Virus record (IMG/VR): IMGVR_UViG_3300023301_001182 | Span: 28,164-92,163 of that record | DNA length: 64,000 nt | DNA from: a virus | Reading direction: 5' to 3' (one strand) | The notes under the pieces: model-generated | Database searches by the model: none | Told to the model about the DNA's origin: nothing | What the model saw: the letters and a program-made list of their open reading frames with translations, nothing else | Shown: piece by piece, positions 1-64,000 of the stretch | Position numbering within the stretch: the stretch's first letter is position 1 | Layout: every line of letters begins with the position of its first letter | Program-made: the position numbers and the translations under genes

Positions 1-2856
1 ATGACACCTATTGATTATGATTTTATAAAAGATGATATATTACAATTGTTTCCAAGACAGGAAGAAAAGGATTTATTTCATTTTAATATTACAGAGGATA
101 TAAACTTAAAATATCAATTCTCTGCAGGTAAAGCTGGTGTAGGACAGACTGCTAATACTATGATGGATCATATAAGAGGTAGTATGGCAGATTTATCTTT
201 TCATAAGTACTATTTAGGTATTGGTGAATTTAGAATAAAAGATGGTATAAAAGAAACTATATTTGATACAAAAGAGACCTCTAAAGATATAAAAGAAAAA
301 GGCAATAATCAAAAAAGGATAAAAATAACTGATTCACTTTCTGCAATACTTAATGCATTTGTTGATATTGCAAAAGATCCTTATATTACTAGAGGAAATT
401 GGAATACTCAAACTGCTAATGTAGGATTTATGCTACTTAGAGCTGGTGTTCATCCTTTTCATGTAAATGCTTTATTAGGTCAACCTATTTTAAAGGAATA
501 TGTAGAATTTGTAACCAATTCAGAATCTAAAATTAATAATGATACTGGTAATTTATCTAAGAAATTCTTAAAAGAAAAATTTGGTGAAGAAAAACCATCT
601 TTAAAAATAGATCCTTTATTTGATATAGGTGATTTTACTTTAAAAGAATTAAGATCTCAAATTGCTAATACAGAAAGTGATGAATTTATTCAAAAAAATA
701 TATTTAAAACCTTTATTGAGTGGCAAAACCAATCTAAGAAAGTAGGAGAAAATAATAAAGCTTCTAAATTTGATGTAGAAGGGTATGGTAAAAATGTTAC
801 ATCTCTAATTGTATATAAAAACTTAATTAATAAATTACTAATTACTGGGGAATATGAAGCTGGTAATTTTAAAGGTTTTGCTAGTAAATTAAAAAAAGAT
901 GGTAAGAATACTTTCTTAGCACATTATAAGGAAGGTATCATTGATTTTATAGGGGATGTTATGGTAGCAAATCCAGGTACATTTTTAGTTGCACAACCTG
1001 ATATTATAGATACATTTAATGAAATATCTAAAGGTGTTACAGGGGATGTATTAACAAACGATGAATTAGCAACTAAATTGGAAACTGCATATTATTCATA
1101 CTTAATGTCTGGATTTAAGCCTTTTGATGTTACTAATGAAGATAAAGCTGTTTTACTAGAAAGTATTATTAAAGACTTATCTAATTATAAAAAGGGAAGT
1201 AAAAATATATTAATTCAAGAATTAGATATTAAATTAGCTGAACGAGTTGATGGTAAAGAAACTTTCTTTATTGGGATGAACAATAGAAAGAAATCTGTAA
1301 CTTATGAGACAGATTTAATTGCCGCTTGGTTAGATTTAATTGAAGATAATCCAAAATTAGCAGAGGATTTAATTAAATATTCATACATTACATCTGGATT
1401 TCAGATGAATATGAATCAATTTTATAATCTAATACCTTATCAATGGTTTGTTAGAAATGGTTTAAATGATCACATTAGAGCTCATGTAAGTAACTTAGAG
1501 GGCGTAGATACCATATTTATGAAAAACTTCTTTAAACATAGCTTAAAAGACGATCAGATAGTATCAAAGGTCTTCAACAGTATGAAAGATAGAAATTATA
1601 TTCGTGATGTATTCGGATTTGTTTTAAAGGATAAAGATAATGTTAAGAGTTATGTTAAACAAGACGTAGAGGTTAGTAAAGATATGCTTGGAGAACCAAT
1701 TTATAAAGCTAGATTATATGAATTAGTTGGATATACTAAGGATAATAAACCTGTATATATGGCTACATCTTCTAAAGGGAGTGTAGATAAAAAAGGTTTT
1801 AAAGTTTATGAATATTCACCTATTGAATCAGATAATAGTATCTTTAGTAAAAATAATGTAAAAGTACCTATAAAGAGACAAGATGAAATTAATAGATATA
1901 TAGCTCCTAAACAAGATATAGTTAATAGTAGTCCAGTGGCTAATGTAGAAATAGATATTGTGAATGATAATGATGTAGTAGTTGAGAAGGAAATAGAGGA
2001 TTTAATAGAACCTAAGACTTTAAAAGAATATGCAGATAAATATAATATTAGATTTTATCAAAATAGAGAAATTGTTACACAAGAAGATATTGATTATTAT
2101 GATGGTCAATTAAAAAGGTTACTGGATGGTGGCTCATTTAAATATGCAATGTTTGAATTTTTTGAAAATACTACAAATTTGAGAAATAAATCTTCTTTTA
2201 AACGTTACTATGATAAACTAATAGAAAAAGGATTTAAACCAGTAGAAGGGAAAGAATATATATTATCTAAAGGGGGTGTAAACCCTATAGATGAATTTAA
2301 TAAAGAATATAGAATAGGGAAAGTAAGTAATATAGTAGATACTTCTGAAATATATCAAAAAAGAAATATATTTACAGTAAAACCTATACAAGCAGTAGAT
2401 AAAAAAGCTATATCTAAAGCAAGTATAGCTACACAATATATAGGATTTGCTGAAGGAATTGAAGGTAGTTCTACAGCTTTATATGCTAAACAAGCAGGTG
2501 ATGTTGCTAATACAGGAGTTTATAACTTTAATGATGTAATATTTGTATCTGTAGGTGGAAAAAGAGGTACTGAAGTTATAAGACAAAAACAACAGGATAA
2601 GACTATTATAGAAGCTATTAAAGCATTAGAAAAGGGTGCTACTCTACTTACTGATAATAAAGAATATGTAGACAATAATCCTTATAATGAGGGAGAAAAG
2701 AAACTTAAATCTAAACTAGAAAGTGAAAGATATAACTATTCTGAAATTATAGTAGATGAAAATAAAATAGGAGTTTGGAATAAAGTAAATAATAAAAAAA
2801 TAAAACCAATAGATCCAAATCAACTGGATATATTTAATAACGAAGATAACTGTTAA
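1..2856 (+). CDS. C-terminal part of a crAss-like virion RNA polymerase (probably 5'-truncated by the window edge)
   Basis: Large ORF with AGKAGVGQTAN and NAFVDIAKDPYI segments resembling crAss-like virion RNAP. It lies just upstream of the zincin-motif giant protein. The catalytic DxDxD motif is not visible in the window. Confidence 0.65.
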   Translation: MTPIDYDFIKDDILQLFPRQEEKDLFHFNITEDINLKYQFSAGKAGVGQTANTMMDHIRGSMADLSFHKYYLGIGEFRIKDGIKETIFDTKETSKDIKEKGNNQKRIKITDSLSAILNAFVDIAKDPYITRGNWNTQTANVGFMLLRAGVHPFHVNALLGQPILKEYVEFVTNSESKINNDTGNLSKKFLKEKFGEEKPSLKIDPLFDIGDFTLKELRSQIANTESDEFIQKNIFKTFIEWQNQSKKVGENNKASKFDVEGYGKNVTSLIVYKNLINKLLITGEYEAGNFKGFASKLKKDGKNTFLAHYKEGIIDFIGDVMVANPGTFLVAQPDIIDTFNEISKGVTGDVLTNDELATKLETAYYSYLMSGFKPFDVTNEDKAVLLESIIKDLSNYKKGSKNILIQELDIKLAERVDGKETFFIGMNNRKKSVTYETDLIAAWLDLIEDNPKLAEDLIKYSYITSGFQMNMNQFYNLIPYQWFVRNGLNDHIRAHVSNLEGVDTIFMKNFFKHSLKDDQIVSKVFNSMKDRNYIRDVFGFVLKDKDNVKSYVKQDVEVSKDMLGEPIYKARLYELVGYTKDNKPVYMATSSKGSVDKKGFKVYEYSPIESDNSIFSKNNVKVPIKRQDEINRYIAPKQDIVNSSPVANVEIDIVNDNDVVVEKEIEDLIEPKTLKEYADKYNIRFYQNREIVTQEDIDYYDGQLKRLLDGGSFKYAMFEFFENTTNLRNKSSFKRYYDKLIEKGFKPVEGKEYILSKGGVNPIDEFNKEYRIGKVSNIVDTSEIYQKRNIFTVKPIQAVDKKAISKASIATQYIGFAEGIEGSSTALYAKQAGDVANTGVYNFNDVIFVSVGGKRGTEVIRQKQQDKTIIEAIKALEKGATLLTDNKEYVDNNPYNEGEKKLKSKLESERYNYSEIIVDENKIGVWNKVNNKKIKPIDPNQLDIFNNEDNC

Positions 2857-2859
2857 AAA

Positions 2860-5800
2860 ATGGGATGTCCAATAAAAGTAAAATTAATCAACGACTTAAT
2901 AGATAAGGGAGCTATTAATAGTAAAGAAGAGGTTATTAATTTAGCCAAATTTAAAGATTTAAATGAATCATATACCAAATTAGCTAATGGAGAGTATGAT
3001 GTAAATACCTATGGTAAAGATTTATTTACTGTAGAAGATATATCTGTTAAAGGTAGGTCTATTACTAAAATTATCCCTAATACTACAGTTTTAGATTTAA
3101 TGACAGATGTTGTTGAAGATAGTAAAGTAGAAGAGACTGTTAATGAAGAAGTTATTATTGATAAAAAAAATATAACAGATTTACTTGATGAAAGTGCAGA
3201 TAACTTCTTATATACTGTAGAAGAATCAGTACAAACTGAAACCACTGATCCTAATATAAATAGTAAAATATTATTTGATAATCAAGATAGAACTTTTACA
3301 GCTAAAGAAGTGTTAGATAATATTAAACTAAATTATTCTGGATTGAATGAAGGTGTTATTGCTTTAATTGATAAATTATTACCAAAGTTATATACTACTA
3401 ATTCTAAGATTAAATTTGTATCAGAAGCAACATTATCTAACACTAATGATGTAATGGAGTATAATCCTATTACAAATGAAGTTTTAATATCAAAAGATAG
3501 ATTAGAAAAGTATAATACAGAAACTGTAATAGCTTCTTTTTTACACGAAGTAATTCATAGTACTGTTATTAAAGCCTATAAGAATCCTGTTACTATGGAA
3601 GAAAAGATGTTTAAATCTTTCATAGATGATATATTTGCAAAGTATAAGGATACTGCAGATTTCAAAGAACAAGGGTTTGATAATGAAATGGAATTCATGG
3701 CTAAGATAATGACTGATTCTGAGTTTCAAGATAAAATTAAGAACACTGAAAGTCTTTGGGATAGAATAGTAGATTATATTAGAACACTTATAGGGTTACC
3801 TAAAAATAGTGAATATAATAATATTATAGAGGAGATAACTAAAGTTATAGAAGAGAGTAATTATGTAGGTGGTATAAATGATATGTTATATCAAAGCAGA
3901 GCTGAACGTAATTATTATGATATATCATCTACAGAAAAAAGACAGAAGAAAGTATTAGATGGTATTAAAGATAATTTAGAAGAGAGTGTTAGAAGATATG
4001 ACAATCTTATTAAAAAATTAAAAGACCCAAGTAAATTATCTAAATATTCAGATAAATTAAAAGACATTTTTGATAATTTAGAAAATTTTGATGATACACA
4101 AGAATGGTTAGCAATTAGTACATTTGTTGGTCAATTAAGTAGAAATATTAATAATTTAAAAGAAAGTTTTAATAAAGTAGATATTACAGCAGATGATATA
4201 GAGAAAACTGTTAATTTATACGATAAATATTTAACATCACATTCTTTAATAGAAGAAATATCTGATTTTGTATCTAAAGCTAAAGCTGATGAACATTTTT
4301 CAATTAGTAGGGAAGATATAATAAAACTACAAAATGACCTATCTATTGCTAAAGGAGAATATGATGCTTTGAAAAAAGATATTCAAAGTATGAAAGAAAA
4401 ATTTGCAACAAATCTTTTAAATAATAGAAAATATGCTTCAGAAGTATTACATAAATGGGAAATTAAATTAGGTAAAAAATATAATACTTTAGGACTTAAA
4501 GAAAATAAAACTAATTGGGTAGGTAGACAAATGAATACTATCTATAAAGAAGAAATTGATGCAGATGTTAAAGAAAATGCTAATAAATTAGTTAATAATG
4601 TAGATTATGATATTACTAAGTTAACAGGATTATTTGTATCTGGGATTAGCACTAATTCCAAGTTAATTAAAATCATGCAAAATCTTGTAAATGAAGTTAG
4701 GGGAAATATTATTAAAACAATTAGAAATAAAGACTTTGAATTAAAACCTATCTTTGATAAATTTGTAAAAGCTAAAGGAAATAGTTCTCCATCTGTAATG
4801 AATAAAAATATTTTAGAATATGATAAAGATGGTACTGCTTATTTAAAAGGTGATTATAAATTAGAATTTAGAGAATTATATCAAACTAAATTAAAGGATT
4901 ATAATGCTGAAAAAATAGCAGTTGAATCTAAATTTGGAATTGCTTCCTCTGAGTATCAAAAATTATATATTGATTCTGAGTTTAAAAATTGGGTTGATAA
5001 TAATACTATTACTATATCAGATGAAATGGGTAATGAATATAAAAGACCTATTGATAAGTGGAAGAATGATTTATCAAAATTACCTATAGAAGATAGAGAG
5101 GTTATTGAGGCATTTAGAAAGATTTCACAAGATAGCAATAAGTCTACATTTAAAATACAATCTTTAATTAGTAAACCTTTATTTGGTGGTAGATACTATA
5201 GTTTACCTGTAGCTACTAAAACCGATTTAGAAAGAGTATTAGAGAAACAAGTTGTTGGTACTATAAAAGATAAATGGTATGATTTAACTAAGGTTAGACC
5301 TGATGATATAGGTTATGAAATTATTAATACAGATTTAGCTGGAAAACCTATTTATAATGTTAAAATACATTATAGGGGTAAGTTAGATCCGTCTCAACAA
5401 TCCTTAGATGTATTTACTTTATATAGGCTAGAAGCTAGAAATGGTATAAGCTTTGAAGAGAAGCACAATGCTGAAACTAATGTTAATATGTTAGTAGATA
5501 TTTCTAAACATAAAGAATACTATCGTAGTACTGGTACTAGAGTACCATTTTTAAATATAAATATTAATAGAAATAAAGAAGCTACTAAAAAAGGAGAAGA
5601 GTCTAATACATATAAAAGAATGATATCATTGATGGAATCAAATATTTATGATATATTATATAAAGATGCTGGAAAGACTGGTAAAATAGATAATAATAAA
5701 GCTGTTGCATTAGCTATAGGGTGGACAGCTAAAGTTGGTTTATGGATGGCTGGCGTAGCTGGTTCTGTTAATGTATTAAATGGTAAAGCTCAGTTATTTT

Positions 5801-7011
5801 TAGAAACTATTGCTGGTACAAGTATTACTAGAAGATCGTTAGGAGTAGCTGAGAAAAACTACTTTAAAGATATAAAAGCAAATATGCAAGATTTGACTAA
5901 CCCAATTAAAACATCTTTTACCAATCAAGTAAATGAAATGTTTGATACTTTTGGTACAATAAGTGTTAAAGTAGAGCAAGCATTTATAAGAAATACATTG
6001 GCCAAATCAGTATTAGATACACAATCTTTACAATTTGTACAAGAAAGTGGAGAACATTGGATGCAATCTACTTTAACTCAAGGTGTTTTAGAAGATATAA
6101 AAGTTATGGATAAAAATAATAACTTCTTAACTAAAACTGGAGAAATAACTACAGAGGAAAACGGAGCATCTATGTTGGATATGCTGTTTAAAAATCCTAT
6201 TACTGAGCAATTAGAATTAAACCCAAAAGTAGTTTATACCACTAGAAGCATTGGGGTGAAATATAATGAAGGCGGTAAAGAAATAGTTACTAGTCTTATA
6301 AAATTAAAGATATTACAAACAATGGGTAATTATGATAAAAATATGCAACCCGAGGCTATGCGGCATGCTCAATATAAAATGCTTATGACATTTAGAAGAT
6401 ACTTTGTAGAATTAGGGATAAATAGATTTAGAGGTTTTTCTCGTGTAGATATAGCAAGTAAAGATTTATTTGATGAAGAGAAATTTTATTCAGAAGAAGA
6501 ACAAGAGTATATAGAGGGAATGTATACTACAACTATACGATATATAATTCCAATTATAAAATCTTTAAATTATAAATTAGTCTCTACAAATTGGAAAGAA
6601 TTATCAGATTATGAAAAAAGTAATATTCATAAAACTATTGTAGAAGTAGCTATAACTAGTGCTGTATTACCAGCTATTGGTGCATTATTAGCAGCTTTAA
6701 AAGGAGATGATGATGATGAACGTATTTGGTTTTTAATGTTAATTAATAGAAGATTACAATCTGAATTATCTTCTTTTAGGAGTTTAAGTGAACAATATAA
6801 AATACTTGAATCCCCTATACCATCTATGAGGATGTTAGAAAATGCTACTAGGGTGATAGGTGATATAGCACAACCTTTGAATTGGAATGAAAGGGATAGT
6901 AAAGATAGATTAAAAATTATAAAAGATTTTAAGAAAATAACTCCAATCATAAATTCTACTAATTCTACATATAAACAAAAATATCAATATTTAATATATA
7001 TGACAAATTAA
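2860..7011 (+). CDS. Large virion/ejected protein with a zincin-like HEXXH motif
   Basis: 1383 aa with FLHEVIHS, a downstream EFMA segment and a hydrophobic C-terminal stretch. Its position after the RNAP matches crAss-like gene order. Confidence 0.6.
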   Translation: MGCPIKVKLINDLIDKGAINSKEEVINLAKFKDLNESYTKLANGEYDVNTYGKDLFTVEDISVKGRSITKIIPNTTVLDLMTDVVEDSKVEETVNEEVIIDKKNITDLLDESADNFLYTVEESVQTETTDPNINSKILFDNQDRTFTAKEVLDNIKLNYSGLNEGVIALIDKLLPKLYTTNSKIKFVSEATLSNTNDVMEYNPITNEVLISKDRLEKYNTETVIASFLHEVIHSTVIKAYKNPVTMEEKMFKSFIDDIFAKYKDTADFKEQGFDNEMEFMAKIMTDSEFQDKIKNTESLWDRIVDYIRTLIGLPKNSEYNNIIEEITKVIEESNYVGGINDMLYQSRAERNYYDISSTEKRQKKVLDGIKDNLEESVRRYDNLIKKLKDPSKLSKYSDKLKDIFDNLENFDDTQEWLAISTFVGQLSRNINNLKESFNKVDITADDIEKTVNLYDKYLTSHSLIEEISDFVSKAKADEHFSISREDIIKLQNDLSIAKGEYDALKKDIQSMKEKFATNLLNNRKYASEVLHKWEIKLGKKYNTLGLKENKTNWVGRQMNTIYKEEIDADVKENANKLVNNVDYDITKLTGLFVSGISTNSKLIKIMQNLVNEVRGNIIKTIRNKDFELKPIFDKFVKAKGNSSPSVMNKNILEYDKDGTAYLKGDYKLEFRELYQTKLKDYNAEKIAVESKFGIASSEYQKLYIDSEFKNWVDNNTITISDEMGNEYKRPIDKWKNDLSKLPIEDREVIEAFRKISQDSNKSTFKIQSLISKPLFGGRYYSLPVATKTDLERVLEKQVVGTIKDKWYDLTKVRPDDIGYEIINTDLAGKPIYNVKIHYRGKLDPSQQSLDVFTLYRLEARNGISFEEKHNAETNVNMLVDISKHKEYYRSTGTRVPFLNININRNKEATKKGEESNTYKRMISLMESNIYDILYKDAGKTGKIDNNKAVALAIGWTAKVGLWMAGVAGSVNVLNGKAQLFLETIAGTSITRRSLGVAEKNYFKDIKANMQDLTNPIKTSFTNQVNEMFDTFGTISVKVEQAFIRNTLAKSVLDTQSLQFVQESGEHWMQSTLTQGVLEDIKVMDKNNNFLTKTGEITTEENGASMLDMLFKNPITEQLELNPKVVYTTRSIGVKYNEGGKEIVTSLIKLKILQTMGNYDKNMQPEAMRHAQYKMLMTFRRYFVELGINRFRGFSRVDIASKDLFDEEKFYSEEEQEYIEGMYTTTIRYIIPIIKSLNYKLVSTNWKELSDYEKSNIHKTIVEVAITSAVLPAIGALLAALKGDDDDERIWFLMLINRRLQSELSSFRSLSEQYKILESPIPSMRMLENATRVIGDIAQPLNWNERDSKDRLKIIKDFKKITPIINSTNSTYKQKYQYLIYMTN

Positions 7012-7045
7012 AGAAAAGGTCAAAAATTTTAGAAAAAGTCTAAAA

Positions 7046-7086
7046 AAAGAAAGGGAATTCCAAATTGATGGTTTTCCCTTTTCTTA
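7046..7086. terminator. Bidirectional intrinsic terminator between convergent modules
   Basis: aagaaagggaa...ttttcccttttctt imperfect hairpin with A/T tracts on both sides, at the +/- convergence point. Confidence 0.7.
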
Positions 7087-7093
7087 TTTCTAT

Positions 7094-7723
7094 TTACCAC
7101 ATAAATGAGCCGTCACTACAAATATTACTATTTCCAGTATTAGAAACAGCATTACCTCTTACAGAAGTAGTATTTCCAGTCCTAATTTGTTCCCAAATTC
7201 CTGGTCCACCTGTACCATTATTACTGATAGTAATAGGCTGTGTGACTGCAGCTCTTTGTTGAGCTGGTGTATTAAATATATCTCTTACAGCATCTTCAAT
7301 CTCGTCAATATCTGTTTCATATTTACCACAATTACCTTTCCATTTAAGTAACATCATAGTCATTTCTGAACCATTAGTGCTTTTATATGGTTGTTTAAAA
7401 ACCACATCTAGATAAGGTTCTAGTACCTTATTAAGTTCCCTCATATAACGATTATGAACATCTACTAAGATTTGACTACAAGTGTTTCTTTGTAGAACTT
7501 CTATAAACTTTTTAATATCTTCATTAATGATAAGTCTTATATTTTGTGCTAACCCAATAGAGGATATTTGACAGTTTTGTGTAGGATGTCTTATTATCAT
7601 TATATTCATACTATAATTATTAGGAGTTTTAAATCTTATTTTAGTATCATAACCTTCTCCTTTATAACTTTCTACTACCACTGTAGTTGTTACCTTTTCT
7701 TTTTCAACTTCTTTTATCTCCAT
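7094..7723 (-). CDS. Hypothetical protein, paralog of 40361..40801
   Basis: Shares P-x-x-NCQ-x-x-SIG-x-AQ and Y-x-x-TNGS-x-M-x-M motifs with 40361..40801. Confidence 0.7.
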   Translation of the reverse strand: MEIKEVEKEKVTTTVVVESYKGEGYDTKIRFKTPNNYSMNIMIIRHPTQNCQISSIGLAQNIRLIINEDIKKFIEVLQRNTCSQILVDVHNRYMRELNKVLEPYLDVVFKQPYKSTNGSEMTMMLLKWKGNCGKYETDIDEIEDAVRDIFNTPAQQRAAVTQPITISNNGTGGPGIWEQIRTGNTTSVRGNAVSNTGNSNICSDGSFMW

Positions 7724-7724
7724 A

Positions 7725-8645
7725 CTAATATATTCTATTTACTTTAGTTCTTGTTAATAAATTCCATTGTATAGCATCAGCCAAATAATCTGGAAAATAT
7801 TCATCGAAAGAACTCATTATTAATTTAAAATGTGTTAACATATAAGTAGTTAACCATGGATTATTAGGTTGTGAACATCTAAACATTATAGCTTTCTTAA
7901 ATAATCTAACTATATCCTGTGCAGTAGCATCAAACTCTACTAATTCATCTATAAGAAATTCATTAGCACAGTCAACATATAATCTTTCCATAATTAATTC
8001 TAATTTATTCTCATCAGAAAGACATTTCCATAACGCTTGTGATGGTTGTGTTTTACCTGATGTTAAACATAATAAACTATCTTGCCATAATGAAGAAGGT
8101 CTATCAAATTTAAAAAGGTCAAATAATGAATCTTCAGTAAATAAATCATAAGATTTATATTGATGTGGTATATAGCTTTGTTTATACCCCATTGCACCAA
8201 AGAATATTAAATACCTTGACCAAAGTTCTGTTCTCCTATGCCATTTGTTTGGTACATCTTTCATATAGGTTTCATATATATGAGAATGTGTTTTAATGTT
8301 ATCTTCCCAATCTTCAAGATTGCTACTTAAATATGTAGCTTTAGCTCTAGTCCAAGAGTATACAAATGACAATGGTGCAAGTGTAACTTTTGCCGTAGTA
8401 TAAGCATGTTTTTTAAAACTTTCAAATACTGCAACTTTTGTAGCGTCATGTATTGTATAATACTTACCCTCTGTATGGTAAGTTACACTTGCATTATTTG
8501 TATGACAAACATCTTTTTCTTTTACTTTTAATTTTTCTTTTATATTTTTTAATTCTTCGTTGTTCCAACATATAAATTCATTAGGTGGAAGTTCGTCCTC
8601 TAACCCTAAATATATATTGTTGGCTGTTCGCCCTACTATCATCAT
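7725..8645 (-). CDS. Hypothetical protein
   Basis: 306-aa ORF tightly packed in the operon. Confidence 0.65.
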   Translation of the reverse strand: MMIVGRTANNIYLGLEDELPPNEFICWNNEELKNIKEKLKVKEKDVCHTNNASVTYHTEGKYYTIHDATKVAVFESFKKHAYTTAKVTLAPLSFVYSWTRAKATYLSSNLEDWEDNIKTHSHIYETYMKDVPNKWHRRTELWSRYLIFFGAMGYKQSYIPHQYKSYDLFTEDSLFDLFKFDRPSSLWQDSLLCLTSGKTQPSQALWKCLSDENKLELIMERLYVDCANEFLIDELVEFDATAQDIVRLFKKAIMFRCSQPNNPWLTTYMLTHFKLIMSSFDEYFPDYLADAIQWNLLTRTKVNRIY

Positions 8646-8652
8646 AATGTTT

Positions 8653-9849
8653 CTATATTTTTAATGATGTTAAACATTCATTTATATTATTAAAATAGAT
8701 AGGTTTTAGATTTTGTATTCCTTCTGTCATTTTAGAAAACCACACTTCTTCTTGTGTATCTTCTGTTAACAAAATAAATACATAACCTACTGTCCCATCA
8801 TCTCTAAGTCTACCAATTCGTTGTATAAAATCTTTATCTGTACTATAATATGACATTATTATACAGTTATCTAATCCTACTAAATTAGCACCTTGTTTAA
8901 GTTTTTTAAAACTTCCTATTATATTGATTTTTCCTGTATCAAAAGCATATCTAATCCTATCATTAATTACTTCAGTATTCTTTGAACTAACTACATTAGG
9001 TGTTATTTTTAATAAACTTTCTAAACTATTACCAAATACAATAGTCTTTGTTGTTAGATGTTCTAGTAGTTTTTTAATAACTACTACTTTAGATTCTAAA
9101 TTATAAAGAATACTACTACGTTTATAAGCAGATATTCTAATCTTTAGTCTTTTATCATCTTCATCTAATATATACCAAGCTCTCTTATGAATCTTATCCC
9201 AATAATCATAAGCTGCTTTTTCTGTTTGATAAAATCTCTTACTTTTACTTCCTGCTACTATATTCTTAGTATCACTATCCAATTTATGTAATATTACATA
9301 TAATTGCAAAGAACGTGCAGTACCTTCTTTTTGTCCCTGATCAATCGAATATTTGAAACAAATAGGGGCTATACTTTTCAGTATCTCCCCTTTTGTCACC
9401 AATTTATCACTAATCATATATTTTACTGTCTTATTCACTGTTGCGGATAATCCAATAATAGCATCATAACTATTATTTTTATAAAACTGCGAATAAGCTG
9501 GACTTAAAGAATCATGAACCTCATCGCATATCACTAAACCATACTTATTACCTTTCAGTCTATAAGCAGATTGATAACATAGGAATTGTAAGTTATAATC
9601 ATTTGTCACATCTCTATTGAATATTTTATTAAACTTTTTGATGTCAGCGATTAAATCTTTTTTTCTTCCTACTGTTTCTGCCAAAAAGAGATGTATTTTA
9701 TTATCTCTAGGCATAGTATATAGGGCATGCAAACTAATGAAGGTTTTACCAAGACCTGTGATTATCTCACAAGTCCCGATTTTACCTGCATCTTGCCAAG
9801 CTTGCAAAGCCTTTTGTTGAATTTCATCTTTTTGTTTGTTAATCATCAT
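8653..9849 (-). CDS. Superfamily 2 (DExH) helicase
   Basis: TGLGKT (motif I), DEVH (II), SAT (III), QRIGR (VI). Confidence 0.9.
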   Translation of the reverse strand: MMINKQKDEIQQKALQAWQDAGKIGTCEIITGLGKTFISLHALYTMPRDNKIHLFLAETVGRKKDLIADIKKFNKIFNRDVTNDYNLQFLCYQSAYRLKGNKYGLVICDEVHDSLSPAYSQFYKNNSYDAIIGLSATVNKTVKYMISDKLVTKGEILKSIAPICFKYSIDQGQKEGTARSLQLYVILHKLDSDTKNIVAGSKSKRFYQTEKAAYDYWDKIHKRAWYILDEDDKRLKIRISAYKRSSILYNLESKVVVIKKLLEHLTTKTIVFGNSLESLLKITPNVVSSKNTEVINDRIRYAFDTGKINIIGSFKKLKQGANLVGLDNCIIMSYYSTDKDFIQRIGRLRDDGTVGYVFILLTEDTQEEVWFSKMTEGIQNLKPIYFNNINECLTSLKI

Positions 9850-10099
9850 CTATTAACTTCTTCAAACTATAAGTACTATTTTTAGTTTTAAAAGTATTCT
9901 TGTCTATTAATTTAGTAACTATTGATGTATATAAATGTTCTCTAGGATGATCTTTTCCCGTACCAAAACGAAACCTTTCTCCTACTTTAGGAGAAGATAT
10001 ATATCTTCCAACCCAATACATACCTTCCAATATGAAATTAGGATGATGATCATTAAATACATCATCAGTTAATTTTTCTAATTTATACATAATTTTCAT
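9839..10099 (-). CDS. Hypothetical protein
   Basis: 86-aa ORF overlapping both neighbours. Confidence 0.6.
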   Translation of the reverse strand: MKIMYKLEKLTDDVFNDHHPNFILEGMYWVGRYISSPKVGERFRFGTGKDHPREHLYTSIVTKLIDKNTFKTKNSTYSLKKLIDDD

Positions 10100-10773
10100 A
10101 GTTTTAATATATTACCATTACTACTAAGTACACCAAATTTACCATCAGTTACTACACTTCCATTACTAAAAATAGTATCTTGAATTGATAATTTCATTGT
10201 ACCAGCATTAATAATATCTTTATTATTATGAATATGACCAAATAACATAAGTTTAGGTTGTACCACTAACATTCTTTTCATTAATGCACTACAACCACAT
10301 CTTTCAATATAATTATTAAAATCATGAGAGTTATCAAGTATTCCTTTAGGTGGACCATGTACTACTACTATATCAGAATCATCTGGTATAGTCTTCCATA
10401 GTTTATCTAATTTATCCCTTTTTCTCATAAAAGACCAATTACCAAAAGTAGGAGTATATGGACTTCCCCATATTTTAATACCTTCTATTGTTATATCTTC
10501 ATTTTCTAAATATATTATATTTAATTCTTTACATAGTTCTCTAAATTTCTTTGACCATTTATAAGCCAAAGTATCATGATTACCTGAAATAAGAACTTTA
10601 TATTTAATATCTAATTTAGAATACCAATATAGAAAATTATGAGATTCACCTTCATTTTTATATACATCAAATGAATGACTATAATCTCCTGAATGTATTA
10701 TCATATCTATATCATTAGGTATTTTTAGTAATTCATGATATCCATGAGTGTCAGAAATATGATAAATTATCAT
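10096..10773 (-). CDS. Calcineurin-like metallophosphoesterase
   Basis: SDTH, HSGD, GNHD, VHGPP, FGHIH motifs. Confidence 0.9.
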   Translation of the reverse strand: MIIYHISDTHGYHELLKIPNDIDMIIHSGDYSHSFDVYKNEGESHNFLYWYSKLDIKYKVLISGNHDTLAYKWSKKFRELCKELNIIYLENEDITIEGIKIWGSPYTPTFGNWSFMRKRDKLDKLWKTIPDDSDIVVVHGPPKGILDNSHDFNNYIERCGCSALMKRMLVVQPKLMLFGHIHNNKDIINAGTMKLSIQDTIFSNGSVVTDGKFGVLSSNGNILKL

Positions 10774-11375
10774 GGTATATATAAATTTGTTGGGTTATTT
10801 TTATGAATCTCTATATTTGGAAAATGTTCATGAAAATCTCTAATATCAAATGGGGATGTTATAATATGTTCACCATTTTTGCTTGGTATTCTACATATAA
10901 TATTATGATTCCCTTTATTTGGATTAACCTCATAAGTAAAATCTTTTATTAAGTTATATAACTTATCATTTACTTCACCATCTATATCTAAAATCCATTT
11001 TTTATCAATATCATCATTATGTAAACCTACAACAGAATTATAAGCTTTATGTGCTTTATTATGTGTTCCGTCTACTAATTGTAAAACAAGTTTACTAATA
11101 TGTTTCAATTGCATTTTTTTAAAACTTCTTCTATTAAGATTAATCCCAGCCCTAGCTTGAAATATTTCACAAAGTTGTATAATTTCTGGCATAACAAATT
11201 CAAAATGTTCTAAAGATTTAATATAATAACCTTTTACTAATCTTGAATTATTATTTGTACTATTAACTTTGCCTATTTTATGATCTTTCTTTCTTTGAAG
11301 AATTTGTATAAAATAAAAATCATCATCTGATCTAAAATCTAATAGTTCTTTTATTTGTTTATAATTATTTATCAT
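10770..11375 (-). CDS. Hypothetical phage protein
   Basis: 201-aa ORF with 4-nt overlaps to both neighbours; WILDID segment. Confidence 0.6.
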   Translation of the reverse strand: MINNYKQIKELLDFRSDDDFYFIQILQRKKDHKIGKVNSTNNNSRLVKGYYIKSLEHFEFVMPEIIQLCEIFQARAGINLNRRSFKKMQLKHISKLVLQLVDGTHNKAHKAYNSVVGLHNDDIDKKWILDIDGEVNDKLYNLIKDFTYEVNPNKGNHNIICRIPSKNGEHIITSPFDIRDFHEHFPNIEIHKNNPTNLYIP

Positions 11376-11965
11376 TTCTTTAACATTTGTTTAGTAATTT
11401 GCTCCTTAATATCTTGATAAGAATAAGGATAAAAATTGTTTGTATCAACACCTACATCCATTTGTGCAGGGTTATGATTCATAATACCTTTATTACTTAA
11501 TCCACCATGAACATGTCCAAATAATTGCCAAGAACCTCTATGAGACCCATTCCAACTATTCATTGGATAATGACACATTACTAAATGTTGTTCACCATAT
11601 GTAATTTCATCATCTTTAACAAATATTTCAGCTATATCAAATATATCTTCCCATAAAGATATGGTATATTCTTTAGCTAAAGCACATTTTTCATGATTAC
11701 CAATAATTAAATATTTCTTACCATTTAAAGAATTTATGATATGTTGAGTATCTCTACTATTAAGACCTAATGCAAAATCACCTAAATGAAAGACTATAGC
11801 ATCTTTTGGAATTTTTTCATTCCAATTTTTTACTAATGTTTGATTCATTTCAATTGAATTTTCAAAAGGTCTATCACAAAATTTAATTATATTAGTATGT
11901 CCAAAATGTGTATCTGATGTAAAAAATAATTTATCTTTATCAAATTTTATTCCTTTTATCTTCAT
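11372..11965 (-). CDS. Calcineurin-like metallophosphoesterase
   Basis: SDTHFGH, HLGD, GNHE, CHYP, FGHVH, DVGVD motifs. Confidence 0.9.
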   Translation of the reverse strand: MKIKGIKFDKDKLFFTSDTHFGHTNIIKFCDRPFENSIEMNQTLVKNWNEKIPKDAIVFHLGDFALGLNSRDTQHIINSLNGKKYLIIGNHEKCALAKEYTISLWEDIFDIAEIFVKDDEITYGEQHLVMCHYPMNSWNGSHRGSWQLFGHVHGGLSNKGIMNHNPAQMDVGVDTNNFYPYSYQDIKEQITKQMLKK

Positions 11966-11981
11966 ATTTATTATTTTTTAA

Positions 11982-14900
11982 CTATCCACATTTACTTGAA
12001 CCACAATCTAGGCATCTTGAACACCCTTCTTCAAATATTACATTATTACTGCCACATGAGCTACATGTAGTAGAAGATTTTGAACCATTTGGAATAAATG
12101 TTTTTAATACCTTTGCTATTGCAAAATTAAATGAGAATAAACTACCACTAGTTTTATTTAGGTCATCTACTATATAATTAATACCTCGTCCATGTCTTAA
12201 TGAACCTGATATTAATCTAGTAATTATTTCTTGCTCTTCGTTCATTTTACCAGTAATAATACGATGTCTACTATTATCACCTTCTCCAAGAAATACATAA
12301 TTACCACTACCTTCTTTTAATATAGAACCTTTACCTACTTTAGTGCCACCTAAATAAGCAAAGACTTCATAAGGTTTATCATCCATTAATCCAACAAATA
12401 CACTATACTTTTTATCACCAGCAGCAGTAATAAACGCTTCACCTGTTACTTCTTTAGGGCGTTTTATACTATTATTAGTTGAAAATGTATCATTTTTAGA
12501 ATTATCAGTTATTAGAACTCCACTTCTAGAACCATCTCTGTAAACAGTGATTCCTTTAGTTCCTTTTTCCCAAGCCATTTTATAGATTTGAGAAACAGTT
12601 TCTTCTGATATATCTTTTGGTAAATTTATTGTAGATGAAATACTATGTGAAATATACTTTTGAATAGTAGATTGCACATTTACTCTATCTTCCCATTTAA
12701 TATCATTTGCTGTACATCCATACCAAGGAGACGTTTTAAAGAAATTATCTGTATCTATTTTTGAATACCATGATTCAAAAGATTCATTTGGATATTTATT
12801 TTTATATTTAATAAATAACCAATCTTGAAATTTAGGATGTAATACTTGAAATTCTTGCCAAGTATCTCCCATTTCATCAGTAAAATCTACCTTAACACCT
12901 TCATTATTAGCATTAATCTTTTTTCTACGTGTATAAAATGGTTGAAATAATGGTTCAATTCCAGATGTAGTTTGTGTCATTAAACTTACTGTACCAGTCG
13001 GAGCGCATTTGTTATGTATAAGTTCTTTATCTTATACTCTCCTCTTTTCAAAGGAGTATCGGACTATATCATCATCCTTAGTAGGATGCTGGATTTTCGT
13101 GGGAGAGATTATTGTTAGGCTCACTCTCCTAGTCTCTGAACCTTCTAAACTCTTTTAACCTAAGTTTAGCTTGGCTGCTGATTAACATGTTTTACCACAT
13201 TATTACAAAATTGTATAAATTCTTTGTTATTTAAAATGTTTTTCATAATATTAACTTTTTTATCTAACCATTGAATATTACCTTCAATATAACCTTTAGA
13301 AGAGTCTATTCTATCTAATGATGCATTAAATATATTATAATTAATATTTCTATTTCCATTTTTAATATTTGTTATTGGTATTGTTTTATCTTCTGGTCTT
13401 AATATAATTTTTTTACCAGATAATGCACATTTATTATTTTGTTTATTAAATATATTCCATGCGTAATCTAAAGATATATCAAAAACTATATTTCTTCTTT
13501 TAGCACTATATTTATAATGATTAAATAACATCTTAGATAAATCACCTATTCCCTGATGTGAAGGAGAAAAGTCTTTTGAATGCATTTTATTTAATTTAAT
13601 ATTATTTAAATATTTTTCTTTATTAGAACATACTTTACATTGTCCTACTTGATTTGATTTTAATATATCAGCCCTAATAAATTTTTCATTTCCACATTTA
13701 CATTTAACTAACCAATAAGACTTTCTGTCTTTTGTAGTAGCTATATTAGTAGAAATTACTGTATAATTTTTAAATATTTTACCAATAACTGGGATTTCTT
13801 TTTTATGTGCCCCACACACAAGAATAAATTTATTATTTTTCATAAGTGTACCGTTTGGTGCAAATATACGAAAAATAAGTTTAATTACCAAACATTTTAG
13901 TAATTATTTTATAATAATTTTTGTGATAAAATTTAGCTTTCCAGCAATTTATCCAATTTTTCAAAGTATATTACTATACTAAGCCGCCATTGACGGTGCT
14001 CCATGATACATTTCTACGTCCAAAAGTCATCATCCTAAAAGCTTGTTTAGGAAATTCACTTAATATAAAATTATAAAAATCATTACCACCTTTATCTTCA
14101 TATGAACCACCTTCATTTGGATACTCTAACTTGTTATCCCATCCTTCAAATGTTCCTCTTAAAATAGCTAGGTCGATAGTACAATCTAGCTCAGATTCCA
14201 TTTTAGTGTACATTATAGAGTCTATAATCTTATTTGCTTCCTCTGAACCATACTTTAAACCTAATGCTGCTAGAACGTCTCCTAGAGCTGTAAAACCTAA
14301 ACCAGTTCTTCTACTTGATAAAGCAGTTAATCTTATTTTCTTCCATAATGCCATTTCTGTAAACTTCAGCATCATTGGTTCTGGGTCCATTTCAATCTTT
14401 GCAATGATTCTATCAATATGTTCAATGTCTAAATCAATAAGATTATCACTAAGTCTCATTGCTTCATAGTTGATTTCATAAAAATCATCAAGATTAAATT
14501 GTGCCTCTTTAGTAAATGGTTTCTCTACAAAGTTATACAAGTTCACTGCTATTAATCTACATGCGTCATAAGGTTGCATTCCTATTTCACTGCATGGATT
14601 TGTAGTAACTTGTTTAAATTGTGGATAAACTCCATCTGGACTGTAATTAACCATCTTATCCCAGTACATAAGTCCTGGTTCTGCTACACTATGTGCAGAT
14701 TTAATGATTTCATCCCAATATTCCTTAGCTTTAATCTTTTTAATATATACAGAATTACCTGTATCTCCATCATAAACACTATATGATGTATTATATTTAA
14801 ATGAGTCCCATCTTGGTTGCTTACTGGCTTCTTCTGTAGTAGCCCAATAAGCATTATCAATATTAACAGTTGTAGGAAATCTTAAAATATAATCTTCATC

Positions 14901-15596
14901 AGCTTCTACAGCTTTCATAAACTCATCATTAAGTTTAATAGAGATATTAGCACCTGTTACTTGTGACAAATCTCTTTTCATCTTAATAAAGTCCATAATA
15001 TCAGGATGTCTTACATCCATTGATATCATAAGAGCTCCTCTTCTACCATTCTGTGCAACTTCTCTAGTAGTATTACTAAATCTATGCATAAATGATACAG
15101 CTCCTGTAGAAGTCTTTGCAGCATTACTAGTTGGAGCCATATTAGGACGAAGTGTAGATATATCAATACCTACACCACCTCTTCTTTTTTCTAACTGTGC
15201 AATCTCCTCATCTTTTTGAAATATTCCTCCATATGAATCTTCAGGTTGACCTACAACAAAACAGTTGGAAAGACTGCCTATTGATGAACTACCTAATTGA
15301 GACATTATTGAACCTTGAGGTACTATATACTTAAAATCTTTAAATAGATTATAAATTATACCTTCAATATGTTCTTCTTTAAAGTCTCTATTTACTCCAT
15401 ATTCTGATAAAAATTCTATATTCTTGGAACTTTCTTCACTTTTGTTTTTTAATTCAATCCTAGCAAATTCTTTTGCTAATCTTTTGTGCATATCATCAGG
15501 AGTTTTCTCTCCTTGTAAAGCGTATTTATCTAACCACACTTGAGCAGCTAAATCATCACCTTTAAAATACTCTAATAATTCATCATTCATCTTCAT
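11982..15596 (-). CDS. nrdJ: Class II (adenosylcobalamin) ribonucleotide reductase in two exons (15596..13993 and 13005..11982; about 875 aa spliced)
   Basis: LSNCFV, TNPCSE and DACRL in exon 1; SGIEP, ISSTINL, KGITVYRDGSR and a C-terminal Cys cluster in exon 2. Joining ...AGC ACC GT to C GCT CCG ACT GGT restores STVAPTGTVS in frame. Confidence 0.93.
13166..13843 (-). CDS. Intron-encoded HNH-like homing endonuclease
   Basis: WLVKCKCG, CALSG, ASLDRIDSSKGYIEGNIQW..KKVN. Lies between the P and Q elements and reads through Q (NQQPS*). Likely start is the ATG at 13843, downstream of an internal promoter. Confidence 0.85.
   Translation of the reverse strand: MKNNKFILVCGAHKKEIPVIGKIFKNYTVISTNIATTKDRKSYWLVKCKCGNEKFIRADILKSNQVGQCKVCSNKEKYLNNIKLNKMHSKDFSPSHQGIGDLSKMLFNHYKYSAKRRNIVFDISLDYAWNIFNKQNNKCALSGKKIILRPEDKTIPITNIKNGNRNINYNIFNASLDRIDSSKGYIEGNIQWLDKKVNIMKNILNNKEFIQFCNNVVKHVNQQPS
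13861..13892 (-). promoter_or_regulatory. Bacteroidota-type promoter for the intron endonuclease
   Basis: TTTGGT then TATATTTG (TAnnTTTG), 24 nt start-to-start. Confidence 0.65.
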
Positions 15597-15648
15597 TCGT
15601 GTTTTTTACAAAACATTTACATATCACTCATCATTATTACAAATAATC

Positions 15649-16194
15649 TTATTTTATAATATTTGTTACCTCAAATGTCTCTCTTACCAGACAGGTTATA
15701 TCTGATAATTCAGCGCCTTCTGGTAGAGTTACATTTAATTTTTTTTCTAATTCTTGTTTTAATTTATTGTCTTGATATAATACTTGTTTTAAAGTCATTA
15801 AAAATTTTACTGCGTTTAAGTTACCTGCATAAATATTACCAAAGAAATTTATTATTGTATCTTTGGCATCTTTCCCATACTTAGAATACTTACCTTGTTT
15901 AAAAAGGTTATATTCTCTTATATATTCTTCTGGAAATTCAAATATATATAACACTTGGTTATCTATATCTACGGAATCTATAAAATACGGATTCTCTACT
16001 AATTTATGTTCATAAGCTGTAAACTCAGGGTTCTTAAATGAAAAATTGTATAATAAAAACATACAATTTTCATACTTTTCATTTGGATCCATTATATATG
16101 TATCTACCAAACTACTAAAGAACTTAATTTCAACTACTTCAGCTAATAATGGTAATAAGTAAGTTTTAGATTTATTATATCTAATATTACTCAT
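15649..16194 (-). CDS. Hypothetical protein
   Basis: 181-aa ORF in the replication block. Confidence 0.65.
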   Translation of the reverse strand: MSNIRYNKSKTYLLPLLAEVVEIKFFSSLVDTYIMDPNEKYENCMFLLYNFSFKNPEFTAYEHKLVENPYFIDSVDIDNQVLYIFEFPEEYIREYNLFKQGKYSKYGKDAKDTIINFFGNIYAGNLNAVKFLMTLKQVLYQDNKLKQELEKKLNVTLPEGAELSDITCLVRETFEVTNIIK

Positions 16195-16199
16195 TTCTA

Positions 16200-17210
16200 T
16201 TATGTTTTAATATTAAAAAACTTATCGTTCAAGTCTATAGTACCTTTACCTTCTATAATATTTCTAGGAAATGTAAATTCCTTATTTGCAAAATGCCATA
16301 CTATTTCATCTAGGGTTTCATCTAATCCTTTATAAAGGTAACCACTAGTTGTAGTAAATCCATCGCAAGCTGCATCATGCCATTTTTGTGTTATATCAAA
16401 CACTAATGGTATTTGTTCAGTTCTTCCAATATATAGAAATTGAAATGGTAATACAGCGTAATCTTCTACACCAAGTTCTTTCATAATAGTAGGCACTGCT
16501 TTCATATAAATTGCTTCTTGAAAGTAATATCTATATTTTAAAAAACTTGTTAAAAATTCACTGGATTTTGATTGACCAGTTTTCAAATCAATTAATCTTA
16601 TTGTTTTTTGTTCATGGTCCAATATAACCATATCAATAATTCCTCTAAATTTAACATTTCTATATGTTATTTCAAATTTATATTGATCTTTCCTTTCAAA
16701 TCTATCTGAAAAGATATAACTTGAATGAGTATGCGTTTGTAGCACTAATGCTAAATCCATACCCAAATTCATTTGAGAGGTAGTAATAATAGTTTTCCCA
16801 TCTGTATTGTAGTGGGATTTAAGATAATCCCAAAACTCTGGAATATCAAAATTTGCAATCAAAGTTTCATCTTTACTTCTTTTCCAAAACTCATTCTTTT
16901 TAACTATACTTAATACTTCTTCTTTTGTTGGTATAGTAACATAATTTTTTAATATTATATCTACTACCTTACCTAATGTTGCTGTTGGTTTTTCACCATC
17001 AAATATTTCATATATACTATGAAATTTATCTCTACTAAATAGCCAATCATCAGTAATAGAACCTATCCTAACTCCTTCTGAGTTAAGTTCTCTTCTTGCT
17101 ATTAAAGCTCTAGGCCCATTTCTACTAAAATCAGATGTTCTACTATAACTTAAATAAATATCAACATCTACATTTGAGCCATACAGCTCGTCCAATCCTT
17201 CATCTTTCAT
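16200..17210 (-). CDS. PD-(D/E)XK family nuclease
   Basis: FRGIIDMVILD...IDLKTG and YYFQEAIY motifs. Confidence 0.8.
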   Translation of the reverse strand: MKDEGLDELYGSNVDVDIYLSYSRTSDFSRNGPRALIARRELNSEGVRIGSITDDWLFSRDKFHSIYEIFDGEKPTATLGKVVDIILKNYVTIPTKEEVLSIVKKNEFWKRSKDETLIANFDIPEFWDYLKSHYNTDGKTIITTSQMNLGMDLALVLQTHTHSSYIFSDRFERKDQYKFEITYRNVKFRGIIDMVILDHEQKTIRLIDLKTGQSKSSEFLTSFLKYRYYFQEAIYMKAVPTIMKELGVEDYAVLPFQFLYIGRTEQIPLVFDITQKWHDAACDGFTTTSGYLYKGLDETLDEIVWHFANKEFTFPRNIIEGKGTIDLNDKFFNIKT

Positions 17211-17220
17211 AATTTGTTTA

Positions 17221-17469
17221 CTATGTTGCGTCTATTAAAACATCTAATACAAGATTTTCTAATTCTTGACAATATAATAATTGTTTTACATCAACTTCAT
17301 CTGTTGTAAAAGAAGCTGTAATATCTAAAAACTCACACTTTTCATCTACTAATAATCTAAGGTCGGTTAATTTATTAGTTTGTAAATAGTTTATTGCTTT
17401 AATATATTCTTTATCTTCAAAAACAAATTTAAATAAATTGATAATTTCTAGTCTTGTTTCTCTAGTCAT
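17221..17469 (-). CDS. Hypothetical protein
   Basis: 82-aa ORF in the operon. Confidence 0.55.
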   Translation of the reverse strand: MTRETRLEIINLFKFVFEDKEYIKAINYLQTNKLTDLRLLVDEKCEFLDITASFTTDEVDVKQLLYCQELENLVLDVLIDAT

Positions 17470-17470
17470 T

Positions 17471-17953
17471 TTAAAATATTTTTATAAATACTCCTGGGTT
17501 TACTGAATCTACAGTAAACCATCTTGTTGTTCTTAGATTTTTTGTAGTTGGTAATTCACCATCTATACTCATAGGAATAGGGAAGACAAATTCTACATTG
17601 TCATCCTCTATAAAATTATGTGCAGTAAATAAATCTTGAATAATCTCAACACTATTGCTGAAATCAAACAATCTTTTACTACCTCTCACATGGTGATAAC
17701 CTATAAATAATGGGTTTTCTTTACCAATCTTCATTTCTTCAAATTGAACTCTAAGATTTTCAATTTGATTAGGACGTGTAATATCTACATATCCTTTCAC
17801 TTCCTTCTTTCTAGAATTAAAGGACTGAATACCCAGCTTCCTAATGTATTTGTTTACAGTAGGAGAGCTGAATATGCCTTTACTAGTTTTTACTTTTGAG
17901 TTTTTTAAACTCGGTACATTATTTGGTATCCAAATCATTTCTTTCTTTTTCAT
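17471..17953 (-). CDS. RusA-like Holliday junction resolvase (putative)
   Basis: VPSLKN, RLFDFSN...IQD...IEDDN pattern. Confidence 0.6.
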   Translation of the reverse strand: MKKKEMIWIPNNVPSLKNSKVKTSKGIFSSPTVNKYIRKLGIQSFNSRKKEVKGYVDITRPNQIENLRVQFEEMKIGKENPLFIGYHHVRGSKRLFDFSNSVEIIQDLFTAHNFIEDDNVEFVFPIPMSIDGELPTTKNLRTTRWFTVDSVNPGVFIKIF

Positions 17954-18269
17954 TGTAATATTTAATAAAGCCTATTATTTGGTCATAAACATGATTAATA
18001 TTAATACTTAGCTTAATTTCTTTAGAAAATTGCCCTGATGTAAGAATATAATCATAATAATCATCTAAATTATATATTCTTCCAACAACTGGCATTAACC
18101 AATCCCAAGAAACATTATAAGCTAATTCATACCTATCAGATTCATATGAAATATCCGACCAATACGGAACTTTTCTTGATTTATCTTTATTAATTACATA
18201 GTCTTTACCATATATAGGATGAGTTTTCCATCCCATAAATTCTGCAATAAGTTTATTATTTTCTACCAT
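17919..18269 (-). CDS. Hypothetical phage protein
   Basis: NKLIAEFMG and SWDWLMPVV segments; overlaps both neighbours. Confidence 0.65.
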   Translation of the reverse strand: MVENNKLIAEFMGWKTHPIYGKDYVINKDKSRKVPYWSDISYESDRYELAYNVSWDWLMPVVGRIYNLDDYYDYILTSGQFSKEIKLSININHVYDQIIGFIKYYNEKERNDLDTK

Positions 18270-18991
18270 ATTATTTTATTTGATTCTCCTCCTAACTGCT
18301 CTAAAATATCATTAGCCTCTTTAGTAAATGAAGCGTCAAATTTTCTTTTATTTGCTATAGATTCAGCAGGGTGTTCAGCACATACTATATGATTATTTCC
18401 TGTAATATAAGGTTTAAAAGCCTGTGCTTCATCACCTAATAGAATAAATACAGTATTTTGATGCCATGAACAAATTGTTTTAATTACCTCTCTAGTAAAG
18501 TTTTTCCAATATAACTTATGTTGCATTGGTTCTTTTGCTAAACTAGAAGTTAAAGCAACATCCATAAAGAATACGCCTTGGTTAATAATATCTTTAAATG
18601 TAGGATCTTGATGCATTTTAAATCCATCATACTCACTTTTCTCAATACCTTTAATAAAAGCTATTAATTCTTGTGAGAAAACATGACCATACGCATCGTT
18701 ATTACCTAATGGTATACCCATACTTCTAAAATTTGTGTAAGGTTCTCTACATAGTATTACAGTTTTAATAGTTGCAAAACTAGTGTCTTTAAAACATTTA
18801 AAAATATCTTCTTTTTTGGGATACATATTCCCTCCTTTATACTTTTCATGAAGAAATAACATAAGATTTTCCATATATGGAGTATCGAGCAGACTATCTT
18901 TCAATACGTCTGCCCAATCTTGTTCCATAAGTTTGTCATGATCTATGTTTAAATCATAGTCAATGTTAACTATACTCATTATCCTCTCCAT
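18263..18991 (-). CDS. ung: Divergent family-1 uracil-DNA glycosylase homolog
   Basis: MYPKKEDIFKCF, KTVILCREPY (cf. GQDPY), QGVFFMDVALT (cf. QGVLLLN), VFILLG, EHP. Confidence 0.75.
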   Translation of the reverse strand: MERIMSIVNIDYDLNIDHDKLMEQDWADVLKDSLLDTPYMENLMLFLHEKYKGGNMYPKKEDIFKCFKDTSFATIKTVILCREPYTNFRSMGIPLGNNDAYGHVFSQELIAFIKGIEKSEYDGFKMHQDPTFKDIINQGVFFMDVALTSSLAKEPMQHKLYWKNFTREVIKTICSWHQNTVFILLGDEAQAFKPYITGNNHIVCAEHPAESIANKRKFDASFTKEANDILEQLGGESNKIIW

Positions 18992-20724
18992 ATAACTTGA
19001 CCAGGTGCTACAACCTCAGGCATAGGTGCAACATCCTCATCTATCATACCTCTAATTTGAGCAGCCATACCACGCCCACCATCAATAAAATTAGGATTAA
19101 AATCTCCACCAATTCTTTCATCGAACCCATAGTTAACTATATAATCCTTATCATTACCACGTTTACTAACACGAGTTTTAGATAATTCTATATCATCATC
19201 TGTAGCTTTACTCCAAACAATACGTTTTCTATTTTTAAAATTATCCTCATCCCCATTAATAATACCTTGTCTTGCATCACCATAAAAATGATCTTTTCTA
19301 TATCTAAGATACTCATAAAGATATCCAGCATAGATATTTATGTCATTATTTCCATATTTAGTATATCCAGCCATTTTATAACCTATATCTGAAATACTTA
19401 AACCGTTTAAGATTTCAGGTTTTTCAAGAATAGCTTTTTCATTCTCTATTACAAAATTTATAATAGATGCACATAGCATTAGGTAATACATAATTTTTTC
19501 ATGGTCATATGTTGGAGTATGTAATCTAAACTCCACGGTCTGCTTATTTCCAAATAATAATGGAATAAGATTAACCCAATGATAACGACTTCTAATATTC
19601 CATTTACTGTTCCCACGAGGGTCAGATGGATGATATTCTACATTACTTAAATCATATCCTACATTTTTATACTTTTGGCCCATTGATAAATAACTATAAA
19701 GTATACTAAAATTATCTTTTAATTTACTTTTAGTAATTACTTTATCAAATTGAAACATTGTCTCATTAAAAGGATAAGGTCTAGTATAATGTTTTCTTTT
19801 CACACCATAATTAAATTGTTTATATAGTGGGAAAATTTCATACATTTGGTTTTCAAGTGTACACAATGTTTTAAACAATGCTAACATAAAACCTTCAGTT
19901 CTAGGAACATTACCTATATGATAATGAATAGAACAAGACTTATCATATGTAGTATACTTTTTTAATGCGTCTACACTATTAATAAGAGTTTGTAATCCTT
20001 TTTCTCCTTGTAAAGGTATGGTTGCATATTCTAACCCGCCTATACTACCATCTCTTAAAGCTATCATACCTACTTCATTAGTCAACGATTGAGGTACTTG
20101 CCCTTTAATGGTTTCAAATTCTACACCAAATGTTAAATCTCCTAATAACTTACCATATTTTGAAACATTAGAACTAATAGTTGGTTTATAAACATCTTGA
20201 TGATATTTAATTAAACTACTCATTTGTCCTCTTGAATCATATGGTAAACCATTTTTAATATTACTATTAACTTGCCCTGGGTTTATAAATTCCTCAACAC
20301 GATGTTTTAATCTATGAGCATAAGCATTAAAACGAAGATTCATTAAATATCCTCCACCTTTTATTACTTCATTACTTACACATGCATATTGGTCTCCTTC
20401 TGGTGTAACTAATTTTGGTAAATCAATACCAGCTTCATTACTAAAGAAACCTTTAATTAGTTTATCACCATGTAAACCTACAACTCCTTCAATAAGGTTA
20501 GTAGCATTCTTAATAACATACTGTTTTAAAGTATGATCAAATATTATATAACCAGTATTACTTTTATAATACTTTTCGTTAATAATATAACATTGTCCTG
20601 AGTCTTCTATTGAAATATCGCCAATTTTATAAAAAATGCCGTTAATTCTTCTGCAATCAGACCGTTTTTCAGTAGTATCATTTATTGTTACTACCATTTC
20701 ATTGTCTTTTATGAGTTGTGCCAT
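18979..20724 (-). CDS. Putative amidoligase (COOH-NH2 ligase fold)
   Basis: TFGVEFET, RDGSI, LEYATIPL, CSIHYHIG, TVEFRLH. Confidence 0.85.
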   Translation of the reverse strand: MAQLIKDNEMVVTINDTTEKRSDCRRINGIFYKIGDISIEDSGQCYIINEKYYKSNTGYIIFDHTLKQYVIKNATNLIEGVVGLHGDKLIKGFFSNEAGIDLPKLVTPEGDQYACVSNEVIKGGGYLMNLRFNAYAHRLKHRVEEFINPGQVNSNIKNGLPYDSRGQMSSLIKYHQDVYKPTISSNVSKYGKLLGDLTFGVEFETIKGQVPQSLTNEVGMIALRDGSIGGLEYATIPLQGEKGLQTLINSVDALKKYTTYDKSCSIHYHIGNVPRTEGFMLALFKTLCTLENQMYEIFPLYKQFNYGVKRKHYTRPYPFNETMFQFDKVITKSKLKDNFSILYSYLSMGQKYKNVGYDLSNVEYHPSDPRGNSKWNIRSRYHWVNLIPLLFGNKQTVEFRLHTPTYDHEKIMYYLMLCASIINFVIENEKAILEKPEILNGLSISDIGYKMAGYTKYGNNDINIYAGYLYEYLRYRKDHFYGDARQGIINGDEDNFKNRKRIVWSKATDDDIELSKTRVSKRGNDKDYIVNYGFDERIGGDFNPNFIDGGRGMAAQIRGMIDEDVAPMPEVVAPGQVIWRG

Positions 20725-20726
20725 AA

Positions 20727-22742
20727 TTATTCTTTTAATTCTATTGCAATTAATACTGTAGCGTCTTTTACTAATTTATTCAAAATAGCAGAAGCTATAT
20801 TTGCTCTACTATTTTTATATTTTTCTAACCTTTTCATATAGGCTGGAAACTTTTGCAAGGCATCCTTAAACATATCATTAATATCATCATCAAGCTCATC
20901 TTCACTAGAAGTATCTAGTGCAATAACTTTGGTTTCTTTTTTTATGATATTATTTTCAAGTTCCTCTAAATTACCAACTATTAAATTTAGTTTTGTTTGA
21001 TCAACCTTACCAGATTCAATAATCTTTTTAGTATCCTTCTCACAGTTAATTCTACTATCTCTAATAACTGATCTACTAATACAATTACCTGCCTCTACTA
21101 CATATACTTTTTCTGAGCCTAATGGGCAGAATGTATCTGTAACTAGATTACCATTATACATAATCTCTTGACTTGCATGATTTTTAAACATAGAAGTAAG
21201 GTCAACAATAGGATGAGCAGCACAATATGATAATTGTTCTGCCGTAAGTTCTTGTAAATTCTTTTCACCCATAGACGTACAAGCAGTATAATCAGATTTG
21301 CTTCTTAACCTAATACCATTATGAAAATAATGAAAAGGCATAATAGTTATTGGATGTTCATCATTACTAATAAACGGATAAAATGCAGCATCTCTATCTT
21401 TAAATTGTATATCTTCTATACTAGAAAATTCATACTTAAAGAATAACTGATTAGTTATTGTTTTAAATTTACGTTTAGCTTCTTTTTCATCAAACCCTAA
21501 AAAGTAAAACCCAAAGCCTTCTACAAATGTAAAAATACCATTTATTTTATGACCATTTCTCCAATAACGTAACATATTCATATAGATACGATTACCATAG
21601 AAATTAAGTTTCTCAGCAGGTGTTTCTGTATAAATATTATTATTTATCTGTATTTGTAACAAATTAGTGTTAGTTGCAGCATTATGAGCATTATTAACTT
21701 CAGCATCTCTTTTATCTTTCTTGTCTTTTCTCATCTGCCAAGTTTCAATTGGTAGTTGACAAGTTGATGCATCATTGTCATCATTAGGATTATAATCATT
21801 CATTTCAAACCTACTATTATGTCTTGCATAATCATTATGAACAACTGTTTTGGTCATAGCTGGACCAGTTTGAAAACTAGTAGCTCTACTAATTTTAGTT
21901 CTTTTAGCATTTTTTACATCACCATCAGTAATTTCATAAATTACATTAGGTGCAAATGACCAAGAATTCTTAGTAGTTGCACCAATACCTAGTAAGCTAG
22001 AGAAAATTGATGAAATATATACACTATTTTTAGATTCTTGATAGAAATACAAAGGTCTTTCTATTTCCACGTCAGAATCTTTCCAATCACGTTTTCTTGA
22101 TTCACCATGAAAACAATACATTACATTAGGTTTATCTGTATCTGTCCACACTAAAGCAGCAGCACCAGTATATTCACTTAAAACTTTATAATTTTTAGTT
22201 TTAGAAATAATCTCTAAAATTATTTCACTATCAATTTTAGTTCTAGTTAATGGAAATCTACTAGCTGATTCTCCATTAGGAGCTTCTGTATCAATTCCAT
22301 ATTGTTTTGCTAATGGGGTATGATTTAACAAGGTTCCATTATGTACTCCAATCATCTTATACCCTCCACCTCTACTAGTACCATATCCAAAAGGATGGGC
22401 ATTAGCTATTGTATGAGCTCCGTAGGTACTTTGTCTAGTATGTCCAAGTACTAAAGGGTATAGTTTTGGATTATCATAACTAGAATTTGCTAAGAAATTT
22501 CTAAATAATTTTTGTTCATCAATTCCAATTGATATTTCTCCATCTTTACTGATACCACAAGAATGTACTCCTCTGGTCTCATTATGTATTCCTAATATAT
22601 TTAACTTATTTCTATTAAATTTCTTTGGGTCTTTCCCAGCCCATCCAAAAATTCCACATGTTAATGTGTCTAATTTAGGTTTAAAAATTAATATACTTAA
22701 TGTATGGATAATTAATAAACCTAATATTATATTTACTATCAT
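20727..22742 (-). CDS. Class II (Ntn) glutamine amidotransferase with a hydrophobic N-terminal leader and long C-terminal extension
   Basis: CGIFG, RGVHSCG, GHTRQST, NAHPF, HNGTL, IDSE. Confidence 0.88.
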   Translation of the reverse strand: MIVNIILGLLIIHTLSILIFKPKLDTLTCGIFGWAGKDPKKFNRNKLNILGIHNETRGVHSCGISKDGEISIGIDEQKLFRNFLANSSYDNPKLYPLVLGHTRQSTYGAHTIANAHPFGYGTSRGGGYKMIGVHNGTLLNHTPLAKQYGIDTEAPNGESASRFPLTRTKIDSEIILEIISKTKNYKVLSEYTGAAALVWTDTDKPNVMYCFHGESRKRDWKDSDVEIERPLYFYQESKNSVYISSIFSSLLGIGATTKNSWSFAPNVIYEITDGDVKNAKRTKISRATSFQTGPAMTKTVVHNDYARHNSRFEMNDYNPNDDNDASTCQLPIETWQMRKDKKDKRDAEVNNAHNAATNTNLLQIQINNNIYTETPAEKLNFYGNRIYMNMLRYWRNGHKINGIFTFVEGFGFYFLGFDEKEAKRKFKTITNQLFFKYEFSSIEDIQFKDRDAAFYPFISNDEHPITIMPFHYFHNGIRLRSKSDYTACTSMGEKNLQELTAEQLSYCAAHPIVDLTSMFKNHASQEIMYNGNLVTDTFCPLGSEKVYVVEAGNCISRSVIRDSRINCEKDTKKIIESGKVDQTKLNLIVGNLEELENNIIKKETKVIALDTSSEDELDDDINDMFKDALQKFPAYMKRLEKYKNSRANIASAILNKLVKDATVLIAIELKE

Positions 22743-23263
22743 TCGTCTTTGTTTTTAAATTTTTTTATTATGTTTTCTGAAAAAGTTATTAACTCCTCTT
22801 TAGTTGCCATTCCTTTCATAGAATTAGCTAATCTTGATACTATCCAAACATTACCAGGGATATACCCTTTCGTATTATCTATTCTATCTATACTAGCAGC
22901 ATTCCAATTAAATACACCTTTAGTTATTTTGTAATCTAACTTTATATTTAATAATGGGCAATACTCTACTACATCTAGATGTGTCTCTTCTATATTAAAT
23001 TCTAAATTTCTACCAGAGTACTTTATTTTAGATTTTAAGGTAGATAATTTATGTTTTAAATAATTTTTATTTACATATTCTACTTTAGAATTTTTATACT
23101 CTTCAGATGAATAATAGGATTGCATTTTATCAGATTTACGATAACTTATATCATATTCTTTTTTACAATCCTTACACCATCTGTATAACCCATCTTTTGA
23201 TGTCTTATCTTTGTGAAAATTATTTAATTTAATATCTTTTTTACATTTACTACAATATTTCAT
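22739..23263 (-). CDS. Free-standing HNH-like endonuclease with N-terminal Zn finger
   Basis: CSKC...WCKDC, CPLL, SIDRIDNTKGYIPGNVWIVSRLAN. Confidence 0.8.
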   Translation of the reverse strand: MKYCSKCKKDIKLNNFHKDKTSKDGLYRWCKDCKKEYDISYRKSDKMQSYYSSEEYKNSKVEYVNKNYLKHKLSTLKSKIKYSGRNLEFNIEETHLDVVEYCPLLNIKLDYKITKGVFNWNAASIDRIDNTKGYIPGNVWIVSRLANSMKGMATKEELITFSENIIKKFKNKDE

Positions 23264-23284
23264 ATCTTTATATTTTTATTTATG

Positions 23285-23316
23285 CAAAGATACGATATTT
23301 ATGTGAGATATCCTAA
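23285..23316 (-). promoter_or_regulatory. Bacteroidota-type promoter upstream of the free-standing HNH gene
   Basis: TTAGGA then TATCTTTG, 24 nt start-to-start. Confidence 0.65.
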
Positions 23317-23354
23317 TGATTTCTACACATTTTTATAATAAATATAATTATTTT

Positions 23355-24155
23355 TTATTTTACTAATTTTTCTTCTTTTACTTTTTTAATCTCCTGTAAT
23401 AATTCAATAGCACCGCCTTTATCATTTGTATCAATGATTTTTTTAGCTTGATCTGAATATTTAGCGATAATTTCAGGAAGAAATCCTGAATTTACTAAAT
23501 CAATAGCTTCCATTGTTTTATTATATGCCCATTCAATTAATTCATCGTTTTGAATCCAAAAATTAGATAAAGTTCTATACTCTACTCCATATTCTTTAAA
23601 TCTAAAACATCCTGCATTACCATACATTTCTCTTCTTCTATCATCTGTATCTAGATTAATAGATTCAAGACCTAATGTAAAGTCCATTGCATAGACTATT
23701 TGTTCACTAACTTCTTGTTCTGGGTTTTCATATCCAATATGAATGTGCCCACCACAAGTACGTAAATTACCACCTGCTTGAGGTGCTATATTAAATTCTT
23801 TTAAATGGACATTTAAATCTGGATCACATCCAAATAATAAAGCTTGTTCAGTTTGAAGATGTTTAGGATCTAATTCAGCAGAAGCAGAGATGTTTAATTT
23901 TCCACCATGTATTGTTGCTAATGCTTCTAAATAATCTTTTACCTGATTAATATTATTTTTAAAATCAAGTGATGAACCTGAAGGTGGAATGTTAAACTCT
24001 ATCATAACATTATCTTCTTGTATATAATGACCATCTTCACTAATAGCTCTTGGTTCTTCTTTAGTCCCTCCTATTAGGCCTTCAGCAGAAATGATTTCTC
24101 CATTTACTTCTAAAAATAATTCAGGGTCTGCACCTAGTGTTACATTTTTTATCAT
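23355..24155 (-). CDS. phiEco32-like COOH-NH2 ligase type 2
   Basis: LGADPELF, QEDNVMIEFNI, FGCDPD, GGHIHIG, YGVEYRTLSNFW. Confidence 0.9.
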   Translation of the reverse strand: MIKNVTLGADPELFLEVNGEIISAEGLIGGTKEEPRAISEDGHYIQEDNVMIEFNIPPSGSSLDFKNNINQVKDYLEALATIHGGKLNISASAELDPKHLQTEQALLFGCDPDLNVHLKEFNIAPQAGGNLRTCGGHIHIGYENPEQEVSEQIVYAMDFTLGLESINLDTDDRRREMYGNAGCFRFKEYGVEYRTLSNFWIQNDELIEWAYNKTMEAIDLVNSGFLPEIIAKYSDQAKKIIDTNDKGGAIELLQEIKKVKEEKLVK

Positions 24156-24166
24156 TTGTTAAATTT

Positions 24167-24853
24167 TTAAATTAAATAGTCTTCAATTAGGTTTAAGCAC
24201 ATTTCTTTTGTACGTTTATCACAACTATCAAATTCAGGGTGACCTTGAATAGCCAAACTTCTTGTCATAGGATAGTATACAATTTCTGATTCTACAAATT
24301 TTTCTGGTAATTCTATTTGTGTATCATTACCATCTAAATAAACCAAACTTCTATGTTTAGTTGACCAAGCTAAAATATTGTATTTATGTTTAGGGAGGTT
24401 AAAAGGAAACATCATTTGATGATGTGTAGATGTTATTTTATATATACTAGGTTGAGAATTTCCTTCAAAATGCATAGTAATATCATGTGTATTACCATGT
24501 CCTTCAACATGTTGAATTAACTTACCACCTGACATAGCAGTTACAAATTGAGAGCCTCTACATATACCTAATTTTGGTGTAGTTACATAGATTTCAAATA
24601 TCTCTTTACATAAAGAATCTCTCTCTGCACTAATCATAGTTCTTGAGCCTTTATTTCCTTCTCCATATAAGATAGGTGATACATCTGCACCTCCACTAAA
24701 ATAGATAAAATTCAATGATTGCCTTTTTTTCAATAAATCACTAAATAAGATTTGTTTTACAGAAAACCTACTACTAAAGAAATCTAATTCATTAGGTGAA
24801 AGTTCATTTTCTACACCTATATATAGGCTTCTTTTTTTATTATTATCGCTCAT
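24167..24853 (-). CDS. Class I glutamine amidotransferase / peptidase C26-like
   Basis: SGGADVSP, GICRGSQ, STHHQ, QGHPE. Confidence 0.9.
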   Translation of the reverse strand: MSDNNKKRSLYIGVENELSPNELDFFSSRFSVKQILFSDLLKKRQSLNFIYFSGGADVSPILYGEGNKGSRTMISAERDSLCKEIFEIYVTTPKLGICRGSQFVTAMSGGKLIQHVEGHGNTHDITMHFEGNSQPSIYKITSTHHQMMFPFNLPKHKYNILAWSTKHRSLVYLDGNDTQIELPEKFVESEIVYYPMTRSLAIQGHPEFDSCDKRTKEMCLNLIEDYLI

Positions 24854-25679
24854 GTTTTTCTAAAATTAATTTTGTTAATTCTGTTTTATATTTTTCAATT
24901 GTAATATCTCCAAAAGATGGAGCTGAATTAATCTCTACAATAATAAAATTTGGATCATTACGAACCACACCTTTATTATTAGTAGATGATTGTATTCTTA
25001 AATCAACTGCACCAATATCTAATCCTACTGCATTTAATGCTTTAACAGATTCTTCAAGTACTTTATCCCAATTACTTGGTTTATCAAATAATTCATTTTC
25101 TTCAAGAATCCAAACACAATGTTCATCATTACGATACCATTTGTCTTTATCTTCTGTGTCTTGTTTTAACATCTTTCTACAAGTATAAAAACAACCACTA
25201 TTTGTGATGTGTAATCTATATTCTCTAGAATAGTTATAATACTTTTCAAATATATAATGTGAAGTATTTTTACCTACTAACCAAGCTGCTAATGCTTCAG
25301 CAGAGTCATGCTTTGCATTTCCTTGGTTTCTACTTCCAAAATAACTTTTAGAAATAATAGGATAAGGTAAATTTTCTAATGTATTATTTACATCTTTACC
25401 TACAAATCCTCCATTACGGTATGTCCACCAATCAGCTGTTTTTACATTACCATCTGCAAAACATTGTTTCATTAGCATTTTACTAGATGAATTCTTAATA
25501 GCTTGTACTGTATTTATCTCTAACCTATTTCCACCATTTGATACAGCATCATCATATTCAGTAGTTGAACCGAAACGAATTACTGATTTAAATGGGAACA
25601 TAGGAAATGTTCCTCTTACTCTTAAAGGTGCGTGAGAAGGATGTCTACTTCTAACTCTAGTTCTAAAATATTTAAGCAT
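24843..25679 (-). CDS. ATP-grasp (RimK-like) ligase
   Basis: YPIISK, REYRLH, GLDIGAVD, IVEINSAP. Confidence 0.85.
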   Translation of the reverse strand: MLKYFRTRVRSRHPSHAPLRVRGTFPMFPFKSVIRFGSTTEYDDAVSNGGNRLEINTVQAIKNSSSKMLMKQCFADGNVKTADWWTYRNGGFVGKDVNNTLENLPYPIISKSYFGSRNQGNAKHDSAEALAAWLVGKNTSHYIFEKYYNYSREYRLHITNSGCFYTCRKMLKQDTEDKDKWYRNDEHCVWILEENELFDKPSNWDKVLEESVKALNAVGLDIGAVDLRIQSSTNNKGVVRNDPNFIIVEINSAPSFGDITIEKYKTELTKLILEKHER

Positions 25680-26073
25680 ATTGATTTATCTTTTTTTGTT
25701 CCACATATTCTTTCCAATCTCCTGTTGTACAAGTTTCATAATGTGCTGCGCGACCTTCATCTGCATAAAAATAAACTGATGCTTCTCCATAAGGAGTTTT
25801 AATAGTTTCTTTATTATACATATTAAGTTCATGGCCTGGTCCTGAATAACCTTCTAATGTATCAATTCTATTTGCTACTTCTTGTGTCACTCTATAAACC
25901 TCCATAACTACAGAGGTATGACCATGTTTTAAAAGACCTGGAAATGCACTTAATGATTTTAATACATAAATAGGTGCTGTTTCAAACATACCCATATATG
26001 TTGCTTCTTTTGTGTCTAATAATCTGTGGTTTCCAAAACCTTTTCTAAGTGATCCGTATACTGCTACTAACAT
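25672..26073 (-). CDS. Gamma-glutamylcyclotransferase (AIG2-like)
   Basis: VAVYGSLRKG, MEVY, IDTLEGY, GDW. Confidence 0.88.
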   Translation of the reverse strand: MLVAVYGSLRKGFGNHRLLDTKEATYMGMFETAPIYVLKSLSAFPGLLKHGHTSVVMEVYRVTQEVANRIDTLEGYSGPGHELNMYNKETIKTPYGEASVYFYADEGRAAHYETCTTGDWKEYVEQKKINQYA

Positions 26074-26093
26074 ATTTATTTTTTGTTTTAATT

Positions 26094-27146
26094 TTAAAAT
26101 GGTGCTCCTGTGAAGTCTTTATCATGTTGATGCATTAATACATCTAACAATAATATTGCCGTCTCAGTGTCTTTGTGTTTAATTAAATCACTATAATCTT
26201 TTGATTTATATAATGATGGTATTTCGATATTGGGTATATTAAGTAAATCTGCTAAATTTTCAGCATATTCTCTTCCCCAATTAGTTTCTTTATCATAATC
26301 ATTATCATATAAAATCCAGATTCTTTTGAATCTACCTCTTAATTCTTGGATTATGTGTAATTTAGGTGTTGTAGTCTCTGATTGTAATGACACACTTGGA
26401 ATACCTGTAGTTGAATAAATAGCCATAACATCTTTCAATGATTTAGTTATTATTAACTCCTTACCAATAGTTGGTAATTGACTCCAACCTTGCCAAATTG
26501 AACTATCATGATTATTTAACCATTTATATTTTTCACTATATGGTTGATAAATCTTATAAGTTTCTTGTCTACCTTTATGTTCAGTAAATGCATAGGCATA
26601 CTTATCAGCTTTAATAGGTGATTCATTTATAAAAATATAATCAATAGGCTGAACTCTATATTTTAATAACGTTTCAGAGTCTATTCCAAACTGTAGCCAA
26701 AATGCATAATCATATGCCATCCATCTTCTACCTCTTTTACCTAAGTTCATTTGTCCTTTTTCTTTAATTAGGTTTTCTCTTGTCATTACTTTAGTACTTG
26801 GTTTATAATTAGATGAAGTTTGTTCAATTCTTTTTACTATAAATTTGTCAGCAATTCCAAAATCAAGTGCTATTTTACTCATAGCTTCAAAGAAATTCAA
26901 ACTAAAAAATTTTTGTACAAATTTAATACAATCTCCTGAACCTAGTACAAAATCATTATAACATATTTCTCCTGATTCACCAACGAAAAATCCAAATGAT
27001 GGATCCTCTTCATCTCTTAATGGTGATAATATCTTGTGAGACATATCAATTTCTTTACCTATATAAAATCTATAAATATCTATGTCTTGGATATGCTTTA
27101 ATAGTTCTCCTTTAGTTATGTGTTTTCTGTTTAAATCTATTACCAT
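26094..27146 (-). CDS. dnaG: DNA primase (Toprim)
   Basis: SPLRDEEDPSF N-terminal domain; ITKSLKDVM, LYDND, KDYSD. Confidence 0.85.
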   Translation of the reverse strand: MVIDLNRKHITKGELLKHIQDIDIYRFYIGKEIDMSHKILSPLRDEEDPSFGFFVGESGEICYNDFVLGSGDCIKFVQKFFSLNFFEAMSKIALDFGIADKFIVKRIEQTSSNYKPSTKVMTRENLIKEKGQMNLGKRGRRWMAYDYAFWLQFGIDSETLLKYRVQPIDYIFINESPIKADKYAYAFTEHKGRQETYKIYQPYSEKYKWLNNHDSSIWQGWSQLPTIGKELIITKSLKDVMAIYSTTGIPSVSLQSETTTPKLHIIQELRGRFKRIWILYDNDYDKETNWGREYAENLADLLNIPNIEIPSLYKSKDYSDLIKHKDTETAILLLDVLMHQHDKDFTGAPF

Positions 27147-27162
27147 ATTTTTAGAAATGAAA

Positions 27163-27188
27163 AATAAGGGGAAATTAATCCCCTTATC
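27163..27188 (-). terminator. Intrinsic terminator-like hairpin
   Basis: ATAAGGGGA/TCCCCTTAT stem followed by a U-rich tract on the minus strand. Confidence 0.6.
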
Positions 27189-27198
27189 TTAGTTTATA

Positions 27199-27762
27199 TT
27201 ATACCCAACTTTCTTTTTTAGAGTCTGTTGCAGAGTCCGCTGGTGCATCTTGTGCAATTCTTTCTAATAAGTCATTAGGTGTTGCTTTTAATCTAGATGG
27301 GTCAGTTCCTGCTGGCTCAATAAAATTAAAATAACGTAATCCAAGAAACTTACCTGGATAACCTGTTGTTCCATAAGAAGCAAATACATTTACTTTTATA
27401 TTAGGAGCTTTTTCTCCTATTAAAGCAAATAATGTATCATATGCTTCTTTTGCATTACTTACAGTAGGGAAAGTATAATCATTTCCTACTACAGCTTTTG
27501 CAACGTGTATTACTCTCCCAACTTCTCTAACTGCAGCTTGGGCATTCTGGTCTTCTGTTTTAGCAGAATTAGCTTTAGGATAATAAAACCCTTGATTAAT
27601 CTGGGCTGTACCATCACTTACTATTAGTTTATAATCAGGGTGATTATCTGGTTCATCTTGTTTTCTCTTCTCCACAGAAATATCAACATTTTTCACTACT
27701 CCACCTTGTCCGTTATTAAATATAACAGATCCTCCAAATTTCTTCTCATTCAAATCAAACAT
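27199..27762 (-). CDS. Hypothetical protein, possibly ssDNA-binding
   Basis: Lies between the AAA ATPase and primase and has a low-complexity tail ending in W-V. The function is inferred from context only. Confidence 0.45.
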   Translation of the reverse strand: MFDLNEKKFGGSVIFNNGQGGVVKNVDISVEKRKQDEPDNHPDYKLIVSDGTAQINQGFYYPKANSAKTEDQNAQAAVREVGRVIHVAKAVVGNDYTFPTVSNAKEAYDTLFALIGEKAPNIKVNVFASYGTTGYPGKFLGLRYFNFIEPAGTDPSRLKATPNDLLERIAQDAPADSATDSKKESWV

Positions 27763-27777
27763 AATCTTTCTTTCGTT

Positions 27778-28545
27778 TTATTTATTTATAAATATTTGAG
27801 ACCAATCTACTTTTAGTTGTCCTGCCTCATCAGACTTAGCCACTACAATTTCTTTACCTTTTAGATGATCACATCTAGACCCTGATAATAAATTCTCAGA
27901 GGCAATAAAGTTAATTATAGTTTCTTTTTCTTTTCTATAAAGGTATCCTACTGCATCTACTTGAGAACATAAGATTGATGACTGTCTTCCTGTTAGGGCT
28001 AAACCACGTTCATTCATTTCTTTACCTTCTTTTTCAACTAGTTTATCCTTAACATGTCCTAGTAATATTAATGTATCACATACATCTTCTAACTCACTTA
28101 GAACCATACTTAATGCTTTTCTAGTATATCCATATCCTGCTCCATTTGGTAGAGATATAACATCGTCTCCTTGCCAATTACGACCAACACTAGTTTCACG
28201 ATACATTTTACCAGCTAAAGGTAATACAATTTCTTCTAAAGCAGTTACAGTATCTATTGCTAGATATTTATATGTGTAACCTTTTTTAGCTTGATTGCTT
28301 TCCTCTATATCATTAATTAATTCTTTAAGGACTACTATTGGTAGTTTATTTTCCTCTTTAGAAACTTTTAAAACATCGTATTTTAGGGCATCTACAAAAT
28401 GACTCCCACTCTCTAAATCTATAATCAAACAATTATCTAATTCAGACACTACACTGGTTTTACCCATCTTAGGTTGACTAAAAATAACCATTGATTTTGG
28501 ATTTACTCTTGATGCTTTACTCTTTTTACTCGGTAATTCACTCAT
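27778..28545 (-). CDS. AAA_24 / Sak4-like ATPase
   Basis: SQPKMGKT (Walker A), IIDLESG, AIDTVT, LLGH. Confidence 0.85.
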   Translation of the reverse strand: MSELPSKKSKASRVNPKSMVIFSQPKMGKTSVVSELDNCLIIDLESGSHFVDALKYDVLKVSKEENKLPIVVLKELINDIEESNQAKKGYTYKYLAIDTVTALEEIVLPLAGKMYRETSVGRNWQGDDVISLPNGAGYGYTRKALSMVLSELEDVCDTLILLGHVKDKLVEKEGKEMNERGLALTGRQSSILCSQVDAVGYLYRKEKETIINFIASENLLSGSRCDHLKGKEIVVAKSDEAGQLKVDWSQIFINK

Positions 28546-28700
28546 TCATTCTATCTCCGTCCTCTTCATCCACTATTAAGTTAATTAATAATCAGATATA
28601 TACCTATGTTTAGCACGAACTAATAATTTATAACTCGCACTACCAGGCCCAACCTGATTAATCAAATTATTTAGGTATTCTATACCTTTTGTAAATTTTG

Positions 28701-29087
28701 TTACCATTTTACGTTAATTTTCTCAAATAGTTTTCCATTTCTAACCTCTACAAATTGTACAGGTCTATTATGTAATTTTGCATACTCTATTTCTGCACAT
28801 ACTCCAGTTGACTTACGTAAACGGTCTATACCCTCATCAGGTATTAATACCCATAATTCATCCGCCCAATCAATAAATTGATAATCTATATGTTGCCAGT
28901 AATCCCAAGTATGGGGTACTTCAAATTTATCAATTAATGTTAGTGGGTGAGAATGGGTTATTGGACTATACACATTAAATCCTTTATTTAGTATTAAAAC
29001 AGAAGCTATATTAGCTTGTTTAAAACTACTTTCAGTCATTCCTGTATATGATATAGCCAAATAAATTTTTCTTAGTTTTTTATCCAT
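28701..29087 (-). CDS. Nucleoside 2-deoxyribosyltransferase-like protein (DUF1937-type)
   Basis: IYLAISY, YSPITHSHP, STGVCAEIEYA. Confidence 0.7.
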   Translation of the reverse strand: MDKKLRKIYLAISYTGMTESSFKQANIASVLILNKGFNVYSPITHSHPLTLIDKFEVPHTWDYWQHIDYQFIDWADELWVLIPDEGIDRLRKSTGVCAEIEYAKLHNRPVQFVEVRNGKLFEKINVKW

Positions 29088-29718
29088 ATTTATTATCTGT
29101 TAAAAACTTATTCATTGAAGTTCCTCTAAATTTTAACAAAGAATCTACATTCTTTGGTATAATATCACATATAACTAAAGAATGGTTTCCCCAAGAATTA
29201 TAAGTTGTATCTATAGGCATAACTATATTCTTGTTTACAAGTTCCATTAAAAAATACAGAGGGTCAGTTATAATTCTATCTTTAGCTCTTAAATCTATAA
29301 AAAATTGTTTATGATTAAAAACACATGGTTTATACCAAATCATTCTTAAAAAGTTTAATAATACTAAATTATTATAATATTTACTTTCACTTATTAAATC
29401 ATATCTAATATATGTTTCTTTAAATTTAGTTACAATTTTACATGGTGTTATCATATTAATAATATCTACCATAGCTTTTGTAGCTGCTAAAGAGTTAATA
29501 TTGGTTCTAAAATCACTAATATAAATTTGCTTAATTGATGGTCCTTTATAAGTATAGTGTATTAAACAATTATATTTATTTATCGTTCCATCAGTATAAT
29601 TAACTATAGTTGGGTACATTAAGCTATACCAACAAGCACTATTTTTAACCTTTACTAACTGTTTTTCTCTGCCAATATCTATATGATAATGACAACTATA
29701 ATGACTCTCTGTTCTCAT
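29080..29718 (-). CDS. Hypothetical protein
   Basis: 212-aa ORF in the operon. Confidence 0.6.
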   Translation of the reverse strand: MRTESHYSCHYHIDIGREKQLVKVKNSACWYSLMYPTIVNYTDGTINKYNCLIHYTYKGPSIKQIYISDFRTNINSLAATKAMVDIINMITPCKIVTKFKETYIRYDLISESKYYNNLVLLNFLRMIWYKPCVFNHKQFFIDLRAKDRIITDPLYFLMELVNKNIVMPIDTTYNSWGNHSLVICDIIPKNVDSLLKFRGTSMNKFLTDNKYG

Positions 29719-29732
29719 TTTTTAAATTTTAA

Positions 29733-30062
29733 TTATTCTTCTTTTGTAAAGTTTTTATCTTTAAACCTATCATCTAGGTCTTTTCTAAATAAATACATAT
29801 AAGATAAGAACATTGCATTACACATTATATGTCCTACGTGGTCTAAACCACTTTCCTTATCTTTATCTACTCCATCTGAAAAGGAATTTATATGTCGTTG
29901 CATGCTATCTAAAGTTTCAGAATATTTTAGACCTTTTCTCCAATTATGGTCATCATATTTTTTAGCACCAAACATTAGTACTCTAACTAAAGGTTCTAAT
30001 GCTTTCCAACTAACTAACCCCCATCTTAATTTCCCTTCATTCTTTCTTTCTCCTAATTCCAT
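29733..30062 (-). CDS. dATP/dGTP diphosphohydrolase-like protein (DUF5664-type)
   Basis: GKLRWGL, FGAKKYDDHNWRKG, DKESGLDHVGHIMCN. Confidence 0.8.
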   Translation of the reverse strand: MELGERKNEGKLRWGLVSWKALEPLVRVLMFGAKKYDDHNWRKGLKYSETLDSMQRHINSFSDGVDKDKESGLDHVGHIMCNAMFLSYMYLFRKDLDDRFKDKNFTKEE

Positions 30063-30064
30063 AT

Positions 30065-33000
30065 TTACCTTCCTGTTGTAGACTCAATGAAATTATAAAC
30101 CTCTTTTATGTTAGCATTATCATAAGGTAAAGGTAGTTCTCTAAAAAAGTTTACAGCTCCATCAAAGAATAGTGGACAAACTGTGCCACCACCACCACTT
30201 CTACCACCAAGTATTTCTAAAAACCTTATATTATCTCTAAAAAAGGTTATATCATATCCTTGGTACTCTCTTATCTCGTGTCTAAACGGACTAAATAGTC
30301 CTATTATAACATTAGCATCCCGTTGAGTTAATTTGCAATCGCCAAGACCATCTAATGAAGGTTTTAATCGACCTACCTTCATATTCTCGACTGATTCTTG
30401 TGCACTTGCTTGTTGTTGAATAACAACTGGAATGTAGTTATATTTATTCCTGAGTCTTAAAAGATAATCTGAAGACAATTTAACAATAGAAGCATGTAAG
30501 CTCATTTTGTGTCCATTTTCTTCTTCTGTAGAAATTAAACCTACATGGTCAATAAAGACCATAACATACTCTTCTGGATCATTAGGTTCATAATAATCAT
30601 CAATCTCTGTTAATGTACCTTTGATATTGATAGTTTTTTTGTACTGTGTCCCATTGGCTTGTGCATAGGAACGGACAAATTTATAAATACCTGTAGGATT
30701 TCTAATATCATCAATGAACTCTACTATTTCTTCAATCTTCTTGAAATATGGTTCATATTTTGCTATTAACTCTAAAATTTTAATATCTAATATTTTATCT
30801 GCTTTAGTACTTCTAAGGTCAGTAGGAGGAATTCTTACCCCTTCTTTAACATATATAATGTTAGAGAATGCTGATAACATTTTCTCCTCCTTAGACATCT
30901 CTAAAGTAAAATAAAATATCTTCAATCTAATGTTTAAAGATTTATCAATTACTTGTTGAATAGTATTATACAAAAATAGCCAATCAGCTATTTGAGTTTT
31001 CAATTTTGTTATTTCTAACGATTACTAAAATATTTCTTATTTTCAAAAAATTTTTTAAGTTCTATACCAAATTCATCAACTCCTCTACGTGGAGCATATA
31101 AACGCCAGTAACTTCCTGTGTAATTAGTAGTAGAATCTCTAACTCTATATACTTGTTTGTTTATATCATTACAAAACATACCAACTAAATTATCAAGTGA
31201 CATTACAGTATTAAAAAACTCTTCATATGTGGCTTTAGGATAATAATTTAAACAGATCCTGTATAAATCTCCCATAGATCTATTGCAATCCTTTCCACAT
31301 TGTTTTCTGTTACTTTTAAGATGATATGTTTTATTACTGTATATATATCTTGATAATAATAATCTTACAAAATTCTTAAAAACTTTAGAATAAATTTTAT
31401 GTTTTGTAATGCCAGCTTTTGAAAGGTATAATATTCCTCTTCCTCTTAATTTTATTTCTATTTTATTAAATTTTTGTTTCATATTTTAGAAATTTAGAAA
31501 GTTAAGTCATTTCTACTTAACTCTATAATTTAATATCAATTTTTAATGAATCAAATAGTTTATCAATATAAGCAGCATCATATTTAGTATCCTTTGTACT
31601 TCTACCATAGTTAAATGTAACAGAATTTACATGACCTGGTATAATTTTACTAGCCCATATAGATATAGATGGCTTTTGACATTTCTCATAAAAGCTATAA
31701 AATATTACTTTATTAATACCACCACATACTCTTGCTCTGAATTTAGTTTCATATAAAGCTTGTAATACCATCTTTTCAGTTGCTCCTTTTTGTTTATAAT
31801 ATTTAAACAAATCATCAAAGCTTCTTCTATCATAGATCCCTTTGTCTTTTTTAAATAGAGTACTTCTAAAATACCTCTTATGATTTACTTTATTTAATAA
31901 ATCTTTTTTTAACTCCTTTAAATTCATCTTTAATTAATTTTTATTTTTATAGTTCGGACTATCTCATCAACCTATCTATGTATTACACATTTACAGTCAT
32001 AATCATGATGTCCTTTTAATGCATCATTATAACATTCTGTACAACATTGTATACCTTCTGTTATAATTGTTGCAATATTATCACAATCTGTACATAGTAT
32101 AGGTTGCCCATTGTTAGTCTCTACGTCCTTTTGAATTTTTGATATTGTATTATCTATAGTTGATTGAAATCTATCATCACAACTATATCCAGCTTTATAA
32201 TAAGCTAAACCTTTCATAATATTTTCAATATTTCTTTTATTCAACTGTGACACGGGATTGCCTTCTTTTTTTTCAGTTTCTACACCGTTTTGTAAAGCAA
32301 GTCTAACTCCTACTGAAACTCCTAGTTTATAATCATCCCACCATTTAGGACTTCCTAAAAATTTAGTTAATCGTTTTACTTCTTTCTCAAGTGATAGCAT
32401 AGGATTGCTTTCTGTTTTTTCCATTATAAATCATCTCTAGTTAAGTTCTTAATATACATCTGTAAATCTCCATTAGGATAACCTACCCTTCTTGCAAAGG
32501 TATGTTTGTATTCAAATCCTAATGTTTTTAGATTGGATCTTAATAAGTGCTCATTTGGAGATACTATTACAAAGACAGCTGTCTGGCCTCTACCATATGT
32601 ATAATCTACTTCTTTATTAATAAGCATTTCCATAGTAAGCCGTTTTAACTTAGCTTTAAATTCATCTAAAGTTGTGTCATCTCCTACATTATTTAATTGA
32701 CATAATGCACAGCATGCTGTTGTTGTTTTTTCCATTATAATGTTTTTTTAAAAAAGGGTTTCCCCGTTAGCTAATTATTTTTAACAAATACTTTTTTAAC
32801 CAAGACTTAGAAGTAAATTCTCCAAGTTTAATTAATTGTTCAATTGTTAAAATTCCTTTTTTCTTTCTTTTTAATATTATTTCTTTTGCTATTCCATCTT
32901 GTTTAAATCTTGCAACATAGCCATCTCTATTTCTGATTTGATATTTAGTAAAATATGTTGCAAAATATTGGAAGCCATAACCATAACCTGTTGGTATTGC

Positions 33001-34775
33001 TACACAAGATATTAATATAAAATATTTTGCTAAATTTTCAACATATAATTTGGATGTTACATTTATTGAAAATGTTACTTTCTGAGCTGCATGTAATACT
33101 TTAGCCACTCTTTCTATAGCTTTAGGTGTACACAGTGATGCAAAACTTGATACTTGATCTAAGTAACAATGTTTACAATTACCAATTGCGTCTTGGTAAA
33201 AAATTGTACTATAATCTGAAAGATACACTTTATATACATCTGTGTCACACATATTTGGAATACAGTCTTCTAGTCTTATATTTATCATTTTTTCTTAATT
33301 AACCCCCATTTCTGGGATTCTGAGTTCAATTACATATTACTATGCAAAGGGGCAAAATCTACCTACTTTCGTTTATATTCCACATAAGACGTAACTCTTA
33401 TATGCGTTTATGATAAATAGTATATATGGTAGGTCTATCCTCAATAACTTTTAAGATATTGGTTATTTTCCACGAGTACTGTACCTGCTTATACTTCTTA
33501 ATACTATTTACTTTAACTGCTATATATTTCTATATAGACTGGACTATATCTTCATCTACTTGAGATGGCTTCCATTTCCAATACCATTAACTTGTATTGT
33601 ACGTGCTCTATTGCACTAGTCTCTGAACGTTACTATTTCTAGTCTTCGCTGCTGATTGTCTTATATAAAAAAGACACTATATTAGTGTCTTAATTATACT
33701 TAGAGTTTCCAGCAATTAAAAAGCTAATCATCTAGATGTCACCATCTAGCGTAGCAATTAAATTGTTATTAATAAATATTGTTTTTTAAATTTTTGTTGT
33801 ACTTTTATTGCATAACTTATACTAGGTCTGTGTGTTTTAAAATATTCAGCACATTCTTTTAAAGAATTAAATTCCATAATTAATTCTCTTGTACTATAAT
33901 CTAATACTTGGACTTTCTTATATAAATATTCCATATTTTTAGTATCTTTTTTATAAGGAGATAATATTTCTTTATAATCATATGACCATAAATAATTACC
34001 TGCTTTTTTATAAGTACCATTAATATATCTACATATAGATGATTTAGAAATATCACACTCAGATGAAGCTTCATTAAGGCTATTATATTTACATATATAT
34101 TCTCCATTTAAAGAGTACTTATATATAACTTTAGTAGCTAATATTATTTCACCTATTTTAATTTTGTATTTCCTTGTATTAGATTGTTTAAGTCTAGACT
34201 CTTTAGGAAGGATATTTCTATCTACTTCTAAAGTAATATTATATAAAGGTTTTAATATATCTATATAAAATTGTTCTCTACTTATTAACTTATTTTCTTC
34301 ACATTTTTCTAATATATAAAAATTAAAGTCATTCTCTGTATTATTATTCCAAGAATTTTGTAATAATATATTACAATGCTTTAATTTTTTTAATGTATAA
34401 AAATGATTATATAACCTAGTTCTAATGTTTTTAGAACTACCTATATATTGTTTACCATTTTTAATATTTATTATGCAGTAAATACCACTGCAGTTATAAT
34501 CTTTTGTTATTTTCTTCATAATTTATATATTTATACAAATATACGAAATTAAATTCAATAATCCTAATTTATAACTGCTAATTTTATAACTTTATTTATT
34601 ATAACTAATTACTATTCGCTGTAATTAAATAATATTTACCTTGCTCAATGCCAGGTAATTCATTTTCAAACCGAGGTAACCCCCATGGTATACAATTAAT
34701 TTGCCCATTAAGTAACCTCTGTCTCTTTTCTATGATATTGTCATAGACTCTTGTATATAAACTTGTTTCTTTCAT
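30065..34775 (-). CDS. dnaB: DnaB-like replicative helicase in three exons (34775..34611, 33369..33361, 31000..30065; about 369 aa spliced)
   Basis: Exon 1 ...IPWGLPRFENELPGIEQGKYYLITANS, micro-exon AAA GTA GGT (KVG), exon 3 KTQIADW...FTLEMS...FIDHV...VIQQQ...QRDANVIIGL. Joining restores Walker A ANSKVGKT in frame. Confidence 0.9.
31015..31482 (-). CDS. Intron cargo ORF 5: basic hypothetical protein, paralog of 31523..31927
   Basis: RSMGDL...FCNDINKQVY; bracketed by an AUUUCUAA/UUAGAAAU stem. Confidence 0.7.
   Translation of the reverse strand: MKQKFNKIEIKLRGRGILYLSKAGITKHKIYSKVFKNFVRLLLSRYIYSNKTYHLKSNRKQCGKDCNRSMGDLYRICLNYYPKATYEEFFNTVMSLDNLVGMFCNDINKQVYRVRDSTTNYTGSYWRLYAPRRGVDEFGIELKKFFENKKYFSNR
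31523..31927 (-). CDS. Intron cargo ORF 4: basic hypothetical protein
   Basis: RSFDDL...VCGGINKVIF; bracketed by a CUAUAA/UUAUAG stem directly after the S element. Confidence 0.7.
   Translation of the reverse strand: MNLKELKKDLLNKVNHKRYFRSTLFKKDKGIYDRRSFDDLFKYYKQKGATEKMVLQALYETKFRARVCGGINKVIFYSFYEKCQKPSISIWASKIIPGHVNSVTFNYGRSTKDTKYDAAYIDKLFDSLKIDIKL
31972..32424 (-). CDS. Intron cargo ORF 3, overlapping the Q, R and P8 core elements; Cys-rich C-terminus
   Basis: 150-aa open frame coupled to the upstream ORF by TAATG; CTDC...CCTEC...CKC. Confidence 0.55.
   Translation of the reverse strand: MEKTESNPMLSLEKEVKRLTKFLGSPKWWDDYKLGVSVGVRLALQNGVETEKKEGNPVSQLNKRNIENIMKGLAYYKAGYSCDDRFQSTIDNTISKIQKDVETNNGQPILCTDCDNIATIITEGIQCCTECYNDALKGHHDYDCKCVIHR
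32424..32735 (-). CDS. Intron cargo ORF 2: hypothetical protein in the P5 loop
   Basis: 103 aa; starts just after the P5 5' strand; LKTLGFEY...LQMYIK segment is only weakly GNAT-like. Confidence 0.65.
   Translation of the reverse strand: MEKTTTACCALCQLNNVGDDTTLDEFKAKLKRLTMEMLINKEVDYTYGRGQTAVFVIVSPNEHLLRSNLKTLGFEYKHTFARRVGYPNGDLQMYIKNLTRDDL
32767..33288 (-). CDS. Intron cargo ORF 1: hypothetical protein in a stem between P3 and P4
   Basis: 173 aa; bracketed by GGUUAAUUA (33304-33296) and UAAUUAGCU (32777-32769). Confidence 0.7.
   Translation of the reverse strand: MINIRLEDCIPNMCDTDVYKVYLSDYSTIFYQDAIGNCKHCYLDQVSSFASLCTPKAIERVAKVLHAAQKVTFSINVTSKLYVENLAKYFILISCVAIPTGYGYGFQYFATYFTKYQIRNRDGYVARFKQDGIAKEIILKRKKKGILTIEQLIKLGEFTSKSWLKKYLLKIIS
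33361..33369 (-). other. 9-nt micro-exon of dnaB encoding K-V-G of Walker A
   Basis: AAAGTAGGT, preceded by the terminal G of intron 1 (33370) and ending in the U of the intron 2 5' splice site. Confidence 0.87.
33758..34519 (-). CDS. Intron-encoded GIY-YIG homing endonuclease with NUMOD1-like C-terminal repeats
   Basis: SGIYCIINIKNGKQYIGSS, REQFYID, YN; two SL(N/K)E(A/C)(S/A)E helix-turn-helix-type repeats. Confidence 0.92.
   Translation of the reverse strand: MKKITKDYNCSGIYCIINIKNGKQYIGSSKNIRTRLYNHFYTLKKLKHCNILLQNSWNNNTENDFNFYILEKCEENKLISREQFYIDILKPLYNITLEVDRNILPKESRLKQSNTRKYKIKIGEIILATKVIYKYSLNGEYICKYNSLNEASSECDISKSSICRYINGTYKKAGNYLWSYDYKEILSPYKKDTKNMEYLYKKVQVLDYSTRELIMEFNSLKECAEYFKTHRPSISYAIKVQQKFKKQYLLITI
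34536..34567 (-). promoter_or_regulatory. Bacteroidota-type promoter inside dnaB intron 1
   Basis: TTAGGA then TATATTTG, 24 nt start-to-start, upstream of the GIY-YIG ATG. Confidence 0.65.
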
Positions 34776-34777
34776 AT

Positions 34778-35386
34778 TTAATTTAATTTTGAAGTCCATT
34801 CATCTCTACTAGGTAATCCTATCTCCTCTATATAAGCAGATAATCTGGATGACTCTTCACGATTGTTCTCTTGTTTAAATATAAAATAATCAGCACGTTG
34901 TAAGAATCTATAATCTCCATGTAAGCTGTCAATATAAATATCAACTGCTTTTAGGATATCATCGAATGTATATTTAGAGTTTTCTTTCATCCATCTTGTA
35001 AGTTTAATTTCACATGACTTTGGACTACCCATAGAACCAGCTTTTAACCCTTTCCATTTGTCTCTAAATAATTCAATTCTACCATCAATCTCTTGATTAA
35101 TAGTTCTTTGTGATCTTTTAGTAGTCTTCTTAGAAGGCTCTAAAGCATCAGGTATTTCTACTGTTAAAAACTCTAATAGTTCTACAGATTTCTCCCTTAA
35201 TATATATTTTGTCTTTTCTTCATCTGTTATAATTTTTATTAGTTTTTCTCTTTGTAATTTTTGTAAGTCTATATTAGCTATATTAACTTCTTTCTCTTCA
35301 AATAAGTTATATAGAAATAAGAGATCTTCTACAGAAATATTGAAATCATTTAGTACAGTAAAATTTAGTACTAAGTTTTTTCTCAT
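34778..35386 (-). CDS. Hypothetical protein, possible replication initiator or helicase loader
   Basis: Directly upstream of dnaB exon 1. The function is inferred from position only. Confidence 0.45.
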   Translation of the reverse strand: MRKNLVLNFTVLNDFNISVEDLLFLYNLFEEKEVNIANIDLQKLQREKLIKIITDEEKTKYILREKSVELLEFLTVEIPDALEPSKKTTKRSQRTINQEIDGRIELFRDKWKGLKAGSMGSPKSCEIKLTRWMKENSKYTFDDILKAVDIYIDSLHGDYRFLQRADYFIFKQENNREESSRLSAYIEEIGLPSRDEWTSKLN

Positions 35387-35543
35387 TCAATATATTTAAA
35401 ATTCATTTAATTTTTCGTCTATTAATGATTCAGATAATTCTTTATCGATCATACCATCACCTTTACAAAATCTGCATAGTTTAAGATACTTTCCTTTAAT
35501 TACTTCTTCACCAACCCCTAGACAATTGGGGCATTCTACTAGT

Positions 35544-35972
35544 TTACTCATTATTTAATATTTCTAAAGATTCATATAAAGCACTCTCTAATGCAGATTC
35601 ATAATTAAGAAACTTTCTCATAGGATTATCAGTAATATCAAATGAAATTAAAGGTACATATGTACCATCTAATTCAACATCTGTACCTATATAATGTATT
35701 TCATAATCCCATTCAATACCTTCTTCATCATCAATAAAATCATCTATTTTGATATGAATATTATGAACTTTTCTTAACCATCTTTGTAATAATGATTGAC
35801 TATGTCTTAATAACCATGTATCTGGGCTTAATAATAACGTATCTCTTTGAACATTAAACATCTCAGATCTATCTTCTAAATCAAAAATGTGATTAAAGAC
35901 ATCAAGTTCTATATTAAGTCCCTTTTTCTTAGCTAATTTAGCTGTGTCAAATGTTATTAATTGTTCTTTCAT
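35544..35972 (-). CDS. Hypothetical phage protein
   Basis: ITFDTAKLAKKKG, QSLLQRWLRKVHNIHI and YESALE segments. Confidence 0.65.
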   Translation of the reverse strand: MKEQLITFDTAKLAKKKGLNIELDVFNHIFDLEDRSEMFNVQRDTLLLSPDTWLLRHSQSLLQRWLRKVHNIHIKIDDFIDDEEGIEWDYEIHYIGTDVELDGTYVPLISFDITDNPMRKFLNYESALESALYESLEILNNE

Positions 35973-35974
35973 AA

Positions 35975-36274
35975 TTATAAATAGATTAAAAATACCATAG
36001 TAATATTTGGATAAAACCTCTTTAATTCATTAGTTAAATGTTGATTAAATATTGGTTTCTCTTCTTCTGTTTTTAAACCCTCTATTTCATAAAAATGATT
36101 TAAAGAATTAAACTTTCCATAAAGTTCTATACTTCCTTCATTAGTATATACTCCAACTGTTCCATCGTTCATTTTAATAGTAATTTCTGTATTTGGATAT
36201 AAATCTAATAATGTAGGTGGTTTTTCTGGTACTATAACTAATGTACTTAATTTATTTACACTTGGTATTAACAT
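35975..36274 (-). CDS. Hypothetical protein
   Basis: 99-aa ORF in the operon. Confidence 0.55.
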   Translation of the reverse strand: MLIPSVNKLSTLVIVPEKPPTLLDLYPNTEITIKMNDGTVGVYTNEGSIELYGKFNSLNHFYEIEGLKTEEEKPIFNQHLTNELKRFYPNITMVFLIYL

Positions 36275-36281
36275 AATTTAA

Positions 36282-38255
36282 TTAATTTAATGAATTAATA
36301 ATTTTATTACAATCATCTATATAATATTGATAATTTATATCATATTCTTCTTTAATGAAGTTATTAAATAGTTTACATTTCCATCCTGATTCTATATTAG
36401 TTTCTCTGTCACTAGGGTCTACTAATGTTTCATCATCTATAATGTCAAAGATATTACCTTGTGTAGCATCTACAGTCATACGATGTTTATCAGTTTGTGT
36501 AAGATAATTTTTTTCTAATGGTTCTAATATTTTTATTAGTTCTACTCCTGAATCAGATATATAATATCTATTCATTTTATTTAGAGTTTCTTCTATAATA
36601 TTACTACCTATTATCTTTCTACTTGTTAATCTATTAGTACCTTTCATTTTAGAACCAATACAAAAATCATATACACCATATGTTTTACCAAATGTATAAT
36701 CAACTTTATCTAATAGATGAGAATGTATTGTATCTTCTACTGATATATTGTTTATAAAGTAATTAGCTAATGCTAATGGTACAATACGTTTACTATGATT
36801 TTTATGATAATCTCTATCTATTTCAAAGCATCCTTTAAACTTAATATAATCACCTTTAATAATATTAATATAATTATTAACATCTTTAGCAATAATTTTT
36901 TCACATACTTGAACTTCTAATGGTATATTTACAATGGATTCCGTAAGCTTACAAGCTTCTTCTAAATCTTTCAATTTATTTCTTGGAATTCTATACATTG
37001 CTCCATCAGTATTTTCAAATATAATTTGAGCATCTGGTATAACATCAAATACTTTTTCAGTAAGTAATGTTAATATTAACTGACCATTAATACAGATTGC
37101 TAATTGCCATTTAGGGTCATATAAGAAAGCATTTTTATCTTTACTTAAACCATAACTTCCATTAAGAATAATTTTTAATACATAATTTCTAGGGTCACTT
37201 TTAGGAAACTCTTTTCTTTTATCATAAAAACCTTCATATAATTCATTAAATACTTTAGCTGGAATATGTTCAGGATGTAAACCATTTCTAAAAGACAAAT
37301 GTGGATAATAGGATGCAAAATCTACATCTACTAATATATAATCATCATCTGATTCATAAATACCTGGTTTACCAAAGGAATGTAATCCTCCCTCAGCATA
37401 TTCTCTCACTACATTTTTATATTTAGTTGAAAAACTAATAGTATGTAGTTTTGCTTTTTCAATAGACATTTCAGAAGTATCAATCCAATTATATGATTTA
37501 AATCTTCTTAATGTGTCTTTATTTACTGAATCATTAAATTCAATATAATCAAATAATATATCTGTAACAGGAAAAGTATCACGATATGTTCTTAAAGCTT
37601 TAATATCTTTAACAGACATACCCATTTCTTTAGCAAGATATTTACTAAAGATTTCTTTACTCATCTTTATTTCAGAAGCATTAATTAAATTAAGCTGTTC
37701 AAAATCTGAATAGAACTGTCTTATTTCAATATGTTTCTTACTTTTGTTAAAGAACTCTTGTGTAGCTATAATATCGTTTCTACAATATAATATAGTTAAG
37801 TCTTTTTCTTCATCATTTAAAATACTACCAACTTTATAAGGTAAATCTGCTACATTTGGCATTCTCATAGCAAACTCTAACCATTTTAAACTAGTAGACT
37901 TATTCTTATTATCATAATGCCATATCTTAAATAAGTCTAATTGAGGTATTTTAGTTTGGTTATCCCATATACTTGAATACTTATTATTAATAACTATTTT
38001 AACTACTTCATATATTTGTTCAGAAGACCAGTCATCATTATTTTTTAATACAGTATGGTGTAATATAGGATAATCGAAATTTATATTATTAAAACCAACT
38101 AACATTAAGTTAGGTTGCTTTAAGAACAATCTCAATTGTTTTAAATCATTCTTTCTATCACTAATTTCAAACTCATAATATTCATCTGAATTTATAGGTT
38201 TAAATGTAGCTAAGAAAAAATTAGGGTATGTTTCTAAATCATAGATACATATCAT
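36282..38255 (-). CDS. polB: Family B DNA polymerase with 3'-5' exonuclease domain
   Basis: YDLETY (ExoI), GFNNINFD (ExoII), YCRND (ExoIII), DFASYYP, KIILNGSYG, NTDG. Confidence 0.92.
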   Translation of the reverse strand: MICIYDLETYPNFFLATFKPINSDEYYEFEISDRKNDLKQLRLFLKQPNLMLVGFNNINFDYPILHHTVLKNNDDWSSEQIYEVVKIVINNKYSSIWDNQTKIPQLDLFKIWHYDNKNKSTSLKWLEFAMRMPNVADLPYKVGSILNDEEKDLTILYCRNDIIATQEFFNKSKKHIEIRQFYSDFEQLNLINASEIKMSKEIFSKYLAKEMGMSVKDIKALRTYRDTFPVTDILFDYIEFNDSVNKDTLRRFKSYNWIDTSEMSIEKAKLHTISFSTKYKNVVREYAEGGLHSFGKPGIYESDDDYILVDVDFASYYPHLSFRNGLHPEHIPAKVFNELYEGFYDKRKEFPKSDPRNYVLKIILNGSYGLSKDKNAFLYDPKWQLAICINGQLILTLLTEKVFDVIPDAQIIFENTDGAMYRIPRNKLKDLEEACKLTESIVNIPLEVQVCEKIIAKDVNNYINIIKGDYIKFKGCFEIDRDYHKNHSKRIVPLALANYFINNISVEDTIHSHLLDKVDYTFGKTYGVYDFCIGSKMKGTNRLTSRKIIGSNIIEETLNKMNRYYISDSGVELIKILEPLEKNYLTQTDKHRMTVDATQGNIFDIIDDETLVDPSDRETNIESGWKCKLFNNFIKEEYDINYQYYIDDCNKIINSLN

Positions 38256-38340
38256 TGTGTCTGTTTTTCATCATCATCATTTTCATTAATTTAATAAGTT
38301 TGCCTAACTTATCATTACCTCTAAGGACTAGAGTCTACCG

Positions 38341-39795
38341 TTAAAATATATCATAAGTTTTTACCTCTTTTTTTAAAATAAGTAAAATAGTGCCTGCATT
38401 TAAACAGCTTAATAAAAACCCTAATGTAAAAATAGTGTACACCCCATTAATTGGCATACATTTAACTTTATATGTAATACCAGAAGAATAGACCTTATCT
38501 ACAGTTTCTATATGATTACTTCTTTCACTTTTAAATTTAAAACCTGGTATAATATCGTTCTTAGTATATTTCATAAGTTCCTGATTTTAGTAATTTAAGA
38601 CGTGTTACACCGTCCGTTAATATCCCAGACTTATTATTAATTTTAAAACACCAACTTTTACTATATCCTAATCTATTTGATATACTGTATCCAGTTCTTT
38701 GATCTTGACATATAAAATATAGTCCACCTTGTTTATTTAGTTTACCATCTTTTATAATCGTAATATCAATCTTACAGGTAATAGCTTTACCTATCATCCT
38801 GTCTAATATTTCTTCAGTATATATCATAATCTTCGCCTATTTTTATAAGTTTAACTTCTTTAACAAATAAAGTAAATTTATTTTTAATATCATCATCACC
38901 TTTTTTCAATACTTGTATTGTAAGACCTCCAGACATTGTATCTATATTAGTCTCTTGATTTATTAAATAAACTACTTTATTTAGTAGATTATATTCGTGA
39001 ATATATTTAGCTTTACTAATAACTCTAAAATATTTCATATGTTTTCTTTTTAGGTAAAGATACTATCTTATAAGTGTTATTATCTATACAACGTATTAAA
39101 CTTGTTATACTAATTGGAAAAGGTTTATAAGTACTAGATCCTGTTTGAACAATTATAAAATCTATTTTATTTTTACTAACTATTTTATAGTTAGGTGTAT
39201 GATTATTAGCAGTAACAGTAAATACTGCACCAATATAATCTTTAGGTTCTTTAAAATATTTCATAGTTCTTTCTTTTTGAATTAACTTCTGGTGGTTTTG
39301 GAAAGTTGTAATAATCGTTATCAAATTGTCTTTTTAAACCTCGATAATCTGTATTATTGACTGTAGATCCATCACTATCTTTAATAATATACATATTATT
39401 ATTTAAAGAAAAGATAACTCTATAACAACCACTACGTTGAAAAACTTGTCCTACTTTAAAATTATATTTTTTATCTTCCATAATTAAAATGTTTCATAAT
39501 TTGTATTATTAAAATAATCTTTAAATTTAATACATTTATATGTTTTAGGTCGTGATTCATAATAATTTGCTGCTGAATATGTATTAAACCTTTGTTGAAT
39601 TAGATGGCACATACCTTTAAATGTAAAACCTTGTCTTTTATATTTTCCTTCCCAAGGCATCCTACCTGATAAATCATTTACCTCATAAGGAAATTTAAAG
39701 GAAAATAATTTTATAGCTTCTTCTTTACTTTCACAAATAATTGCTATTTCTAAATTATCTTCGAGCTTTTTTAAAGCTAATAATTTATCTTTCAT
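38341..39795 (-). other. Six tandem small ORFs sharing a C-terminal Y-[ED]-[IT]-[FY] motif
   Basis: ORFs 39484-39795, 39251-39481, 39025-39264, 38814-39038, 38561-38827 and 38341-38574 end NYETF, NYEIF, TYEIF, DYDIY, TYEIY and TYDIF. Confidence 0.85.
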
Positions 39796-39861
39796 ATGTA
39801 ATAATTTTAAAACAAATAGGGATATTTCTACCCCTATTTCTTAATTATAATAATATATTTT

Positions 39862-40341
39862 TTAATCTGCAGCTAATAATTCAGCAATCTTTTTCAAATC
39901 TGTTGCTAATTTAGCTTCAGCTGATAGATTTGCTTCTAATAGAGCTTTGGTTTGTTGTAATTTAACTAGTTCAGCTTTGTTTGCAACAATTGCTATTCTA
40001 GTTTTAATATCTTCATTCCATTGTCCTGCAGTACAACCATCTAATTTAAATGGATATTTTTTAATATCAATACCTAATGCTTCAGCTGATGCTTTATAAG
40101 CATTTGCTTTACCATTAACACTTGAATGTGCTGCAATTAGAGTTGATACTGATTCAATTTTATCAATTTCATCAAATCCACTTAATACTTTACCTTTAGT
40201 AGAATTTTCAACTGGACCATTGCCACTTAATTGTTTAATCTTTTCTACTACTAATTTTAACATTCCTGGAATGTCTTTTTGAGTGTAAGATGCTAAATCT
40301 TTTGCTGTTTCTGTACTAACTCCTGTTTCTTTTTTTTTCAT
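39862..40341 (-). CDS. Hypothetical helical protein
   Basis: 159-aa Ala/Lys-rich ORF followed by a terminator-like hairpin at about 39814-39839. Confidence 0.7.
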   Translation of the reverse strand: MKKKETGVSTETAKDLASYTQKDIPGMLKLVVEKIKQLSGNGPVENSTKGKVLSGFDEIDKIESVSTLIAAHSSVNGKANAYKASAEALGIDIKKYPFKLDGCTAGQWNEDIKTRIAIVANKAELVKLQQTKALLEANLSAEAKLATDLKKIAELLAAD

Positions 40342-40360
40342 GATTGTTACTTAATTTAAT

Positions 40361-40801
40361 TTAATTATTATGGTTAATTGTGAAATTTGCATATTTTTTA
40401 ATCAAATTTTGATTATCATATATGTCTCTTAATTTTCTATAATCTAATTTACAAATTATCATGCACATGGCACTTCCATTTGTATTAGTGTAATACATAG
40501 ATTGAAATGAAATCTTAAAAGGTTTAAGAACTTTACGTATATGTTTACTATGTTCAATTTTAATATCCATAGTAAACATATATTTACCATAGTAATGTAT
40601 TACTTTATATAAAGTATAAGCTAATTGTTCTTCAGTCATACCTATCATAAACTGAGCATTACCAATTGAATACATTTGACAGTTATGGAATGGACTTCTA
40701 TGAATATCAAAACCTTTTGTATATCCAAGTCCTTTTACTCTGTACTGAACATAAAAGCTAGTATTACTAAGTCTAGGGGACATTGTTAAGTCATACATCA
40801 T
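40361..40801 (-). CDS. Hypothetical protein, paralog of 7094..7723
   Basis: SPFHNCQMYSIGNAQ and YTNTNGSAMCM. Confidence 0.7.
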   Translation of the reverse strand: MMYDLTMSPRLSNTSFYVQYRVKGLGYTKGFDIHRSPFHNCQMYSIGNAQFMIGMTEEQLAYTLYKVIHYYGKYMFTMDIKIEHSKHIRKVLKPFKISFQSMYYTNTNGSAMCMIICKLDYRKLRDIYDNQNLIKKYANFTINHNN

Positions 40802-41029
40802 TATATACTGAAGTATTTAGCACCCAAATCATGTTGAATACATTTTAAATCCTCAATAACAATATGGGCTTTCTTACCTTTAAGAAATATATCTGTTAAC
40901 TGCTGAACAATTGTTGTTTTATCATGAAACATAAATGTTACTTGATGTGATTGTGCTTTGTTTTTAAGTAGACGCTCTACTTTATCTTGCAAACTTACTC
41001 TTATTCGGTTGGCAGGATGGAATTGTGGT

Positions 41030-41737
41030 TTATTCACTTTTTATTTTTCTTATTATTAATCTCATTAAAGCATCAATAGGTATAGAACTATATCCTAATC
41101 CTTTAATATCATTAATAGACAAACAAGGTTTATTCATTAATATATATTCTTCAGCACTTTTTTTACTTGAAAATGAAAGAGATGGTTTATTTTTTTCGTA
41201 ATATTCAGAAGCTATTTGCCTACAAGAAACTTTATTATTTATATCATTAAATGGAGAAGATATTATATAAAACTCATCATTTTTAATTATATCAACACAG
41301 TCTTCTGTTGTGAATAATGGTTTTTTAGATTTAAGTAAATTAGATAAATCTATAGTCCCAAGAATTTCAAATGGTGAAATTTTTATACGATTATCTATAG
41401 GGTCAATAAATATATTGTGAATGGTGTATTTACCAATAGCACAGTATAATTCATCTTTAACAGTAAATACTTCATTATCTGACAATCTCTTAACTTGCCA
41501 AATAACTTTTTGTAAATTATTAGAAAATCTTATTTCTAATATTTCATAATCTTTCTCTACAACTTCTTCCCAAAATTCTGGATAAGTCATAGGATATTTA
41601 ATTCTAAATGAACTGTCACCTTTAGGCATATAAGTAATAGAGTTACCTACAGAAGAAGTAAATACAGTTGATTCTATAATTACTGTACCTAACTCAGGAC
41701 TACCTGGATAGGTTTTAATGAGTTTAAATTTTTTCAT
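41030..41737 (-). CDS. Hypothetical phage protein
   Basis: FKLIKTYPGSP, PEFWEEV, VKRLSDNEVF, LFTTED and NKPCLSINDI segments. Confidence 0.65.
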   Translation of the reverse strand: MKKFKLIKTYPGSPELGTVIIESTVFTSSVGNSITYMPKGDSSFRIKYPMTYPEFWEEVVEKDYEILEIRFSNNLQKVIWQVKRLSDNEVFTVKDELYCAIGKYTIHNIFIDPIDNRIKISPFEILGTIDLSNLLKSKKPLFTTEDCVDIIKNDEFYIISSPFNDINNKVSCRQIASEYYEKNKPSLSFSSKKSAEEYILMNKPCLSINDIKGLGYSSIPIDALMRLIIRKIKSE

Positions 41738-41780
41738 TTAAATATATTTTTAAGTTGTTTATACTATTTTATATAATAAT

Positions 41781-41877
41781 ATAAAATCTTCTTATTGGGC
41801 TCGAACCAATAACTCCAAACCTGTTTTAAAAGGGTATTCTAACCAATTTTGCTATTATAGGATAAAGAAGATTTTAT
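41781..41877 (-). ncRNA. tRNA-like element (long acceptor-type stem plus canonical T arm, no clean anticodon arm)
   Basis: AUAAAAUCUUCUU/AAGAAGAUUUUAU stem; T arm AUUGG-UUCGAGC-CCAAU. Confidence 0.55.
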
Positions 41878-43069
41878 TTTTTACCATATTCGTTCATATT
41901 TTAATTTTGGTACAGACATATGGTTTCTTTTATACTTGATTATAGTATTAGTACATTCTTCTATATTATTATGTCTACATACATTAAATTTAAACCATTC
42001 TGATGTTAAATCCCCATACTTATTAAAATGTATAAATTTAGGTATAAAAAATAACTTTCTTGTTTTTACATAGTAATGGCCACTCTTTGTAGTATTTCTG
42101 TAGATGAAGAATCTTCTTCTAAAAATATTTAGAGTACGTATTCTAAATAATAATGTTCTTATTAATTCGTTCATTTTCTTACTCTATTTTTTAATATTCT
42201 TATGTAATTCTTCTCTTTAAACGTTGCTACTTTATAAAACTTTCTAAGCCCTTTATAATGTTCAACCATAATAACTTCTCCTTTAGGTGTTTTAAGTCGT
42301 TTAATACGACCAGTTAAATACTCACTACAAGGATGTGGTTTCTTATAATCTTCATATTTTGATAGTAGCACTAACATAATTATGAATGCTAATATTAAAA
42401 TTGGTGTCATATCTTTTTTATTATAGTTTTTCTTCGCTCAATTCTGTTATAAGTAACTTGTCTTTCAAAGAGACTGTAACCATCTGCTTGTTCATCAAAT
42501 ATCTCTTCAACAGATACTATTTCATCTACTGAATAACAATGATTGATTATTATAGCATATTCACCTATTGAGAATTTCATATTCTATGATTTTATGAAAT
42601 AGCTATATATAAAATAAAATATATATTATTTCTTTTGGTTCTTTTCTTTGTTGACTATTAAATAAAAAATATAAAAGCTTTGTTTATCTCACCCATTGTG
42701 TATTCCTGATCTACTAGAAGTCACCCTAGAATACTTTTTCCATAATATACTTATCTAGCAAGTATATTTTTTGTGATGCAGGTATAATTTAACCAGGTTA
42801 CCTCTTAATCTGGACTTTTATATTTTTGTATTAATAATAAGTTTTTCGGGTCTTTCAGGGATACTCTTACTTTAAATATGATATTGGGGTTATCCCTTAC
42901 ACATAGCCAATATCGTACAGAGCTTTACTACTTATTATTAAATACTTCTCTTTTTTAGTTAAAATAAAGCATTCTAAGACACAATATTATATGGTCTGGA
43001 TATCATATATCATTTACATATAATAATAGAGTCAGAATATCTTAAAATGCTTTAAAATTATATAGTTAG

Positions 43070-43210
43070 TTATATTTTATGCTTCAAAGTTTTAATTACT
43101 ACTTGTGGAACAGGGTTTTTAATATATCTGTTCTTAACTTGACCGCTTTTAGTGGTATATTGTCCAACTAAGATTTTAGCTGGCTCTGATGTAATATTTT
43201 GTAATCTCAT
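43070..43210 (-). CDS. Small 46-aa ORF not in the ORF track
   Basis: MRLQNITSEPAKILVGQYTTKSGQVKNRYIKNPVPQVVIKTLKHKI*, lying between two inverted-repeat modules. Confidence 0.45.
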   Translation of the reverse strand: MRLQNITSEPAKILVGQYTTKSGQVKNRYIKNPVPQVVIKTLKHKI

Positions 43211-43854
43211 TCTATCGTCTTTTATGTTTTTAGAAAGAGAATATGACCTTGGTACATGTCATGCCTCATATAATCCTTGATACTCTAACTAGTATGTTAG
43301 TATATAATTATATGTTATCATATTCTCTTTGTATATTTATAATTTAATATGTTATAATACCTATATAAAAACATAATAATGCTGATATAAAGTATATTAT
43401 AACTTTTAATACTGGTCTAGTTGTTGTATATGTATAATAACTCAAAATAATCATTAAATTATCCCAAACATTATACAAACATACAACACCTATTACTAAA
43501 AATAATACAGATAGTGCTCCCATTATTCTTATTTTTCAAAGTCAAAAGATCCTAAATCAAATGTAGGATCAGTTACTACTACTCCGTTAATTACTTGAAA
43601 ATGTGCTTTCATGATAATGCAAATCCTTTAGTAGTTGCAAACCTGCAATGACTATTTTTCATAGCCCTATATATTTTGTCAGTGCTTTTAAAGGTTTTAA
43701 CACCTTTATTACTTCTTGTTTTACCATAACTATGTCCTGTTGGAATAAGTTGTTGGTCTTTACGATTGAATAAATTCATTGCCATTCCTATGAATGCAAG
43801 TACTGCTAATTTAAAATAGTTTTTCATGATTGTAATTGTTTAATTAATTTAGGT

Positions 43855-43907
43855 TAATGTAAAAAGGGGAGTCGAACCCCTATTACTGTTACTCATACTT
43901 TACATTA
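43855..43907 (-). ncRNA. tRNA minihelix-like element
   Basis: UAAUGUAAA/UUUACAUUA stem with T arm GGGG-UUCGACU-CCCC, just downstream of the tmRNA. Confidence 0.5.
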
Positions 43908-43930
43908 CTCGTTTAGAGTATTGTTATTTG

Positions 43931-44309
43931 TGGACCTGCGCGGAGTCGAACCGCGGTATCCCAACATATTTCATAATAATTCTTATACAGCTTCACGTTT
44001 GTTTAAATTCTTTACGCTAGAGTAGGAACGATTGGATTACAATCGAATCTCCACCACTTGGTTTTTGTAGAACCTAGAAACTAGTGTTGCCTTTGTTTTT
44101 ATTGCTTAGGCTGCAAATGCTAACTCAACAGTTAACTCATCAGAACCTTGTTCTGCAGTTACTGTATTATTAAGTATAGAATGAACCACACTCATGTTAG
44201 CGACGATTTGATCTGTGTTGTTTCCATTTAAGAAAATTCACCTTAGTTTACAGTTATCTCTCTGGCTGTTCATTATTAATCTACATATCAAGGCATTCCA
44301 GTCAAGCCC
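43931..44309 (-). ncRNA. ssrA: tmRNA with predicted 39-aa tag (44225..44106)
   Basis: 5' GGGCUUG pairs with 3' CAGGUCC-A and includes the G3-U70 alanine determinant. T arm CGCGG-UUCGACU-CCGCG. Internal frame ends ...ELAFAA*. Confidence 0.9.
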
Positions 44310-45310
44310 ATATTGTTTAAGATATAATTAATAATCCTACTATACAGTTAATAACAATCCAAAAGGCAGCTATTATCCATAAATAAATAGGATCAGTATT
44401 AAATTTTTTTTCAAGTATATTATAAATAGTTACTATAGGTATGAATATATATAGTATAGTAATTATTATTATAATAATTGTTATAAACATAAATTTTAAT
44501 TCATTCATAATATTTGGTTTAATTAGTTAAATTAAAAACACTTATTATTTATTACAATTTCAAAGGACTAGTTTAGCGGAGTGTGTATCCTTTTTGCTCT
44601 AGTAGTAATATAGTTATAATAAGTGTTTTATGATAAAAAACTCTTTGTCCTATCAGGGAATATAAATATACAGTGGTCCTGTTATTATGTTCCTGTACTT
44701 ATATCTTTAAATAAACATCACTGCTGATACAGTTTTATAATAATACTACTACCCTTATATCCACTGTAGTAAACCTAATTTTAAGGCGGGATTATGTGTG
44801 TTTTTATTTTGTTTATCTTTAAGCAAAGAGTTAGTCTATTTAATGTTATCAAGTGGGTAAGCATCTAAAATTGAAGATTTACTTACTGTAATTGTAACAT
44901 CTCCATCATCGTAGTTATCTATAAAACTAAGTGTTTCATTAGTGTTATTTTCTGAAACTCTCATTTTACTGTTTAGAAATGCTTGATCTAATGCTTTTGT
45001 TACATGAAGTTTAGCAAGCTCGGTAGCTACATTGATTACCAATAATTGTAATCCTTCAGGTGTTAAAGGCGAAGAAAAATTTTTAGCCTCTTCTATTAGT
45101 AGTTGTTCTACTGTCGGTATCATAATTAAATTTTTATGTTGTATTGTTATAATATAAATAGCTGCAGTCATGATTTGCTATTTAACCCTACTACACACAA
45201 TTAAGTCCGTAAGGCACTATTTATATTAATATTATATAAAAAAAGAGAACTTTACTCAATATAAAAATACTTCAGTTTAATATACCTTTAAAGCTCTCTC
45301 TTTTGCATTC

Positions 45311-45466
45311 TAAACTTTCACAAGGTCGCACCCTGTTATTTTTAGTGCGTATAAAGATAATCAGATGGTATCTAATAATATATCTATAATAAATTATAAA
45401 TATAGTATATCAACAATGGATTATATATTTATGTACACTAATCACCTGCAATTAGATAAAAGTTTA
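45311..45466 (-). ncRNA. Structured RNA, copy 1 of a two-member tRNA-like family
   Basis: UAAACUUUUA/UGAAAGUUUA terminal stem; 5' UCUAAUUGCAGG; 3' hairpin CAGGG-UGCGA-CCUUG. Confidence 0.55.
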
Positions 45467-46148
45467 CATCTTTATAATTGTATTGTAATCTTTGTACCTT
45501 TAGGATATATACTTTTTAATAGATATACAGCCTTTATATATTTTCTATAAGCTAATTCATCTTCTAATAATACTTTCCAAGTTCTATTAGTTATTTGTCT
45601 ATATGGACCAAAACACTTAGATACCATTGTTAATGAATTCTTTAAATGCTTATCATCCATATCTTTTACAAGTAAATTATCTAACCATAATAGAGACTTT
45701 CTAATCTCTATATATGTTGTAGCTTTCTTTACTTCGTTACATTCTGTTGTAACAATAATTAACCCAAATTTACAGGTTAATTCAACTTCTTCTTTTACTA
45801 TTTCTATAGTATGATATAAACCTTTTATAATATTTATTTTCATGTGATTGTGATTTAAGTTATTTAATTATTATTTTATGTTATATTACACCCCTCTAAT
45901 ATATAATCAAGAGTAATATTTTTACCACCATCAGTTGTTGAAGGTGTTATAAATTTAACAGCCCATCCCTCATTAAGATACTTGTTTAATTTATCTATAA
46001 CTCGTTCAGTATTAGATCATTCATGAGGATATATTCTAATCATTATTTGTTTTTTCATAATTTTAAATGTTTAATTATATATGTAAAACTAAAAAGGTGC
46101 TGTTGTCACACCCTTAATATATTTAGATTTCATAGTCTTATATTTTAT

Positions 46149-46325
46149 TAAAATTCTCACAAGGTTGCACCTTGAATATAATTTTCAGATTAGTGGTCTT
46201 AATAATTATACCTTCTCATGGTTTTTGGGTATAGTCACATACTAAAGAACTACCAATAGTAATTAGCTAACTTCCAACCCTCACATGTTACTAATTATCA
46301 TCCCTGCAATTGGATGAGAGTTTTA
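46149..46325 (-). ncRNA. Structured RNA, copy 2 of a two-member tRNA-like family
   Basis: UAAAACUCUCA/UGAGAAUUUUA terminal stem; 5' UCCAAUUGCAGG; 3' hairpin CAAGG-UGCAA-CCUUG. Confidence 0.55.
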
Positions 46326-47198
46326 TTATTTAATTGGTTTAAACCAATTTGCTGGTAATGATTTAGTATAAGAGTGTGTTGATTTAATTTCTTCTAACTC
46401 TAATAATACAGATGGACAACCTCCTCCAAAATAATGTATATCTTTAATAGTATATATTTTATTAGGTTTAAGTGTTACAAATGTATGTTCTTTTTTATTA
46501 TAATAACAATTACAAGGTGCACTACAAGGATTATAATGTAGTTTAATTTTATCACCTATACTATAACTTTTATGTTCAAAGTTATTATGTAGTTGATTAT
46601 CTATGTCCCTATACTCATCTAAGTTTTCCTTTGTTGGATTATTTATTTGATATAGTCTTTTTAAATCTGATCGTATCATAATATTTTATTTATATTGTTA
46701 AACCTGACATATTAAATCTTATTAGAAGTTTTATCGCATAACCTTATTCTCTTCTTATTTTATTTACTTAACTTTAGGCTTTTATTTACTCTTCCTAAAG
46801 ACGTATAACTGTTATTTTATAAGTAAGTTTATTTGTTCTAATATGTTTCGTCTTAGCCTAATCATAGGTTATATGTTTATAGTCTTCTAAGATGACTTAA
46901 TTGTAATAGCTATAGTATTAATTGATTAGTTAGTTTTAAAGGGAAATATATAAGTGAAAAGGTTGATTAGTAGCTCTAACTACATTCACAACCCTTCACT
47001 TATGTACCACAATCACGTATTAGCACAATAGTCAGTGTACTTATAAGTTAATTGTGTTGTTGACTACTCGTCTAATAAGATTATACCTGAGCAAGTGTAG
47101 CTCCTATAAGTATAGTCTAAGATATAGACAGTTTAAGTGTAGTCTTGTTTAGTGATGTATATGTTGCATATGTTATGTCAAGATAATATCACTACGTT

Positions 47199-47227
47199 AA
47201 AAAAAGAACAGTCTGTTAAGACTGTCC
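47199..47227 (-). terminator. Intrinsic terminator after the first leftward gene
   Basis: GGACAGUC-UUAACA-GACUGUUC followed by U7 on the minus strand. Confidence 0.75.
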
Positions 47228-47234
47228 TGTACTA

Positions 47235-47666
47235 TTACACTGATTCCTTAACCTCTGTTTGGTCAACTTTGGTAACAATCTCTTCAGCATCCCAACTACC
47301 TAATGCTTCTAATATTGCTTTATGGTCTGTTGGTAATCCTTGTAAGTGAGACATACGTGCAAATACTACCTTTTCACCTGGATTAGTAGTACTCTCAACT
47401 CTACTCAATGTAGATAGGTACGATTCACCAGTGTTAAAGGTTTGTCCACTCTCTTCCATACGAGTTAGTGTAGCCTTAGCAATGGAAACTGTTATGGGTA
47501 ACTTTACACCATTGTCCTCCATTTCAGCGTTGGCAATCTTATAGAACTTCTTAGTTCCCTCAGCATTTGTATACTCAAGCCACTTATCACTTGGTATTGC
47601 TTTTAGCGTCAATCCGCCGATTTTCTCAATTAATCCTGTAAAAGGATTTAGTTTATTTACAAACAT
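47235..47666 (-). CDS. First gene of the leftward arm, hypothetical (likely start MFVNKLNPF)
   Basis: Uses more C/G-ending codons than its neighbours and has its own terminator. Confidence 0.65.
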   Translation of the reverse strand: MFVNKLNPFTGLIEKIGGLTLKAIPSDKWLEYTNAEGTKKFYKIANAEMEDNGVKLPITVSIAKATLTRMEESGQTFNTGESYLSTLSRVESTTNPGEKVVFARMSHLQGLPTDHKAILEALGSWDAEEIVTKVDQTEVKESV

Positions 47667-47793
47667 ATGATTGGTTTTAAAGCAAAGCACCATAGGGGTA
47701 CCCGCAAAATTAAAAAAGAGTGGGGGATGAATTTTATAATAGATCACTCACCCATTAATAAAAAAAATATTTTTTAAAAAAAGTAGTAAAAAA

Positions 47794-47825
47794 TTAGGAT
47801 ATATGGATTATTTATTGTATCTTTG
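47794..47825 (+). promoter_or_regulatory. Bacteroidota-type promoter starting the rightward arm
   Basis: TTAGGA then TATCTTTG, 24 nt start-to-start. Confidence 0.7.
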
Positions 47826-49038
47826 CATAAATATTAAAATATATGAAATTAGATTTTCAAGAATTTGGTAAACATGCTATGAGTAAAAGTATGCATATAG
47901 CTATAGAGCATTTATTTAGAAATGGAGAGATATCAGTATCTGAATACACCTTATATATATTAGATGAAACAAATACCTATAGACCTAAATTAATTAAAGA
48001 TGAATAAAAAAACAGAAGAAGTTATTATAGAAAAGTATAACATTTTAGATATTGTATTAGTAGAAGAATATCTTCGTAAAATAGTAGAGGATGTATTTAA
48101 AGATTATAAAGATCCTACTGAACATATGACTATTGGACAGAAGAAACTATTTGATAAAGCATTTAAGAAATTAGTTAAAGAACAATATGATAAAAAATAA
48201 TGGAAGAATTACAAGAAATACCCTTAGAGATATTTAAACCTATCACAATTAAGATAAGACTTAATGGTTGGGCTAATAGAGGAGATGGTAAGTATGTTAT
48301 ATCATGGTTTGATAATACATTAAAGGTATTAGATTATGATGTTTTACAATACTATGAATATGATTTTAACTTGGCTTTACAACAAGTAGCTGAGATATAT
48401 AAACGTAATCAGAAGAGTATAAAAAGTATTAAATTAAGTACAATATAAGCAATTAGCTATATTATATTAACAATTTTGCACCGTAGGCAGTTGACAGGGA
48501 ATTTCGCTACACTATGGACACTGAGAGGGGAGTAGTGACCCCTCTTACCTAAAACTAAAAAGATATGAATGAAGTAACATTAGTAGGTTGGAAAAACCTA
48601 GCAATACAAAGAATTGATCTAAGATATCCTAAAATAGATTTAATGGTATACCCACCAAATTCAATTGGAGGAATTGGAACTATAATGTTAACTACACTTA
48701 TCCATAATAAAGATAAGTCTAGATTAGTATTAATAGATGATACTTTTAAATATAATACAAGTACAGATATATGGGATATATTAGATAAATTTAAACAAAG
48801 ATTTATAAGTAGATGTGAATTAAATAAAGAGAGTTATATATTTAATAAAGAGACAAGTGTATATGAGCCTTATGGAAGATAATAATTGGGAAGATCAGAG
48901 GTCATCTATGTTTGATGCATGGAGAAGAAAAGAGGATATAAAACAAAAAAATTGTAATCATCAATGGAATACAGTTGAACCTATTTACTGTTTAAAATGC
49001 TCATTTAAAAAAATAAATGTAAAATAAATACGATTTTA

Positions 49039-49070
49039 TTAGGAATTGTCATTTTTATTTCGTACCTTTG
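49039..49070 (+). promoter_or_regulatory. Bacteroidota-type promoter
   Basis: TTAGGA then TACCTTTG, 24 nt start-to-start. Confidence 0.7.
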
Positions 49071-51508
49071 CATAAGTTTACAAAATAGCAACAAAGAAAG
49101 TAACAAAGAAATATAGTTATAATGAAAGAAACAAGAGATTTAACAGAAGAAGAGATTGAGCATGTAGGGATGTTTTTAGAGTATACTAAGAATGTAGCAT
49201 CTATTGCAATGAAAGCTCCAGTAAGAGTATCACATTCTTTAGGAGATTTAACAATACATTTTTATATTGAAATCAATAGTCCACTAAACAATAAGTAATG
49301 ACAAACGAAGAAGATGCAGTATTTAATAAGTATTTAACAATTAAACAAGATCTTATTAATAATCTTGATGAAGTATTCAATAAACAACATACATACACTC
49401 ACAAGTACAGAGGTAATCTTATAACAGATATAAACGTATCACTTGATTATGGAGCTAATAACGAAAAGATTATACAGATATTTGTAAGGAATAACAATAA
49501 ATGGATTAGAGATAGATTATCAATATTTGGAGGAAGAATTTATGATAGTGAAATTAAAACAAACATATTATACAATGAGTAGAAAGGAAGAATTATTACA
49601 AGACCACGTTTATATAGTAGGTGGTAAAGTACAGGAGAACGTAGATGCACCAAACGGAATAGTATTTAAAGATGAAATTGAATCAATGCAACAAGAGTTG
49701 TTAACATTTACAATGGAACATTTAATATCTACTCTAATAGATGTAGAGAAAACGTATCCAAAAGAAGATACAATGAATATTAAATTAACTACAGACTTTG
49801 TAGTTATGAGAAGAGAAGATTTTGATGAGTTGTATAGAGAAGATGATATTAATAAATATCCAGAAACATTAACTAATTGTGACTCACAAGACAATGAGTA
49901 ATTTCATGACAAAGGGGAGTCGTAAAGCAGAAGTAGCTGAGAGAAGACAAGTTAAACACCATATCAAGTATATGTACAAGATTATGGATGAGATTAAATT
50001 GATAGCTAAGGATATTCATAAATCAGGAGTAGAGTGGACTGAAGATAATATAGAGGATGTAGCATCAGAGTTTACAGAATTAAAGATTGCTGATATGGAG
50101 AAGTTTCTACTATTAGGTAACCTACAAATGTTGAAAGATGAAAAATAAATTTTATTTAAATGGTATACCAGTTTATAGGATTATACTAGAAGATAATAAG
50201 AGAAAATATAGATTGTATGAAGATGTTGATACAGGCTCTATATTAATAACATCAGGTAAAAATTCTGAAATAATGGATTGGCAGCTTGTATTAGAAGTTA
50301 TACAGTCTGATTTTAGTAAATCAGTTAAATCTTTATCTAAAGTTAATGAATCATTAGAAATTATAGTATAATGAAATTAAATCAGATAACGATAAGTAAT
50401 GTTAAATCCTTTATAGAGGGGTACTCAAAAGAGTTTTATAATAGATTAATAGGATTACCTATTCATATACAAGAGCAGGTATCTTATAGGCACTTAAAAT
50501 GTAAAGATGATTGTATACCTCAAGAAGGTTGTATTCATTGTGGATGTGATCCAATAGGTAAACATTTTACAAACAAATCATGTAATGGTGGAGAGAGATT
50601 TCCAGATTTGATGAATAATGAAGAATGGGAAGAATTTAAAAAGACTTTAGATGAAAATGAATTACATTAGAAAAGAAGCAAACCTAACCTCTCTATTAAA
50701 TGAAATAGAAACTTTTGAAGAAGGTATGGTTAAATTTATTGACAAACATCCTAATTATAAATATAATCTAAAGTTAGAGCGAAGTGAGCTAGAAAGCGAA
50801 TGGGTAGTCAATGTAAATATAGAGAAAGATGAACCAGAAAATATTACTATTACTTAACCAACTACTAGAACATGTGACTTATTATAATAAGCTATCACCT
50901 TTTCCAGTATTCGATACAGAGTATGTAAACGATATAAAATTAAAAATAGATAAGATGAATACTAATAAAATAAACTATGATGAACTGCCAGTAGTTGCGT
51001 GTAATCATTGTATGAGTTTATGGATAGAAAATGATGAGCTTGAAAATGATGTCTGCATGAGATGTGGAGCAGTTAACGATATAGCAATATTCAATGATAT
51101 AGACCATTATTTAAACGTAAAAGATGCCAAGCAAAACGCAGAAGACTAAAGAAGCAAATGCTAATATATACATTAAAGATTTATTCTTTAGGTGGTTAGA
51201 GATTACAAGTTTCTTACATGGCTTAACTAAGCAACAGAAGCATGTATTAAGTCTTTTCTTATACCATCATTATAAGTTAAAGCAAGAGATTTCCAATAAT
51301 AGATTACTATGGAAGTTAGTCTTTGATTATGATATTAAGCATCAAATAAAGGAAGAACTGAAAATAAAAGATTCAGTACTCCAGAACATACTTTCTAAAT
51401 TCAGGAAACTGGGGATTATTACAGACAATGTTATATCCCCTGTTTTCATACCAGATTTAGAAAAAGAAACAACTAACTTTAAAATAATATTTAACTTTAA
51501 CATTATAC

Positions 51509-51790
51509 ATGATTAACATTGATAAAAATAAAGTAGATATATTGATACATAAGTTTGGATTAAAATATCACATGTCAGATAAGGATATAAAAAGATTAGT
51601 AGAATCACCATATGAATTTACATATGAAGAAATAAGGAAGTTGGACTTAACTACTGTGAGTACAGAAGAACAACTAAAAAGTTTAAAGACTAACTTCCTT
51701 TATAAATCATTTGGAAAGATATATGTAAGTTTTACAGAAATAGAAAGAAATATTAAGCAGATTAAAGCAAGAAGTAAATGGAAGAAATAA
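51509..51790 (+). CDS. HU/IHF-like DNA-binding protein (putative)
   Basis: Helical N-terminus followed by NFLYKSFGKIYV; position matches the IHF-like gene upstream of TerL in crAss-like phages. Confidence 0.5.
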   Translation: MINIDKNKVDILIHKFGLKYHMSDKDIKRLVESPYEFTYEEIRKLDLTTVSTEEQLKSLKTNFLYKSFGKIYVSFTEIERNIKQIKARSKWKK

Positions 51791-52140
51791 CAAATTTAAC
51801 ACAGGATGATGTATTAGGTCTTATAACAGACTTTCCAGTACAGCCTAGACATAGTAAAGTAATTATTACTATCAACACAGAAGATGTGGATGGTGAATTA
51901 GTACTAGAGAGTAATTCATTCTCAGAAGTACAATATGTAATGGCTAGTGGACCACATTGTCTTGATCTTAAACCAGGTCAGAAAGTAATACTAGATATTG
52001 AGAAGATGTTAGTATATGAGCAATCAGAAACTAACTCTTATGAGAAGATTAGTAGAATTAAGATTAAACCAGTAGAGGTTGACGGGAAAATGTATGCCCT
52101 AGTAAATGATACAGTAATTGATTCAATAGATAATAGATAA
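51778..52140 (+). CDS. groES: GroES-like co-chaperonin
   Basis: VQPRHSKVII, VMASGP...LKPGQKVIL, VEVDGKMYALVNDTVI. Confidence 0.65.
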   Translation: MEEITNLTQDDVLGLITDFPVQPRHSKVIITINTEDVDGELVLESNSFSEVQYVMASGPHCLDLKPGQKVILDIEKMLVYEQSETNSYEKISRIKIKPVEVDGKMYALVNDTVIDSIDNR

Positions 52141-52509
52141 TGGAAATATTAGAAAATATTTATATAGATTGGTGTGGTCCATACGTAGGAGTTTTATTAG
52201 GCTTTGAATATGAACCATTAATTATAGTAAAAAATGAGGATACAGGAGAAATATTAAACTTCAAAATATTTTCATTAGGGTTTTTACTTTTTAGAATAGA
52301 TTTATTAATAAAAATAGAAGAAGAATAATTATGAACACAGAACAAGCATTACAAGTATTAAAACAAGCTATTGATTTAGCTGTAGGAGCAGGATCATTTA
52401 AATCTGCTCAGGATGTATCAACTATTGCTATGGCAATGGAAACGGTACTAAAAGAATTTCAAGGATCTGCAGAATTGGTTAATAAAGAACCACAGTCTAA
52501 AAAGAAATA

Positions 52510-53070
52510 ATGAAATTATTTGAAATGAAAAATTGGCAGTTAACAATCTCCTCAGAAGTGTGGGGATTGTCTGCGTTTAAGACACTTTTAGATAGAGATA
52601 AATCTAAAGGTAAAACACGAGCTAATGCTGAGATGTTATTTGTATTCTATTACTGTGATATTAAATCTGATTATTTAACAATAGCAGATAATTTAAGGAC
52701 AGAAGAACTTATACATGATATACCAGACTTAGATGATAAATGGGTTATAGATGAAGCAATGCAAGATGCTATTGATTTATATAAAAGGATAAGTCAAACT
52801 GTTATTGGAAAGCTTTATAAACAATCATTACAATCAGCAACAGATGTAGGTAACTACTTAGAAAATACTGCTGAATTATTAAACGAAAGAGATAATCAAG
52901 GTAAACCTATTACTAAGATTGCGGATATAACTAGAGGCCTAAAGGATGTTAAGTTTATTATGCGTGACCTAAAGGCCGCTGAGAAAGAACTTATTAAAGA
53001 ACAGGAAGATAATGAAAACAAGAAAAGTGGGTCAAGAGCCTTTAATCAATTTGAAGACGGTTTCCACTAA
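52510..53070 (+). CDS. Hypothetical protein upstream of TerL, possible terminase small subunit
   Basis: Helical 186-aa protein with FKTLLDRDKSKGK. The function is inferred from position only. Confidence 0.5.
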   Translation: MKLFEMKNWQLTISSEVWGLSAFKTLLDRDKSKGKTRANAEMLFVFYYCDIKSDYLTIADNLRTEELIHDIPDLDDKWVIDEAMQDAIDLYKRISQTVIGKLYKQSLQSATDVGNYLENTAELLNERDNQGKPITKIADITRGLKDVKFIMRDLKAAEKELIKEQEDNENKKSGSRAFNQFEDGFH

Positions 53071-53612
53071 TATAAAACATTCCATTTTATATTTAACTAA
53101 AAATATAATAAATCAAAAAATATATATTGGAGTTCATTCTACATATAATATTAATGATGGGTATCTTGGCTCTGGTAAATTATTAAAAAAAAGCTGTTAA
53201 AAAACATGGTAGACATAATTTTAGAAGATATATATTACAAATATCTCTTGATATTGATTTTATATATAATTTAGAAAATAAAATTGTAACCCAATTATTT
53301 GTAGAAAAAGATTTTAATTATAATCTTGAGATAGGTGGTAATAAAGTTGCACACAGTATATCTACAAAAAATAAAATAGGACTAGCGCATAAAGGAATAC
53401 CAGTTCCTAAAGAATTACGAAAAATATGGTCAGATTTAAAAAAGAATAAAGGTCTTTTGTCTGACAATAATAACTCTAAAAAAGTAATAAATTTAGATAC
53501 TAATATAGTTTTTAACAGTGTTAAAGAGGCTGCTATATTTGAAAATAAAAATTATTCTACTTTTAAATGGGCTGTAAAGCATAAGAAGACCTTTAATTAT
53601 AAATTTATATAA
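53012..53612 (+). pseudogene. Seg-like GIY-YIG endonuclease with a single frameshift in an A8 run
   Basis: ILYLTKN...IYIGVHST...YLGSG. Removing one A from 53185-53192 continues the frame as AVKKHGRHNF...YNLEIGG...FNSVKEAA to TAA at 53610-53612. Confidence 0.8.
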
Positions 53613-55067
53613 ATGGATTCGAGCAAAGAAATTAAACTAGGAAATGATGTTAGGGATAAACTAATGTTGGGTATTAATAAGTTAGCATCAGTAGTATTAA
53701 CTACAATGGGGCCATCTGGTAGTACTGTTATTATAGCAGATGAATATGGTGATCCATATATAACTAAAGACGGTGTATCTGTTTCTAACTATATTAAACT
53801 AGAAGACCCAGTAGAGAATATTGCTGCTACTTTATTAAAACAGGTAGCACAAAATACAGTTGAACAGGCAGGAGATGGTACAACTACCTCTATTTGTCTA
53901 GCACAGTCACTAATTACTGAAGGGTATAAATTATTAGGTAAGGGAGAATCTTATAATGATTTAAAGGTTGAGTTAGAGAAATTAGAAGAGTACACAGTTA
54001 ATAATCTTGCCTGTGCTTCTAAAGAATTAAAGAATAAAAATATAGTTGACGTAGCTACTATCTCATCTAATAATGATGGAGTTATTGGTGATATTATTCA
54101 GAAAGCATATAATCATTCTACCATAGTTAAAGTTCAAGAAGGTAATAGTAATCTAGATGAATTAACTCTTATAAATGGTATGGAATTAGATACTAGTTAT
54201 ATTGATAATGCCTTTATAAATAAACCTCATCAACAAGCTGTAGAGCATACAGAACCCTTGGTAATGCTAGTAGATGGGAAATTAGAGTCATTGGATAACA
54301 TTAAAAGAGTAATATTAGAAGTTAAGAGTAGGCCTATAGTTATTATAGCAGATCATTTTGGAGAACAAGTTCTTAAATTATTAAAAGAGAATTATAATAA
54401 AGGAGCTTTAAATGTTGTATTAGTTAAGTCTCCAGGATTTGCTAATCATAGAAAGAATCTAATGGATGATATAGCTGATTACACAGGAGCCACTGTACTT
54501 AATCCATCTACAACATATACTAATATAAATGTATTAGGTACACTAGATAGTATTTATATTACAAAGCATACGTGCACATTATTAAACGAAGGTAATTTAT
54601 TAGCATCTAATGAAAAGTTAGCAAACTTAAAATCAACATTAGCTATATCTACAGATAGTAATGATATAGTATTATTACAACAACGTATAACTAATCTTAC
54701 AGGTAAGGTTGCAATCATTAGAGTTGGTGGTAATTCTGAAGTGGAGATGAAAGAACGTAAGGATAGAATAGAAGATGCAGTATTAGCTGTCCAGTGTGGA
54801 TTAGAAGAAGGAATTATTGAAGGGGGAGGAGTTGCACTATATAAGATAGCAAATACCTCAAAGAATAAATTTAAAGATTGTCTTCGTGATCCATTATATA
54901 CAATACTAGAGAATGGTGCAGTTATAGATTTTGAAACGTCAATGTTTAAACAGAATATTATTGATCCATTAAAGGTTACTAGATGTGCATTACAAAATGC
55001 TATATCAGTATCTAAAACTATACTTAGTACTAAAGCTATTGTATTAAATGAAAGATTATGGAAGTAA
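53613..55067 (+). CDS. groEL: GroEL-like chaperonin (484 aa)
   Basis: TMGPSG, ITKDGVSV, AGDGTTT, VKSPGF, EMKERKDRIEDA, GIIEGGG, IIDPLKV. Confidence 0.95.
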   Translation: MDSSKEIKLGNDVRDKLMLGINKLASVVLTTMGPSGSTVIIADEYGDPYITKDGVSVSNYIKLEDPVENIAATLLKQVAQNTVEQAGDGTTTSICLAQSLITEGYKLLGKGESYNDLKVELEKLEEYTVNNLACASKELKNKNIVDVATISSNNDGVIGDIIQKAYNHSTIVKVQEGNSNLDELTLINGMELDTSYIDNAFINKPHQQAVEHTEPLVMLVDGKLESLDNIKRVILEVKSRPIVIIADHFGEQVLKLLKENYNKGALNVVLVKSPGFANHRKNLMDDIADYTGATVLNPSTTYTNINVLGTLDSIYITKHTCTLLNEGNLLASNEKLANLKSTLAISTDSNDIVLLQQRITNLTGKVAIIRVGGNSEVEMKERKDRIEDAVLAVQCGLEEGIIEGGGVALYKIANTSKNKFKDCLRDPLYTILENGAVIDFETSMFKQNIIDPLKVTRCALQNAISVSKTILSTKAIVLNERLWK

Positions 55068-55265
55068 TAAGAGTAAAGACAAAATATATTAAACCAGATT
55101 ATAATTTAAAAACTAAAGAGGAAAAAGAAAAGTTTGAAAATGATAATATAAAAATATATTTAGATAAGTATAATATACTAATTAATAAAAATGGACATTT
55201 TTACACTACTAAAGTAAATACAGGTAAACCATTATTAATATTAGAAATTCTTAGAGATTAATATT

Positions 55266-57566
55266 ATGGAAATAAAGATGAATAAATTCCAGACCCCAAT
55301 CAATGATGCTCTTAAAGAGTCTCTTCATAGTGAGGTGTGGGAGGATTTATTAGAATATATATCAACAGTAAAATTTATACAAAACTTAATTGCACCTGAA
55401 GAGAGTAGAGGGTTTATTAAAGATAGACCTAGAATGACCTATCTAAAGAATAACAAGAAAGTAGAGTATGAAGATGGTAGAAGAGAAATAGATATAACAA
55501 ATCCACATATACTAGAAGATTTAGATTACTTTAGAGAAAGAGCTATATTCTTTGAGAAGAATGGTAGATACACTAATATCATACCTAATAGTAATCCTAA
55601 GTCTGAATATGCGGCATTTTGGAAAGAAGAACTAAGACGTTGGAAACATGGGTTGGTAAGAGATGAGGATGGTGAATGGATTCCTGGTGAATTATACTTC
55701 TATTGGAATTATGCACCTATATGGTTAGTAGAAAAAGCAGAAGGAAGTAAAAGTGATAAAGAAGGAGAAAGGATGCGTAAGTTTCCTAAACCTTGGTCAG
55801 GTGATTATTTATTCTTTCATTATGTATCTGCCGCTAAGAAGTTAGGTAGTCATGGTAAGTTATTAAAGACAAGGGGTATTGGTTTTAGTTTTAAAACAGC
55901 TGCTTGGAGTCCTAGAAACTTATATGTATATCCAGGATCTGGTAATCCAAACTTTCACTTAGCTTCTGAGAAAGGTTTCTTATCTGGAGATAAAGGTGTA
56001 TGGGGTAAAGTACTAGATACATTAGACTGGATAGCAGATAATACTCCATTACCTCGTATGAGATTAGTGGATGGTAAAAAGGCTATGGAGATACAGCTTG
56101 GTTACTTAGATGAGTATGGAACAAGGAGAGGTTTCTTATCATCTATATTTGGCATATCATTAAAGGATAACCCAGATAAGGCTAGGGGTATACGTGGTAA
56201 ACTAATACATTACGAGGAAGATGGTTTATTTCCTAACTTAGAAAAAGCTTGGAACGTAAATAGAAAAGCTGTGGAAGATGGAGGGGTAACCTTTGGGTTT
56301 ATGTTAGCAGGTGGAACAGGTGGAGTTGAAGGTGCATCATTTGCAGGCTCAGAGAAACTATTCTATAGCCCTAATGCATATAATGTCTATGGTATACCTA
56401 ATGTATACGATAGAAATACTAATGGAGATACAATATGTGGTTTCTTTTGGGGTGCTTATATGAATAGACATAATTGTTATGATATAGATACAGGAGAATC
56501 AGATGTAATTAAAGCTTTACTAGAAATACTAGAAGATAGGTTTATAGTAAAATATAGTTCATCAGATTCAAGAGCTATTACACAGAAGAAAGCAGAGGAA
56601 TGTATTACACCTCAAGAGGCTGTAATGCGTACAGAAGGAACATTATTTCCTGTTGCTGATTTAAAAGAACATTTAGAAAGTATAGCTGTTAAGAAAGAAA
56701 GTTTTGTAGCAGAACATTATGTTGGTGATTTAGTCTATAACCCAGATGGTTCATTATCTTGGAAACCTAGAAGTGATATTTCACCTCTTAGATCATATGA
56801 TATAGCTAGTGGAGATAGAACTGGTGCATTAGAAATATTTGAAATGCCTAGAAAGAATGCTAATGGTGATATAACTCGTGGTAGATACATCGCAGGAATT
56901 GACCCTATTGATGCTGATACAGGAGGTTCATTATTTAGTATCTTAGTTATGGATACATTTACTGATAGAATTGTAGCAGAGTATTCAGGTAGGCCTAGAA
57001 CAGCTAATGAAGCATATGACTTAGCATTAAGAACATTACAGTTCTATGATGCAGAAGCAAACTATGAGAGTAACCTAAAAGGTTTATTTAGTTACTTTGA
57101 TAGAAAGAATGCATTAAGATACTTATGTGATGTACCACAGATATTAAAAGATATGGACTTTGTAAAAGCTACAAATCTATATGGTAATAAAGCTAAAGGT
57201 ACACATGCTAATGCATCTATAAATGGTTGGGGTAGATTACTACAAGCCGATTGGATGATTACTAAAGCACATGGAGATGATGAAGATGCTAGATTAAACT
57301 TACATAGGTTAAGAAGTCTAGGATATATTGAAGAGTGTATTAAGTGGAATTCTGATGGTAACTTTGATAGAGTATCAGCAGGAGGAATGTTATTTATTCT
57401 AAGAGAAGATAGGGTAAAAAGAACTGCATCTGCAAAAGCTAATGGAGGGATGCCTAAGAAAAGTTTATCAAGTGATCCATTTTTTAGTAGGAATTTTCAG
57501 ACAGTACAGGACGTGGATGACCGCTTTAAAATAGCTATTGATAATAAAAGAAATGATTCAATATAA
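55266..57566 (+). CDS. terL: Terminase large subunit
   Basis: LKTRGIGFSFK (Walker A variant), HYEEDG, GGTGG, YIAGIDPID, GNFDRVSA. Confidence 0.92.
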   Translation: MEIKMNKFQTPINDALKESLHSEVWEDLLEYISTVKFIQNLIAPEESRGFIKDRPRMTYLKNNKKVEYEDGRREIDITNPHILEDLDYFRERAIFFEKNGRYTNIIPNSNPKSEYAAFWKEELRRWKHGLVRDEDGEWIPGELYFYWNYAPIWLVEKAEGSKSDKEGERMRKFPKPWSGDYLFFHYVSAAKKLGSHGKLLKTRGIGFSFKTAAWSPRNLYVYPGSGNPNFHLASEKGFLSGDKGVWGKVLDTLDWIADNTPLPRMRLVDGKKAMEIQLGYLDEYGTRRGFLSSIFGISLKDNPDKARGIRGKLIHYEEDGLFPNLEKAWNVNRKAVEDGGVTFGFMLAGGTGGVEGASFAGSEKLFYSPNAYNVYGIPNVYDRNTNGDTICGFFWGAYMNRHNCYDIDTGESDVIKALLEILEDRFIVKYSSSDSRAITQKKAEECITPQEAVMRTEGTLFPVADLKEHLESIAVKKESFVAEHYVGDLVYNPDGSLSWKPRSDISPLRSYDIASGDRTGALEIFEMPRKNANGDITRGRYIAGIDPIDADTGGSLFSILVMDTFTDRIVAEYSGRPRTANEAYDLALRTLQFYDAEANYESNLKGLFSYFDRKNALRYLCDVPQILKDMDFVKATNLYGNKAKGTHANASINGWGRLLQADWMITKAHGDDEDARLNLHRLRSLGYIEECIKWNSDGNFDRVSAGGMLFILREDRVKRTASAKANGGMPKKSLSSDPFFSRNFQTVQDVDDRFKIAIDNKRNDSI

Positions 57567-57608
57567 TTAAAAATAAATTGACTTTTCCAATTTATTTTAG
57601 TATATTAA
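57530..57608 (+). promoter_or_regulatory. Late promoter candidate with upstream palindrome (portal)
   Basis: AATAGCTATT (57530), TTGACTTTT (57578), TATATT (57601). Confidence 0.6.
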
Positions 57609-57626
57609 CTAGTTAATAACAATTTC

Positions 57627-60017
57627 ATGGCAAGAATAAATAGTGTAACGCTTCCACCTCAGAGATTAGCTTATGTCAAAAAGACTAAGGAGTGGAGAAT
57701 AGATAATGTGGATCATGCAGATACTCATTCTTTCTATCATAATGAATCTGTAAGGAAGACGTTGAAAAATAAAGTAATAAATCTCAACATGTATAATGGT
57801 ATTATAGATGTTAGAGATCTAACAACTGTATTGAATCCATCTAATATAGATGCATCATATATACCTGATAATATACCTCATAATCCTATTGTAGTTCCTA
57901 AAATTGATTTATTAGTAGGGGAAGAAATCAAGAGAAGATTTGATTGGCAAGTTATTGTTACTAATCAGAATGCAGTAAGTAAGAAAGAGGATGATAAGAA
58001 AAAAGCTCTAATGGAGAAGCTTGTCCAATTCTTACAGTCTAATTATAAAGAAGATGAACTCCAAACTAAAATGCAGGAGCTAGAAGACTTTATGAAATAT
58101 GATTGGCAAGACATTCGTGAAAAGATGGCTAATCAGATATTAAGACATTACTGGGCAGAACAAGACTTTGATACTAAATTCAATAATGGATTTAAGGATG
58201 CTTTAATAATGGCAGAGGAAATATATCAGATTGATATAGTTCATGATGAGCCAGTATTAGATAAGTTAAATCCTTTAAAGGTTCACTCTGTTAGATCAGG
58301 TAACTCTGATAGAATAGAGGATTCATCTATTATTATTATAGAGGACCATTGGAGTCCAGGTAAAATAGTAGATTATTTTCATGACCAACTAAAACCTGAA
58401 GATATAGATCATATATTAGAGTATACAACTGTATCATCTAGAGGCAGTTATTCTGATGATGATAACAATCATACTTTACTTAGAGATGGTAGAGATAGTA
58501 TTGATAGTTTATTAGGTGGAATGGATGCTGTATTTAATATAGCAGAGATTAATGGTCACCAATTTAGTTCTGATTTTACAGATGAGAATGGTAATGTTAG
58601 AGTATTACGTGTTTACTGGAGGTCTTTAAAAAAGGTTAAGAAAGTTAAATACTATACTGAATATGGAGAAGAAGATTATAAGATAAGATCTGAAGAATAT
58701 ATACTAGATAAGAATACTGGAGAAGAGTCTAAAGATTTATGGGTTAATGAATGGTGGGAAGGTACTAAGATAGGTAAGGATGTTTATGTAAATATGCGAC
58801 CAAGGCCAGTACAGTTTAATAAAGTTAATAATCCATCATATTGTCATCCTGGTATTATAGGGCAAGTATATAATACTAACCAAGGTAAAGCAGTATCATT
58901 ATTAGATAGATGTAAAAACTATCAATATTTATACGATGTTTTATTTGATAGATTGAATAAAGCTATTGCTACTAACTATGGTAAGATATTTGAATTAGAT
59001 TTAGCTAAAGTACCAGAGAATTGGGAAATAGATAAATGGTTGCATTTTGCAGTAGTTAATAAGATAGCAGTAATTGATTCCTTTAAAGAAGGTAATCAAG
59101 GAGCAGCAACTGGTAAACTTGCAGGTAGTTTCAACACACAAGGTGGTAGAGCTATTGATATGGAAACTGGTAGTTATATACAACAACATATTCAACTATT
59201 AGAATTCATTAAAATGGAAATGGGTGAAATTGCTGGTGTATCTGCTCAAAGACAAGGACAGATTTCTAGTAATGAAACTGTAGGTGGAGTAGAACGATCA
59301 GTCAACCAATCCTCTCATATTACAGAGTTCTGGTTTAATACACACGAGAAGGTTAAGCTTAGAGTACTCACTGCGTTCCTAGAGACAGCCAAGGTTGCAC
59401 TTAAAGGAAATAATAAGAAGGTACAGTACATATTAGATGATCAGACCATAGAGATGCTTAATATCGATGGTGAAGATTTCGCTGAAGCAGATTATGGTAT
59501 GGTTTGTACTAGTTCATCTAAAGCATTAGAATTAGAACAAGCACTTAAACAATATGCTCAAGCATTTCTACAAAATGGTGGTAGTATGTCTAGTGTTATG
59601 GATATTTACTTTAGTCCTAGTCTATCTGATATGAGAAGAAAACTTGAGATAGCTGAAGAGAAATTAAATACAAGGAATTCTAAAGCTGCTGATGATAATA
59701 ATAAGTTAGCTCAACAAGCTCAACAAGATGCTAAGGAATTAGAATTTAATAAAGTTAGAATAGAAGAAGAAAAAAATATTAGAGATGATGATACTAAACG
59801 TTATATTGCAGAACTAGGTATTGATTCTTCTAATGAGATTGAAGAGCCAGAAGATGATGGTATTCAAGAGGATAAGCTAGATCTTGATAGAGATAAAGCT
59901 AAGAAGGATCACTTACTTAAAATGCGTGCATTGGATGATGATATGAAGAAACATTCTGATAAAATGAAACGTGAGGATAAGAAAATTAGTGTATCTAGAC
60001 AAAAGAAGTCAGTATAA
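57627..60017 (+). CDS. Portal protein
   Basis: 796 aa directly after TerL; LPPQRL, PKIDLLVGEE, WVNEWWEGTKIG, QRQGQI, ETVGGVERSV. Confidence 0.9.
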   Translation: MARINSVTLPPQRLAYVKKTKEWRIDNVDHADTHSFYHNESVRKTLKNKVINLNMYNGIIDVRDLTTVLNPSNIDASYIPDNIPHNPIVVPKIDLLVGEEIKRRFDWQVIVTNQNAVSKKEDDKKKALMEKLVQFLQSNYKEDELQTKMQELEDFMKYDWQDIREKMANQILRHYWAEQDFDTKFNNGFKDALIMAEEIYQIDIVHDEPVLDKLNPLKVHSVRSGNSDRIEDSSIIIIEDHWSPGKIVDYFHDQLKPEDIDHILEYTTVSSRGSYSDDDNNHTLLRDGRDSIDSLLGGMDAVFNIAEINGHQFSSDFTDENGNVRVLRVYWRSLKKVKKVKYYTEYGEEDYKIRSEEYILDKNTGEESKDLWVNEWWEGTKIGKDVYVNMRPRPVQFNKVNNPSYCHPGIIGQVYNTNQGKAVSLLDRCKNYQYLYDVLFDRLNKAIATNYGKIFELDLAKVPENWEIDKWLHFAVVNKIAVIDSFKEGNQGAATGKLAGSFNTQGGRAIDMETGSYIQQHIQLLEFIKMEMGEIAGVSAQRQGQISSNETVGGVERSVNQSSHITEFWFNTHEKVKLRVLTAFLETAKVALKGNNKKVQYILDDQTIEMLNIDGEDFAEADYGMVCTSSSKALELEQALKQYAQAFLQNGGSMSSVMDIYFSPSLSDMRRKLEIAEEKLNTRNSKAADDNNKLAQQAQQDAKELEFNKVRIEEEKNIRDDDTKRYIAELGIDSSNEIEEPEDDGIQEDKLDLDRDKAKKDHLLKMRALDDDMKKHSDKMKREDKKISVSRQKKSV

Positions 60018-60096
60018 AATAGCTATTAGTAAATAGACTATATAAAATAATTATAAATAATTATGTTGACTTTTGTCACAAAAAAGATTATATTTG
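60018..60096 (+). promoter_or_regulatory. Late promoter candidate with upstream palindrome (capsid operon)
   Basis: AATAGCTATT (60018), TTGACTTTT (60066), TATATTTG (60089); spacing identical to the portal site. Confidence 0.65.
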
Positions 60097-60121
60097 TAAA
60101 TTAACGGGAGAATAATATATT

Positions 60122-61267
60122 ATGGAAGGAAATGATAACACACTTGGAATGGGTTTATTTGATAGTGCAGATGACTTTGAAATTAACTATAATCCAGATG
60201 AAATAGATTATGAAGAGTCTATTGGAGAAGAAGAAGAAAACTTAGAAGGTAATCCTATAGAAGAAGAAGGTGAGCCTGAAGAAACAGAAACAGAAAAGCT
60301 CGATGAGGATGGAAATCCAGAGGAAGTAGTTGAGGACGAAGATCAAACAGAAGAGGGTGAAGAAGCCACTGATGAAGATAGTTCTCCCAACATTTATTCT
60401 TCCTTTGCATCAGTTCTTAGTGAGCAAGGTTTGTTGCCCTCTCTAGATCTTCTTGGAGATAAAAAAATAACAAATGCTGAAGAATTATCAGAAGCATTTA
60501 AATCTGAAATTGATGGTCAAGTTAGACAAAATTTGATTGATAAAATAGGAGAGCAAGGATGGGACGCCTTAGAGAAAGGAATAAGTCTATCTGAGTATCA
60601 ACAATATCAAGATAATGTTAATACATTAGATGGAATAGATGATGAATCACTGTCCTCAGATATTGAATTAAGTAAAAAAATTATATACCAAGATTACATT
60701 GGACAAGGTATTGATGAATCAAGAGCAATGAGACTTTTGAAAAAATCAATTGATGCTGGTGAAGACGTTCTTTTAGAAGATGCTAAAGAGTCTTTAGATA
60801 GTTTAAGAGTTATTGAAGGTAAGAGATTAGATAAATTAACAGTTGAAAGGCAAGCTAACCAACAGGCTCAGGTTGCAGAACAAGAAAAGATTGATAATGA
60901 TTTAAAAAATTCTATCTATAATACTGCTGAGATAATTAAAGGTGTAAAATTAAACAAAACAATACAGGATAAGATATACAATAGTATTACCAAGGTTGTT
61001 GGAAAAAATGAGAATGGAATCATGGAAAACCAACTAATGAAAGATAGGAGAACAAATCCTGTTGACTTTGATACTAAGTTATATTATCTATATGAGATGA
61101 CGAAAGGTTTTTCAGATTTCTCTAAGATTACAAGTAAGTCAGAAAGCTCTGCAGTAAGTAAGTTAGAGAAACAATTAAGAAAAACTAAGTTTGAAGGGTC
61201 TGGAACTCCAGCTTTTTTAAGTGATCCAGATAGTTATGGTGGTATAGGTTCTGAAATTGTATTTTAA
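60122..61267 (+). CDS. Acidic protein between portal and capsid (scaffold-like)
   Basis: Very Glu/Asp-rich N-terminus; position between portal and MCP. Confidence 0.6.
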   Translation: MEGNDNTLGMGLFDSADDFEINYNPDEIDYEESIGEEEENLEGNPIEEEGEPEETETEKLDEDGNPEEVVEDEDQTEEGEEATDEDSSPNIYSSFASVLSEQGLLPSLDLLGDKKITNAEELSEAFKSEIDGQVRQNLIDKIGEQGWDALEKGISLSEYQQYQDNVNTLDGIDDESLSSDIELSKKIIYQDYIGQGIDESRAMRLLKKSIDAGEDVLLEDAKESLDSLRVIEGKRLDKLTVERQANQQAQVAEQEKIDNDLKNSIYNTAEIIKGVKLNKTIQDKIYNSITKVVGKNENGIMENQLMKDRRTNPVDFDTKLYYLYEMTKGFSDFSKITSKSESSAVSKLEKQLRKTKFEGSGTPAFLSDPDSYGGIGSEIVF

Positions 61268-61322
61268 AAAATAAGTAAATAAGTAAATAAATAAAAATTA
61301 ATTAATTAAAAAAGTTTAAAAG

Positions 61323-62831
61323 ATGAGTTTAAGTAAATTCGTGATGACCCGTGGAAAAAGTTGGTCAGGCCTAACACTAAAGAATCACATTGGTGCAATT
61401 TTTGGTTCACAGCCACAATTAGTATCACCCCTTACAACTGTACTTTTACAAAATTCTGGAATGAAAAACCTAGACACTACTCTCTCACTTTTTCCTGAGA
61501 AAGTTCTAGAAACTTCTGATGATTTTGTATGGAAAGTAGTAGGGAGTGATGAACGTAATATTCCTTTAGTGGAAGCACGTTATAATGGAGCTGTAGTGCT
61601 AGATAGTGACACTGGTATTGGTGCTGCAAGAACACGCATCGAATTAGTATTTGGTGAACAATATTTTAGTCAAGTACACGTTATCGTTGGAGCTCGACCT
61701 GATATTTATCAATTTAGATTGATATCTGATGGGGAAGAAGAAAGTGGTAATTTTGTGTATCAAGCAGAAATATTTGGTGGACAAGAAACATTAGCTGGAG
61801 TACCAGGTGATGAATTACTTGCAGGAAATAGATTTAGTATAGAATCTGCATACGTTGAAGACGAACTGTCTACTCGTGGTGCTGATATTCAATTCACTTC
61901 ACCTTATTTGATGAGAAACTCTGTTTCTACATTAAGAATGGAACATAAAGTTTCAGGTGCTATGATTGATGTAAAAGTAAAACCTGTTTATTTCGCTGGT
62001 ATTGAAACCAGAGATCCAAACTCAGGTAAAGTACATAAATCTGTTACATGGATGCAAGAGGTATACTGGCAATTTGAGAAATCACTTTCTCGTATTAAAG
62101 CTAGAACTCTTATGTTTGGTAGAACAAACAGAGATGAAAATGGAAGATTCTTAAACAAAGGAAATTCTAATATTGAGATTAAAGCTGGTTCTGGAATTAG
62201 AGAGCAAATGGAAGTTAGTAATACTACTACTTACAATAAATTCTCTATCCGTATCCTAGAAGATTTACTATCTGAATTAGTAGAAGGTAAATTAGATTTC
62301 ACAGAACGTAAATTTATGTTACGTACAGGTGAGAGAGGTGCAGCTCAGTTCTCTAGAGCAGTAACTGCTGAAGCATCTGGATGGTTAAATATTGGATTTG
62401 ATAATACTGGTACACAAGCTATCACTAAAGTATCATCTAAATTTAATTCCAATGCATATTCTGCAGGATTCCAATTCACAGAATGGACCGCTCCGAATAA
62501 CATTCATGTAATGTTAGAGGTAGATCCAATGTATGATGATAAAGTAAGAAACAAAATTCTTCACCCAGATGGTGGTGTAGCTGAGTCTTATAGATATGAT
62601 ATCTTATATATCGGTTCAATGGAAGAACCTAATATCCAAAAAATTAAAGTACGTGGTGACGATGAACTACGTGGTTATAAAGCTGGTATTAGAGATCCAT
62701 TTAGTGGACGTAGAGGTGGAATTATGCAACATATGGAAGATTCTGCTATCATGAGTGCCATGTGTGGTACTGGTGCAATGCTGAAAGACCCTTCTAGAAC
62801 TGCAACATTAAAACCTGCAATATTAGAATAA
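61323..62831 (+). CDS. Major capsid protein
   Basis: 502 aa; WSGLT..NH, GSGIREQ, GFQFTE, DPMYDD, HPDGGVAESYRYDI; followed by a terminator. Confidence 0.9.
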   Translation: MSLSKFVMTRGKSWSGLTLKNHIGAIFGSQPQLVSPLTTVLLQNSGMKNLDTTLSLFPEKVLETSDDFVWKVVGSDERNIPLVEARYNGAVVLDSDTGIGAARTRIELVFGEQYFSQVHVIVGARPDIYQFRLISDGEEESGNFVYQAEIFGGQETLAGVPGDELLAGNRFSIESAYVEDELSTRGADIQFTSPYLMRNSVSTLRMEHKVSGAMIDVKVKPVYFAGIETRDPNSGKVHKSVTWMQEVYWQFEKSLSRIKARTLMFGRTNRDENGRFLNKGNSNIEIKAGSGIREQMEVSNTTTYNKFSIRILEDLLSELVEGKLDFTERKFMLRTGERGAAQFSRAVTAEASGWLNIGFDNTGTQAITKVSSKFNSNAYSAGFQFTEWTAPNNIHVMLEVDPMYDDKVRNKILHPDGGVAESYRYDILYIGSMEEPNIQKIKVRGDDELRGYKAGIRDPFSGRRGGIMQHMEDSAIMSAMCGTGAMLKDPSRTATLKPAILE

Positions 62832-62855
62832 TCTAATAAGGTAATAAAAAGTTTC

Positions 62856-62889
62856 AAAGGGTGTACTTAATTAAACACCCTTTATTTTT
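62856..62889 (+). terminator. Intrinsic terminator after the major capsid gene
   Basis: AAAGGGTGT/ACACCCTTT stem followed by a T-rich tail. Confidence 0.75.
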
Positions 62890-62915
62890 ACGTTTAATTT
62901 AAGGGAGAACATATT

Positions 62916-63782
62916 ATGGAAACAAAGGAAGTAAAAAGTAAAAGTAATTTTACACTACCAAATGATATAGTAGTAGTAAAGTTTATTAAAAGAAAAAGAG
63001 GAATGGCATCACACGTAGATGAGAATCACGTAATATCAGGTGGTATGTTGTCAGGCTCTAAAAAGAAATTTTGTGCACCGTTAACACGTAGTAATACAAT
63101 TGCTAACGTATTAACTAAAGATGAAAAAGAGTATCTAGAGGCAGAAACAGGTCTTAACCTATCTGTCTATGGTGATTTTTGGACAACTTTTTATGTATCA
63201 TTATGGAAAGATGATGCTAATAATAGATTTGATATGGCTGATCCTATGGATTTCATTTCAATTAGATTGTTAGAATCTCTTAAAAATGACATTGCACCAA
63301 GTTGGAATGAAAGAAATAAAAAACAAAGTTATCAATTCGTTATTACTAGAACTGATGAAGAGTTCAAAGAAAAGAAAGCTAAGTTAGATACTAAGAAACA
63401 AGCTTTCAAAACTTATGGTAAAATTGAAGATGATAAAGAGAAATTAATTGGTATTCTTAAACTATTAACAAATCAACCTTTCTCTAGTGATTCAACACTA
63501 AGTTGGATACAAGGTAAAGTTGAAGAATATTTAGATACAATGCCATCAGCATTCTTAGCTATTATAGATGATCCATCGTTTGATACGAAAGTATTAATTA
63601 ATAAAGGCGTAGATAATGGTGCAATTGTTAAGAATAGTAATAAGTATAGTACTATTGATGGGTTGGATCTATGTGAAAATGGAAGTATACCATCATTTGA
63701 TAATGCTGTAAAGTATTTAGATAATGTAAAGAATCAAGAAGTTAGGCATCTTATTGAAGCAAGGATTAATAATAGTAAATAA
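62916..63782 (+). CDS. Putative virion protein downstream of the capsid gene
   Basis: 288-aa ORF in the structural operon; position matches crAss-like gene order. Confidence 0.6.
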   Translation: METKEVKSKSNFTLPNDIVVVKFIKRKRGMASHVDENHVISGGMLSGSKKKFCAPLTRSNTIANVLTKDEKEYLEAETGLNLSVYGDFWTTFYVSLWKDDANNRFDMADPMDFISIRLLESLKNDIAPSWNERNKKQSYQFVITRTDEEFKEKKAKLDTKKQAFKTYGKIEDDKEKLIGILKLLTNQPFSSDSTLSWIQGKVEEYLDTMPSAFLAIIDDPSFDTKVLINKGVDNGAIVKNSNKYSTIDGLDLCENGSIPSFDNAVKYLDNVKNQEVRHLIEARINNSK

Positions 63783-63784
63783 TT

Positions 63785-64000
63785 ATGACTACTAAGGAAC
63801 TGAGCAATGAGTTTGATATTTTATACAATAGTATTGCAACTAATGCAGCACCAGGTATAGACCTATATGAGAAGTCAGTTTATCTAACTAAAGCTCAATT
63901 AGAAATTGTAAAGAATTATTTTAATCCTAAAGGTAATAAATACCAAACGGGGTTTGAAGGAAGTACAAAGAGAAGAAATGATTTAAATGAATTAATTAAA
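63785..64000 (+). CDS. Partial ORF, putative tail ring / head-tail protein
   Basis: MTTKELSNEFDILYNSIATNAAPGIDLYEKSVYLTKAQ..., open to the window end. Confidence 0.65.
   Translation, partial: MTTKELSNEFDILYNSIATNAAPGIDLYEKSVYLTKAQLEIVKNYFNPKGNKYQTGFEGSTKRRNDLNELIK

Follow-up and report, generated by a model that had tools for sequence, protein, structure and literature searches.

Textbook group I introns of phages are short, with no more than a single gene for a homing endonuclease. Those of T4 (td, nrdB and nrdD (sunY), IA2), Twort, SPO1 and Pf-WMP3 place the group I core in an essential gene of nucleotide or DNA metabolism (PMC3984707, PMC3428280), as does the intron described here. In fungal mitochondria, rps3 lies inside the mL2449 group I intron of rnl (e.g., PMC5626475), and one cob intron of Exserohilum turcicum contains as many as five putative endonuclease ORFs (PMC11835236). 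Collaborative homing, or trans-homing, pairs a free-standing endonuclease with an intron that is ORF-less or defunct (PMC2790892; reviewed in PMC3984707). In crAss-like phages, the virus order of the phage considered here, group I introns occur in core replication and structural genes, densely in some groups (Yutin et al. 2021, PMC7886860). That survey located introns via their endonuclease domains, so introns that hold several genes and no endonuclease would escape it, and a term search of the paper returned no mention of a DnaB intron.

We analyzed a 64,000-nucleotide stretch of viral DNA (the window), in which the gene for a DnaB-type replicative helicase is interrupted; its source is a marine crAss-like phage of the Crassvirales, close to Cellulophaga phage phi14:2. 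The reading that we favor, at a probability of about 85%, is that the interruption is a genuine group I intron of lineage-specific form that carries accessory genes in its loops. This intron ('site B', W-type) spans 2360 nt of the minus strand (31001..33360), and the boundaries proposed in the initial annotation are exact, with AAAGTAGGT and AAAACT... directly flanking them. Helicase exon 1 (34609..34799, minus strand; 63 codons ending in ...YYLITANS, AAT AGT) corresponds in alignments to the N-terminus of helicases that have no intron, with a match to positions 314-362 of the DnaB-like phrog_19. A micro-exon of 9 nt (AAAGTAGGT, 33361..33369, minus strand) encodes K-V-G of the Walker A motif, and exon 3 (30065..31000, minus strand), which begins with AAAACT at 31000 and reads KTQIADW... 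through to the stop, is 52% identical to the DnaB of phi14:2 and 42-47% identical to crAss001-type helicases.

The insertion splits the ATP-binding Walker A motif of the helicase (ANS-KVG|KT) after its G codon and before its K codon. If there were no intron, and the helicase were instead broken or made in pieces, with the ORFs as ordinary genes and the helices as chance or inter-gene hairpins, Walker A would be severed between G and K and neither piece would hold a complete motif; yet the exons are still 60-93% identical to those of relatives (for exon 3, relatives in IMG/VR). The intron-less alleles expected of an inserted element also exist: in about 35 related phage contigs ANS-AAAGTNGGT|AAAAC is contiguous, with the 9-nt micro-exon joined precisely to both flanking exons, and in L005, L007, L023, L024, L031 and L035 the same micro-exon stands between two introns.

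Every helical element that the initial annotation had named (IGS, P2, the hairpins, P4, P5, P7, P8, P9, the stems and the terminal G) is present, and all coordinates that follow refer to the minus strand, read 5' to 3'. The IGS and P2 hairpin occupy 33330..33357, P2 being UUGCAUA-GUAA-UAUGUAA (33347-33330). Within the IGS (33357-33351), GCC pairs with GGU of the 5' exon as P1, which in the window has only 3 pairs, with GUA in place of the GUG usual among carriers. P10 had been drawn with AGAUUUU, and of this UUUU does pair with AAAA of the 3' exon, but the whole segment is not involved. The 5' strand of P3 (CUCA, 33321..33324) forms 4 bp with UGGG at 32110-32107. Between P3 and P4 stand two further hairpins, of which P3.1 (CCCA-GAAA-UGGG with a GNRA loop, 33305..33316) takes the forms CCUA-GAAA-UAGG, CC-GUAA-GG and CUUGAG...CUCAAG in relatives. 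The second, P3.2 (GGUUAAUUA/UAAUUAGCU, 32769..33304; strands 33304-33296 and 32777-32769), holds ORF1 in its loop, is a plain ORF-less hairpin in L012, L028, L066 and L072, and has the compensatory variants GGUUACAU/AUGUAGCU and GGUUAUUA/UAAUAGCU. Paired hairpins in J3/4 are unusual among group I introns, and these two, together with extra P9 hairpins, would define the particular form of this intron.

The next block (32752..32766) comprises the 5' strand of P4 (CGGGG, 32766-32762), J4/5 (AAA) and the 5' strand of P5 (CCCUUUU, 32758-32752); it is kept as AACGGGGAAAC in all W-type introns and as AACGGUGAAAC in the S-type introns that Rfam recognizes. Its counterpart (32249..32267) contains the 3' strand of P5 (AAGAAGG, 32267-32261), J5/4 (CAA), the 3' strand of P4 (UCCCG, 32257-32253) and the 5' strand of P6, (G)UGUC, and is conserved as GACAAUCCCGUG in all relatives. 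The pairing of P4-P5 (CGGGG/UCCCG, with J4/5 AAA and J5/4 CAA) was judged by inspection, its blocks being kept in every relative as well as in L016, which aligns to the Rfam model. The loop closed by these helices encloses ORF2, as had been noted, but it also contains the first third of ORF3. Relatives have GCCGU/ACGGU as P6, which in the window is remodeled to GUC/GAC, a pairing known from the window sequence alone. Downstream, 32099..32127 holds the 3' strand of P6, GACG(U), J6/7, the 5' strand of P7, G[A]GACUA, the 3' strand of P3 (UGGG) and the 5' strand of P8 (CAACCUAU), and 31947..31975 holds the 3' strand of P8 (AUAGGUUG), J8/7 (AUGAGA), the 3' strand of P7 (UAGUCC) and the 5' strand of P9 (CUAUAA). 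P7, whose bulged A marks the G-binding site (GAGACUA/UAGUCC), pairs 32121-32115 with 31961-31956, and P8 (CAACCUAU/AUAGGUUG) pairs 32106-32099 with 31975-31968, in the order P7-P3'-P8-P8'-P7'; from the 3' strand of P8 to the 5' strand of P9, the window shares 85% identity over 27 nt with the core of L016, which Rfam detects. The 4-bp P3, P6 and a degenerate tandem copy of P4'-P6-P7 (GCAAUCCUAUG ... GUAGAAACUG, 32274..32408), which lies inside ORF3 and the P5 loop, had been overlooked; in this copy (32408-32274), which could be a folding competitor, the pairing of both P4' and P7 is disrupted.

P9 (CUAUAA/UUAUAG, 31952-31947 with 31528-31523) encloses ORF4 in the window and is a plain hairpin, CUAUAUGGUGACAUAUAG, in L005, L008, L010, L012 and L018, with variants CUGCAU/AUGUAG and CUACAU/AUGUAG. 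It is followed by the P9.1 hairpin (GUUAAGU-AGAAAUG-ACUUAAC, with a GAAA loop, 31501..31521), whose compensatory variants in relatives include GUUAAAC, GCCAAAC, GUGUAAC and GUUCAGC, and by a putative P9.2 stem (AUUUCUAA/UUAGAAAU, 31011..31493; strands 31493-31486 and 31018-31011), which carries ORF5 in its loop. Only the window has this stem, the corresponding position in L004 being taken by a small hairpin, CUUUUAGAAAUAAAAG. The 3' end (AACAAAAUUG, 31001..31010) finishes with the terminal omega G, with which all inserts end, whether at site A, B or C, and its motif (G/A)UAACAAA(A)UUG| is kept in most W-type site-B introns.

P1, P2, P3, P7 and P8 have changed in a compensatory manner, well in excess of shuffled controls. 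Among 23 distinct relatives, 98.1% of the cells of P7 and P8 hold standard pairs, as against 88.1% after shuffling (0/500 shuffles as high as the real value), and pairing falls to only 14-42% when the partner strand is slid. All cells of P7 pair (100%), its last pair being AU in 14, GC in 8 and UA in 1, and P8 pairs in 96.7%, with double changes at 5 of its 8 pairs. For P1 and P2 in 15 relatives, 88.7% of cells are paired versus 77.2% when shuffled (again 0/500); the splice-site U.G is present in 15 of 15 site-B introns, the cells of P1 are paired in 96.7%, and 7 of the 9 pairs of P2 have changed on both sides. P3 occurs in seven compensatory types (CUCA/UGAG, UUCC/GGAA, CUCG/CGAG, CUCU/AGAG, CUCU/GGAG, CACC/GGUG and CAUC/GAUG).

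The verdict of the covariance models is ambiguous. Whether its thresholds were set to gathering or relaxed, Rfam matched no group I intron in the window, and the compact W-type core of L072 was likewise unmatched, but the compact S-type intron of 761 nt at the same site in L016 aligns end to end with RF00028 (67.1 bits, E = 3.8e-17; gathering score 50). Support from this source is therefore indirect and comes via the S-type homologue, which has in common with the window the insertion site, the IGS, the P2 GUAA hairpin and the blocks AACGG(G/U)GAAAC, GACAAU(C/A)CCGUG, GUAGAGACUA and GAGAUAGUCC-CUAUAAA. The lack of an Rfam match in the window is what one would expect if the helicase were merely broken, as are the occurrence of the ORF families as ordinary free-standing genes and the annotation of g024-g029 as separate genes in the phi14:2 record. 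However, that explanation does not account for non-coding blocks that are better conserved than the ORFs and covary as helices, for a compact homologue that is a full-length Rfam group I intron, or for free-standing versions of the cargo that have no core blocks, and we regard it as highly improbable. Anatomy, same-site homologues, covariation and intron-less alleles all indicate that the replicative helicase gene contains a group I intron, as the initial annotation had proposed.

On this model of a group I intron, the transcribed RNA would fold into a P1-P10 core and be excised in vivo through the usual two transesterifications, and excision together with removal of the upstream GIY-YIG intron would restore ...ANS-KVG-KTQ.... 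The five genes would sit in loops directed away from the core (P3.2, L5, L6/L8, L9 and L9.2) and would presumably be expressed. No terminator-like sites were found within 31001-33360.

The distribution of five ORFs over several peripheral loops is borne out by the mapped helices. All five have the same orientation; ORF1, ORF3, ORF4 and ORF5 stop in or at the 3' strand of the enclosing helix, and ORF2 terminates within the P5 loop, where ORF3 begins. ORF1 (32767..33288, minus strand; 173 aa, family F6, P3.2 loop) has a predicted structure (AlphaFold pLDDT 81.8) whose best Foldseek matches are GNAT acetyltransferases (probability 0.9-1.0), with VIA Z of 6.1-7.6 over 92-111 residues and GNAT-superfamily enzymes making up nearly all of the top 50 matches. 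ORF2 (32424..32735, minus strand; 103 aa, family F2, P5 loop) appears to be a small GNAT-like protein: it has 211 homologues, its dN/dS is 0.11-0.31, and its Atlas structure matches exclusively GNAT clusters (ten, TM 0.59-0.65). These middling scores suggest a resemblance of fold only, to the mixed beta sheet of GNAT enzymes with its beta4-alpha3-beta5-alpha4-beta6-beta7 core, and do not imply enzyme activity. The canonical Q/RxxGxG/A loop, which binds the pyrophosphate of acetyl-CoA after beta4, is not visible behind the CCALCQ / NCKHCYLD strand on inspection of the ORF1 and ORF2 family alignments, and neither ORF has a Pfam acetyltransferase match.

ORF3 (31972..32424, minus strand; 150 aa) begins inside the P5 loop and runs on across P5', P4', P6, P7, P3' and P8, its Cys-rich end being encoded in the P8 loop and its stop (TAG) lying within the 3' strand of P8. 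Across relatives its conservation is limited to residues encoded by core RNA (DNPVPSLD, NGVETNxEQP), and its loop inserts are missing from the compact L072, L081 and L098. An RNA molecule from which ORF3 is being translated cannot have a folded core at the same time. ORF4 (31523..31927, minus strand; 134 aa, family F7, P9 loop) stops at the TAG in the 3' strand of P9 (UUAUAG), and ORF5 (31015..31482, minus strand; 155 aa, family F1) occupies the P9.2 loop. For the ORF5 model (pLDDT 69), the VIA matches are almost all to winged-helix domains, which combine a three-helix bundle with a beta-hairpin wing (Z 5.0-6.1 over 60-80 residues), and Foldseek gives E of at least 0.12. F7 is related to F1 (hhalign 90.7%, E = 1.2e-6), so that ORF4 and ORF5 are probably distant paralogues with a winged-helix-like fold, ORF4 being assigned via its relation to ORF5. 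Fold matches of this middling strength (Z 5-7.6) permit no firm statement on function. The cargo would thus be made up of small phage genes that evolve fast: a GNAT-like pair, a winged-helix-like pair and a single ORF running through the core. Close pairs within ORF2 and the F1 family have dN/dS of 0.1-0.3, as under purifying selection.

No recognizable homing endonuclease had been seen among the five, and profile searches bear this out: none has a Pfam, PHROG, NCBIfam or clear PADLOC match, so that no signature of LAGLIDADG, GIY-YIG, HNH, His-Cys, PD-(D/E)xK or EDxHD enzymes was detected, and the same searches found GIY-YIG in the adjacent intron and LAGLIDADG_2 in a loop ORF of relatives. 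The latter, a bona fide LAGLIDADG gene (Pfam 3e-34), lies in another loop in some relatives of the intron, so the intron family as a whole is not endonuclease-free.

Homologous inserts at exactly site B are present in about 20 further contigs, including phi14:2, and range from 761 to 3574 nt with all core blocks conserved. Their cargo runs from 1 to 6 ORFs. In phi14:2, g024 corresponds to exon 1 plus KVG and g029 to exon 3, with g025-g028 between them; its RefSeq record joins PolB, leaves DnaB as g024 and g029, and lists g025-g028 as separate genes. W-type cores with cargo of families F0, F2, F3, F9 and F11 also split genes for PolB (L087), SNF2 (L081, L094, L096), primase (L084, L093) and another ATPase (L086, L088).

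Members of the ORF1, ORF2 and ORF5 families, which are not confined to introns, also occur as free-standing genes, as do those of F3 and F8, which the window lacks. F1, F3, F6 and F8 are found directly upstream of uninterrupted helicases, between the replisome-organizer and helicase genes, in the order F1a-F3-F1b-helicase in L039 and L057 and F6-F1-(F8/F3)-helicase in L050, L051 and L067, and the F1a-F3-F1b block has the same order inside the intron. Identity within an orthologous group is 36-51% in any context, versus 27% between F1a and F1b. Core motifs are absent between the free-standing cargo genes upstream of intron-less helicases, and also near the free-standing F2 copies of L028 and L083. 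That cargo families alternate between intronic and free-standing states suggests that the ribozyme is a neutral scaffold housing accessory genes in an essential gene, and this idea, put forward in the initial annotation, is strongly supported by the free-standing relatives of ORF1, ORF2 and ORF5 and by the retained gene order.

A different explanation for the same cargo is that it comprises new or degenerate homing endonucleases, or DNA-binding remnants, chiefly in F1 and F7 (ORF5 and ORF4), and that an ordinary mobile intron was invaded repeatedly by selfish genes. F1 is the lone ORF of the minimal 761-nt intron of L016, where it takes the usual position of endonuclease genes; its free-standing members adjoin the target gene, as free-standing endonucleases do and as is described for 'collaborative homing' (PMC3984707); and it is a large, multi-copy family, with 1843 cluster representatives in a library of 1.8 billion and often two or three copies per locus. 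The LAGLIDADG gene in a different loop of the intron's relatives and the evolution of the cargo, which is much faster than that of the helicase, fit this explanation as well. However, F1 has no Pfam or PHROG family and no nuclease motif; an alignment of 123 diverse members has no invariant acidic or histidine residue, its conserved residues being Y, T-Y, C, Q-C, R-S, C, K and G; and no nuclease-domain fusions were present among the longer F1 homologues tested. The models of ORF5 and ORF1 match, if weakly, winged-helix and GNAT folds, not nucleases. Moreover, the order and orthology of F1a, F3 and F1b are kept across clades, as in vertical inheritance, the site-B intron tracks helicase clades, and among intron-less genomes whose sequence extends far enough upstream, the majority, but not all, have an F1 gene immediately before the helicase. 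We therefore consider cargo of endonuclease origin unlikely.

If, as we favor, the introns house accessory genes, a broader proposal can be made, which we hold tentatively and at somewhat less than even odds: group I ribozymes may be general 'gene-nesting' scaffolds in this marine crAss-like clade. The accessory block between the replisome-organizer and helicase genes would have been enclosed by the intron, with exon 1 now upstream and ribozyme domains interleaved, and up to six genes would be nested in DnaB, PolB, SNF2, primase and another ATPase. Were this true, accessory-gene expression would be coupled to how the essential replication genes are transcribed and spliced. To our knowledge, such a genome organization is undescribed in any virus.

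Immediately upstream lies a second group I intron at 'site A' (33370..34608, minus strand, with ends approximate to about 2 nt), which encodes a GIY-YIG/NUMOD endonuclease (33758-34519, minus strand; Pfam GIY-YIG 7.8e-11). In blocks, it shares 85-93% identity with the site-A intron of L005, which has no ORF and scores 99.5 bits against RF00028. With an endonuclease encoded only 9 nt away, it had been suggested that the site-B intron may spread by co-conversion, in that an intron-less allele is cut and repair through homology in exons 1 and 3 copies both introns. Across the 9-nt spacer, an A+B donor that serves to repair an intron-less recipient must indeed pass on both; the sporadic site-A intron is accompanied by the site-B intron in 7 of 7 cases in our sample; and T4 provides documented trans-homing by introns that lack an endonuclease (PMC2790892; PMC3984707). 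The distribution of the introns speaks against this route. Most site-B carriers have no site-A intron: the helicase tree contains 13 B-only rows (L004, L008, L010-L013, L016, L018, L028, L045, L066, L072 and phi14:2) versus 6 A+B rows. The site-B subtypes W and S each track one helicase clade, and genomes with both introns hold the B subtype of their own clade, W in one and S in the other, so the A intron apparently entered alleles that already held B. Sister pairs (the window and L004, L035 and L045, L031 and L065) differ in A, not in B, and the A intron is ORF-less in L005 and L024. Co-conversion is possible in principle, but nothing in the data requires it, and as the means of spread it seems to us quite improbable; judged from these sequences, the distribution points to mostly vertical descent of the site-B intron.

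An intron family of up to 3.6 kb, with up to six genes in separate loops, mostly non-endonuclease, and recurring in several replication genes, bears on several questions. Cargo genes that are intronic in some genomes and plain in others constitute a natural experiment on how introns acquire cargo; an ORF that reads through P4-P8 raises a second question, the coexistence of translation and ribozyme folding; and a third is whether introns serve as neutral docking sites for phage accessory genes. Insertion at three sites, all within 10 nt, and a micro-exon of 9 nt make a compact system in which to study interplay between introns. Surveys and annotation pipelines based on endonuclease domains or Rfam miss such introns, and in the phi14:2 reference genome two helicase exons and four intronic ORFs are still entered as unrelated genes.

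Compared with T4-type phage introns, the intron in the window is alike in its insertion into a highly conserved catalytic motif, its peripheral-loop ORFs, some of which extend into core sequence, its U.G splice site and its terminal G. Whereas those introns have zero or one ORF, a homing endonuclease, the window intron has five in five places, none a recognizable endonuclease, and its family reaches six ORFs and 2.4-3.6 kb, with extra P3-P4 hairpins. The fungal mitochondrial introns likewise demonstrate that a host gene can occupy an intron loop and that several ORFs per intron are possible; however, they are organellar, and their multiple ORFs are endonuclease genes, possibly in nested introns, whereas here the carrier is a phage and the cargo, GNAT-like or winged-helix-like, is either intronic or free-standing. 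A parallel in arrangement is collaborative homing, in which genes stand beside the target gene or inside the intron depending on the genome, and an endonuclease-less intron adjoins an endonuclease-bearing element. In contrast to that system, the genes that alternate here have no known nuclease activity or motif, and their order and orthology look vertically inherited.

The source is an IMG/VR virus contig of 92 kb, and the C-terminal part of its helicase (30065-31003, minus strand) shares 52% identity with DnaB from Cellulophaga phage phi14:2 and 42-47% with helicases of the crAss001 type; on these grounds the phage is assigned to the marine crAss-like phages (Crassvirales, Steigviridae-like). 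On the minus strand the genes come in the order replisome-organiser-like ORF, helicase N-terminus (64 aa, with ...ANS at its end), GIY-YIG/NUMOD ORF, five unannotatable ORFs and helicase body (312 aa, starting (L)KTQ). Elsewhere, the window encodes a tmRNA (43928-44309, minus strand) that is conserved in two or more related contigs, among them L016 (142-510) and L028 (675-1052); these copies score 51.5-58.2 bits with Rfam RF00023 (L-numbers denote related phage loci). There is also a probable third group I intron at about 13000-13600 (minus strand) in a ribonucleotide-reductase-like gene, with the core CAGCAGCCAAGC...GUUCAGAGACUAGG...GAUGAUAUAGUCC and an HNH-like ORF, after which the exon picks up again at ...APTGTVSLMTQTTSGIEPLF.

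To define the exon junctions, both helicase exons were mapped on each of 70 related IMG/VR loci, which had been retrieved by using the helicase body as query. About 35 of these carry the uninterrupted sequence ...ANS AAAGTNGGT AAAAC..., which encodes the Walker A motif A-N-S-K-V-G-K-T. Inserts in the remainder fall at three sites in a span of 10 nt: site A (after AATAGT), which holds the GIY-YIG intron of the window; site C, after AAGGT; and site B, after AAAGTGGGT, which holds the five-ORF intron. The site-B insert of the window is exactly 33360..31001 (minus strand); the 9-nt exon AAAGTAGGT comes before it and its last nucleotide is G, and the expected spliced joint runs from ...AATAGT to AAAGTAGGT and on to AAAACTCAA.... 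Phage phi14:2 also has a site-B insert: its DnaB (L001, NC_021806, 1217-4942) is split by a 2616-nt intron of the same subtype as that of the window (W-type), such that g024 consists of exon 1 plus KVG and runs on into the intron, g025-g028 lie within the intron, and g029 is exon 3. The reference annotation gives g024 and g029 as separate genes; both belong to one DnaB helicase, with AAAGTGGGT expected to be joined to AAATCACAA.

The Walker-A codons of the helicase are an intron hot spot, seen in the window (33361-34608) and across loci L002-L073. The window shares with L005, L007, L023, L024, L031 and L035 an arrangement of tandem introns set apart by a 9-nt micro-exon, and in L034 (5293-7000) a related intron with the same P2 and the same 3' end (GUAACAAAUUG) lies 4 nt upstream of site B. 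Because the AAG GU. codons at this shifted position present an identical GGU to the guide sequence, the L034 case hints that pairing with the guide sequence determines where the intron inserts.

Site-B inserts range from 761 nt with one ORF (L016) to 3574 nt with six ORFs (L011), and all of them have short non-coding blocks in common, in the same order, with differing ORFs in between. Natural compact homologues, used in place of an ORF-deleted window intron, provided the covariance-model evidence, which is divided. The compact L016 intron, at the same site, matches RF00028 over the entire Rfam model (67.1 bits, E = 3.8e-17), and an ORF-less site-A intron in L005 scores 99.5 bits; the site-A intron of the window is 85-93% identical to the latter in blocks outside its GIY-YIG ORF. 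Rfam cmscan returned no group I match for the whole window, for 29500-35500 or for 31930-32290, nor did the compact W-type core of L072 match Rfam. Filter settings matter for such scans, since the L016 intron went unnoticed in a 65-kb multi-locus scan and was picked up when a narrow one was run.

The W-type is distinguished by two additional hairpins between P3 and P4. It has in common with the Rfam-positive subtype typified by L016 (S-type) the blocks AACGG(G/U)GAAAC, GACAAU(C/A)CCGUG, GUAGAGACUA, GAGAUAGUCC and CUAUAAA, and blastn-short aligned the L016 core with the window at the P7 and P7'-P9 blocks only. Across 23 distinct W-type introns, P7 and P8 were paired in 98.1% of cells, as against 88.1% in shuffles (0/500) and 14-42% with slid partners; the last P7 pair was AU in 14, GC in 8 and UA in 1, and five of the eight P8 pairs were altered on both sides. 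In 15 relatives, P1 and P2 were paired in 88.7% versus 77.2% in shuffles (0/500); the splice-site U.G never varied, and seven of the nine pairs of P2 were altered on both sides. The 4-bp P3 appeared as CUCA/UGAG, CUCA/UGGG, UUCC/GGAA, CUCG/CGAG, CUCU/RGAG, CACC/GGUG and CAUC/GAUG, and compensatory variants were also seen, by inspection, in P3.1, P3.2, P9 and P9.1. Because the common insertion site, the blocks held in common with the S-type and the covariation all agree, the proposal in the initial annotation that the helicase gene is interrupted by a group I intron is confirmed at the level of comparative sequence, its splicing being putative.

The window copy has three weak points. Its P1 consists of three pairs only, its P6 is remodelled, and a degenerate tandem copy of P4'-P6-P7 lies within ORF3 (32408-32274, minus strand). 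Copy 1 keeps the ancestral P6 sequence and has broken P4' and P7, and copy 2, with the remodelled P6, is the working copy. This duplication gives the ORF3 protein two NPxxSL...NGVET repeats, and it is the reason that ORF3 is longer than its relatives.

The five ORFs, all on the minus strand, are spread over the loops of the ribozyme, as had been claimed. ORF1 (33288-32767) occupies the P3.2 loop and ORF2 (32735-32424) is within the P5 loop; ORF3 (32424-31972) has its first third in the P5 loop and then continues through P5', P4', P6, P7, P3' and P8, with its stop in the 3' strand of P8; ORF4 (31927-31523) occupies the P9 loop and ORF5 (31482-31015) the P9.2 loop. For every ORF but ORF2, the stop codon falls within, or at, the 3' strand of the helix around it. 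Relatives have the same helices as plain, ORF-free hairpins, for example P3.2 in L012, L028, L066 and L072, P9 in L005, L008, L010 and others, and P5, P6 and P8 in L072, L081 and L098, from which it follows that the ORFs are insertions into loops. The intron-less alleles and varying cargo that the initial annotation proposed to look for are both present among relatives. A promoter scan gave results at chance level.

All-against-all clustering placed the five ORFs in recurrent cargo families (ORF1 in F6, ORF2 in F2, ORF3 in F0, ORF4 in F7 and ORF5 in F1), with F3, F5, F8, F9 and F11 seen in relatives only. None of the five matched Pfam, PHROG or NCBIfam, in keeping with the claim that they include no recognisable endonuclease; a PADLOC match of ORF3 to PDC-M02B (E = 2.9e-4, 17.8 bits) was weak and taken as noise. 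The window has no member of F9, a LAGLIDADG_2 endonuclease (Pfam, 3e-34) found in L007 (5764-6387), L012 (5804-6427) and L101; in some W-type introns the LAGLIDADG_2 gene is inserted just after P7 and replaces the usual P3'-P8 context.

The ORF1 model (pLDDT 81.8) matched GNAT-superfamily enzymes almost exclusively, and ORF2 matched GNAT clusters in structure. The acetyl-CoA loop motif was seen in neither, and hhalign did not support kinship between them, though both look GNAT-like. A word-index search found only four proteins related to ORF1; ORF2 has 211 homologues and is under purifying selection (dN/dS 0.11-0.31). In the PDB, the ORF2 profile matched designed armadillo-repeat proteins with E as low as 1e-10, but none of the individual stretches passed; we regard this as a repeat or composition artefact, and the profiles of ORF1 and ORF5 had no PDB match. 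For ORF1, ORF3 and ORF4, dN/dS is uninformative, their synonymous sites being saturated and ORF3 being also under overlapping RNA constraints. The conserved residues of ORF3 are only those encoded by the core RNA, and the loop-encoded parts vary, the part encoded by the P8 loop being Cys-rich in many members of the family. ORF5 is predicted to have a winged-helix-like fold. Its family, which is very large and carries no annotation (1843 representatives in the global library at the 50% identity level; no match in Pfam or PHROG), has conserved Y, TY, C, QC, RS, C and K and no conserved acidic residues; the family of ORF4 is distantly related to it (hhalign 90.7%).

Profile searches of all ORFs of all loci established that the cargo is not intron-specific. 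In intron-less genomes, cargo families immediately precede the uninterrupted helicase, in the orders F1a-F3-F1b (F1a and F1b being two F1 groups; L039, L040, L057), F6-F1-F8 (L050, L051), F6-F1-F3 (L067) and F1-F3 (L060), with no ribozyme motifs between the genes. Between exon 1 and exon 3 of intron-bearing relatives, the orders are F1a-(F5)-F3-F1b (L031, L035, L045) and F6-F2-F0-...-F1 (L005, L007 and the window). F1a, F3 and F1b each form an orthologous group of their own (F1a and F1b are 27% identical), and free-standing and intronic orthologues are 36-51% identical, similar to two free-standing ones. F2 also occurs apart from any W-type core in L028 and L083, and no core motifs were found among the free-standing cargo genes of these two loci or of L039. 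Two directions could account for the rearrangement: the intron engulfed the cargo, or it was lost with the cargo kept. If a spliced helicase had re-inserted to give the intron-less genomes, a relic second exon 1 would be expected, and a search for one found none.

These phages have several copies of F1, and in most intron-less loci examined (L039, L056, L050 and others) an F1 gene sits immediately upstream of the DnaB-type helicase. The helicase loader occupies this slot in some other phages, and the synteny of replisome organiser, F1 and helicase suggests that F1 might be a helicase loader.

On the helicase tree, W-type introns occupy one clade, with a single loss in which the cargo is gone too (L015, L029, L032), and the other clade has S-type introns in two of its subclades; site-B presence requires 5 changes, compared with a mean close to 20 when the 'none' label is shuffled. 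The site-A intron, with GIY-YIG or ORF-less, varies between sister genomes; in the sampled loci it is accompanied by a site-B intron in 7/7 cases, and it is missing from most site-B carriers. Because of this sporadic occurrence, the data do not need the co-conversion with the GIY-YIG intron by which the site-B intron was proposed to spread, though it may occur, and it is in this respect that the earlier interpretation, otherwise largely right, falls short. A 17-nt core motif search of related marine phage contigs located W-type cores outside the helicase, with F0, F2, F3, F9 and F11 cargo: in PolB (L087, about 2.7 kb with five ORFs), an SNF2 helicase (L081, L094, L096), a DnaG-type primase (L084, L093) and a second P-loop ATPase gene (L086, with two introns in the one gene, and L088).

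Term searches of the literature returned no account of phage introns that hold several genes and lack an endonuclease. A survey of crAss-like phages detected introns via endonuclease domains, and DnaB introns did not come up in a term search of that paper (PMC7886860). According to reviews, group I introns of bacteria and phages hold either a homing-endonuclease ORF, which usually lies in a loop and sometimes overlaps the core, or none at all (PMC3984707). In a 2025 database paper, multiple endonuclease ORFs (as many as five) are reported for a fungal mitochondrial intron only, a case that the paper terms unprecedented (PMC11835236).

Follow-up and report, generated by a model that had tools for sequence, protein, structure and literature searches.

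Two tandem group I introns split a phage helicase gene

The window (the whole 64,000-nt stretch of IMG/VR record IMGVR_UViG_3300023301_001182 analysed here) carries on its minus strand the replicative helicase gene of a crAss-like phage, in which the Walker A motif is split by two tandem group I introns. The parts of the gene, in order of transcription, are:

34611..34799, minus: helicase exon 1, ending ...YYLITANS
33370..34610, minus: group I intron 1, upstream of intron 2
34519..33758, minus: intron 1 endonuclease ORF (GIY-YIG/NUMOD1)
33717-33541, minus: intron 1 P, Q, R and S elements, of textbook form
33361..33369, minus: 9-nt mini-exon AAAGTAGGT, encoding K-V-G of the helicase Walker A motif
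31001..33360, minus: group I intron 2, 2360 nt, starting after the U of the mini-exon and ending with its terminal G at 31001
30065..31000, minus: helicase exon 3, starting KTQIADW...

In silico removal of 34610-33370 and 33360-31001 yielded a 377-aa helicase with zero stops. This product matches the intact cr108_1 helicase at 49% identity and has the Walker A sequence ANSKVGKT restored (predicted junction ITANSKVGKTQIADW, versus SANSKIGKTQIADD in cr108_1). With slashes marking splice sites, the boundaries of intron 2 read GGT/AGA at 33361/33360 and TTG/AAA at 31001/31000; a U thus closes the 5' exon and a G the intron, and P1 is short, with ~3 bp (GGU paired with GCC). From these sequences we infer that splicing of intron 2 would be needed to rebuild the helicase P-loop. 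The mini-exon arrangement recurs in two related introns, L005 and L010.

The cargo of intron 2 consists of five small phage ORFs (ORF173, ORF103, ORF150, ORF134 and ORF155) distributed over four loops. Giant cargo-bearing group I introns have been described, and corallimorpharian mitochondrial ND5-717 likewise holds several unrelated genes in its loops (PMC6545197). However, ND5-717 is organellar and carries host genes in one loop (PMC6545197), whereas the ORFs of intron 2 are phage ORFs in four loops, with ORF150 threaded through the ribozyme core.

A comparative model of the intron 2 core

The core elements of intron 2 and the ORFs that bear on them are:

33321..33324, minus: P3 5' strand CTCA, placed by covariation
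33316-33305, minus: hairpin CCCA-GAAA-TGGG following the P3 5' strand
33304-33297 and 32776-32769, minus: stem GGTTAATT / AATTAGCT, with ORF173 in its loop
32768-32758, minus: P element AACGGGGAAAC, exact motif position
32753..32768, minus: P4 5' strand ACGGG (32767-32763) and P5 5' strand CCTTT (32757-32753)
32424..32735, minus: ORF103, in the P5 loop
31972..32424, minus: ORF150, core-threaded, 150 codons from an ATG plus TAG (31974-31972)
32275..32406, minus: relic module Q'-cassette B-R', upstream of the functional module
32408-32393, minus: Q-like GCAATCCTATGCTATC, with Q' core AATCCTATG at 32406-32398
32286-32273, minus: R-like GGTGTAGAAACTGA, with R' core GTAGAAACT at 32283-32275
32116..32265, minus: functional module (P5', P4', P6, cassette D, R)
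32265-32261 and 32256-32252, minus: P5' GAAGG and P4' CCCGT
32262-32251, minus: Q GGCAATCCCGTG
32251-32249 and 32127-32125, minus: P6, GTC / GAC
32127-32115, minus: R GACGTAGAGACTA
32124-32116, minus: R core GTAGAGACT, holding the P7 5' strand
32110-32107 and 32106-32100, minus: P3' TGGG and P8 5' strand CAACCTA, both within ORF150 and placed from the covariation tables
31956..31974, minus: P8 3' strand TAGGTTG (31974-31968), J8/7 and P7 3' strand
31965-31956, minus: S GAGATAGTCC, containing the P7 3' strand

These assignments were compared across ~27 distinct related introns, which come from crAss-like phages of marine and environmental origin and include one in Cellulophaga phage phi14:2 that is not annotated; all share the threading of a reading frame through the core. 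In this family the element order is P-Q-R-S and P4 (ACGGG/CCCGU) is invariant. The P7 pair covaries without exception (18 A-U, 9 G-C and 0 mismatches among 27 members), and all P3 pairs form in 10 of 12 members, through five different strand combinations, the exceptions being L010, which fails one pair of four, and L036, which fails two. In P8, UAGGUUG pairs with CAACCUA (32106-32100) and compensatory changes are seen across relatives, as they are in P5. Two other placements of the P3 5' strand, adjoining P4 (UUAGCU/AGC) and ~30 nt upstream of P4 (UUGU/ACAA), were rejected: neither covaries, whereas the CUCA/UGAG helix does.

A single copy of the 21-nt P8'-P7' string is present in the window (0 expected), and matches to the P8'-P7'-P9 segment were obtained in known phage group I introns, one of them annotated as Intron_gpI. 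Twort-like and other group I introns of Gram-positive phages (for example, Staphylococcus phage 110, Intron_gpI) are near-identical to intron 2 over P7 3'-P9.0-P9 (GAUAUAGUCC GAAC CUAUAUGG..) and share the usual P, Q, R, S order with the family. However, those introns are compact and mostly ORF-free, their P3 adjoins P4, and they score 69-106 bits against Rfam RF00028. In contrast, the window family has large loop inserts, no RF00028 score and, atypically, two hairpins between P3 and P4. RF00028 left the region of introns 1 and 2 unscored both at the gathering threshold and at E<=10, and compact relatives unscored at E<=1; as a positive control, Staphylococcus phage introns scored 69 and 106 bits. 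The miss is probably a limit of the model, broken by the loop inserts and the P3-P4 insertion. Because RF00028 scores neither intron nor the relatives, the core assignment of intron 2 rests on our own comparative analysis.

A reading frame runs through the core

The ATG of ORF150 lies in the expanded P5 loop, and the frame then passes through P5', P4' (Q), P6, P7 (R), P3' and both P8 strands, supplying nucleotides to the core helices P5', P4', P6, P7 5', P3', P8 5' and P8 3'. Its stop codon is the UAG with which the P8 3' strand UAGGUUG (31974-31968) begins. The initial annotation had proposed just such an overprinting ORF, crossing Q, R and both P8 strands and ending with TAG inside the P8 3' strand. 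The motif coordinates and the covariation of P8 bear this out, and both peptides that it had singled out, ESNPM..GVETE and EGNPV..DVETN, are found in the ORF150 translation. The stop of ORF103 overlaps the ORF150 start as TAATG. A 17-nt direct repeat, TTATAATGGAAAAAACA, lies on either side of ORF103 (32740-32724 and 32429-32413), so that the region around the start of the core ORF is present twice.

A chance origin of this frame is implausible, because the window has 28% G+C and 8.3% of codons are stops over all frames, a frequency at which a given 150-codon stretch would be open with a probability of ~2e-6. Recoding of TAG was considered and dropped: no suppressor tRNA was detected in the window, and TAG terminates 9 of its 60 long ORFs.

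The initial annotation had made its proposal depend on conservation of the frame in related introns, and the frame is kept in ~27 of them. The counts are not fully independent, the members being related by descent: the 27 unique members show 14 different spacings of Q and R, from 30 to 201 nt, every one a multiple of 3; the ORF frame is open through 24 of 25 inserts in the P6 loop (the other frames through 1/25 and 0/25) and through 18 of 21 in the P8 loop (the others through 3 and 1). An ATG lies 5-7 codons upstream of Q in 13 members, and four (L017, L042, L043 and L044) have an early stop. Core strands recur as peptides, KDNPVPSL for the P4' region and NGVETNxEQP for J6/7-P7-P3'-P8 5'. In L047, a LAGLIDADG gene is present as an ORF of its own in L8. 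No match was obtained for ORF150 by tblastn against the phage collection or by a related-locus search in viral contigs, nor for the window core by blastn against phages at 1e-3.

A second Q-cassette-R module lies upstream of the functional one

A degenerate second Q-R module upstream of the intact Q and R, also noted at the outset, does exist. Q' lies 147 nt (49 codons) from Q, in frame, and its pairing with P contains one internal mismatch and one wobble, which weakens P4. In R', the G of one P7 G-C pair is lost and neither P3' nor P8 follows downstream, and no second P or S for Q'/R' was found in the window.

The origin first suggested for this module, a duplication of the intron's own core, did not hold up, since the two inserts are dissimilar (cassettes B and D align with a score of -6 against a shuffle mean of -5.7, that is, no detectable similarity) and each has a separate homologue elsewhere. 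Cassette B is the sole cassette in P0008 and occupies the functional module of L047, and a homologue of cassette D, 60% identical across 63 aa, is found in P0006, which has a single module; the counterparts of B and of D in distant introns are conserved at 47-60% amino-acid identity. P0002, P0004, P0006 and P0008 were compared as proteins, and DNA was used for L047, which is P0003-like. The order of modules differs among relatives:

Window: [Q' B R'][Q D R]
P0002: [Q' A R'][Q D R]
P0003/L047: [Q' A R'][Q B R]
P0004: [Q' A' R'][Q C R]

L019 has an N-terminal extension that shares homology with the cassette in the P6 loop of L044. Two further phmmer matches, P0005 and P0007, were discarded as repeat proteins aligned to low-complexity stretches. 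Because the same cassettes occur alone or reordered in relatives, recombination at the conserved core strands is indicated. The better reading of these sequences is that Q'/R' represents a second, unrelated Q-cassette-R module, which would have been stacked in frame by recombination between family members.

We also considered whether Q'/R' might be a regulatory decoy, a weak alternative partner for P (and S) that toggles the intron between splicing-competent and misfolded states according to the ribosomes passing from ORF103 to ORF150. Q' still forms four of five pairs with P, one wobble counted, and the module is directly flanked by the coupled ORF103 stop/ORF150 start on one side and by the true Q on the other. 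Moreover, the Q' peptide ESNP(M/I)LSL is near-constant in P0002, P0003 and P0004 despite the changing cassette behind it. However, conservation of Q' in a few close relatives is explicable by shared descent, and the single-module relatives L037, P0006 and P0008 do without Q'/R'. An alternative core built on Q'/R' cannot close, because R' no longer forms a P7 G-C pair and both P3' and P8 5' are missing, and we consider a decoy function unlikely. Scarcely credible is the other suggestion of the initial annotation, a relic of a second intron inside the P5 loop (a decayed twintron): although two group I motifs stand there in the right order inside an outer-intron loop, 123 nt apart like family P6 modules, the remnant is Q-loop-R alone, with no P1/IGS, P3, P3', P8, S, P9, terminal G or splice sites of its own, it is exactly in frame with the flanking coding sequence, and its cassette B is a working P6 cassette in L047, with other cassettes between the same flanks in P0002-P0004.

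Predicted product and coding signal of ORF150

ORF150 had no Pfam or PHROG match and was not identified as a homing endonuclease by either database. Nine of 10 family ORFs likewise had no Pfam or PHROG domain; the tenth had a GNAT domain. AlphaFold2 predicted five helices but no confident fold for ORF150 (mean pLDDT, 51.6), and a protein atlas search with ORF150 returned sub-threshold rows only. Cys-rich tails with CxC/CxxC motifs were seen in the window, phi14:2, L003, L012, L014, L022 and L045. Such tails, present in many family products, could be zinc knuckles, and together with the physical linkage of ORF and core they would fit an intron-specific helper (a maturase or RNA chaperone) that binds its own ribozyme and is hence locked to it. 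This function is quite improbable for ORF150, given that members with nearly identical cores carry unrelated cassettes, that the core ORF of the compact member L006 encodes 26 aa only and that of L027 hardly any tail, and that no similarity to known maturases was found.

Codon usage was scored with a custom script as a per-codon log-likelihood ratio (LLR) of coding frame versus off-frame. ORF150 reached 0.58 in frame, whereas the two other frames gave -1.09 and -1.69; genes of the phage itself scored 0.59 ± 0.22, and ORF150 and each cassette stand at an equal level, including cassette B of the relic module, still coding-like at 0.70. Differences by codon position numbered 46/26/48, with position 2 varying least. 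Constraint on the amino acids is weak: pooled dN/dS, at ~0.43 in frame versus 0.48 in frame +1, is a weak frame discriminator, and the triplet/open-frame signal is thus much stronger than the sequence-conservation signal. L032 has the GNAT domain joined in frame to its core ORF.

If the frame were open yet untranslated, as a by-product of A/U-rich structured RNA or a dead endonuclease remnant, the want of a known domain or confident fold and a dN/dS that scarcely separates frame 0 from frame +1 would be accounted for. However, this reading is very unlikely in view of P6-loop inserts that are open in one frame only, Q-to-R lengths that are all multiples of 3, gene-like codon usage in every segment, conserved start codons, the GNAT fusion, and cassettes whose amino acid sequences recur in distant introns.

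A proposed sharing of one RNA by ribozyme and ribosome

Given the observed anatomy, frame conservation, covariation and cassette shuffling, we think it likely that ORF150 is a translated small-protein gene within a td/Twort-like intron, that its cassettes have been recombined, and that its translation would exclude folding of the ribozyme. Across the family, the frame begins at an AUG in the P5 loop, continues through P5', P4', P6 and J6/7-P7-P3'-P8 5', and ends in P8'/J8-7/P7', with the P6 and P8 loops housing fast-evolving peptide cassettes. The conserved core strands would double as recombination sites, so that cassettes could be exchanged between introns. In the lineage of the window, a second Q-cassette-R module would have been stacked 5' of the working one and retained in frame, where it would extend the protein at its N terminus; having decayed as RNA, it would no longer compete for P4 and P7.

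A ribosome on ORF150 would cover one strand each of P5, P4, P6, P7, P3 and P8, so that translation of ORF150 and folding of the ribozyme would be mutually exclusive on each RNA molecule. Either splicing would come first, with translation, for example, from the excised intron, or splicing and translation would compete. The earlier proposal that ribosomes on ORF150 would unfold the core is reasonable by analogy with td/I-TevI, where ribosome occupancy of core strands reduces td splicing (PMC3073962). More tentatively, the bare core mini-ORF may serve as a platform for expression and recombination: in-frame inserts in P6 and P8 would be expressed as fusions, core strands would act as linker peptides and crossover sites, small-protein cassettes would be traded and stacked, old modules would be pushed into the P5 loop as relics, and ribosome transit would switch between splicing and cargo. 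We regard this fuller scheme as possible rather than probable.

Overlap of ORF and core, or "core creep," is documented in mobile group I introns (Edgell, Chalamcharla and Belfort 2011, PMC3073962), among them the T4 td intron with I-TevI and the LSU rDNA intron of Synechococcus lividus with its LAGLIDADG ORF. As in the window, the intron ORF reaches into P6, P7, P3 and P8 strands, giving dual-coding sequence; the overlaps tabulated span 9-81 nt at an ORF end and involve homing endonucleases (PMC3073962). In contrast, the window ORF is not an endonuclease, starts in L5 and crosses one strand each of P5, P4, P6, P7 and P3 and both strands of P8, and the pattern is family-wide, with variable cassettes in two loops and, in the window, a stacked module. 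The overlap itself is already known; its extent and modularity here are new.

Judged by sequence, nearly the entire 3' half of the ribozyme core lies in the reading frame, and its invariant strands would be read as fixed peptide motifs, an extreme and evolutionarily conserved dual use of one sequence as catalytic RNA and protein. The family would offer a natural system for the sharing of one RNA by ribozyme and ribosome and for the gain of non-endonuclease cargo by introns. It may also show short conserved RNA strands driving the exchange of cassettes between co-infecting phages.

A counterpart in the cultured phage phi14:2

Helicase genes of marine crAss-like phages, including that of the cultured phi14:2, are misannotated as several small genes: the phi14:2 record lists separate hypothetical proteins and a truncated DnaB with no intron. 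The threaded ORF is g027, within g024-g029. The phi14:2 intron (NC_021806.1:13150-15765) occupies the identical helicase site, ANSKVG/K, and resembles that of the window in its P, Q, R and S sequences and in the frame running from Q via R to the UAG of P8'. Unlike the window, phi14:2 and 25 other members are single-module, and phi14:2 is without the upstream intron 1. With its host, phi14:2 would be a tractable pair for study. The phi14:2 intron also has the U and G boundaries of intron 2, its removal gives a helicase of 369 aa with zero stops, and the joined exons are predicted to read GTGGGT/AAATCACAA.

A helicase gene split by tandem introns

The 92-kb crAss-like phage record containing the window has Cellulophaga phage phi14:2 (family Steigviridae) as its nearest cultured relative. 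Every gene around the intron region lies on the minus strand, and the replicative DnaB-type helicase gene is split into three pieces:

34799-34611, minus: helicase exon 1, ending ..ITANS
34610-33370, minus: intron 1; encodes a GIY-YIG/NUMOD1 endonuclease and has P/Q/R/S elements of textbook form
33369-33361, minus: 9-nt helicase mini-exon, AAAGTAGGT, encoding K-V-G
33360-31001, minus: intron 2, with five ORFs of 173, 103, 150, 134 and 155 aa
from 31000, minus: helicase exon 3, beginning KTQIADW..

Scripted joining of the three exons gave a 377-aa protein with zero stops; across its length it shares 49% identity with the uninterrupted helicase of cr108_1, with the junction ITANSKVGKTQIADW aligned to SANSKIGKTQIADD. 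At the site of intron 2, phi14:2 carries a 2,616-nt intron (NC_021806.1:13150-15765; L001:385-3000), removal of which yields a 369-aa helicase containing ANSKVGKSQ and no stops. The phi14:2 record annotates this region as hypothetical proteins and a truncated DnaB, leaving the intron, a group I member of the intron 2 family, unannotated; exon 1 corresponds to g024, the core-threaded ORF described below to g027, and a truncated exon 2 to g029. Because the break sits within the G-K-[ST] of the P-loop, in an essential gene of a viable phage, we infer that splicing at the RNA level is the only sensible reading of the split helicase. The tandem introns and 9-nt mini-exon were also found in two phage contigs (L005 and L010, 5' regions; AAAGTGGGT, AAAATTGGT), so the arrangement is inherited or spreading as a unit. 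For the Delta and Zeta groups of crAss-like phages, dense introns have been described; the alpha-gamma groups were said to be without such insertions (Yutin et al. 2021).

An atypical family of introns with group I core elements

Three separate pattern scans of viral contigs, on the core elements S, Q and R, recovered 27 distinct introns carrying TAACGGGGAAAC, AATCCCGTG, GTAGAGACT and GAGAYAGTCC in the correct order. At least 12 of the 27 share the helicase insertion site; the family introns share descent, and member counts overstate their independence. Within P7, 18 members have A-U at pair R+9/S+4 and the other 9 have G-C, with 0 mismatches. Compensatory variants of the P8 strands CAACCUA/UAGGUUG include GUACCUG/CAGGUAU, UAUCCUG/UAGGAUA, GAACC/GGUUC and AAACC/GGUUU, and P5 varies from UCUUU/AAAGA to UCCUU/AAGGA, CCAUU/AAUGG and CCUUU/AAAGG. 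P3, formed between the four bases ahead of the conserved 5'-region GAAU and the bases right after P7 5', occurs as UUCC/GGAA, CUCA/UGAG, CUCU/GGAG, CACC/GGUG and CUCA/UGGG, with full pairing in 10 of 12 members. Many known phage group I introns, among them one annotated Intron_gpI, match the P8'-P7'-P9 segment at 78 to 88% identity.

An Rfam scan of the window gave no group I match, at gathering or E ≤ 10, and a scan of compact relatives gave none either; two Staphylococcus phage 110 introns, used as positive control, scored 106 and 69 bits. The family is atypical in that the P3-to-P4 interval holds two hairpins and there are large loop inserts besides, which probably explains the Rfam failure. 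In the window, the hairpins between P3 5' and P4 5' (33324-32769, minus) are CCCA-GAAA-UGGG and an 8-bp stem, GGUUAAUU/AAUUAGCU, which covaries in L015, L022 and L025 and has ORF173 within its loop; this interval is an unusual insertion place for a group I intron. Within 31015-31927 (minus), ORF134 lies in the P9 loop and ORF155 in the stretch from P9.1 (AGUUAAGUAGAAAUGACUUAACU) to the final hairpin (GUUAGAAAUAAC) ahead of the 3' splice site, neither with a family match. None of the five intron 2 ORFs matched Pfam or PHROG, and no recognisable endonuclease is among them. One contig, L035, has two family introns with Q/R sets ~1.6 kb apart; in the upstream one, P6 is GGCGC/GCGCU instead of GCCGU/ACGGU, and the Q-to-R distance is 129 nt, a multiple of 3.

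An open reading frame threaded through the intron core

The initial annotation described a 150-codon frame (ORF150) overprinting the ribozyme core, and ORF listing with exact motif searches confirmed it and the positions of its motifs:

31972-32424, minus: ORF150, 150 aa, start MEKTESNPMLSL, end CKCVIHR, stop TAG
32768-32758, minus: P, AACGGGGAAAC
32408-32393, minus: Q-like, GCAATCCTATGCTATC
32286-32273, minus: R-like, GGTGTAGAAACTGA
32262-32251, minus: Q, GGCAATCCCGTG
32127-32115, minus: R, GACGTAGAGACTA
31965-31956, minus: S, GAGATAGTCC

The Q-like motif and Q lie 147 nt (49 codons) apart. At the window's composition (28% G+C; stops 8.3% of codons, all frames pooled), chance alone would leave any one 150-codon stretch open with a probability of ~2e-6. 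The ORF150 codon-usage log-likelihood ratio (LLR; per codon, comparing the coding frame to off-frames, with the long ORFs of the window as training set) was 0.58, compared to 0.59 ± 0.22 for the phage's other genes and about -1.4 for the off-frames; individual cassettes (peptide-encoding inserts) scored 0.5 to 0.75. The product has no known domain and no confident fold (pLDDT 52). Its predicted helical hairpins coincide with the cassettes, and its Cys-rich tail recurs in several family members.

The frame is kept through the core across the 27-member family. In L006, a compact member, MNKKDNPVPSLEKHGVETNNEKPINK is encoded by the core alone, from an AUG in L5 to the UAG of UAGGUU: AAAGAC-AAUCCCGUG-CCGUC (P5', P4', P6) translates as KDNPVPS and ACGGU-GUAGAGACU-AACAAUGAG-AAACCU (P6', P7, P3', P8) as HGVETNNEKP. 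This frame runs on through the P6- and P8-loop inserts of non-compact members. The distance from Q to R takes 14 values between 30 and 201 nt in the 27 members, every one divisible by 3. Among 25 members with P6-loop inserts of 60 nt or more, 24 have no stop there in the ORF frame (other frames, 1 and 0); for P8-loop inserts, 18 of 21 are open (other frames, 3 and 1). The start ATG lies 5 to 7 codons upstream of Q in thirteen members, the remainder having longer N-terminal extensions. The conserved P8'-J8/7-P7' string contains a stop codon in all three frames; therefore, any ORF exiting the P8 loop ends there.

Across five homologous pairs, differences by codon position were 46/26/48, lowest at position 2. 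Amino-acid constraint on the core-threaded ORF is weak as judged by substitution rates, because pooled dN/dS in these pairs was 0.48 in frame +1, near the in-frame 0.43. A GNAT domain precedes the core ORF of L032 as an in-frame fusion (28.4 bits; cut-off, 20.7); this acetyltransferase domain is placed in the P5 loop (L032:883-1548).

Overlap of an ORF with a group I core is established as "core creep," with tabulated overlaps of 9 to 81 nt at the ends of endonuclease ORFs (PMC3073962). Among the papers searched, none described the phi14:2 helicase intron or this core-threaded ORF. To the threaded frame, our analysis adds a stacked relic module and evidence for cassette shuffling.

Cassette shuffling and the second Q-R module

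Judged by pairing potential, it is the downstream Q-R module that works: CCCGU there forms 5/5 pairs with ACGGG, GAGACUA pairs with UAGUCC, and P3' UGGG and P8 5' CAACCUA follow; the module's P6 is GUC/GAC (second pair U-A versus C-G in the family) with flanking UUGAAU/AUUCAA. In the upstream module, CCUAU has one mismatch and one wobble against P, and both P3' and P8 are missing. GAAACUG in this module has lost the G from the G-C pair that adjoins the bulged A in P7, a pair that we take, on the analogy of group I introns elsewhere, to be the guanosine-site one.

The second module claimed initially thus exists and is degenerate, but its reading as an internal duplication did not hold: cassette B of the upstream module (EKEVKRLTKFLGSPKWWDDYKLGVSVGVRLALQ) and cassette D of the downstream one (NKRNIENIMKGLAYYKAGYSCDDRFQSTIDNTISKIQK) aligned no better than shuffles. 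In protein searches, relatives sharing the start MEKTESNPMLSL with ORF150 came up in other arrangements, where Q' and R' denote the degenerate upstream motifs: [Q' A R'][Q D R] in P0002, which also has the Cys-rich tail of ORF150; [Q' A R'][Q B R] in P0003; and [Q' A' R'][Q C R] in P0004. Cassettes B and D each also occur alone with canonical flanks: P0008 has B (47% identity, 55 aa aligned) and P0006 has D (60%, 63 aa aligned). Metagenome contig L047 supplies the DNA of a P0003-like intron, with cassette B between canonical Q and R; its core ORF terminates right after R, P8 is filled by a LAGLIDADG_2 endonuclease gene (E 2e-33), and a homologue of ORF134 comes after S. In this close relative of intron 2, the homing endonuclease gene (L047:301-942) occupies the P8 position of the window's Cys-rich tail.

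Because B and D are unrelated, and cassettes are in other combinations or alone in relatives, the sequences point to the upstream module being a relic of module stacking and turnover, produced by recombination at conserved Q/R strands and retained in frame because the protein now includes it. The L019 ORF offers another, independent case: homology (E 5e-12) links its N-terminal extension to the L044 P6-loop cassette. P6-loop cassettes are common to the pairs L003/L004, L015/L022, L011/L031 and L027/L037, the tails of which differ; cassettes of the P6 and P8 loops assort independently. A 17-nt direct repeat flanking ORF103 (32740-32724 and 32429-32413) shows cassette insertion of the same kind at the ORF150 start, where the ORF103 stop and ORF150 start overlap as TAATG.

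Translation and splicing

These data establish the anatomy of the threaded intron and its conservation. Intron 2 would fold and splice, yielding helicase mRNA, and ORF150 would be translated from the P5-loop AUG, probably coupled to ORF103. Since a ribosome reading ORF150 would have to melt P5, P4, P6, P7, P3 and P8, translation and folding or splicing should be mutually exclusive on any single molecule; hence, either splicing would come first or the two would compete. Such exclusion agrees with td/I-TevI, in which splicing is impaired when ribosomes occupy strands of the core (Gibb and Edgell 2010, as cited in PMC3073962).

Other elements of the phage

A third group I-like intron (12981-13973, minus) has P/Q/R motifs identical to those of intron 1:

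13949, minus: P, AATTGCTGGAAA
13183, minus: Q, AATCAGCAGC
13141, minus: R, GTTCAGAGACTAG

It encodes a 241-aa ORF (13166-13891), and the large flanking ORFs (13974-15596 and 11982-12980) resemble halves of ribonucleotide reductase. The phage also bears a tmRNA gene (43928-44309, minus; Rfam, 51.5 bits; ARAGORN tag peptide, AEQGSDELTVELAFAA), as does the related contig L015.

What the first reader, a model, noticed from the sequence alone, without database searches (positions are those of the whole stretch)
33361..33369. Helicase Walker A assembled from three exons through a 9-nt micro-exon between tandem introns
Seen: exon 1 ends ...ACA GCG AAT AGT (34611), the micro-exon is AAA GTA GGT, and exon 3 starts AAA ACT CAA (31000), giving T-A-N-S-K-V-G-K-T-Q. 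Both donors end in U and both introns end in G. Known: closely spaced phage introns have precedent (Staphylococcus phage Twort orf142). Inference: the same 9 nt must act as 3' exon of intron 1 and 5' exon of intron 2, so splicing may be ordered. Skipping the micro-exon would stay in frame (ANS-KTQ) and give a helicase with a broken P-loop, possibly an inhibitory isoform.
Basis: partly seen in the sequence, partly recalled or inferred. Interest (0 to 1): 0.85.

Follow-up and report, generated by a model that had tools for sequence, protein, structure and literature searches.

The report
Nine-base exon between two phage introns
In a crAss-like phage, the only replicative helicase gene is cut by two self-splicing introns nine bases apart, so three codons of the ATP-binding loop stand alone as a tiny exon; related phages show this is real and recurrent, though splicing itself was not observed.

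Summary
On the minus strand, exon 1 ends at 34611 (..ITANS), AAAGTAGGT lies at 33369-33361, and exon 3 starts at 31000 (KTQ..). All 24 uninterrupted homologs read ANS-K[V/I]G-KTQ there. K and G are invariant and align to the Walker A of solved DnaB helicases.

Both flanking sequences are group I introns. Intron 1 (1241 nt) scores 81.5 bits in Rfam and carries a GIY-YIG endonuclease. Intron 2 (2360 nt) gets no Rfam hit, but relatives at the same site do, and its helices P2, P3, P7 and P8 covary.

Related phages carry no intron, intron 2 alone, or both. One pair is 95-96% identical in its flanks and differs only by intron 1. At least 10 other viral contigs share the tandem layout.

This is the genome's only DnaB-type gene. 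Its exons are under purifying selection (dN/dS 0.07-0.24).

Splicing was not seen directly, because no RNA data were available. I found no base-pairing reason for ordered splicing. The idea of an inhibitory skipped isoform has no supporting evidence.

This is an extreme member of a known kind: exons of 23 nt in phage Twort and 34 nt in Coxiella, and mini-exons in mitochondria. The same scan had already noted this stretch in another window of the same genome.

The parts
34611..34775 (-). Helicase exon 1 (55 codons, MKETS...YYLITANS). It ends in U and supplies A-N-S of the Walker A loop.
33370..34610 (-). Intron 1, a group I intron of 1241 nt with P7.1/P7.2 (IA-like). It ends in G at 33370.
   Evidence: Rfam RF00028 scores 81.5 bits at 33520-33781. 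The ORF-less relative L002 scores 99.5 bits. 27 of 66 consensus pairs show compensatory changes across 7 copies. Presence/absence against L042 fixes the boundaries.
33758..34519 (-). GIY-YIG homing endonuclease ORF (253 aa), between the 5' splice site and the internal guide sequence of intron 1.
   Evidence: Pfam GIY-YIG 42.6 bits and NUMOD1 37.1 bits, both above cut-off. Homologs sit in intron 1 of L004, L020, L028 and L032.
33752..33755 (-). Internal guide GCUA of intron 1. It pairs with exon-1 UAGU (U.G at the splice site).
   Evidence: The motif GCTACG is present just before P2 in all 7 copies. It is invariant, so there is no covariation; the pairing is read from sequence.
33361..33369 (-). 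Micro-exon AAAGTAGGT = K-V-G, the centre of the Walker A loop.
   Evidence: Variants in other double-intron contigs are AAAGTGGGT, AAAGTTGGT and AAAATTGGT; all encode K-[V/I]-G.
31001..33360 (-). Intron 2, a group I intron of 2360 nt with five ORFs in peripheral loops or overlapping the core. It ends in G at 31001.
   Evidence: Homologous introns sit at the same site in 13 intron-2-only loci. Rfam scores 67.1 bits in L013 and 30.9 bits in L025. There is no Rfam hit in the window itself.
33286..33360 (-). 5' domain of intron 2. U-run 33357-33354 can pair with exon-3 AAAA (P10). Guide GCC 33353-33351 pairs with micro-exon GGU (P1). Then come a P2 hairpin with a GUAA loop, the P3 5' strand CUCA, and a GAAA-loop hairpin.
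   Evidence: 97% of cells are paired, 8 pairs change on both sides, and 0 of 500 shuffles reach this. Model R1 scores 91.3 bits.
32758..32770 (-). Intron 2 J3/4-P4 (CUAACGGGGAAAC).
   Evidence: Conserved in 14 copies. P4 ACGGGG/UCCCGU is paired in all of them.
32251..32259 (-). Intron 2 P4' strand (AAUCCCGUG), followed by the P6 5' strand.
   Evidence: P6 in the window (UGUC/GACG) differs on both strands from the CCGU/ACGG of relatives (read).
32101..32124 (-). Intron 2 J6/7-P7 (GUAGAGACUA), P3' (UGGG) and P8 5' strand (CAACCU).
   Evidence: P7's fifth pair is A-U, G-C or U-A across copies. P3 is CUCA/UGGG, CUCA/UGAG, UUCC/GGAA, CUCU/GGAG or CAUC/GAUG. P8 has three pair types at three positions.
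31954..31973 (-). Intron 2 P8 3' strand (AGGUUG), J8/7 and P7' (GAUGAGAUAGUCC).
30065..31000 (-). Helicase exon 3 (311 codons plus stop). It starts with K-T of the Walker A loop.
   Evidence: dN/dS is 0.07-0.24 among double-intron alleles.

Best explanation
The phage's single DnaB-type replicative helicase gene is interrupted, inside the codons of its Walker A loop, by two unrelated self-splicing group I introns 9 nt apart. Intron 1 lies between the S and K codons and carries a GIY-YIG homing endonuclease. Intron 2 lies between the G and K codons and carries five ORFs.

Each intron is removed on its own. Intron 1 recognises exon 1 through UAGU/GCUA and ends at its terminal G. Intron 2 recognises the last 3-4 nt of the micro-exon (GGU/GCC, with U.G at the splice site), aligns exon 3 through AAAA/UUUU, and ends at its terminal G.

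The mature mRNA therefore keeps the 9-nt exon and encodes a complete 369-aa helicase.

The layout arose by repeated invasion of a highly conserved DNA target, a typical homing-endonuclease hot spot. Intron 1 was gained or lost several times, always in alleles that already held intron 2.

Shown: the sequence anatomy, homology, covariation, presence/absence alleles and purifying selection. Inferred: that both introns actually splice, that they act independently, and that intron 1 tends to go first because it is transcribed about 2.4 kb earlier.
For: 1. KVG is required. It is present in all 24 uninterrupted homologs; K57 and G59 are invariant and V58 is at least 90% conserved. It aligns to SMG/SVG of GARP-SMG-KT in solved DnaB structures.
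2. Intron 1 scores 81.5 bits in Rfam and 99.5 bits in the ORF-less copy L002. 27 of 66 pairs are compensatory.
3. Intron 2 has the same 5' and 3' ends and core as introns at this site in 13 intron-2-only loci. Rfam hits relatives. P2, the GAAA hairpin, P3, P7 and P8 covary. The independent model R1 scores 91.3 bits.
4. Natural alleles exist with no intron, with intron 2 only, and with both. L032 and L042 are 95-96% identical in their flanks and differ by exactly the 952-nt intron 1.
5. The tandem layout occurs in at least 10 other IMG/VR contigs whose helicase exon 3 is 68-84% identical to the window's where it was fetched, plus a 99.6% identical independent contig. The micro-exon varies only at the Val wobble base or V to I.
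6. The 92-kb genome has only this helicase gene. Exon 3 has dN/dS 0.07-0.24 at dS of about 1 or more among double-intron alleles.
7. The spliced product aligns end to end with uninterrupted homologs, and most of these alignments have no gap.
Against: - There is no RNA evidence. No RNA run holding this sequence was listed, so splicing, its order and its accuracy are unobserved.
- Rfam does not detect intron 2 in the window. Its P5, P6, P8, P9 and P9.2 loops hold long coding inserts, and a frame runs through the core.
- In the window, intron 2's P1 has only 3 standard pairs, because the Val codon is GUA.
- A degenerate second copy of the P4'/P7 elements lies just upstream and could promote misfolding.
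- Intron 1's P1 is invariant, so it has no covariation support, and its P10 is weak or absent.
- The splice sites are set by comparison and by the U/G rules, not by cDNA.
Confidence: 0.85

Rival explanations
1. Splicing is obligatorily ordered or cooperative. One intron cannot act until the other is gone, because the 9-nt exon cannot serve two folded ribozymes at once or because the introns compete for it.
For: The two active sites would have to lie within 9 nt of each other, so simultaneous docking looks sterically unlikely (inference from group I architecture). RNAalifold paired intron 1's guide CUAC with GU[A/G]G inside the micro-exon; this could compete with intron 1's own P1 or with intron 2's P1. 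Intron 1 is never found without intron 2.
Against: No pairing requires an order. Intron 2's P1 needs only GGU. Intron 1 shows no conserved P10. Intron-2-only alleles prove that intron 2 works on the product of intron 1 removal. The alifold pairing arose in an alignment that lacked exon 1, the expected partner of that guide.
Confidence: 0.2
2. Exon skipping (exon 1 joined directly to exon 3) is a substantial, possibly regulated product. It would give a helicase subunit without the P-loop glycine that could poison hexamers.
For: Skipping is in frame. Exon skipping by tandem group I introns is documented for Twort orf142, Coxiella 23S rRNA and phage SIOphi (PMC10136302, PMC11878797). Both 3' exons start with AAA, so intron 1's weak P10 would not tell them apart.
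Against: The two introns share no significant similarity, so a Twort-like hybrid ribozyme is unlikely. Exon 1's end (AGU) pairs with intron 2's guide GCC by only 2 bp. The distal 3' splice site is 2.4 kb away. There is no evidence for any function of such a product.
Confidence: 0.07
3. The helicase gene in this phage is decaying. One or both introns no longer splice, and the 9-mer is a relic.
For: Intron 2 is heavily loaded with ORFs and is not recognised by Rfam in the window. Its P1 is short. A duplicated core element exists.
Against: All three exons are intact and in frame. This is the only helicase gene in the genome. There is strong purifying selection among double-intron alleles. All tested core pairings are kept in the window, P6 through changes on both strands.
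Confidence: 0.04
4. The 9-mer is a chance match and the true junctions lie elsewhere, for example one composite 3.6-kb intervening sequence.
For: A KVG-coding 9-mer is expected 0.46 times in the spacer.
Against: It sits exactly at the junction of two independently defined introns. The same 9 nt are contiguous with exon 1 in intron-2-only alleles. Without it the invariant K and G of the Walker A loop would be missing.
Confidence: 0.02

Closest known systems
Staphylococcus phage Twort orf142, introns 2 and 3 flanking a 23-nt exon (Landthaler and Shub 1999, as summarised in PMC10136302)
   Same: Tandem self-splicing group I introns in one phage gene with a very short internal exon that must serve as 3' exon of one intron and 5' exon of the next.
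   Different: The exon here is 9 nt, not 23. The two introns are unrelated in sequence, whereas the Twort pair is highly similar. Splicing and skipping were shown by RT-PCR in Twort and not here.
Coxiella burnetii 23S rRNA, two group I introns flanking a 34-nt exon (Hicks et al. 2011, cited in PMC10136302)
   Same: Two dissimilar group I introns close together in an essential, highly conserved gene.
   Different: That is an rRNA gene in a bacterium with a longer exon. Skipping was observed there.
Mini-exons of mitochondrial genes between group I or II introns (PMC10352661; PMC12308204, which cites a single-nucleotide exon in placozoan cox1)
   Same: Exons shorter than about 4 codons, found by noticing missing conserved residues. 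This shows that self-splicing introns tolerate such spacing.
   Different: Those are organellar, often depend on protein helpers, and are not in phages. Here the micro-exon lies in a phage replication gene and recurs across a viral lineage.
Bastillevirinae phage introns (PMC11878797)
   Same: cDNA revealed a small extra exon between two introns in the phiNIT1 ribonucleotide reductase gene, and exon skipping in a phage SIOphi gene.
   Different: The size of that small exon is not given in the text I could read. Host, phage group and gene all differ.
T4 td / I-TevI-type phage group I introns with a GIY-YIG endonuclease
   Same: Intron 1 has a group I core with P7.1/P7.2 plus a GIY-YIG and NUMOD endonuclease ORF in a peripheral position.
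   Different: The ORF lies between the 5' splice site and the guide sequence. The cleavage site and target are unknown.
Introns of crAss-like phages (Yutin et al. 2021, PMC7886860) and the helicase of phage cr111_1 (NC_055880.1)
   Same: Same order of phages. cr111_1 has a GIY-YIG intron inside the same Walker A codons, after AAGGT.
   Different: That paper lists introns in the MCP, PolB, primase and ATPase genes, not in DnaB. cr111_1 has one intron at a site 5 nt away, and its record annotates only the 3' part of the helicase.

Membership tests
Group I intron (Rfam RF00028): intron 1 | Covariance-model match to the catalytic core at or above the gathering score (50 bits) | tested here: met
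   81.5 bits, E 2.9e-21, at 33520-33781(-). 99.5 bits for the ORF-less copy in L002.
Group I intron: intron 1 | 5' exon ends in U paired with G of an internal guide (P1); intron ends in G | tested here: met
   UAGU/GCUA with U.G. The guide is conserved in 7 of 7 copies. Terminal G at 33370. The pairing is invariant, so covariation does not support it.
Group I intron: intron 2 | Covariance-model match to the catalytic core at or above the gathering score | tested here: inconclusive
   No hit in the window. 67.1 bits for the intron at the same site in L013. 30.9 bits, below threshold, in L025. Long coding inserts in loops explain the miss but do not replace a hit.
Group I intron: intron 2 | Core helices P3, P4, P6, P7 and P8 present and supported by compensatory changes | tested here: met
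   P3, P7 and P8 have several pair types. P4 is paired in 14 of 14 copies. P6 is changed on both strands in the window. P2 and the GAAA hairpin: 8 pairs change on both sides, and 0 of 500 shuffles reach this.
Group I intron: intron 2 | U.G at the 5' splice site, P10 with the 3' exon, terminal G | tested here: met
   GGU/GCC in 9 of 9 copies. UUUU/AAAA in the window (read). G at 31001.
Group I introns (both) | Self-splicing with guanosine and Mg2+ | not testable with these tools
   No RNA run was listed. This needs in vitro transcription or RT-PCR.
GIY-YIG homing endonuclease (I-TevI-like) | GIY-YIG catalytic domain plus a NUMOD-type DNA-binding module | tested here: met
   PF01541 42.6 bits and PF07453 37.1 bits, both above cut-off. 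Activity and target were not tested.
DnaB-like replicative helicase (PF03796) | Match to DnaB_C above cut-off | tested here: inconclusive
   Uninterrupted homologs pass (33.2 and 39.0 bits against a cut-off of 27). The window's exon 3 alone gives no Pfam hit and only a weak match to PHROG 19. The joined product could not be submitted to the profile tools; locally it aligns at 68-74% identity to those homologs.
DnaB-like replicative helicase | Walker A [A/G]xxxxGK[S/T] | tested here: met
   A-N-S-K-V-G-K-T is formed only if the micro-exon is included. It aligns to GARPSMGKT and AARPSVGKT of 4a1f and 2vye.
Twort-type exon skipping by a hybrid of two similar introns | The two flanking introns are highly similar | tested here: not met
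   blastn of intron 1 against intron 2 finds no significant match (best E 0.03, AT-rich 14-17-mers).

The most novel reading that the evidence does not exclude
Intron 1 is a parasite of intron 2. Its GIY-YIG endonuclease would home to a target made of the micro-exon plus the first bases of intron 2, or would spread only by co-conversion with it. This would explain why intron 1 has been gained or lost at least four times, always in alleles that carry intron 2, and never in any of the 28 distinct intron-less alleles sampled. The 9-nt exon would then be the footprint of one selfish element targeting another.
Probability: 0.2. Interest if true: 0.7.

Novelty: new member of a known kind. Interest (0 to 1): 0.5.

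Why it matters
It is the shortest internal exon between group I introns that I could find for a phage or bacterium (9 nt against 23 and 34 nt). That claim is limited to the library I searched. The exon sits in an essential catalytic motif and recurs across a lineage of crAss-like phages.

Natural controls exist: alleles with no intron, with one intron, and with both. Together they offer a ready system to ask how close two self-splicing ribozymes can sit, whether they splice in order, and how often they skip.

There is also a practical point. 86 of the 120 nearest protein clusters start at or within a few residues of K-T-Q, the first residues after intron 2. The RefSeq record of cr111_1 annotates only part of the gene. 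So this helicase appears to be widely mis-annotated.

Tried and rejected
- RNA evidence: the look-up of sequencing runs listed no RNA holder for 30065-34800, so read laying could not be used.
I used the search for related loci instead.
- Rfam over 6.5 kb missed even intron 1. Narrow windows were needed. Two narrow searches over intron 2's core in the window found nothing.
- An exact search of metagenome contigs for the window's spliced junction (35-mer) found nothing. This neither supports nor refutes splicing.
Of the 80 loci returned, 79 were chance matches and one was real (L125). It is not a census.
- A pattern for an intron-1-only allele matched 10 viral contigs. None encodes the helicase.
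- phmmer of a full-length homolog against PDB found nothing. The profile search did.
- An extended P1 for intron 2 (AAAG with CUUU) was rejected because those bases belong to P2.
- Rfam's own P1 assignment for intron 1 in L002 lies wholly inside the intron. I prefer UAGU/GCUA.
- An intein was rejected because stop codons follow both exon ends. A group II intron was rejected because there is no reverse transcriptase ORF and the core is group I.
Full report
**What is in the sequence.** The gene runs on the minus strand.
- Exon 1 (34775-34611) ends ACA GCG AAT AGT, and a stop follows two codons later.
- The 9-mer AAAGTAGGT is at 33369-33361, preceded by G at 33370.
- Exon 3 starts AAA ACT CAA at 31000, preceded by G at 31001.
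- Joining the three pieces gives 1110 nt, a 369-aa protein with ..YYLITANS-KVG-KTQIADW...

**Is KVG needed?** A search with exon 3 found 1816 relatives.
- Of the 120 closest clusters, 24 are full length (368-381 aa), and every one reads ANS/ANQ/ASS-K[V/I]G-KTQ.
- In their alignment A54, K57, G59 and K60 are invariant, and V58 and T61 are at least 90% conserved.
- Full-length homologs pass Pfam DnaB_C.
- Their profile aligns this stretch to the Walker A loops GARPSMGKT and AARPSVGKT of solved DnaB helicases 4a1f and 2vye.
- The closest annotated phages are crAss-like (Crassvirales) replicative helicases.
- The Walker A loop is therefore split A-N-S | K-V-G | K-T, and the micro-exon holds its invariant glycine.

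**Intron 1 (34610-33370, 1241 nt).**
- Rfam's group I model scores 81.5 bits at 33520-33781. Its fast filters missed this when 6.5 kb were searched.
- The intron carries a 253-aa GIY-YIG plus NUMOD1 endonuclease ORF.
- Seven copies from different contigs align well. RNAalifold finds P2 to P9.2, with 27 of 66 pairs keeping pairing through changes on both sides.
- An ORF-less 302-nt copy in L002 scores 99.5 bits.
- All seven have GCUACG just before P2. GCUA pairs with the exon-1 end UAGU, with U.G at the splice site.
- All seven end ..GAAUAU(3-4 nt)G immediately before the micro-exon, except L004, which has GAACAU.
- P10 with the micro-exon is 2 bp in the window and absent in four of the seven.

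**Intron 2 (33360-31001, 2360 nt).** Rfam finds nothing here, so the case rests on relatives.
- Thirteen loci have an intron at exactly this site with exon 1 running straight through KVG. Their introns start A[G/A]A[A/U]UUUGCCCC.. and end ..AACAAAAUUG, like the window's.
- The intron at this site in L013 scores 67.1 bits, with P1 including the exon. The intron in L025 scores 30.9 bits.
- Anchored alignment of 14 copies locates the window's core: J3/4-P4 at 32770-32758, P4' at 32259-32251, P7-P3'-P8 at 32124-32101, and P8'-J8/7-P7' at 31973-31954.
- Pair counts show compensatory change in P3, P7 and P8:
  - P3: CUCA/UGGG, CUCA/UGAG, UUCC/GGAA, CUCU/GGAG, CAUC/GAUG.
  - P7: the fifth pair is A-U, G-C or U-A.
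  - P8: three pair types at three positions.
- P6 in the window differs from relatives on both strands yet still pairs.
- In the 5' domain 97% of cells pair, 8 pairs change on both sides, and no shuffle or slid register comes close.
- A model built from eight relatives without the window finds one site in the 64-kb window, 33286-33372, at 91.3 bits.
- P1 is GGU/GCC in all nine copies. A fourth pair is lost in the window because Val is GUA.
- The U-run before the guide can pair with exon 3's AAAA (P10).

**Comparative proof of the micro-exon.** Among 70 related viral loci there are alleles with a 9-nt gap (no intron), with intron 2 only, and with both introns.
- The double-intron loci are L002/3, L004, L020/49, L021/24, L028, L032 and the window.
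- L032 and L042 are 95-96% identical on both sides and differ by exactly the 952 nt between AGT and AAAGTGGGT.
- A junction pattern finds nine viral contigs, one of them new (L075).
- L125 is an independent assembly 99.6% identical to the window with the same junctions.
- The micro-exon is AAAGTAGGT, AAAGTGGGT, AAAGTTGGT or AAAATTGGT, always K-[V/I]-G. KIG also occurs in uninterrupted homologs.

**Is the gene in use?**
- The 92-kb genome (estimated 91% complete) has no other DnaB-type gene.
- Exon 3 of double-intron alleles has dN/dS 0.07-0.24 at dS of about 1 or more.
- The protein has therefore stayed under selection in lineages that carry the arrangement. This requires accurate removal of both introns and retention of the 9 nt. 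That last step is an inference; no RNA data could be found.

**Order and skipping.**
- Nothing in the pairings forces an order.
- Intron-2-only alleles are the natural equivalent of the intermediate left after intron 1 removal.
- Two folded cores probably cannot dock on sites 9 nt apart at once. Intron 1 is complete about 2.4 kb of transcription before intron 2. Sequential splicing with intron 1 first is therefore my expectation (inference).
- Skipping is in frame, but nothing here favours it. The introns are dissimilar, and exon 1's end matches intron 2's guide by 2 bp only.
- Published cases of skipping involve 23-34-nt exons (PMC10136302), and a phage SIOphi gene also skips an exon (PMC11878797).

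**Distribution.**
- On a tree of exon-3 proteins (49 distinct rows), double-intron alleles need at least four changes on well-supported branches.
- They always sit next to intron-2-only alleles, for example the window with L001 and L032 with L042.
- No intron-1-only allele was seen in the loci, in the 120 protein clusters, or in a pattern scan.
- Three explanations remain open: intron 1's endonuclease prefers targets that include intron 2's start; co-conversion keeps the two together; or the sampling is biased by relatedness.

**Comparison with what is known.**
- Tandem group I introns with short exons are known in Twort (23 nt) and Coxiella (34 nt).
- Mitochondrial genes regularly have exons under four codons, down to one nucleotide (PMC10352661, PMC12308204).
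- A small exon between two introns was seen in phage phiNIT1 (PMC11878797).
- Introns are known to be dense in some crAss-like phages, but DnaB is not among the genes listed (PMC7886860).
- I found no description of this arrangement.
- It is best filed as an extreme new member of a known kind.

Noticed in passing
window 31001-33360 (-): Intron 2's five ORFs (173, 103, 150, 134 and 155 aa; no Pfam or PHROG hit) each sit in a terminal loop or run through the core. Homologs of the 103-, 173- and 155-aa ORFs also occur outside the helicase gene: L025 at 10375-10671; L047, L048 and L064; L031, L034, L039, L040, L047 and L065. Most of these phages have no helicase intron. The ORFs look like small mobile or cargo genes rather than intron-specific ones.
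   Followed up: partly
window 32262-32412 (-): A degenerate second copy of the P4' and J6/7-P7 elements (GCAAUCCUAUG ... ACGGUGUAGAAACU) lies just upstream of the functional ones, inside the 150-aa frame. The protein repeats NP.xSL...VET. The interior has diverged (alignment z about 2.6).
   Followed up: partly
L031 4292-6001; L054 4930-6001; L070 4935-6001; L090 (NC_055880.1 cr111_1) 762-1663: A third insertion site lies inside the same nine bases: introns placed after AAGGT, inside the Val codon. The 9 nt coding K-V-G thus hold three intron sites (after S, inside V, after G). The cr111_1 record annotates only the 3' part of the helicase.
   Followed up: partly
L054 5041-5790 versus window 33758-34519: The GIY-YIG genes are 68% identical in DNA, but the ribozymes around them are unrelated apart from the universal J8/7-P7' motif. 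The endonuclease gene has moved between different introns 5 nt apart.
   Followed up: partly
L021 3530-3750: In this copy of intron 1 the GIY-YIG gene is absent, and a small Cys-rich ORF (about 70 aa) sits in the P9.1 loop instead. The window has a 110-nt non-coding extension there.
   Followed up: no
L061, L063, L066 (helicase exon 3): Further interruptions of about 1-1.1 kb later in the same helicase gene (after exon-3 residues ~104, ~200 and ~222). Some relatives therefore carry three or more intervening sequences in this gene.
   Followed up: no
protein clusters P0001-P0120: 86 of the 120 nearest clusters are gene calls that start at or within a few residues of K-T-Q, often using the intron's last TTG/ATG as the start. 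Ten more start further in. The interrupted form is the majority among close relatives and is routinely called as a truncated hypothetical protein.
   Followed up: yes
window 29500-36000: Method note: Rfam with default filters on 6.5 kb returned nothing, although an 81.5-bit group I match lies inside. AT-rich phage introns need narrow search windows.
   Followed up: yes

Follow-up and report, generated by a model that had tools for sequence, protein, structure and literature searches.

The viral DNA analysed here, a window of 64,000 nucleotides (bases 28164-92163 of a 92,163-bp IMG/VR virus record rated 91% complete by CheckV), probably encodes a working one-piece tmRNA that relies on its host for ribosome rescue and appends a tag of 39 residues, the conserved core of which would act as a second recognition element. 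In textbooks, tmRNA tags are short degrons. The gene in the window belongs to a phage tmRNA family with tags three to five times the host length, found across several crAss-like lineages and Calle-like podoviruses with flavobacteria-type hosts. Phage tmRNAs as such are already known, and have so far mostly just been counted; a conserved long tag core is reported for none of those compared here.

The sole RNA gene reported in the window by ARAGORN is a tmRNA of 380 nt on the minus strand (43930-44309). Rfam matches RF00023 to 43928-44309 over the complete model (1-374), with an E-value of 2.3e-17 and a score of 51.5 bits, a small margin of 4.5 bits above the gathering cut-off of 47. A first-pass annotation had proposed a phage-borne tmRNA at this place, and both programs call one. 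The features of the gene and its surroundings are as follows.

43930..44309, minus strand: one-piece tmRNA gene (43928-44309 in Rfam); ARAGORN and Rfam RF00023
44303..44309, minus strand: 5' strand of the acceptor stem, GGGCUUG, with the G3 of G3.U70; direct reading and family pairing
43931..43955, minus strand: T arm, 3' acceptor strand and discriminator A; direct reading and Rfam
44237..44268, minus strand: PK1 region, CAGCC AGAGAGAUAACUG UAAACU AAGGUGAA, the family signature; Rfam alignment to PK1
44226..44236, minus strand: single-stranded spacer of 11 nt, UUUUCUUAAAU, in which positions -5 and -4 relative to the resume codon are U and A; Rfam and family comparison
44238..44240, minus strand: in-frame UGA inside the conserved AAGGUGAA, four codons before GGA; direct reading
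44109..44225, minus strand: tag frame of 39 codons, very likely read from the resume codon GGA (44225-44223); frame conservation
44169..44210, minus strand: conserved core QIVANMSVVHSILN, codons 6-19; tag alignments, dN/dS and AF2
44154..44156, minus strand: GCA, the resume codon proposed by ARAGORN for a 16-residue tag, rejected here; ARAGORN against family comparison
44106..44126, minus strand: degron-like C-terminal end ELAFAA and the UAA stop (44108-44106); direct reading and ARAGORN
44102..44116, minus strand: small hairpin resembling helix 5, UUGC-AGCCUAA-GCAA, whose loop contains the stop codon; direct reading of the sequence
43865..43881, minus strand: terminator-like hairpin AGGGG-UUCGACU-CCCCU followed by UUUU; direct reading and terminator scoring

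Related genes come from several searches. Among isolated phages, blastn finds the gene in Cellulophaga phages only, namely phi14:2, Calle_1-3, phi38:1 and phi40:1. A first motif scan of IMG/VR, with the resume site in the pattern, gave 21 loci. A second scan used the PK1 signature alone (AGAGAGAUAACU, 5-14 nt, AAGGUGAA) and left the resume site and the reading frame unconstrained; more than 119 viral loci are among the matches listed. With chance matches and truncated copies removed, the collection drawn from the matches listed comprises 120 loci with 86 distinct reading frames. Because AAGGUGAA is part of both patterns and the resume codon part of the first, some of the agreement in those letters stems from the patterns themselves. 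The window conforms to the family signature, in which AGAGAGAUAACU and AAGGUGAA are followed after 9-12 nt by UAAAY-G(G/A)N. A local run of ARAGORN finds 56 of the 86 family genes and misses the other 30.

The ends of the window gene, GGGCUUG (44309-44303) and CAGGUCC (43938-43932), form seven of seven pairs, including G3.U70, a pair that is an alanine identity determinant. The T arm reads CGCGG-UUCGACU-CCGCG at 43955-43939 on the minus strand, and the tRNA-like domain has no anticodon arm. Both elements are as intact, and the acceptor stem as alanine-like, as first described. The discriminator A (43931) is followed in the DNA by CAA, so CCA is not encoded, which likewise agrees with the first-pass annotation. 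PK1 is aligned by Rfam at 44268-44237 with some non-canonical pairs, and its distance of 11 nt to the resume codon is that of the consensus. Co-variation of CAG/CUG to GAG/CUC can be seen by eye in PK1, most of which is fixed in sequence by the search patterns. One related strain carries three extra nucleotides (TAA when read on the plus strand) at 44249 inside the PK1 region; the same strain differs from the window at 44060, 44074 and 44075, all downstream of the tag frame. All seven acceptor pairs are present in each of the 56 family genes with ARAGORN coordinates. In these, G1-C, G2-C and G3.U are invariant, and pairs 4-6 vary in a compensatory fashion (GC or CG at the fourth, UA, GC, CG or AU at the fifth, CG, UA or AU at the sixth).

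Genes for tmRNA are common integration sites of phages, and fragments of them occur in prophages (PMC9004378, PMC11590407), so the gene might be a dead remnant, for instance a fragment of host ssrA from such a site. This is scarcely credible for a full-length gene with all model positions matched that lies inside a 91%-complete crAss-like genome, and whose family shows compensatory changes in the acceptor stem together with purifying selection. The strict family motif is also absent from bacteria and archaea apart from one chance match, in a Lactococcus protein gene, when 185,579 species genomes are scanned with the exact pattern, one genome per species.

About 50 nt past the 3' end of the tmRNA is the hairpin at 43865-43881, which is scored as an intrinsic terminator. 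In its loop and closing pairs the hairpin repeats the T-loop of the tmRNA (GGUUCGACUCC), and together with GUAA/UUAC on its flanks it could also fold into a small minihelix of acceptor plus T arm. The hairpin is not conserved in relatives.

The length of the tag depends on where translation resumes. After UUAAAU, the first-pass annotation had read a frame beginning with GGA at 44225. This frame is open for 39 codons to the UAA at 44108-44106, reads exactly as had been written, and is closed upstream by the UGA at 44240-44238. An open frame of 39 codons has a chance probability of about 0.05 at the base composition of the window. Taken by itself, the window thus proves little about how long the tag is, and the case rests on comparative data. 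Rfam places its consensus UAAuU-GCa on UAAAU-GGA with high posterior probability and at the identical 11-nt distance from PK1. A U at position -5 and an A at -4 relative to the resume codon (UAAAU-GGA in the window) are found in the window, in the 120 family loci and in host-type genes. Miller et al. in 2008 are said to have described a role for U85 and A86 of E. coli, the equivalents of these two positions.

The host-type genes were obtained by scanning metagenomes for back-translated GE[ND]NYALAA, a pattern in which the tag is fixed and the upstream context free, and provide 111 usable loci. Five were sampled and all five were confirmed by ARAGORN, with the resume codon at gene position 94-97. 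The pentamers before their Gly codon GGC include UAAUU (28 loci), UAAAC (26), UAACU (18) and UAAAU (12). The same set is found before the resume codon in the phage family, where all 86 frames are open from a G or D codon directly after UAAAU, UAAAC, UAAUU or UAACU. The family resume site lies 9-12 nt past AAGGUGAA, and the tags of the 86 frames have 24-49 residues.

Conservation of the frame points to this site. The motif GCN-AAY-AUG (Ala-Asn-Met) is present in 83 of the 86 family frames with the UAAAY-G site in frame. Eight distances, from 15 to 51 nt, separate the resume codon from this motif, and all are multiples of three; so is every one of the 14 distances between the motif and the stop codon. 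Internal stops across the 86 frames number 0 in the tag frame versus 396 and 278 in the other two. In the N-terminal part, upstream of the motif, the tag frame has no stop in 1083 codons, compared with 111 and 42 stops in the other frames. Strains related to the window phage, represented by contigs from three public runs, differ from it at four places inside the frame, all upstream of the tag start given by ARAGORN. The changes in codons 8, 10 and 13 are synonymous third-position changes, and that in codon 21 replaces Thr by Ala in the linker.

Translation thus very likely resumes at GGA 44225 or within one or two codons of it, to judge from these comparisons. The alignment with host and phage tmRNAs points to GGA 44225, and the original assignment is upheld by frame conservation, in-frame indels, synonymous variation and the upstream context of host-type genes. 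A dN/dS of 0.62 in the N-terminal part indicates weak selection, so that the resume codon may be displaced from GGA by a codon or two. With resumption at GGA 44225, rescued proteins would receive Ala plus 39 residues.

ARAGORN's own output differs. It places the resume codon at GCA 44156, which would give a 16-residue tag (AEQG...LAFAA) with the 23 upstream codons untranslated and kept at the level of the RNA. This is the start (GCA GAA CAA) that the first-pass annotation had named as the alternative that would overturn its own assignment. In GUAACU-GCA, too, the bases at -5 and -4 are U and A. The site, however, falls within the variable linker, and the relatives have nothing that corresponds to it. 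In the 56 family genes that ARAGORN finds, its tag start falls on the UAAAY-G site in 11, and skips 4 to 28 codons in the others. With 0-28 codons skipped from one homologue to the next, its starts are not homologous with one another. The 23 codons are also constrained as coding sequence, with 0 stops in 1083 N-terminal codons, indels in threes and a core dN/dS of 0.29. Finally, GCA is at gene position 154, remote from the 84-97 spanned by the family and the host-type genes; GGA in the window is at 85, and the family range is 84-91. A start at GCA 44156 is accordingly quite improbable, and resumption at GGA stands.

The invariant AUG of the motif, kept in 83 of the 86 relatives, could instead be an ordinary start codon, and the RNA also, or instead, an mRNA for a free peptide of 29 residues. 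Initiation of translation in Bacteroidota works without a Shine-Dalgarno sequence. Yet the frame upstream of the AUG is free of stops across eight length classes, a Gln five codons upstream is invariant while its codon alternates between the synonymous CAA and CAG, and the peptide ends in an SsrA-type degron. A free peptide is consequently given very little probability, and the long tag read from GGA remains the preferred reading. The extra part of the tag is almost certainly translated, as judged by comparison, because the motif is kept in about 85 related phage tmRNAs.

The tag read from GGA appears to consist of a variable N-terminal part, a conserved core (Q..ANM..V..IL) and a variable linker with a hydrophobic ...LAFAA end of SsrA type. 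An ALAA-like degron had been expected for such a tag, and the window tag ends in ELAFAA. The family core motif is Q-[IVL]-x-A-N-M-x-x-V-[HFY]-x-[IL]-[IL], with QIVANMSVVHSIL as the window version. In the tag alignments the Q, A, N and M are invariant, and ANM is present in 83 of the 86 unique relatives. The codons for the conserved residues vary synonymously: CAA/CAG for Gln, GCA/GCU for Ala, AAC/AAU for Asn, and six codons for Ile/Leu. Values of dN/dS over the family (Nei-Gojobori) are 0.29 for the core, 0.62 for the N-terminal part, 0.57 for the linker and C-terminal part, and 0.29 for the last five codons. Between pairs of sequences, the synonymous sites of the core have diverged strongly (pS 0.63). 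These values argue that the core is under purifying selection at the level of the peptide.

The core is probably helical. AF2, given a tag alignment of 78 sequences, predicts a helix over tag residues 3-24 with a pLDDT of about 83, and leaves the C-terminal part ill-defined. An amphipathic or membrane helix was considered and rejected, since the hydrophobic moment is a modest 0.2-0.3.

No natural protein family with the tag core was found when a tag profile, with a 45-residue relative as its first row, was searched among longer proteins. Of the four matches, two are ORFs predicted over tmRNA genes and the other two are singleton fusions, so the core does not appear to be borrowed from a recognisable protein family. 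The two fusion proteins (195 residues, on an NCBI contig of 6.5 kb, and 115 residues) end in the tag core and a degron. In the longer one, an SU10-type head-tail adaptor (PF24175) extends to about residue 173 and is followed by ...DNAQIEANMNKVFSLL...VAA from a shared SAEAD. More than 60 relatives of this adaptor lack the tag part, and the 195-residue fusion is therefore either an assembly chimera or a rare recombinant.

The window phage has a terminase, a portal and a major head protein of crAss type in PHROG searches. The head protein shares 60% identity with its counterpart in Cellulophaga phage phi14:2 (Crassvirales, Steigviridae, Akihdevirus), compared with about 47% for gut crAss-like phages. 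The window comes from a crAss-like phage, with phi14:2 as its nearest isolate and hosts of the flavobacteria type. In public runs, the window DNA is best represented in saline-lake metagenomes.

No SmpB gene had been seen in the window, and PF01668 is in fact absent from the entire 92-kb virus record. It is absent from all 36 carrier records examined, the window record included, and 26 of the other 35 are at least 90% complete. Host SmpB must therefore be used. Neither ClpP nor Lon was found in the window phage. When ORFs within 6 kb of the tmRNA were clustered, no conserved neighbour gene emerged; the commonest ORF family occurs in 17 of 86 loci, and none includes the window.

A phage-encoded partner was also sought by comparing 12 complete carrier genomes, the window's among them, all against all with ORFs of at least 45 residues, a comparison that very divergent proteins escape. 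Not one protein family occurs in all 12 genomes. Most widespread are the families of the crAss portal, capsid and terminase, found in 10 of the 12, and these ten fall into at least four gene-content groups. The other two carriers, Calle and a 68-kb record, make up a podovirus group of their own. A first search had suggested that 12 of 26 complete carriers were without a crAss capsid; this was overturned by blastp, which shows a shared capsid family in 10 of the 12 genomes.

A carrier comparison of this kind bears on whether the extra part of the tag does anything at all. It could be a functionless, tolerated spacer, with the core kept by recent common descent or by RNA structure, and it would fit this that no phage partner and no natural protein family with the motif were found and that the N-terminal part and linker evolve fast. 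The core, however, has a pS of 0.63 and yet its residues are fixed (dN/dS 0.29), and the family spans crAss-like and Calle-like phages that have almost no genes in common. With so few genes shared among the carriers, descent alone does not explain the invariance of the core. A spacer is thus considered unlikely, and a core selected as peptide is preferred.

Several other features of the carriers may be mentioned. A GroEL-like chaperonin gene (phrog_5725, E 3e-116) lies at 53613-55067 on the plus strand of the window. Matches to PF00118 occur in 9 of the 36 tmRNA-carrying records, both crAss-like and Calle-like, a count taken over carriers alone. In IMGVR_UViG_3300020045_007777 (101.7 kb) the tmRNA gene, at about 4494-5660, is interrupted in its T-loop, where roughly 730 nt have been inserted, with GGGAGUU at about 4902-4908 and CGAUUCUCCC-CGUCUCC-A at about 5636-5655. 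The T-loop is the classic site of introns in tmRNA and tRNA genes; Rfam detects no group I intron in this split gene at E below 0.1. Another carrier contig has a group I intron (RF00028, 63.5 bits) at 10833-11070, about 10 kb from its tmRNA. An intact family member with a 38-residue tag, 5' GGGGCUG and 3' CAGCUCC-A, is found on the minus strand of IMGVR_UViG_3300025696_000001 (100.5 kb) from about 9410. It is missed by ARAGORN and by Rfam at E below 0.1, and its T-arm region looks non-canonical.

The ortholog in phi14:2 is located at 4031-4502 on the rightward strand (KC821624.1 / NC_021806.1). It scores 46 bits, just below the Rfam cut-off of 47, and is not annotated as an RNA. In GenBank three small 'hypothetical protein' CDSs were placed over the gene, and these were later removed by RefSeq, where the tmRNA lies between g004 (2194-2904) and g006 (4602-4901). 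RNAs from the g004-g006 intergenic region have been published as 'non-coding RNA' of unknown function; they are commoner than most mRNAs, appear from the first time point and persist (bioRxiv 10.1101/2020.03.07.982082). One of these abundant RNAs is probably the tmRNA, since both occupy the same interval. For the window sequence itself, no RNA runs are listed among the public runs.

The surroundings of the window gene are poor in ORFs, with none of at least 60 residues over about 1.2 kb on one side (the intervals are 42410-43609 and 44509-44836). An ORF-poor interval, highly transcribed, also occurs in phi14:2 (2905-4601). The two window intervals may hold more structured RNAs.

From established tmRNA biology, a path for the phage RNA can be proposed. 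Host enzymes would trim the 3' end and add CCA, and host AlaRS would charge the RNA by way of G3.U70. Host SmpB and EF-Tu would then bring it to ribosomes stalled on broken messages. By comparison with its relatives, translation would resume at GGA 44225, 11 nt after PK1, and proceed through 39 codons to the UAA. The ...LAFAA end would most likely still deliver the tagged proteins to AAA+ proteases of the host. The conserved core would be a second recognition element for a protease or adaptor encoded by the host, in analogy to the Lon determinants of Mycoplasma. In this manner the phage would restore the capacity for ribosome rescue during infection and would also decide what becomes of the tagged proteins.

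The role of the core as an extra determinant for a protease or adaptor is one that we infer by analogy only. The first-pass annotation had suggested that the additional residues could change the choice of adaptor or protease, or add a functional peptide to rescued proteins; a conserved core is compatible with either. Roles suggested for phage tmRNAs are to keep the hijacked translation apparatus running and to recycle amino acids (PMC9004378). As a conjecture, the phage tmRNA would relieve ribosome stalling caused by mRNA-cleaving defences. A more specific and rather doubtful idea is that the core helix is a phage-specific routing signal, which might direct products to a particular host protease or adaptor, occupy such a factor, or defuse a defence based on stalling or mRNA cleavage. 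If true, trans-translation would be reprogrammed by the virus and not merely supplemented.

The family suggests that viruses tune the fate of ribosome-rescue products, because the motif is kept at the protein level and no phage partner shared by the carriers was found. Since phi14:2 and Calle are cultured with Cellulophaga hosts, the question is directly testable. Standard tools miss or misread such genes, as seen in the 30 of 86 missed by ARAGORN, its inconsistent tag starts, and the score of phi14:2 below the Rfam cut-off. The data added here are the synonymous variants at the strain level, the upstream context of host-type genes, the partner search in 12 genomes, and the link to the phi14:2 'non-coding RNA'. 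No description of a long conserved tag was found in the literature searched, and neither the tag length nor the motif is given in the Cellulophaga phage papers found.

The closest known tmRNAs are those of phi14:2 (KC821624.1 4031-4502) and of Calle_1, phi38:1 and phi40:1, which belong to the same family. Like the window gene they have the PK1 signature and UAAAY-G, and their tags contain the Q..ANM..V..IL core and finish in hydrophobic residues. In the blastn comparison, DNA identity to phi14:2 amounts to 79% over 40% of the query. Counted from UAAAY-G, the tag has 38 residues in phi14:2, 30 in the Calle type and 39 in the window. The N-terminal part, the linker and the C-terminal residues differ, with KLAMVA at the end in phi14:2 and VAVGV in the Calle type, versus ELAFAA in the window. 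In the Calle records the gene is annotated just as 'tmRNA', and the Calle literature merely counts 'one tmRNA' (PMC8776804).

Chromosomal SsrA of Bacteroidota type (RF00023) resembles the phage RNA in overall architecture, in the Gly resume codon, in the pentamers before it and in the ...AA end. In contrast to the 39 residues of the window tag, its tag has 9; PK1 differs in sequence, and the resume codon is at 94-97 rather than 85. In the Rfam alignment the downstream pseudoknots of the window tmRNA are also fewer or shorter.

Other phage tmRNAs have been reported in the mycobacteriophage Bxz1 group and in Bacillus phage G (PMC4131195). Phage tmRNAs are also reported in about 2.3% of phage genomes, including a two-piece type in OM43 phage Melnitz and the pelagimyophages (PMC9004378), and huge phages carry both ssrA and smpB (PMC7162821). 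These genes (PMC4131195, PMC9004378, PMC7162821) are likewise phage-borne and mostly reported without smpB, but belong to different lineages with different hosts, and a conserved long tag core is reported for none of them. The ssrA of Melnitz is in two pieces and accompanied by a riboswitch, whereas the window tmRNA is in one piece.

The SsrA tag of Mycoplasma, with 27 residues, has been called an 'unusual long' tag that is recognised by, and tuned to, Lon (Gur and Sauer 2008, as cited in PMC8403727). It is encoded by a bacterial chromosomal gene in organisms without ClpXP, and has no sequence similarity to the phage core. The likeness is one of principle: in the same source (PMC8403727), residues inside the Mycoplasma tag, and not its C-terminus alone, are held to direct the choice of protease.
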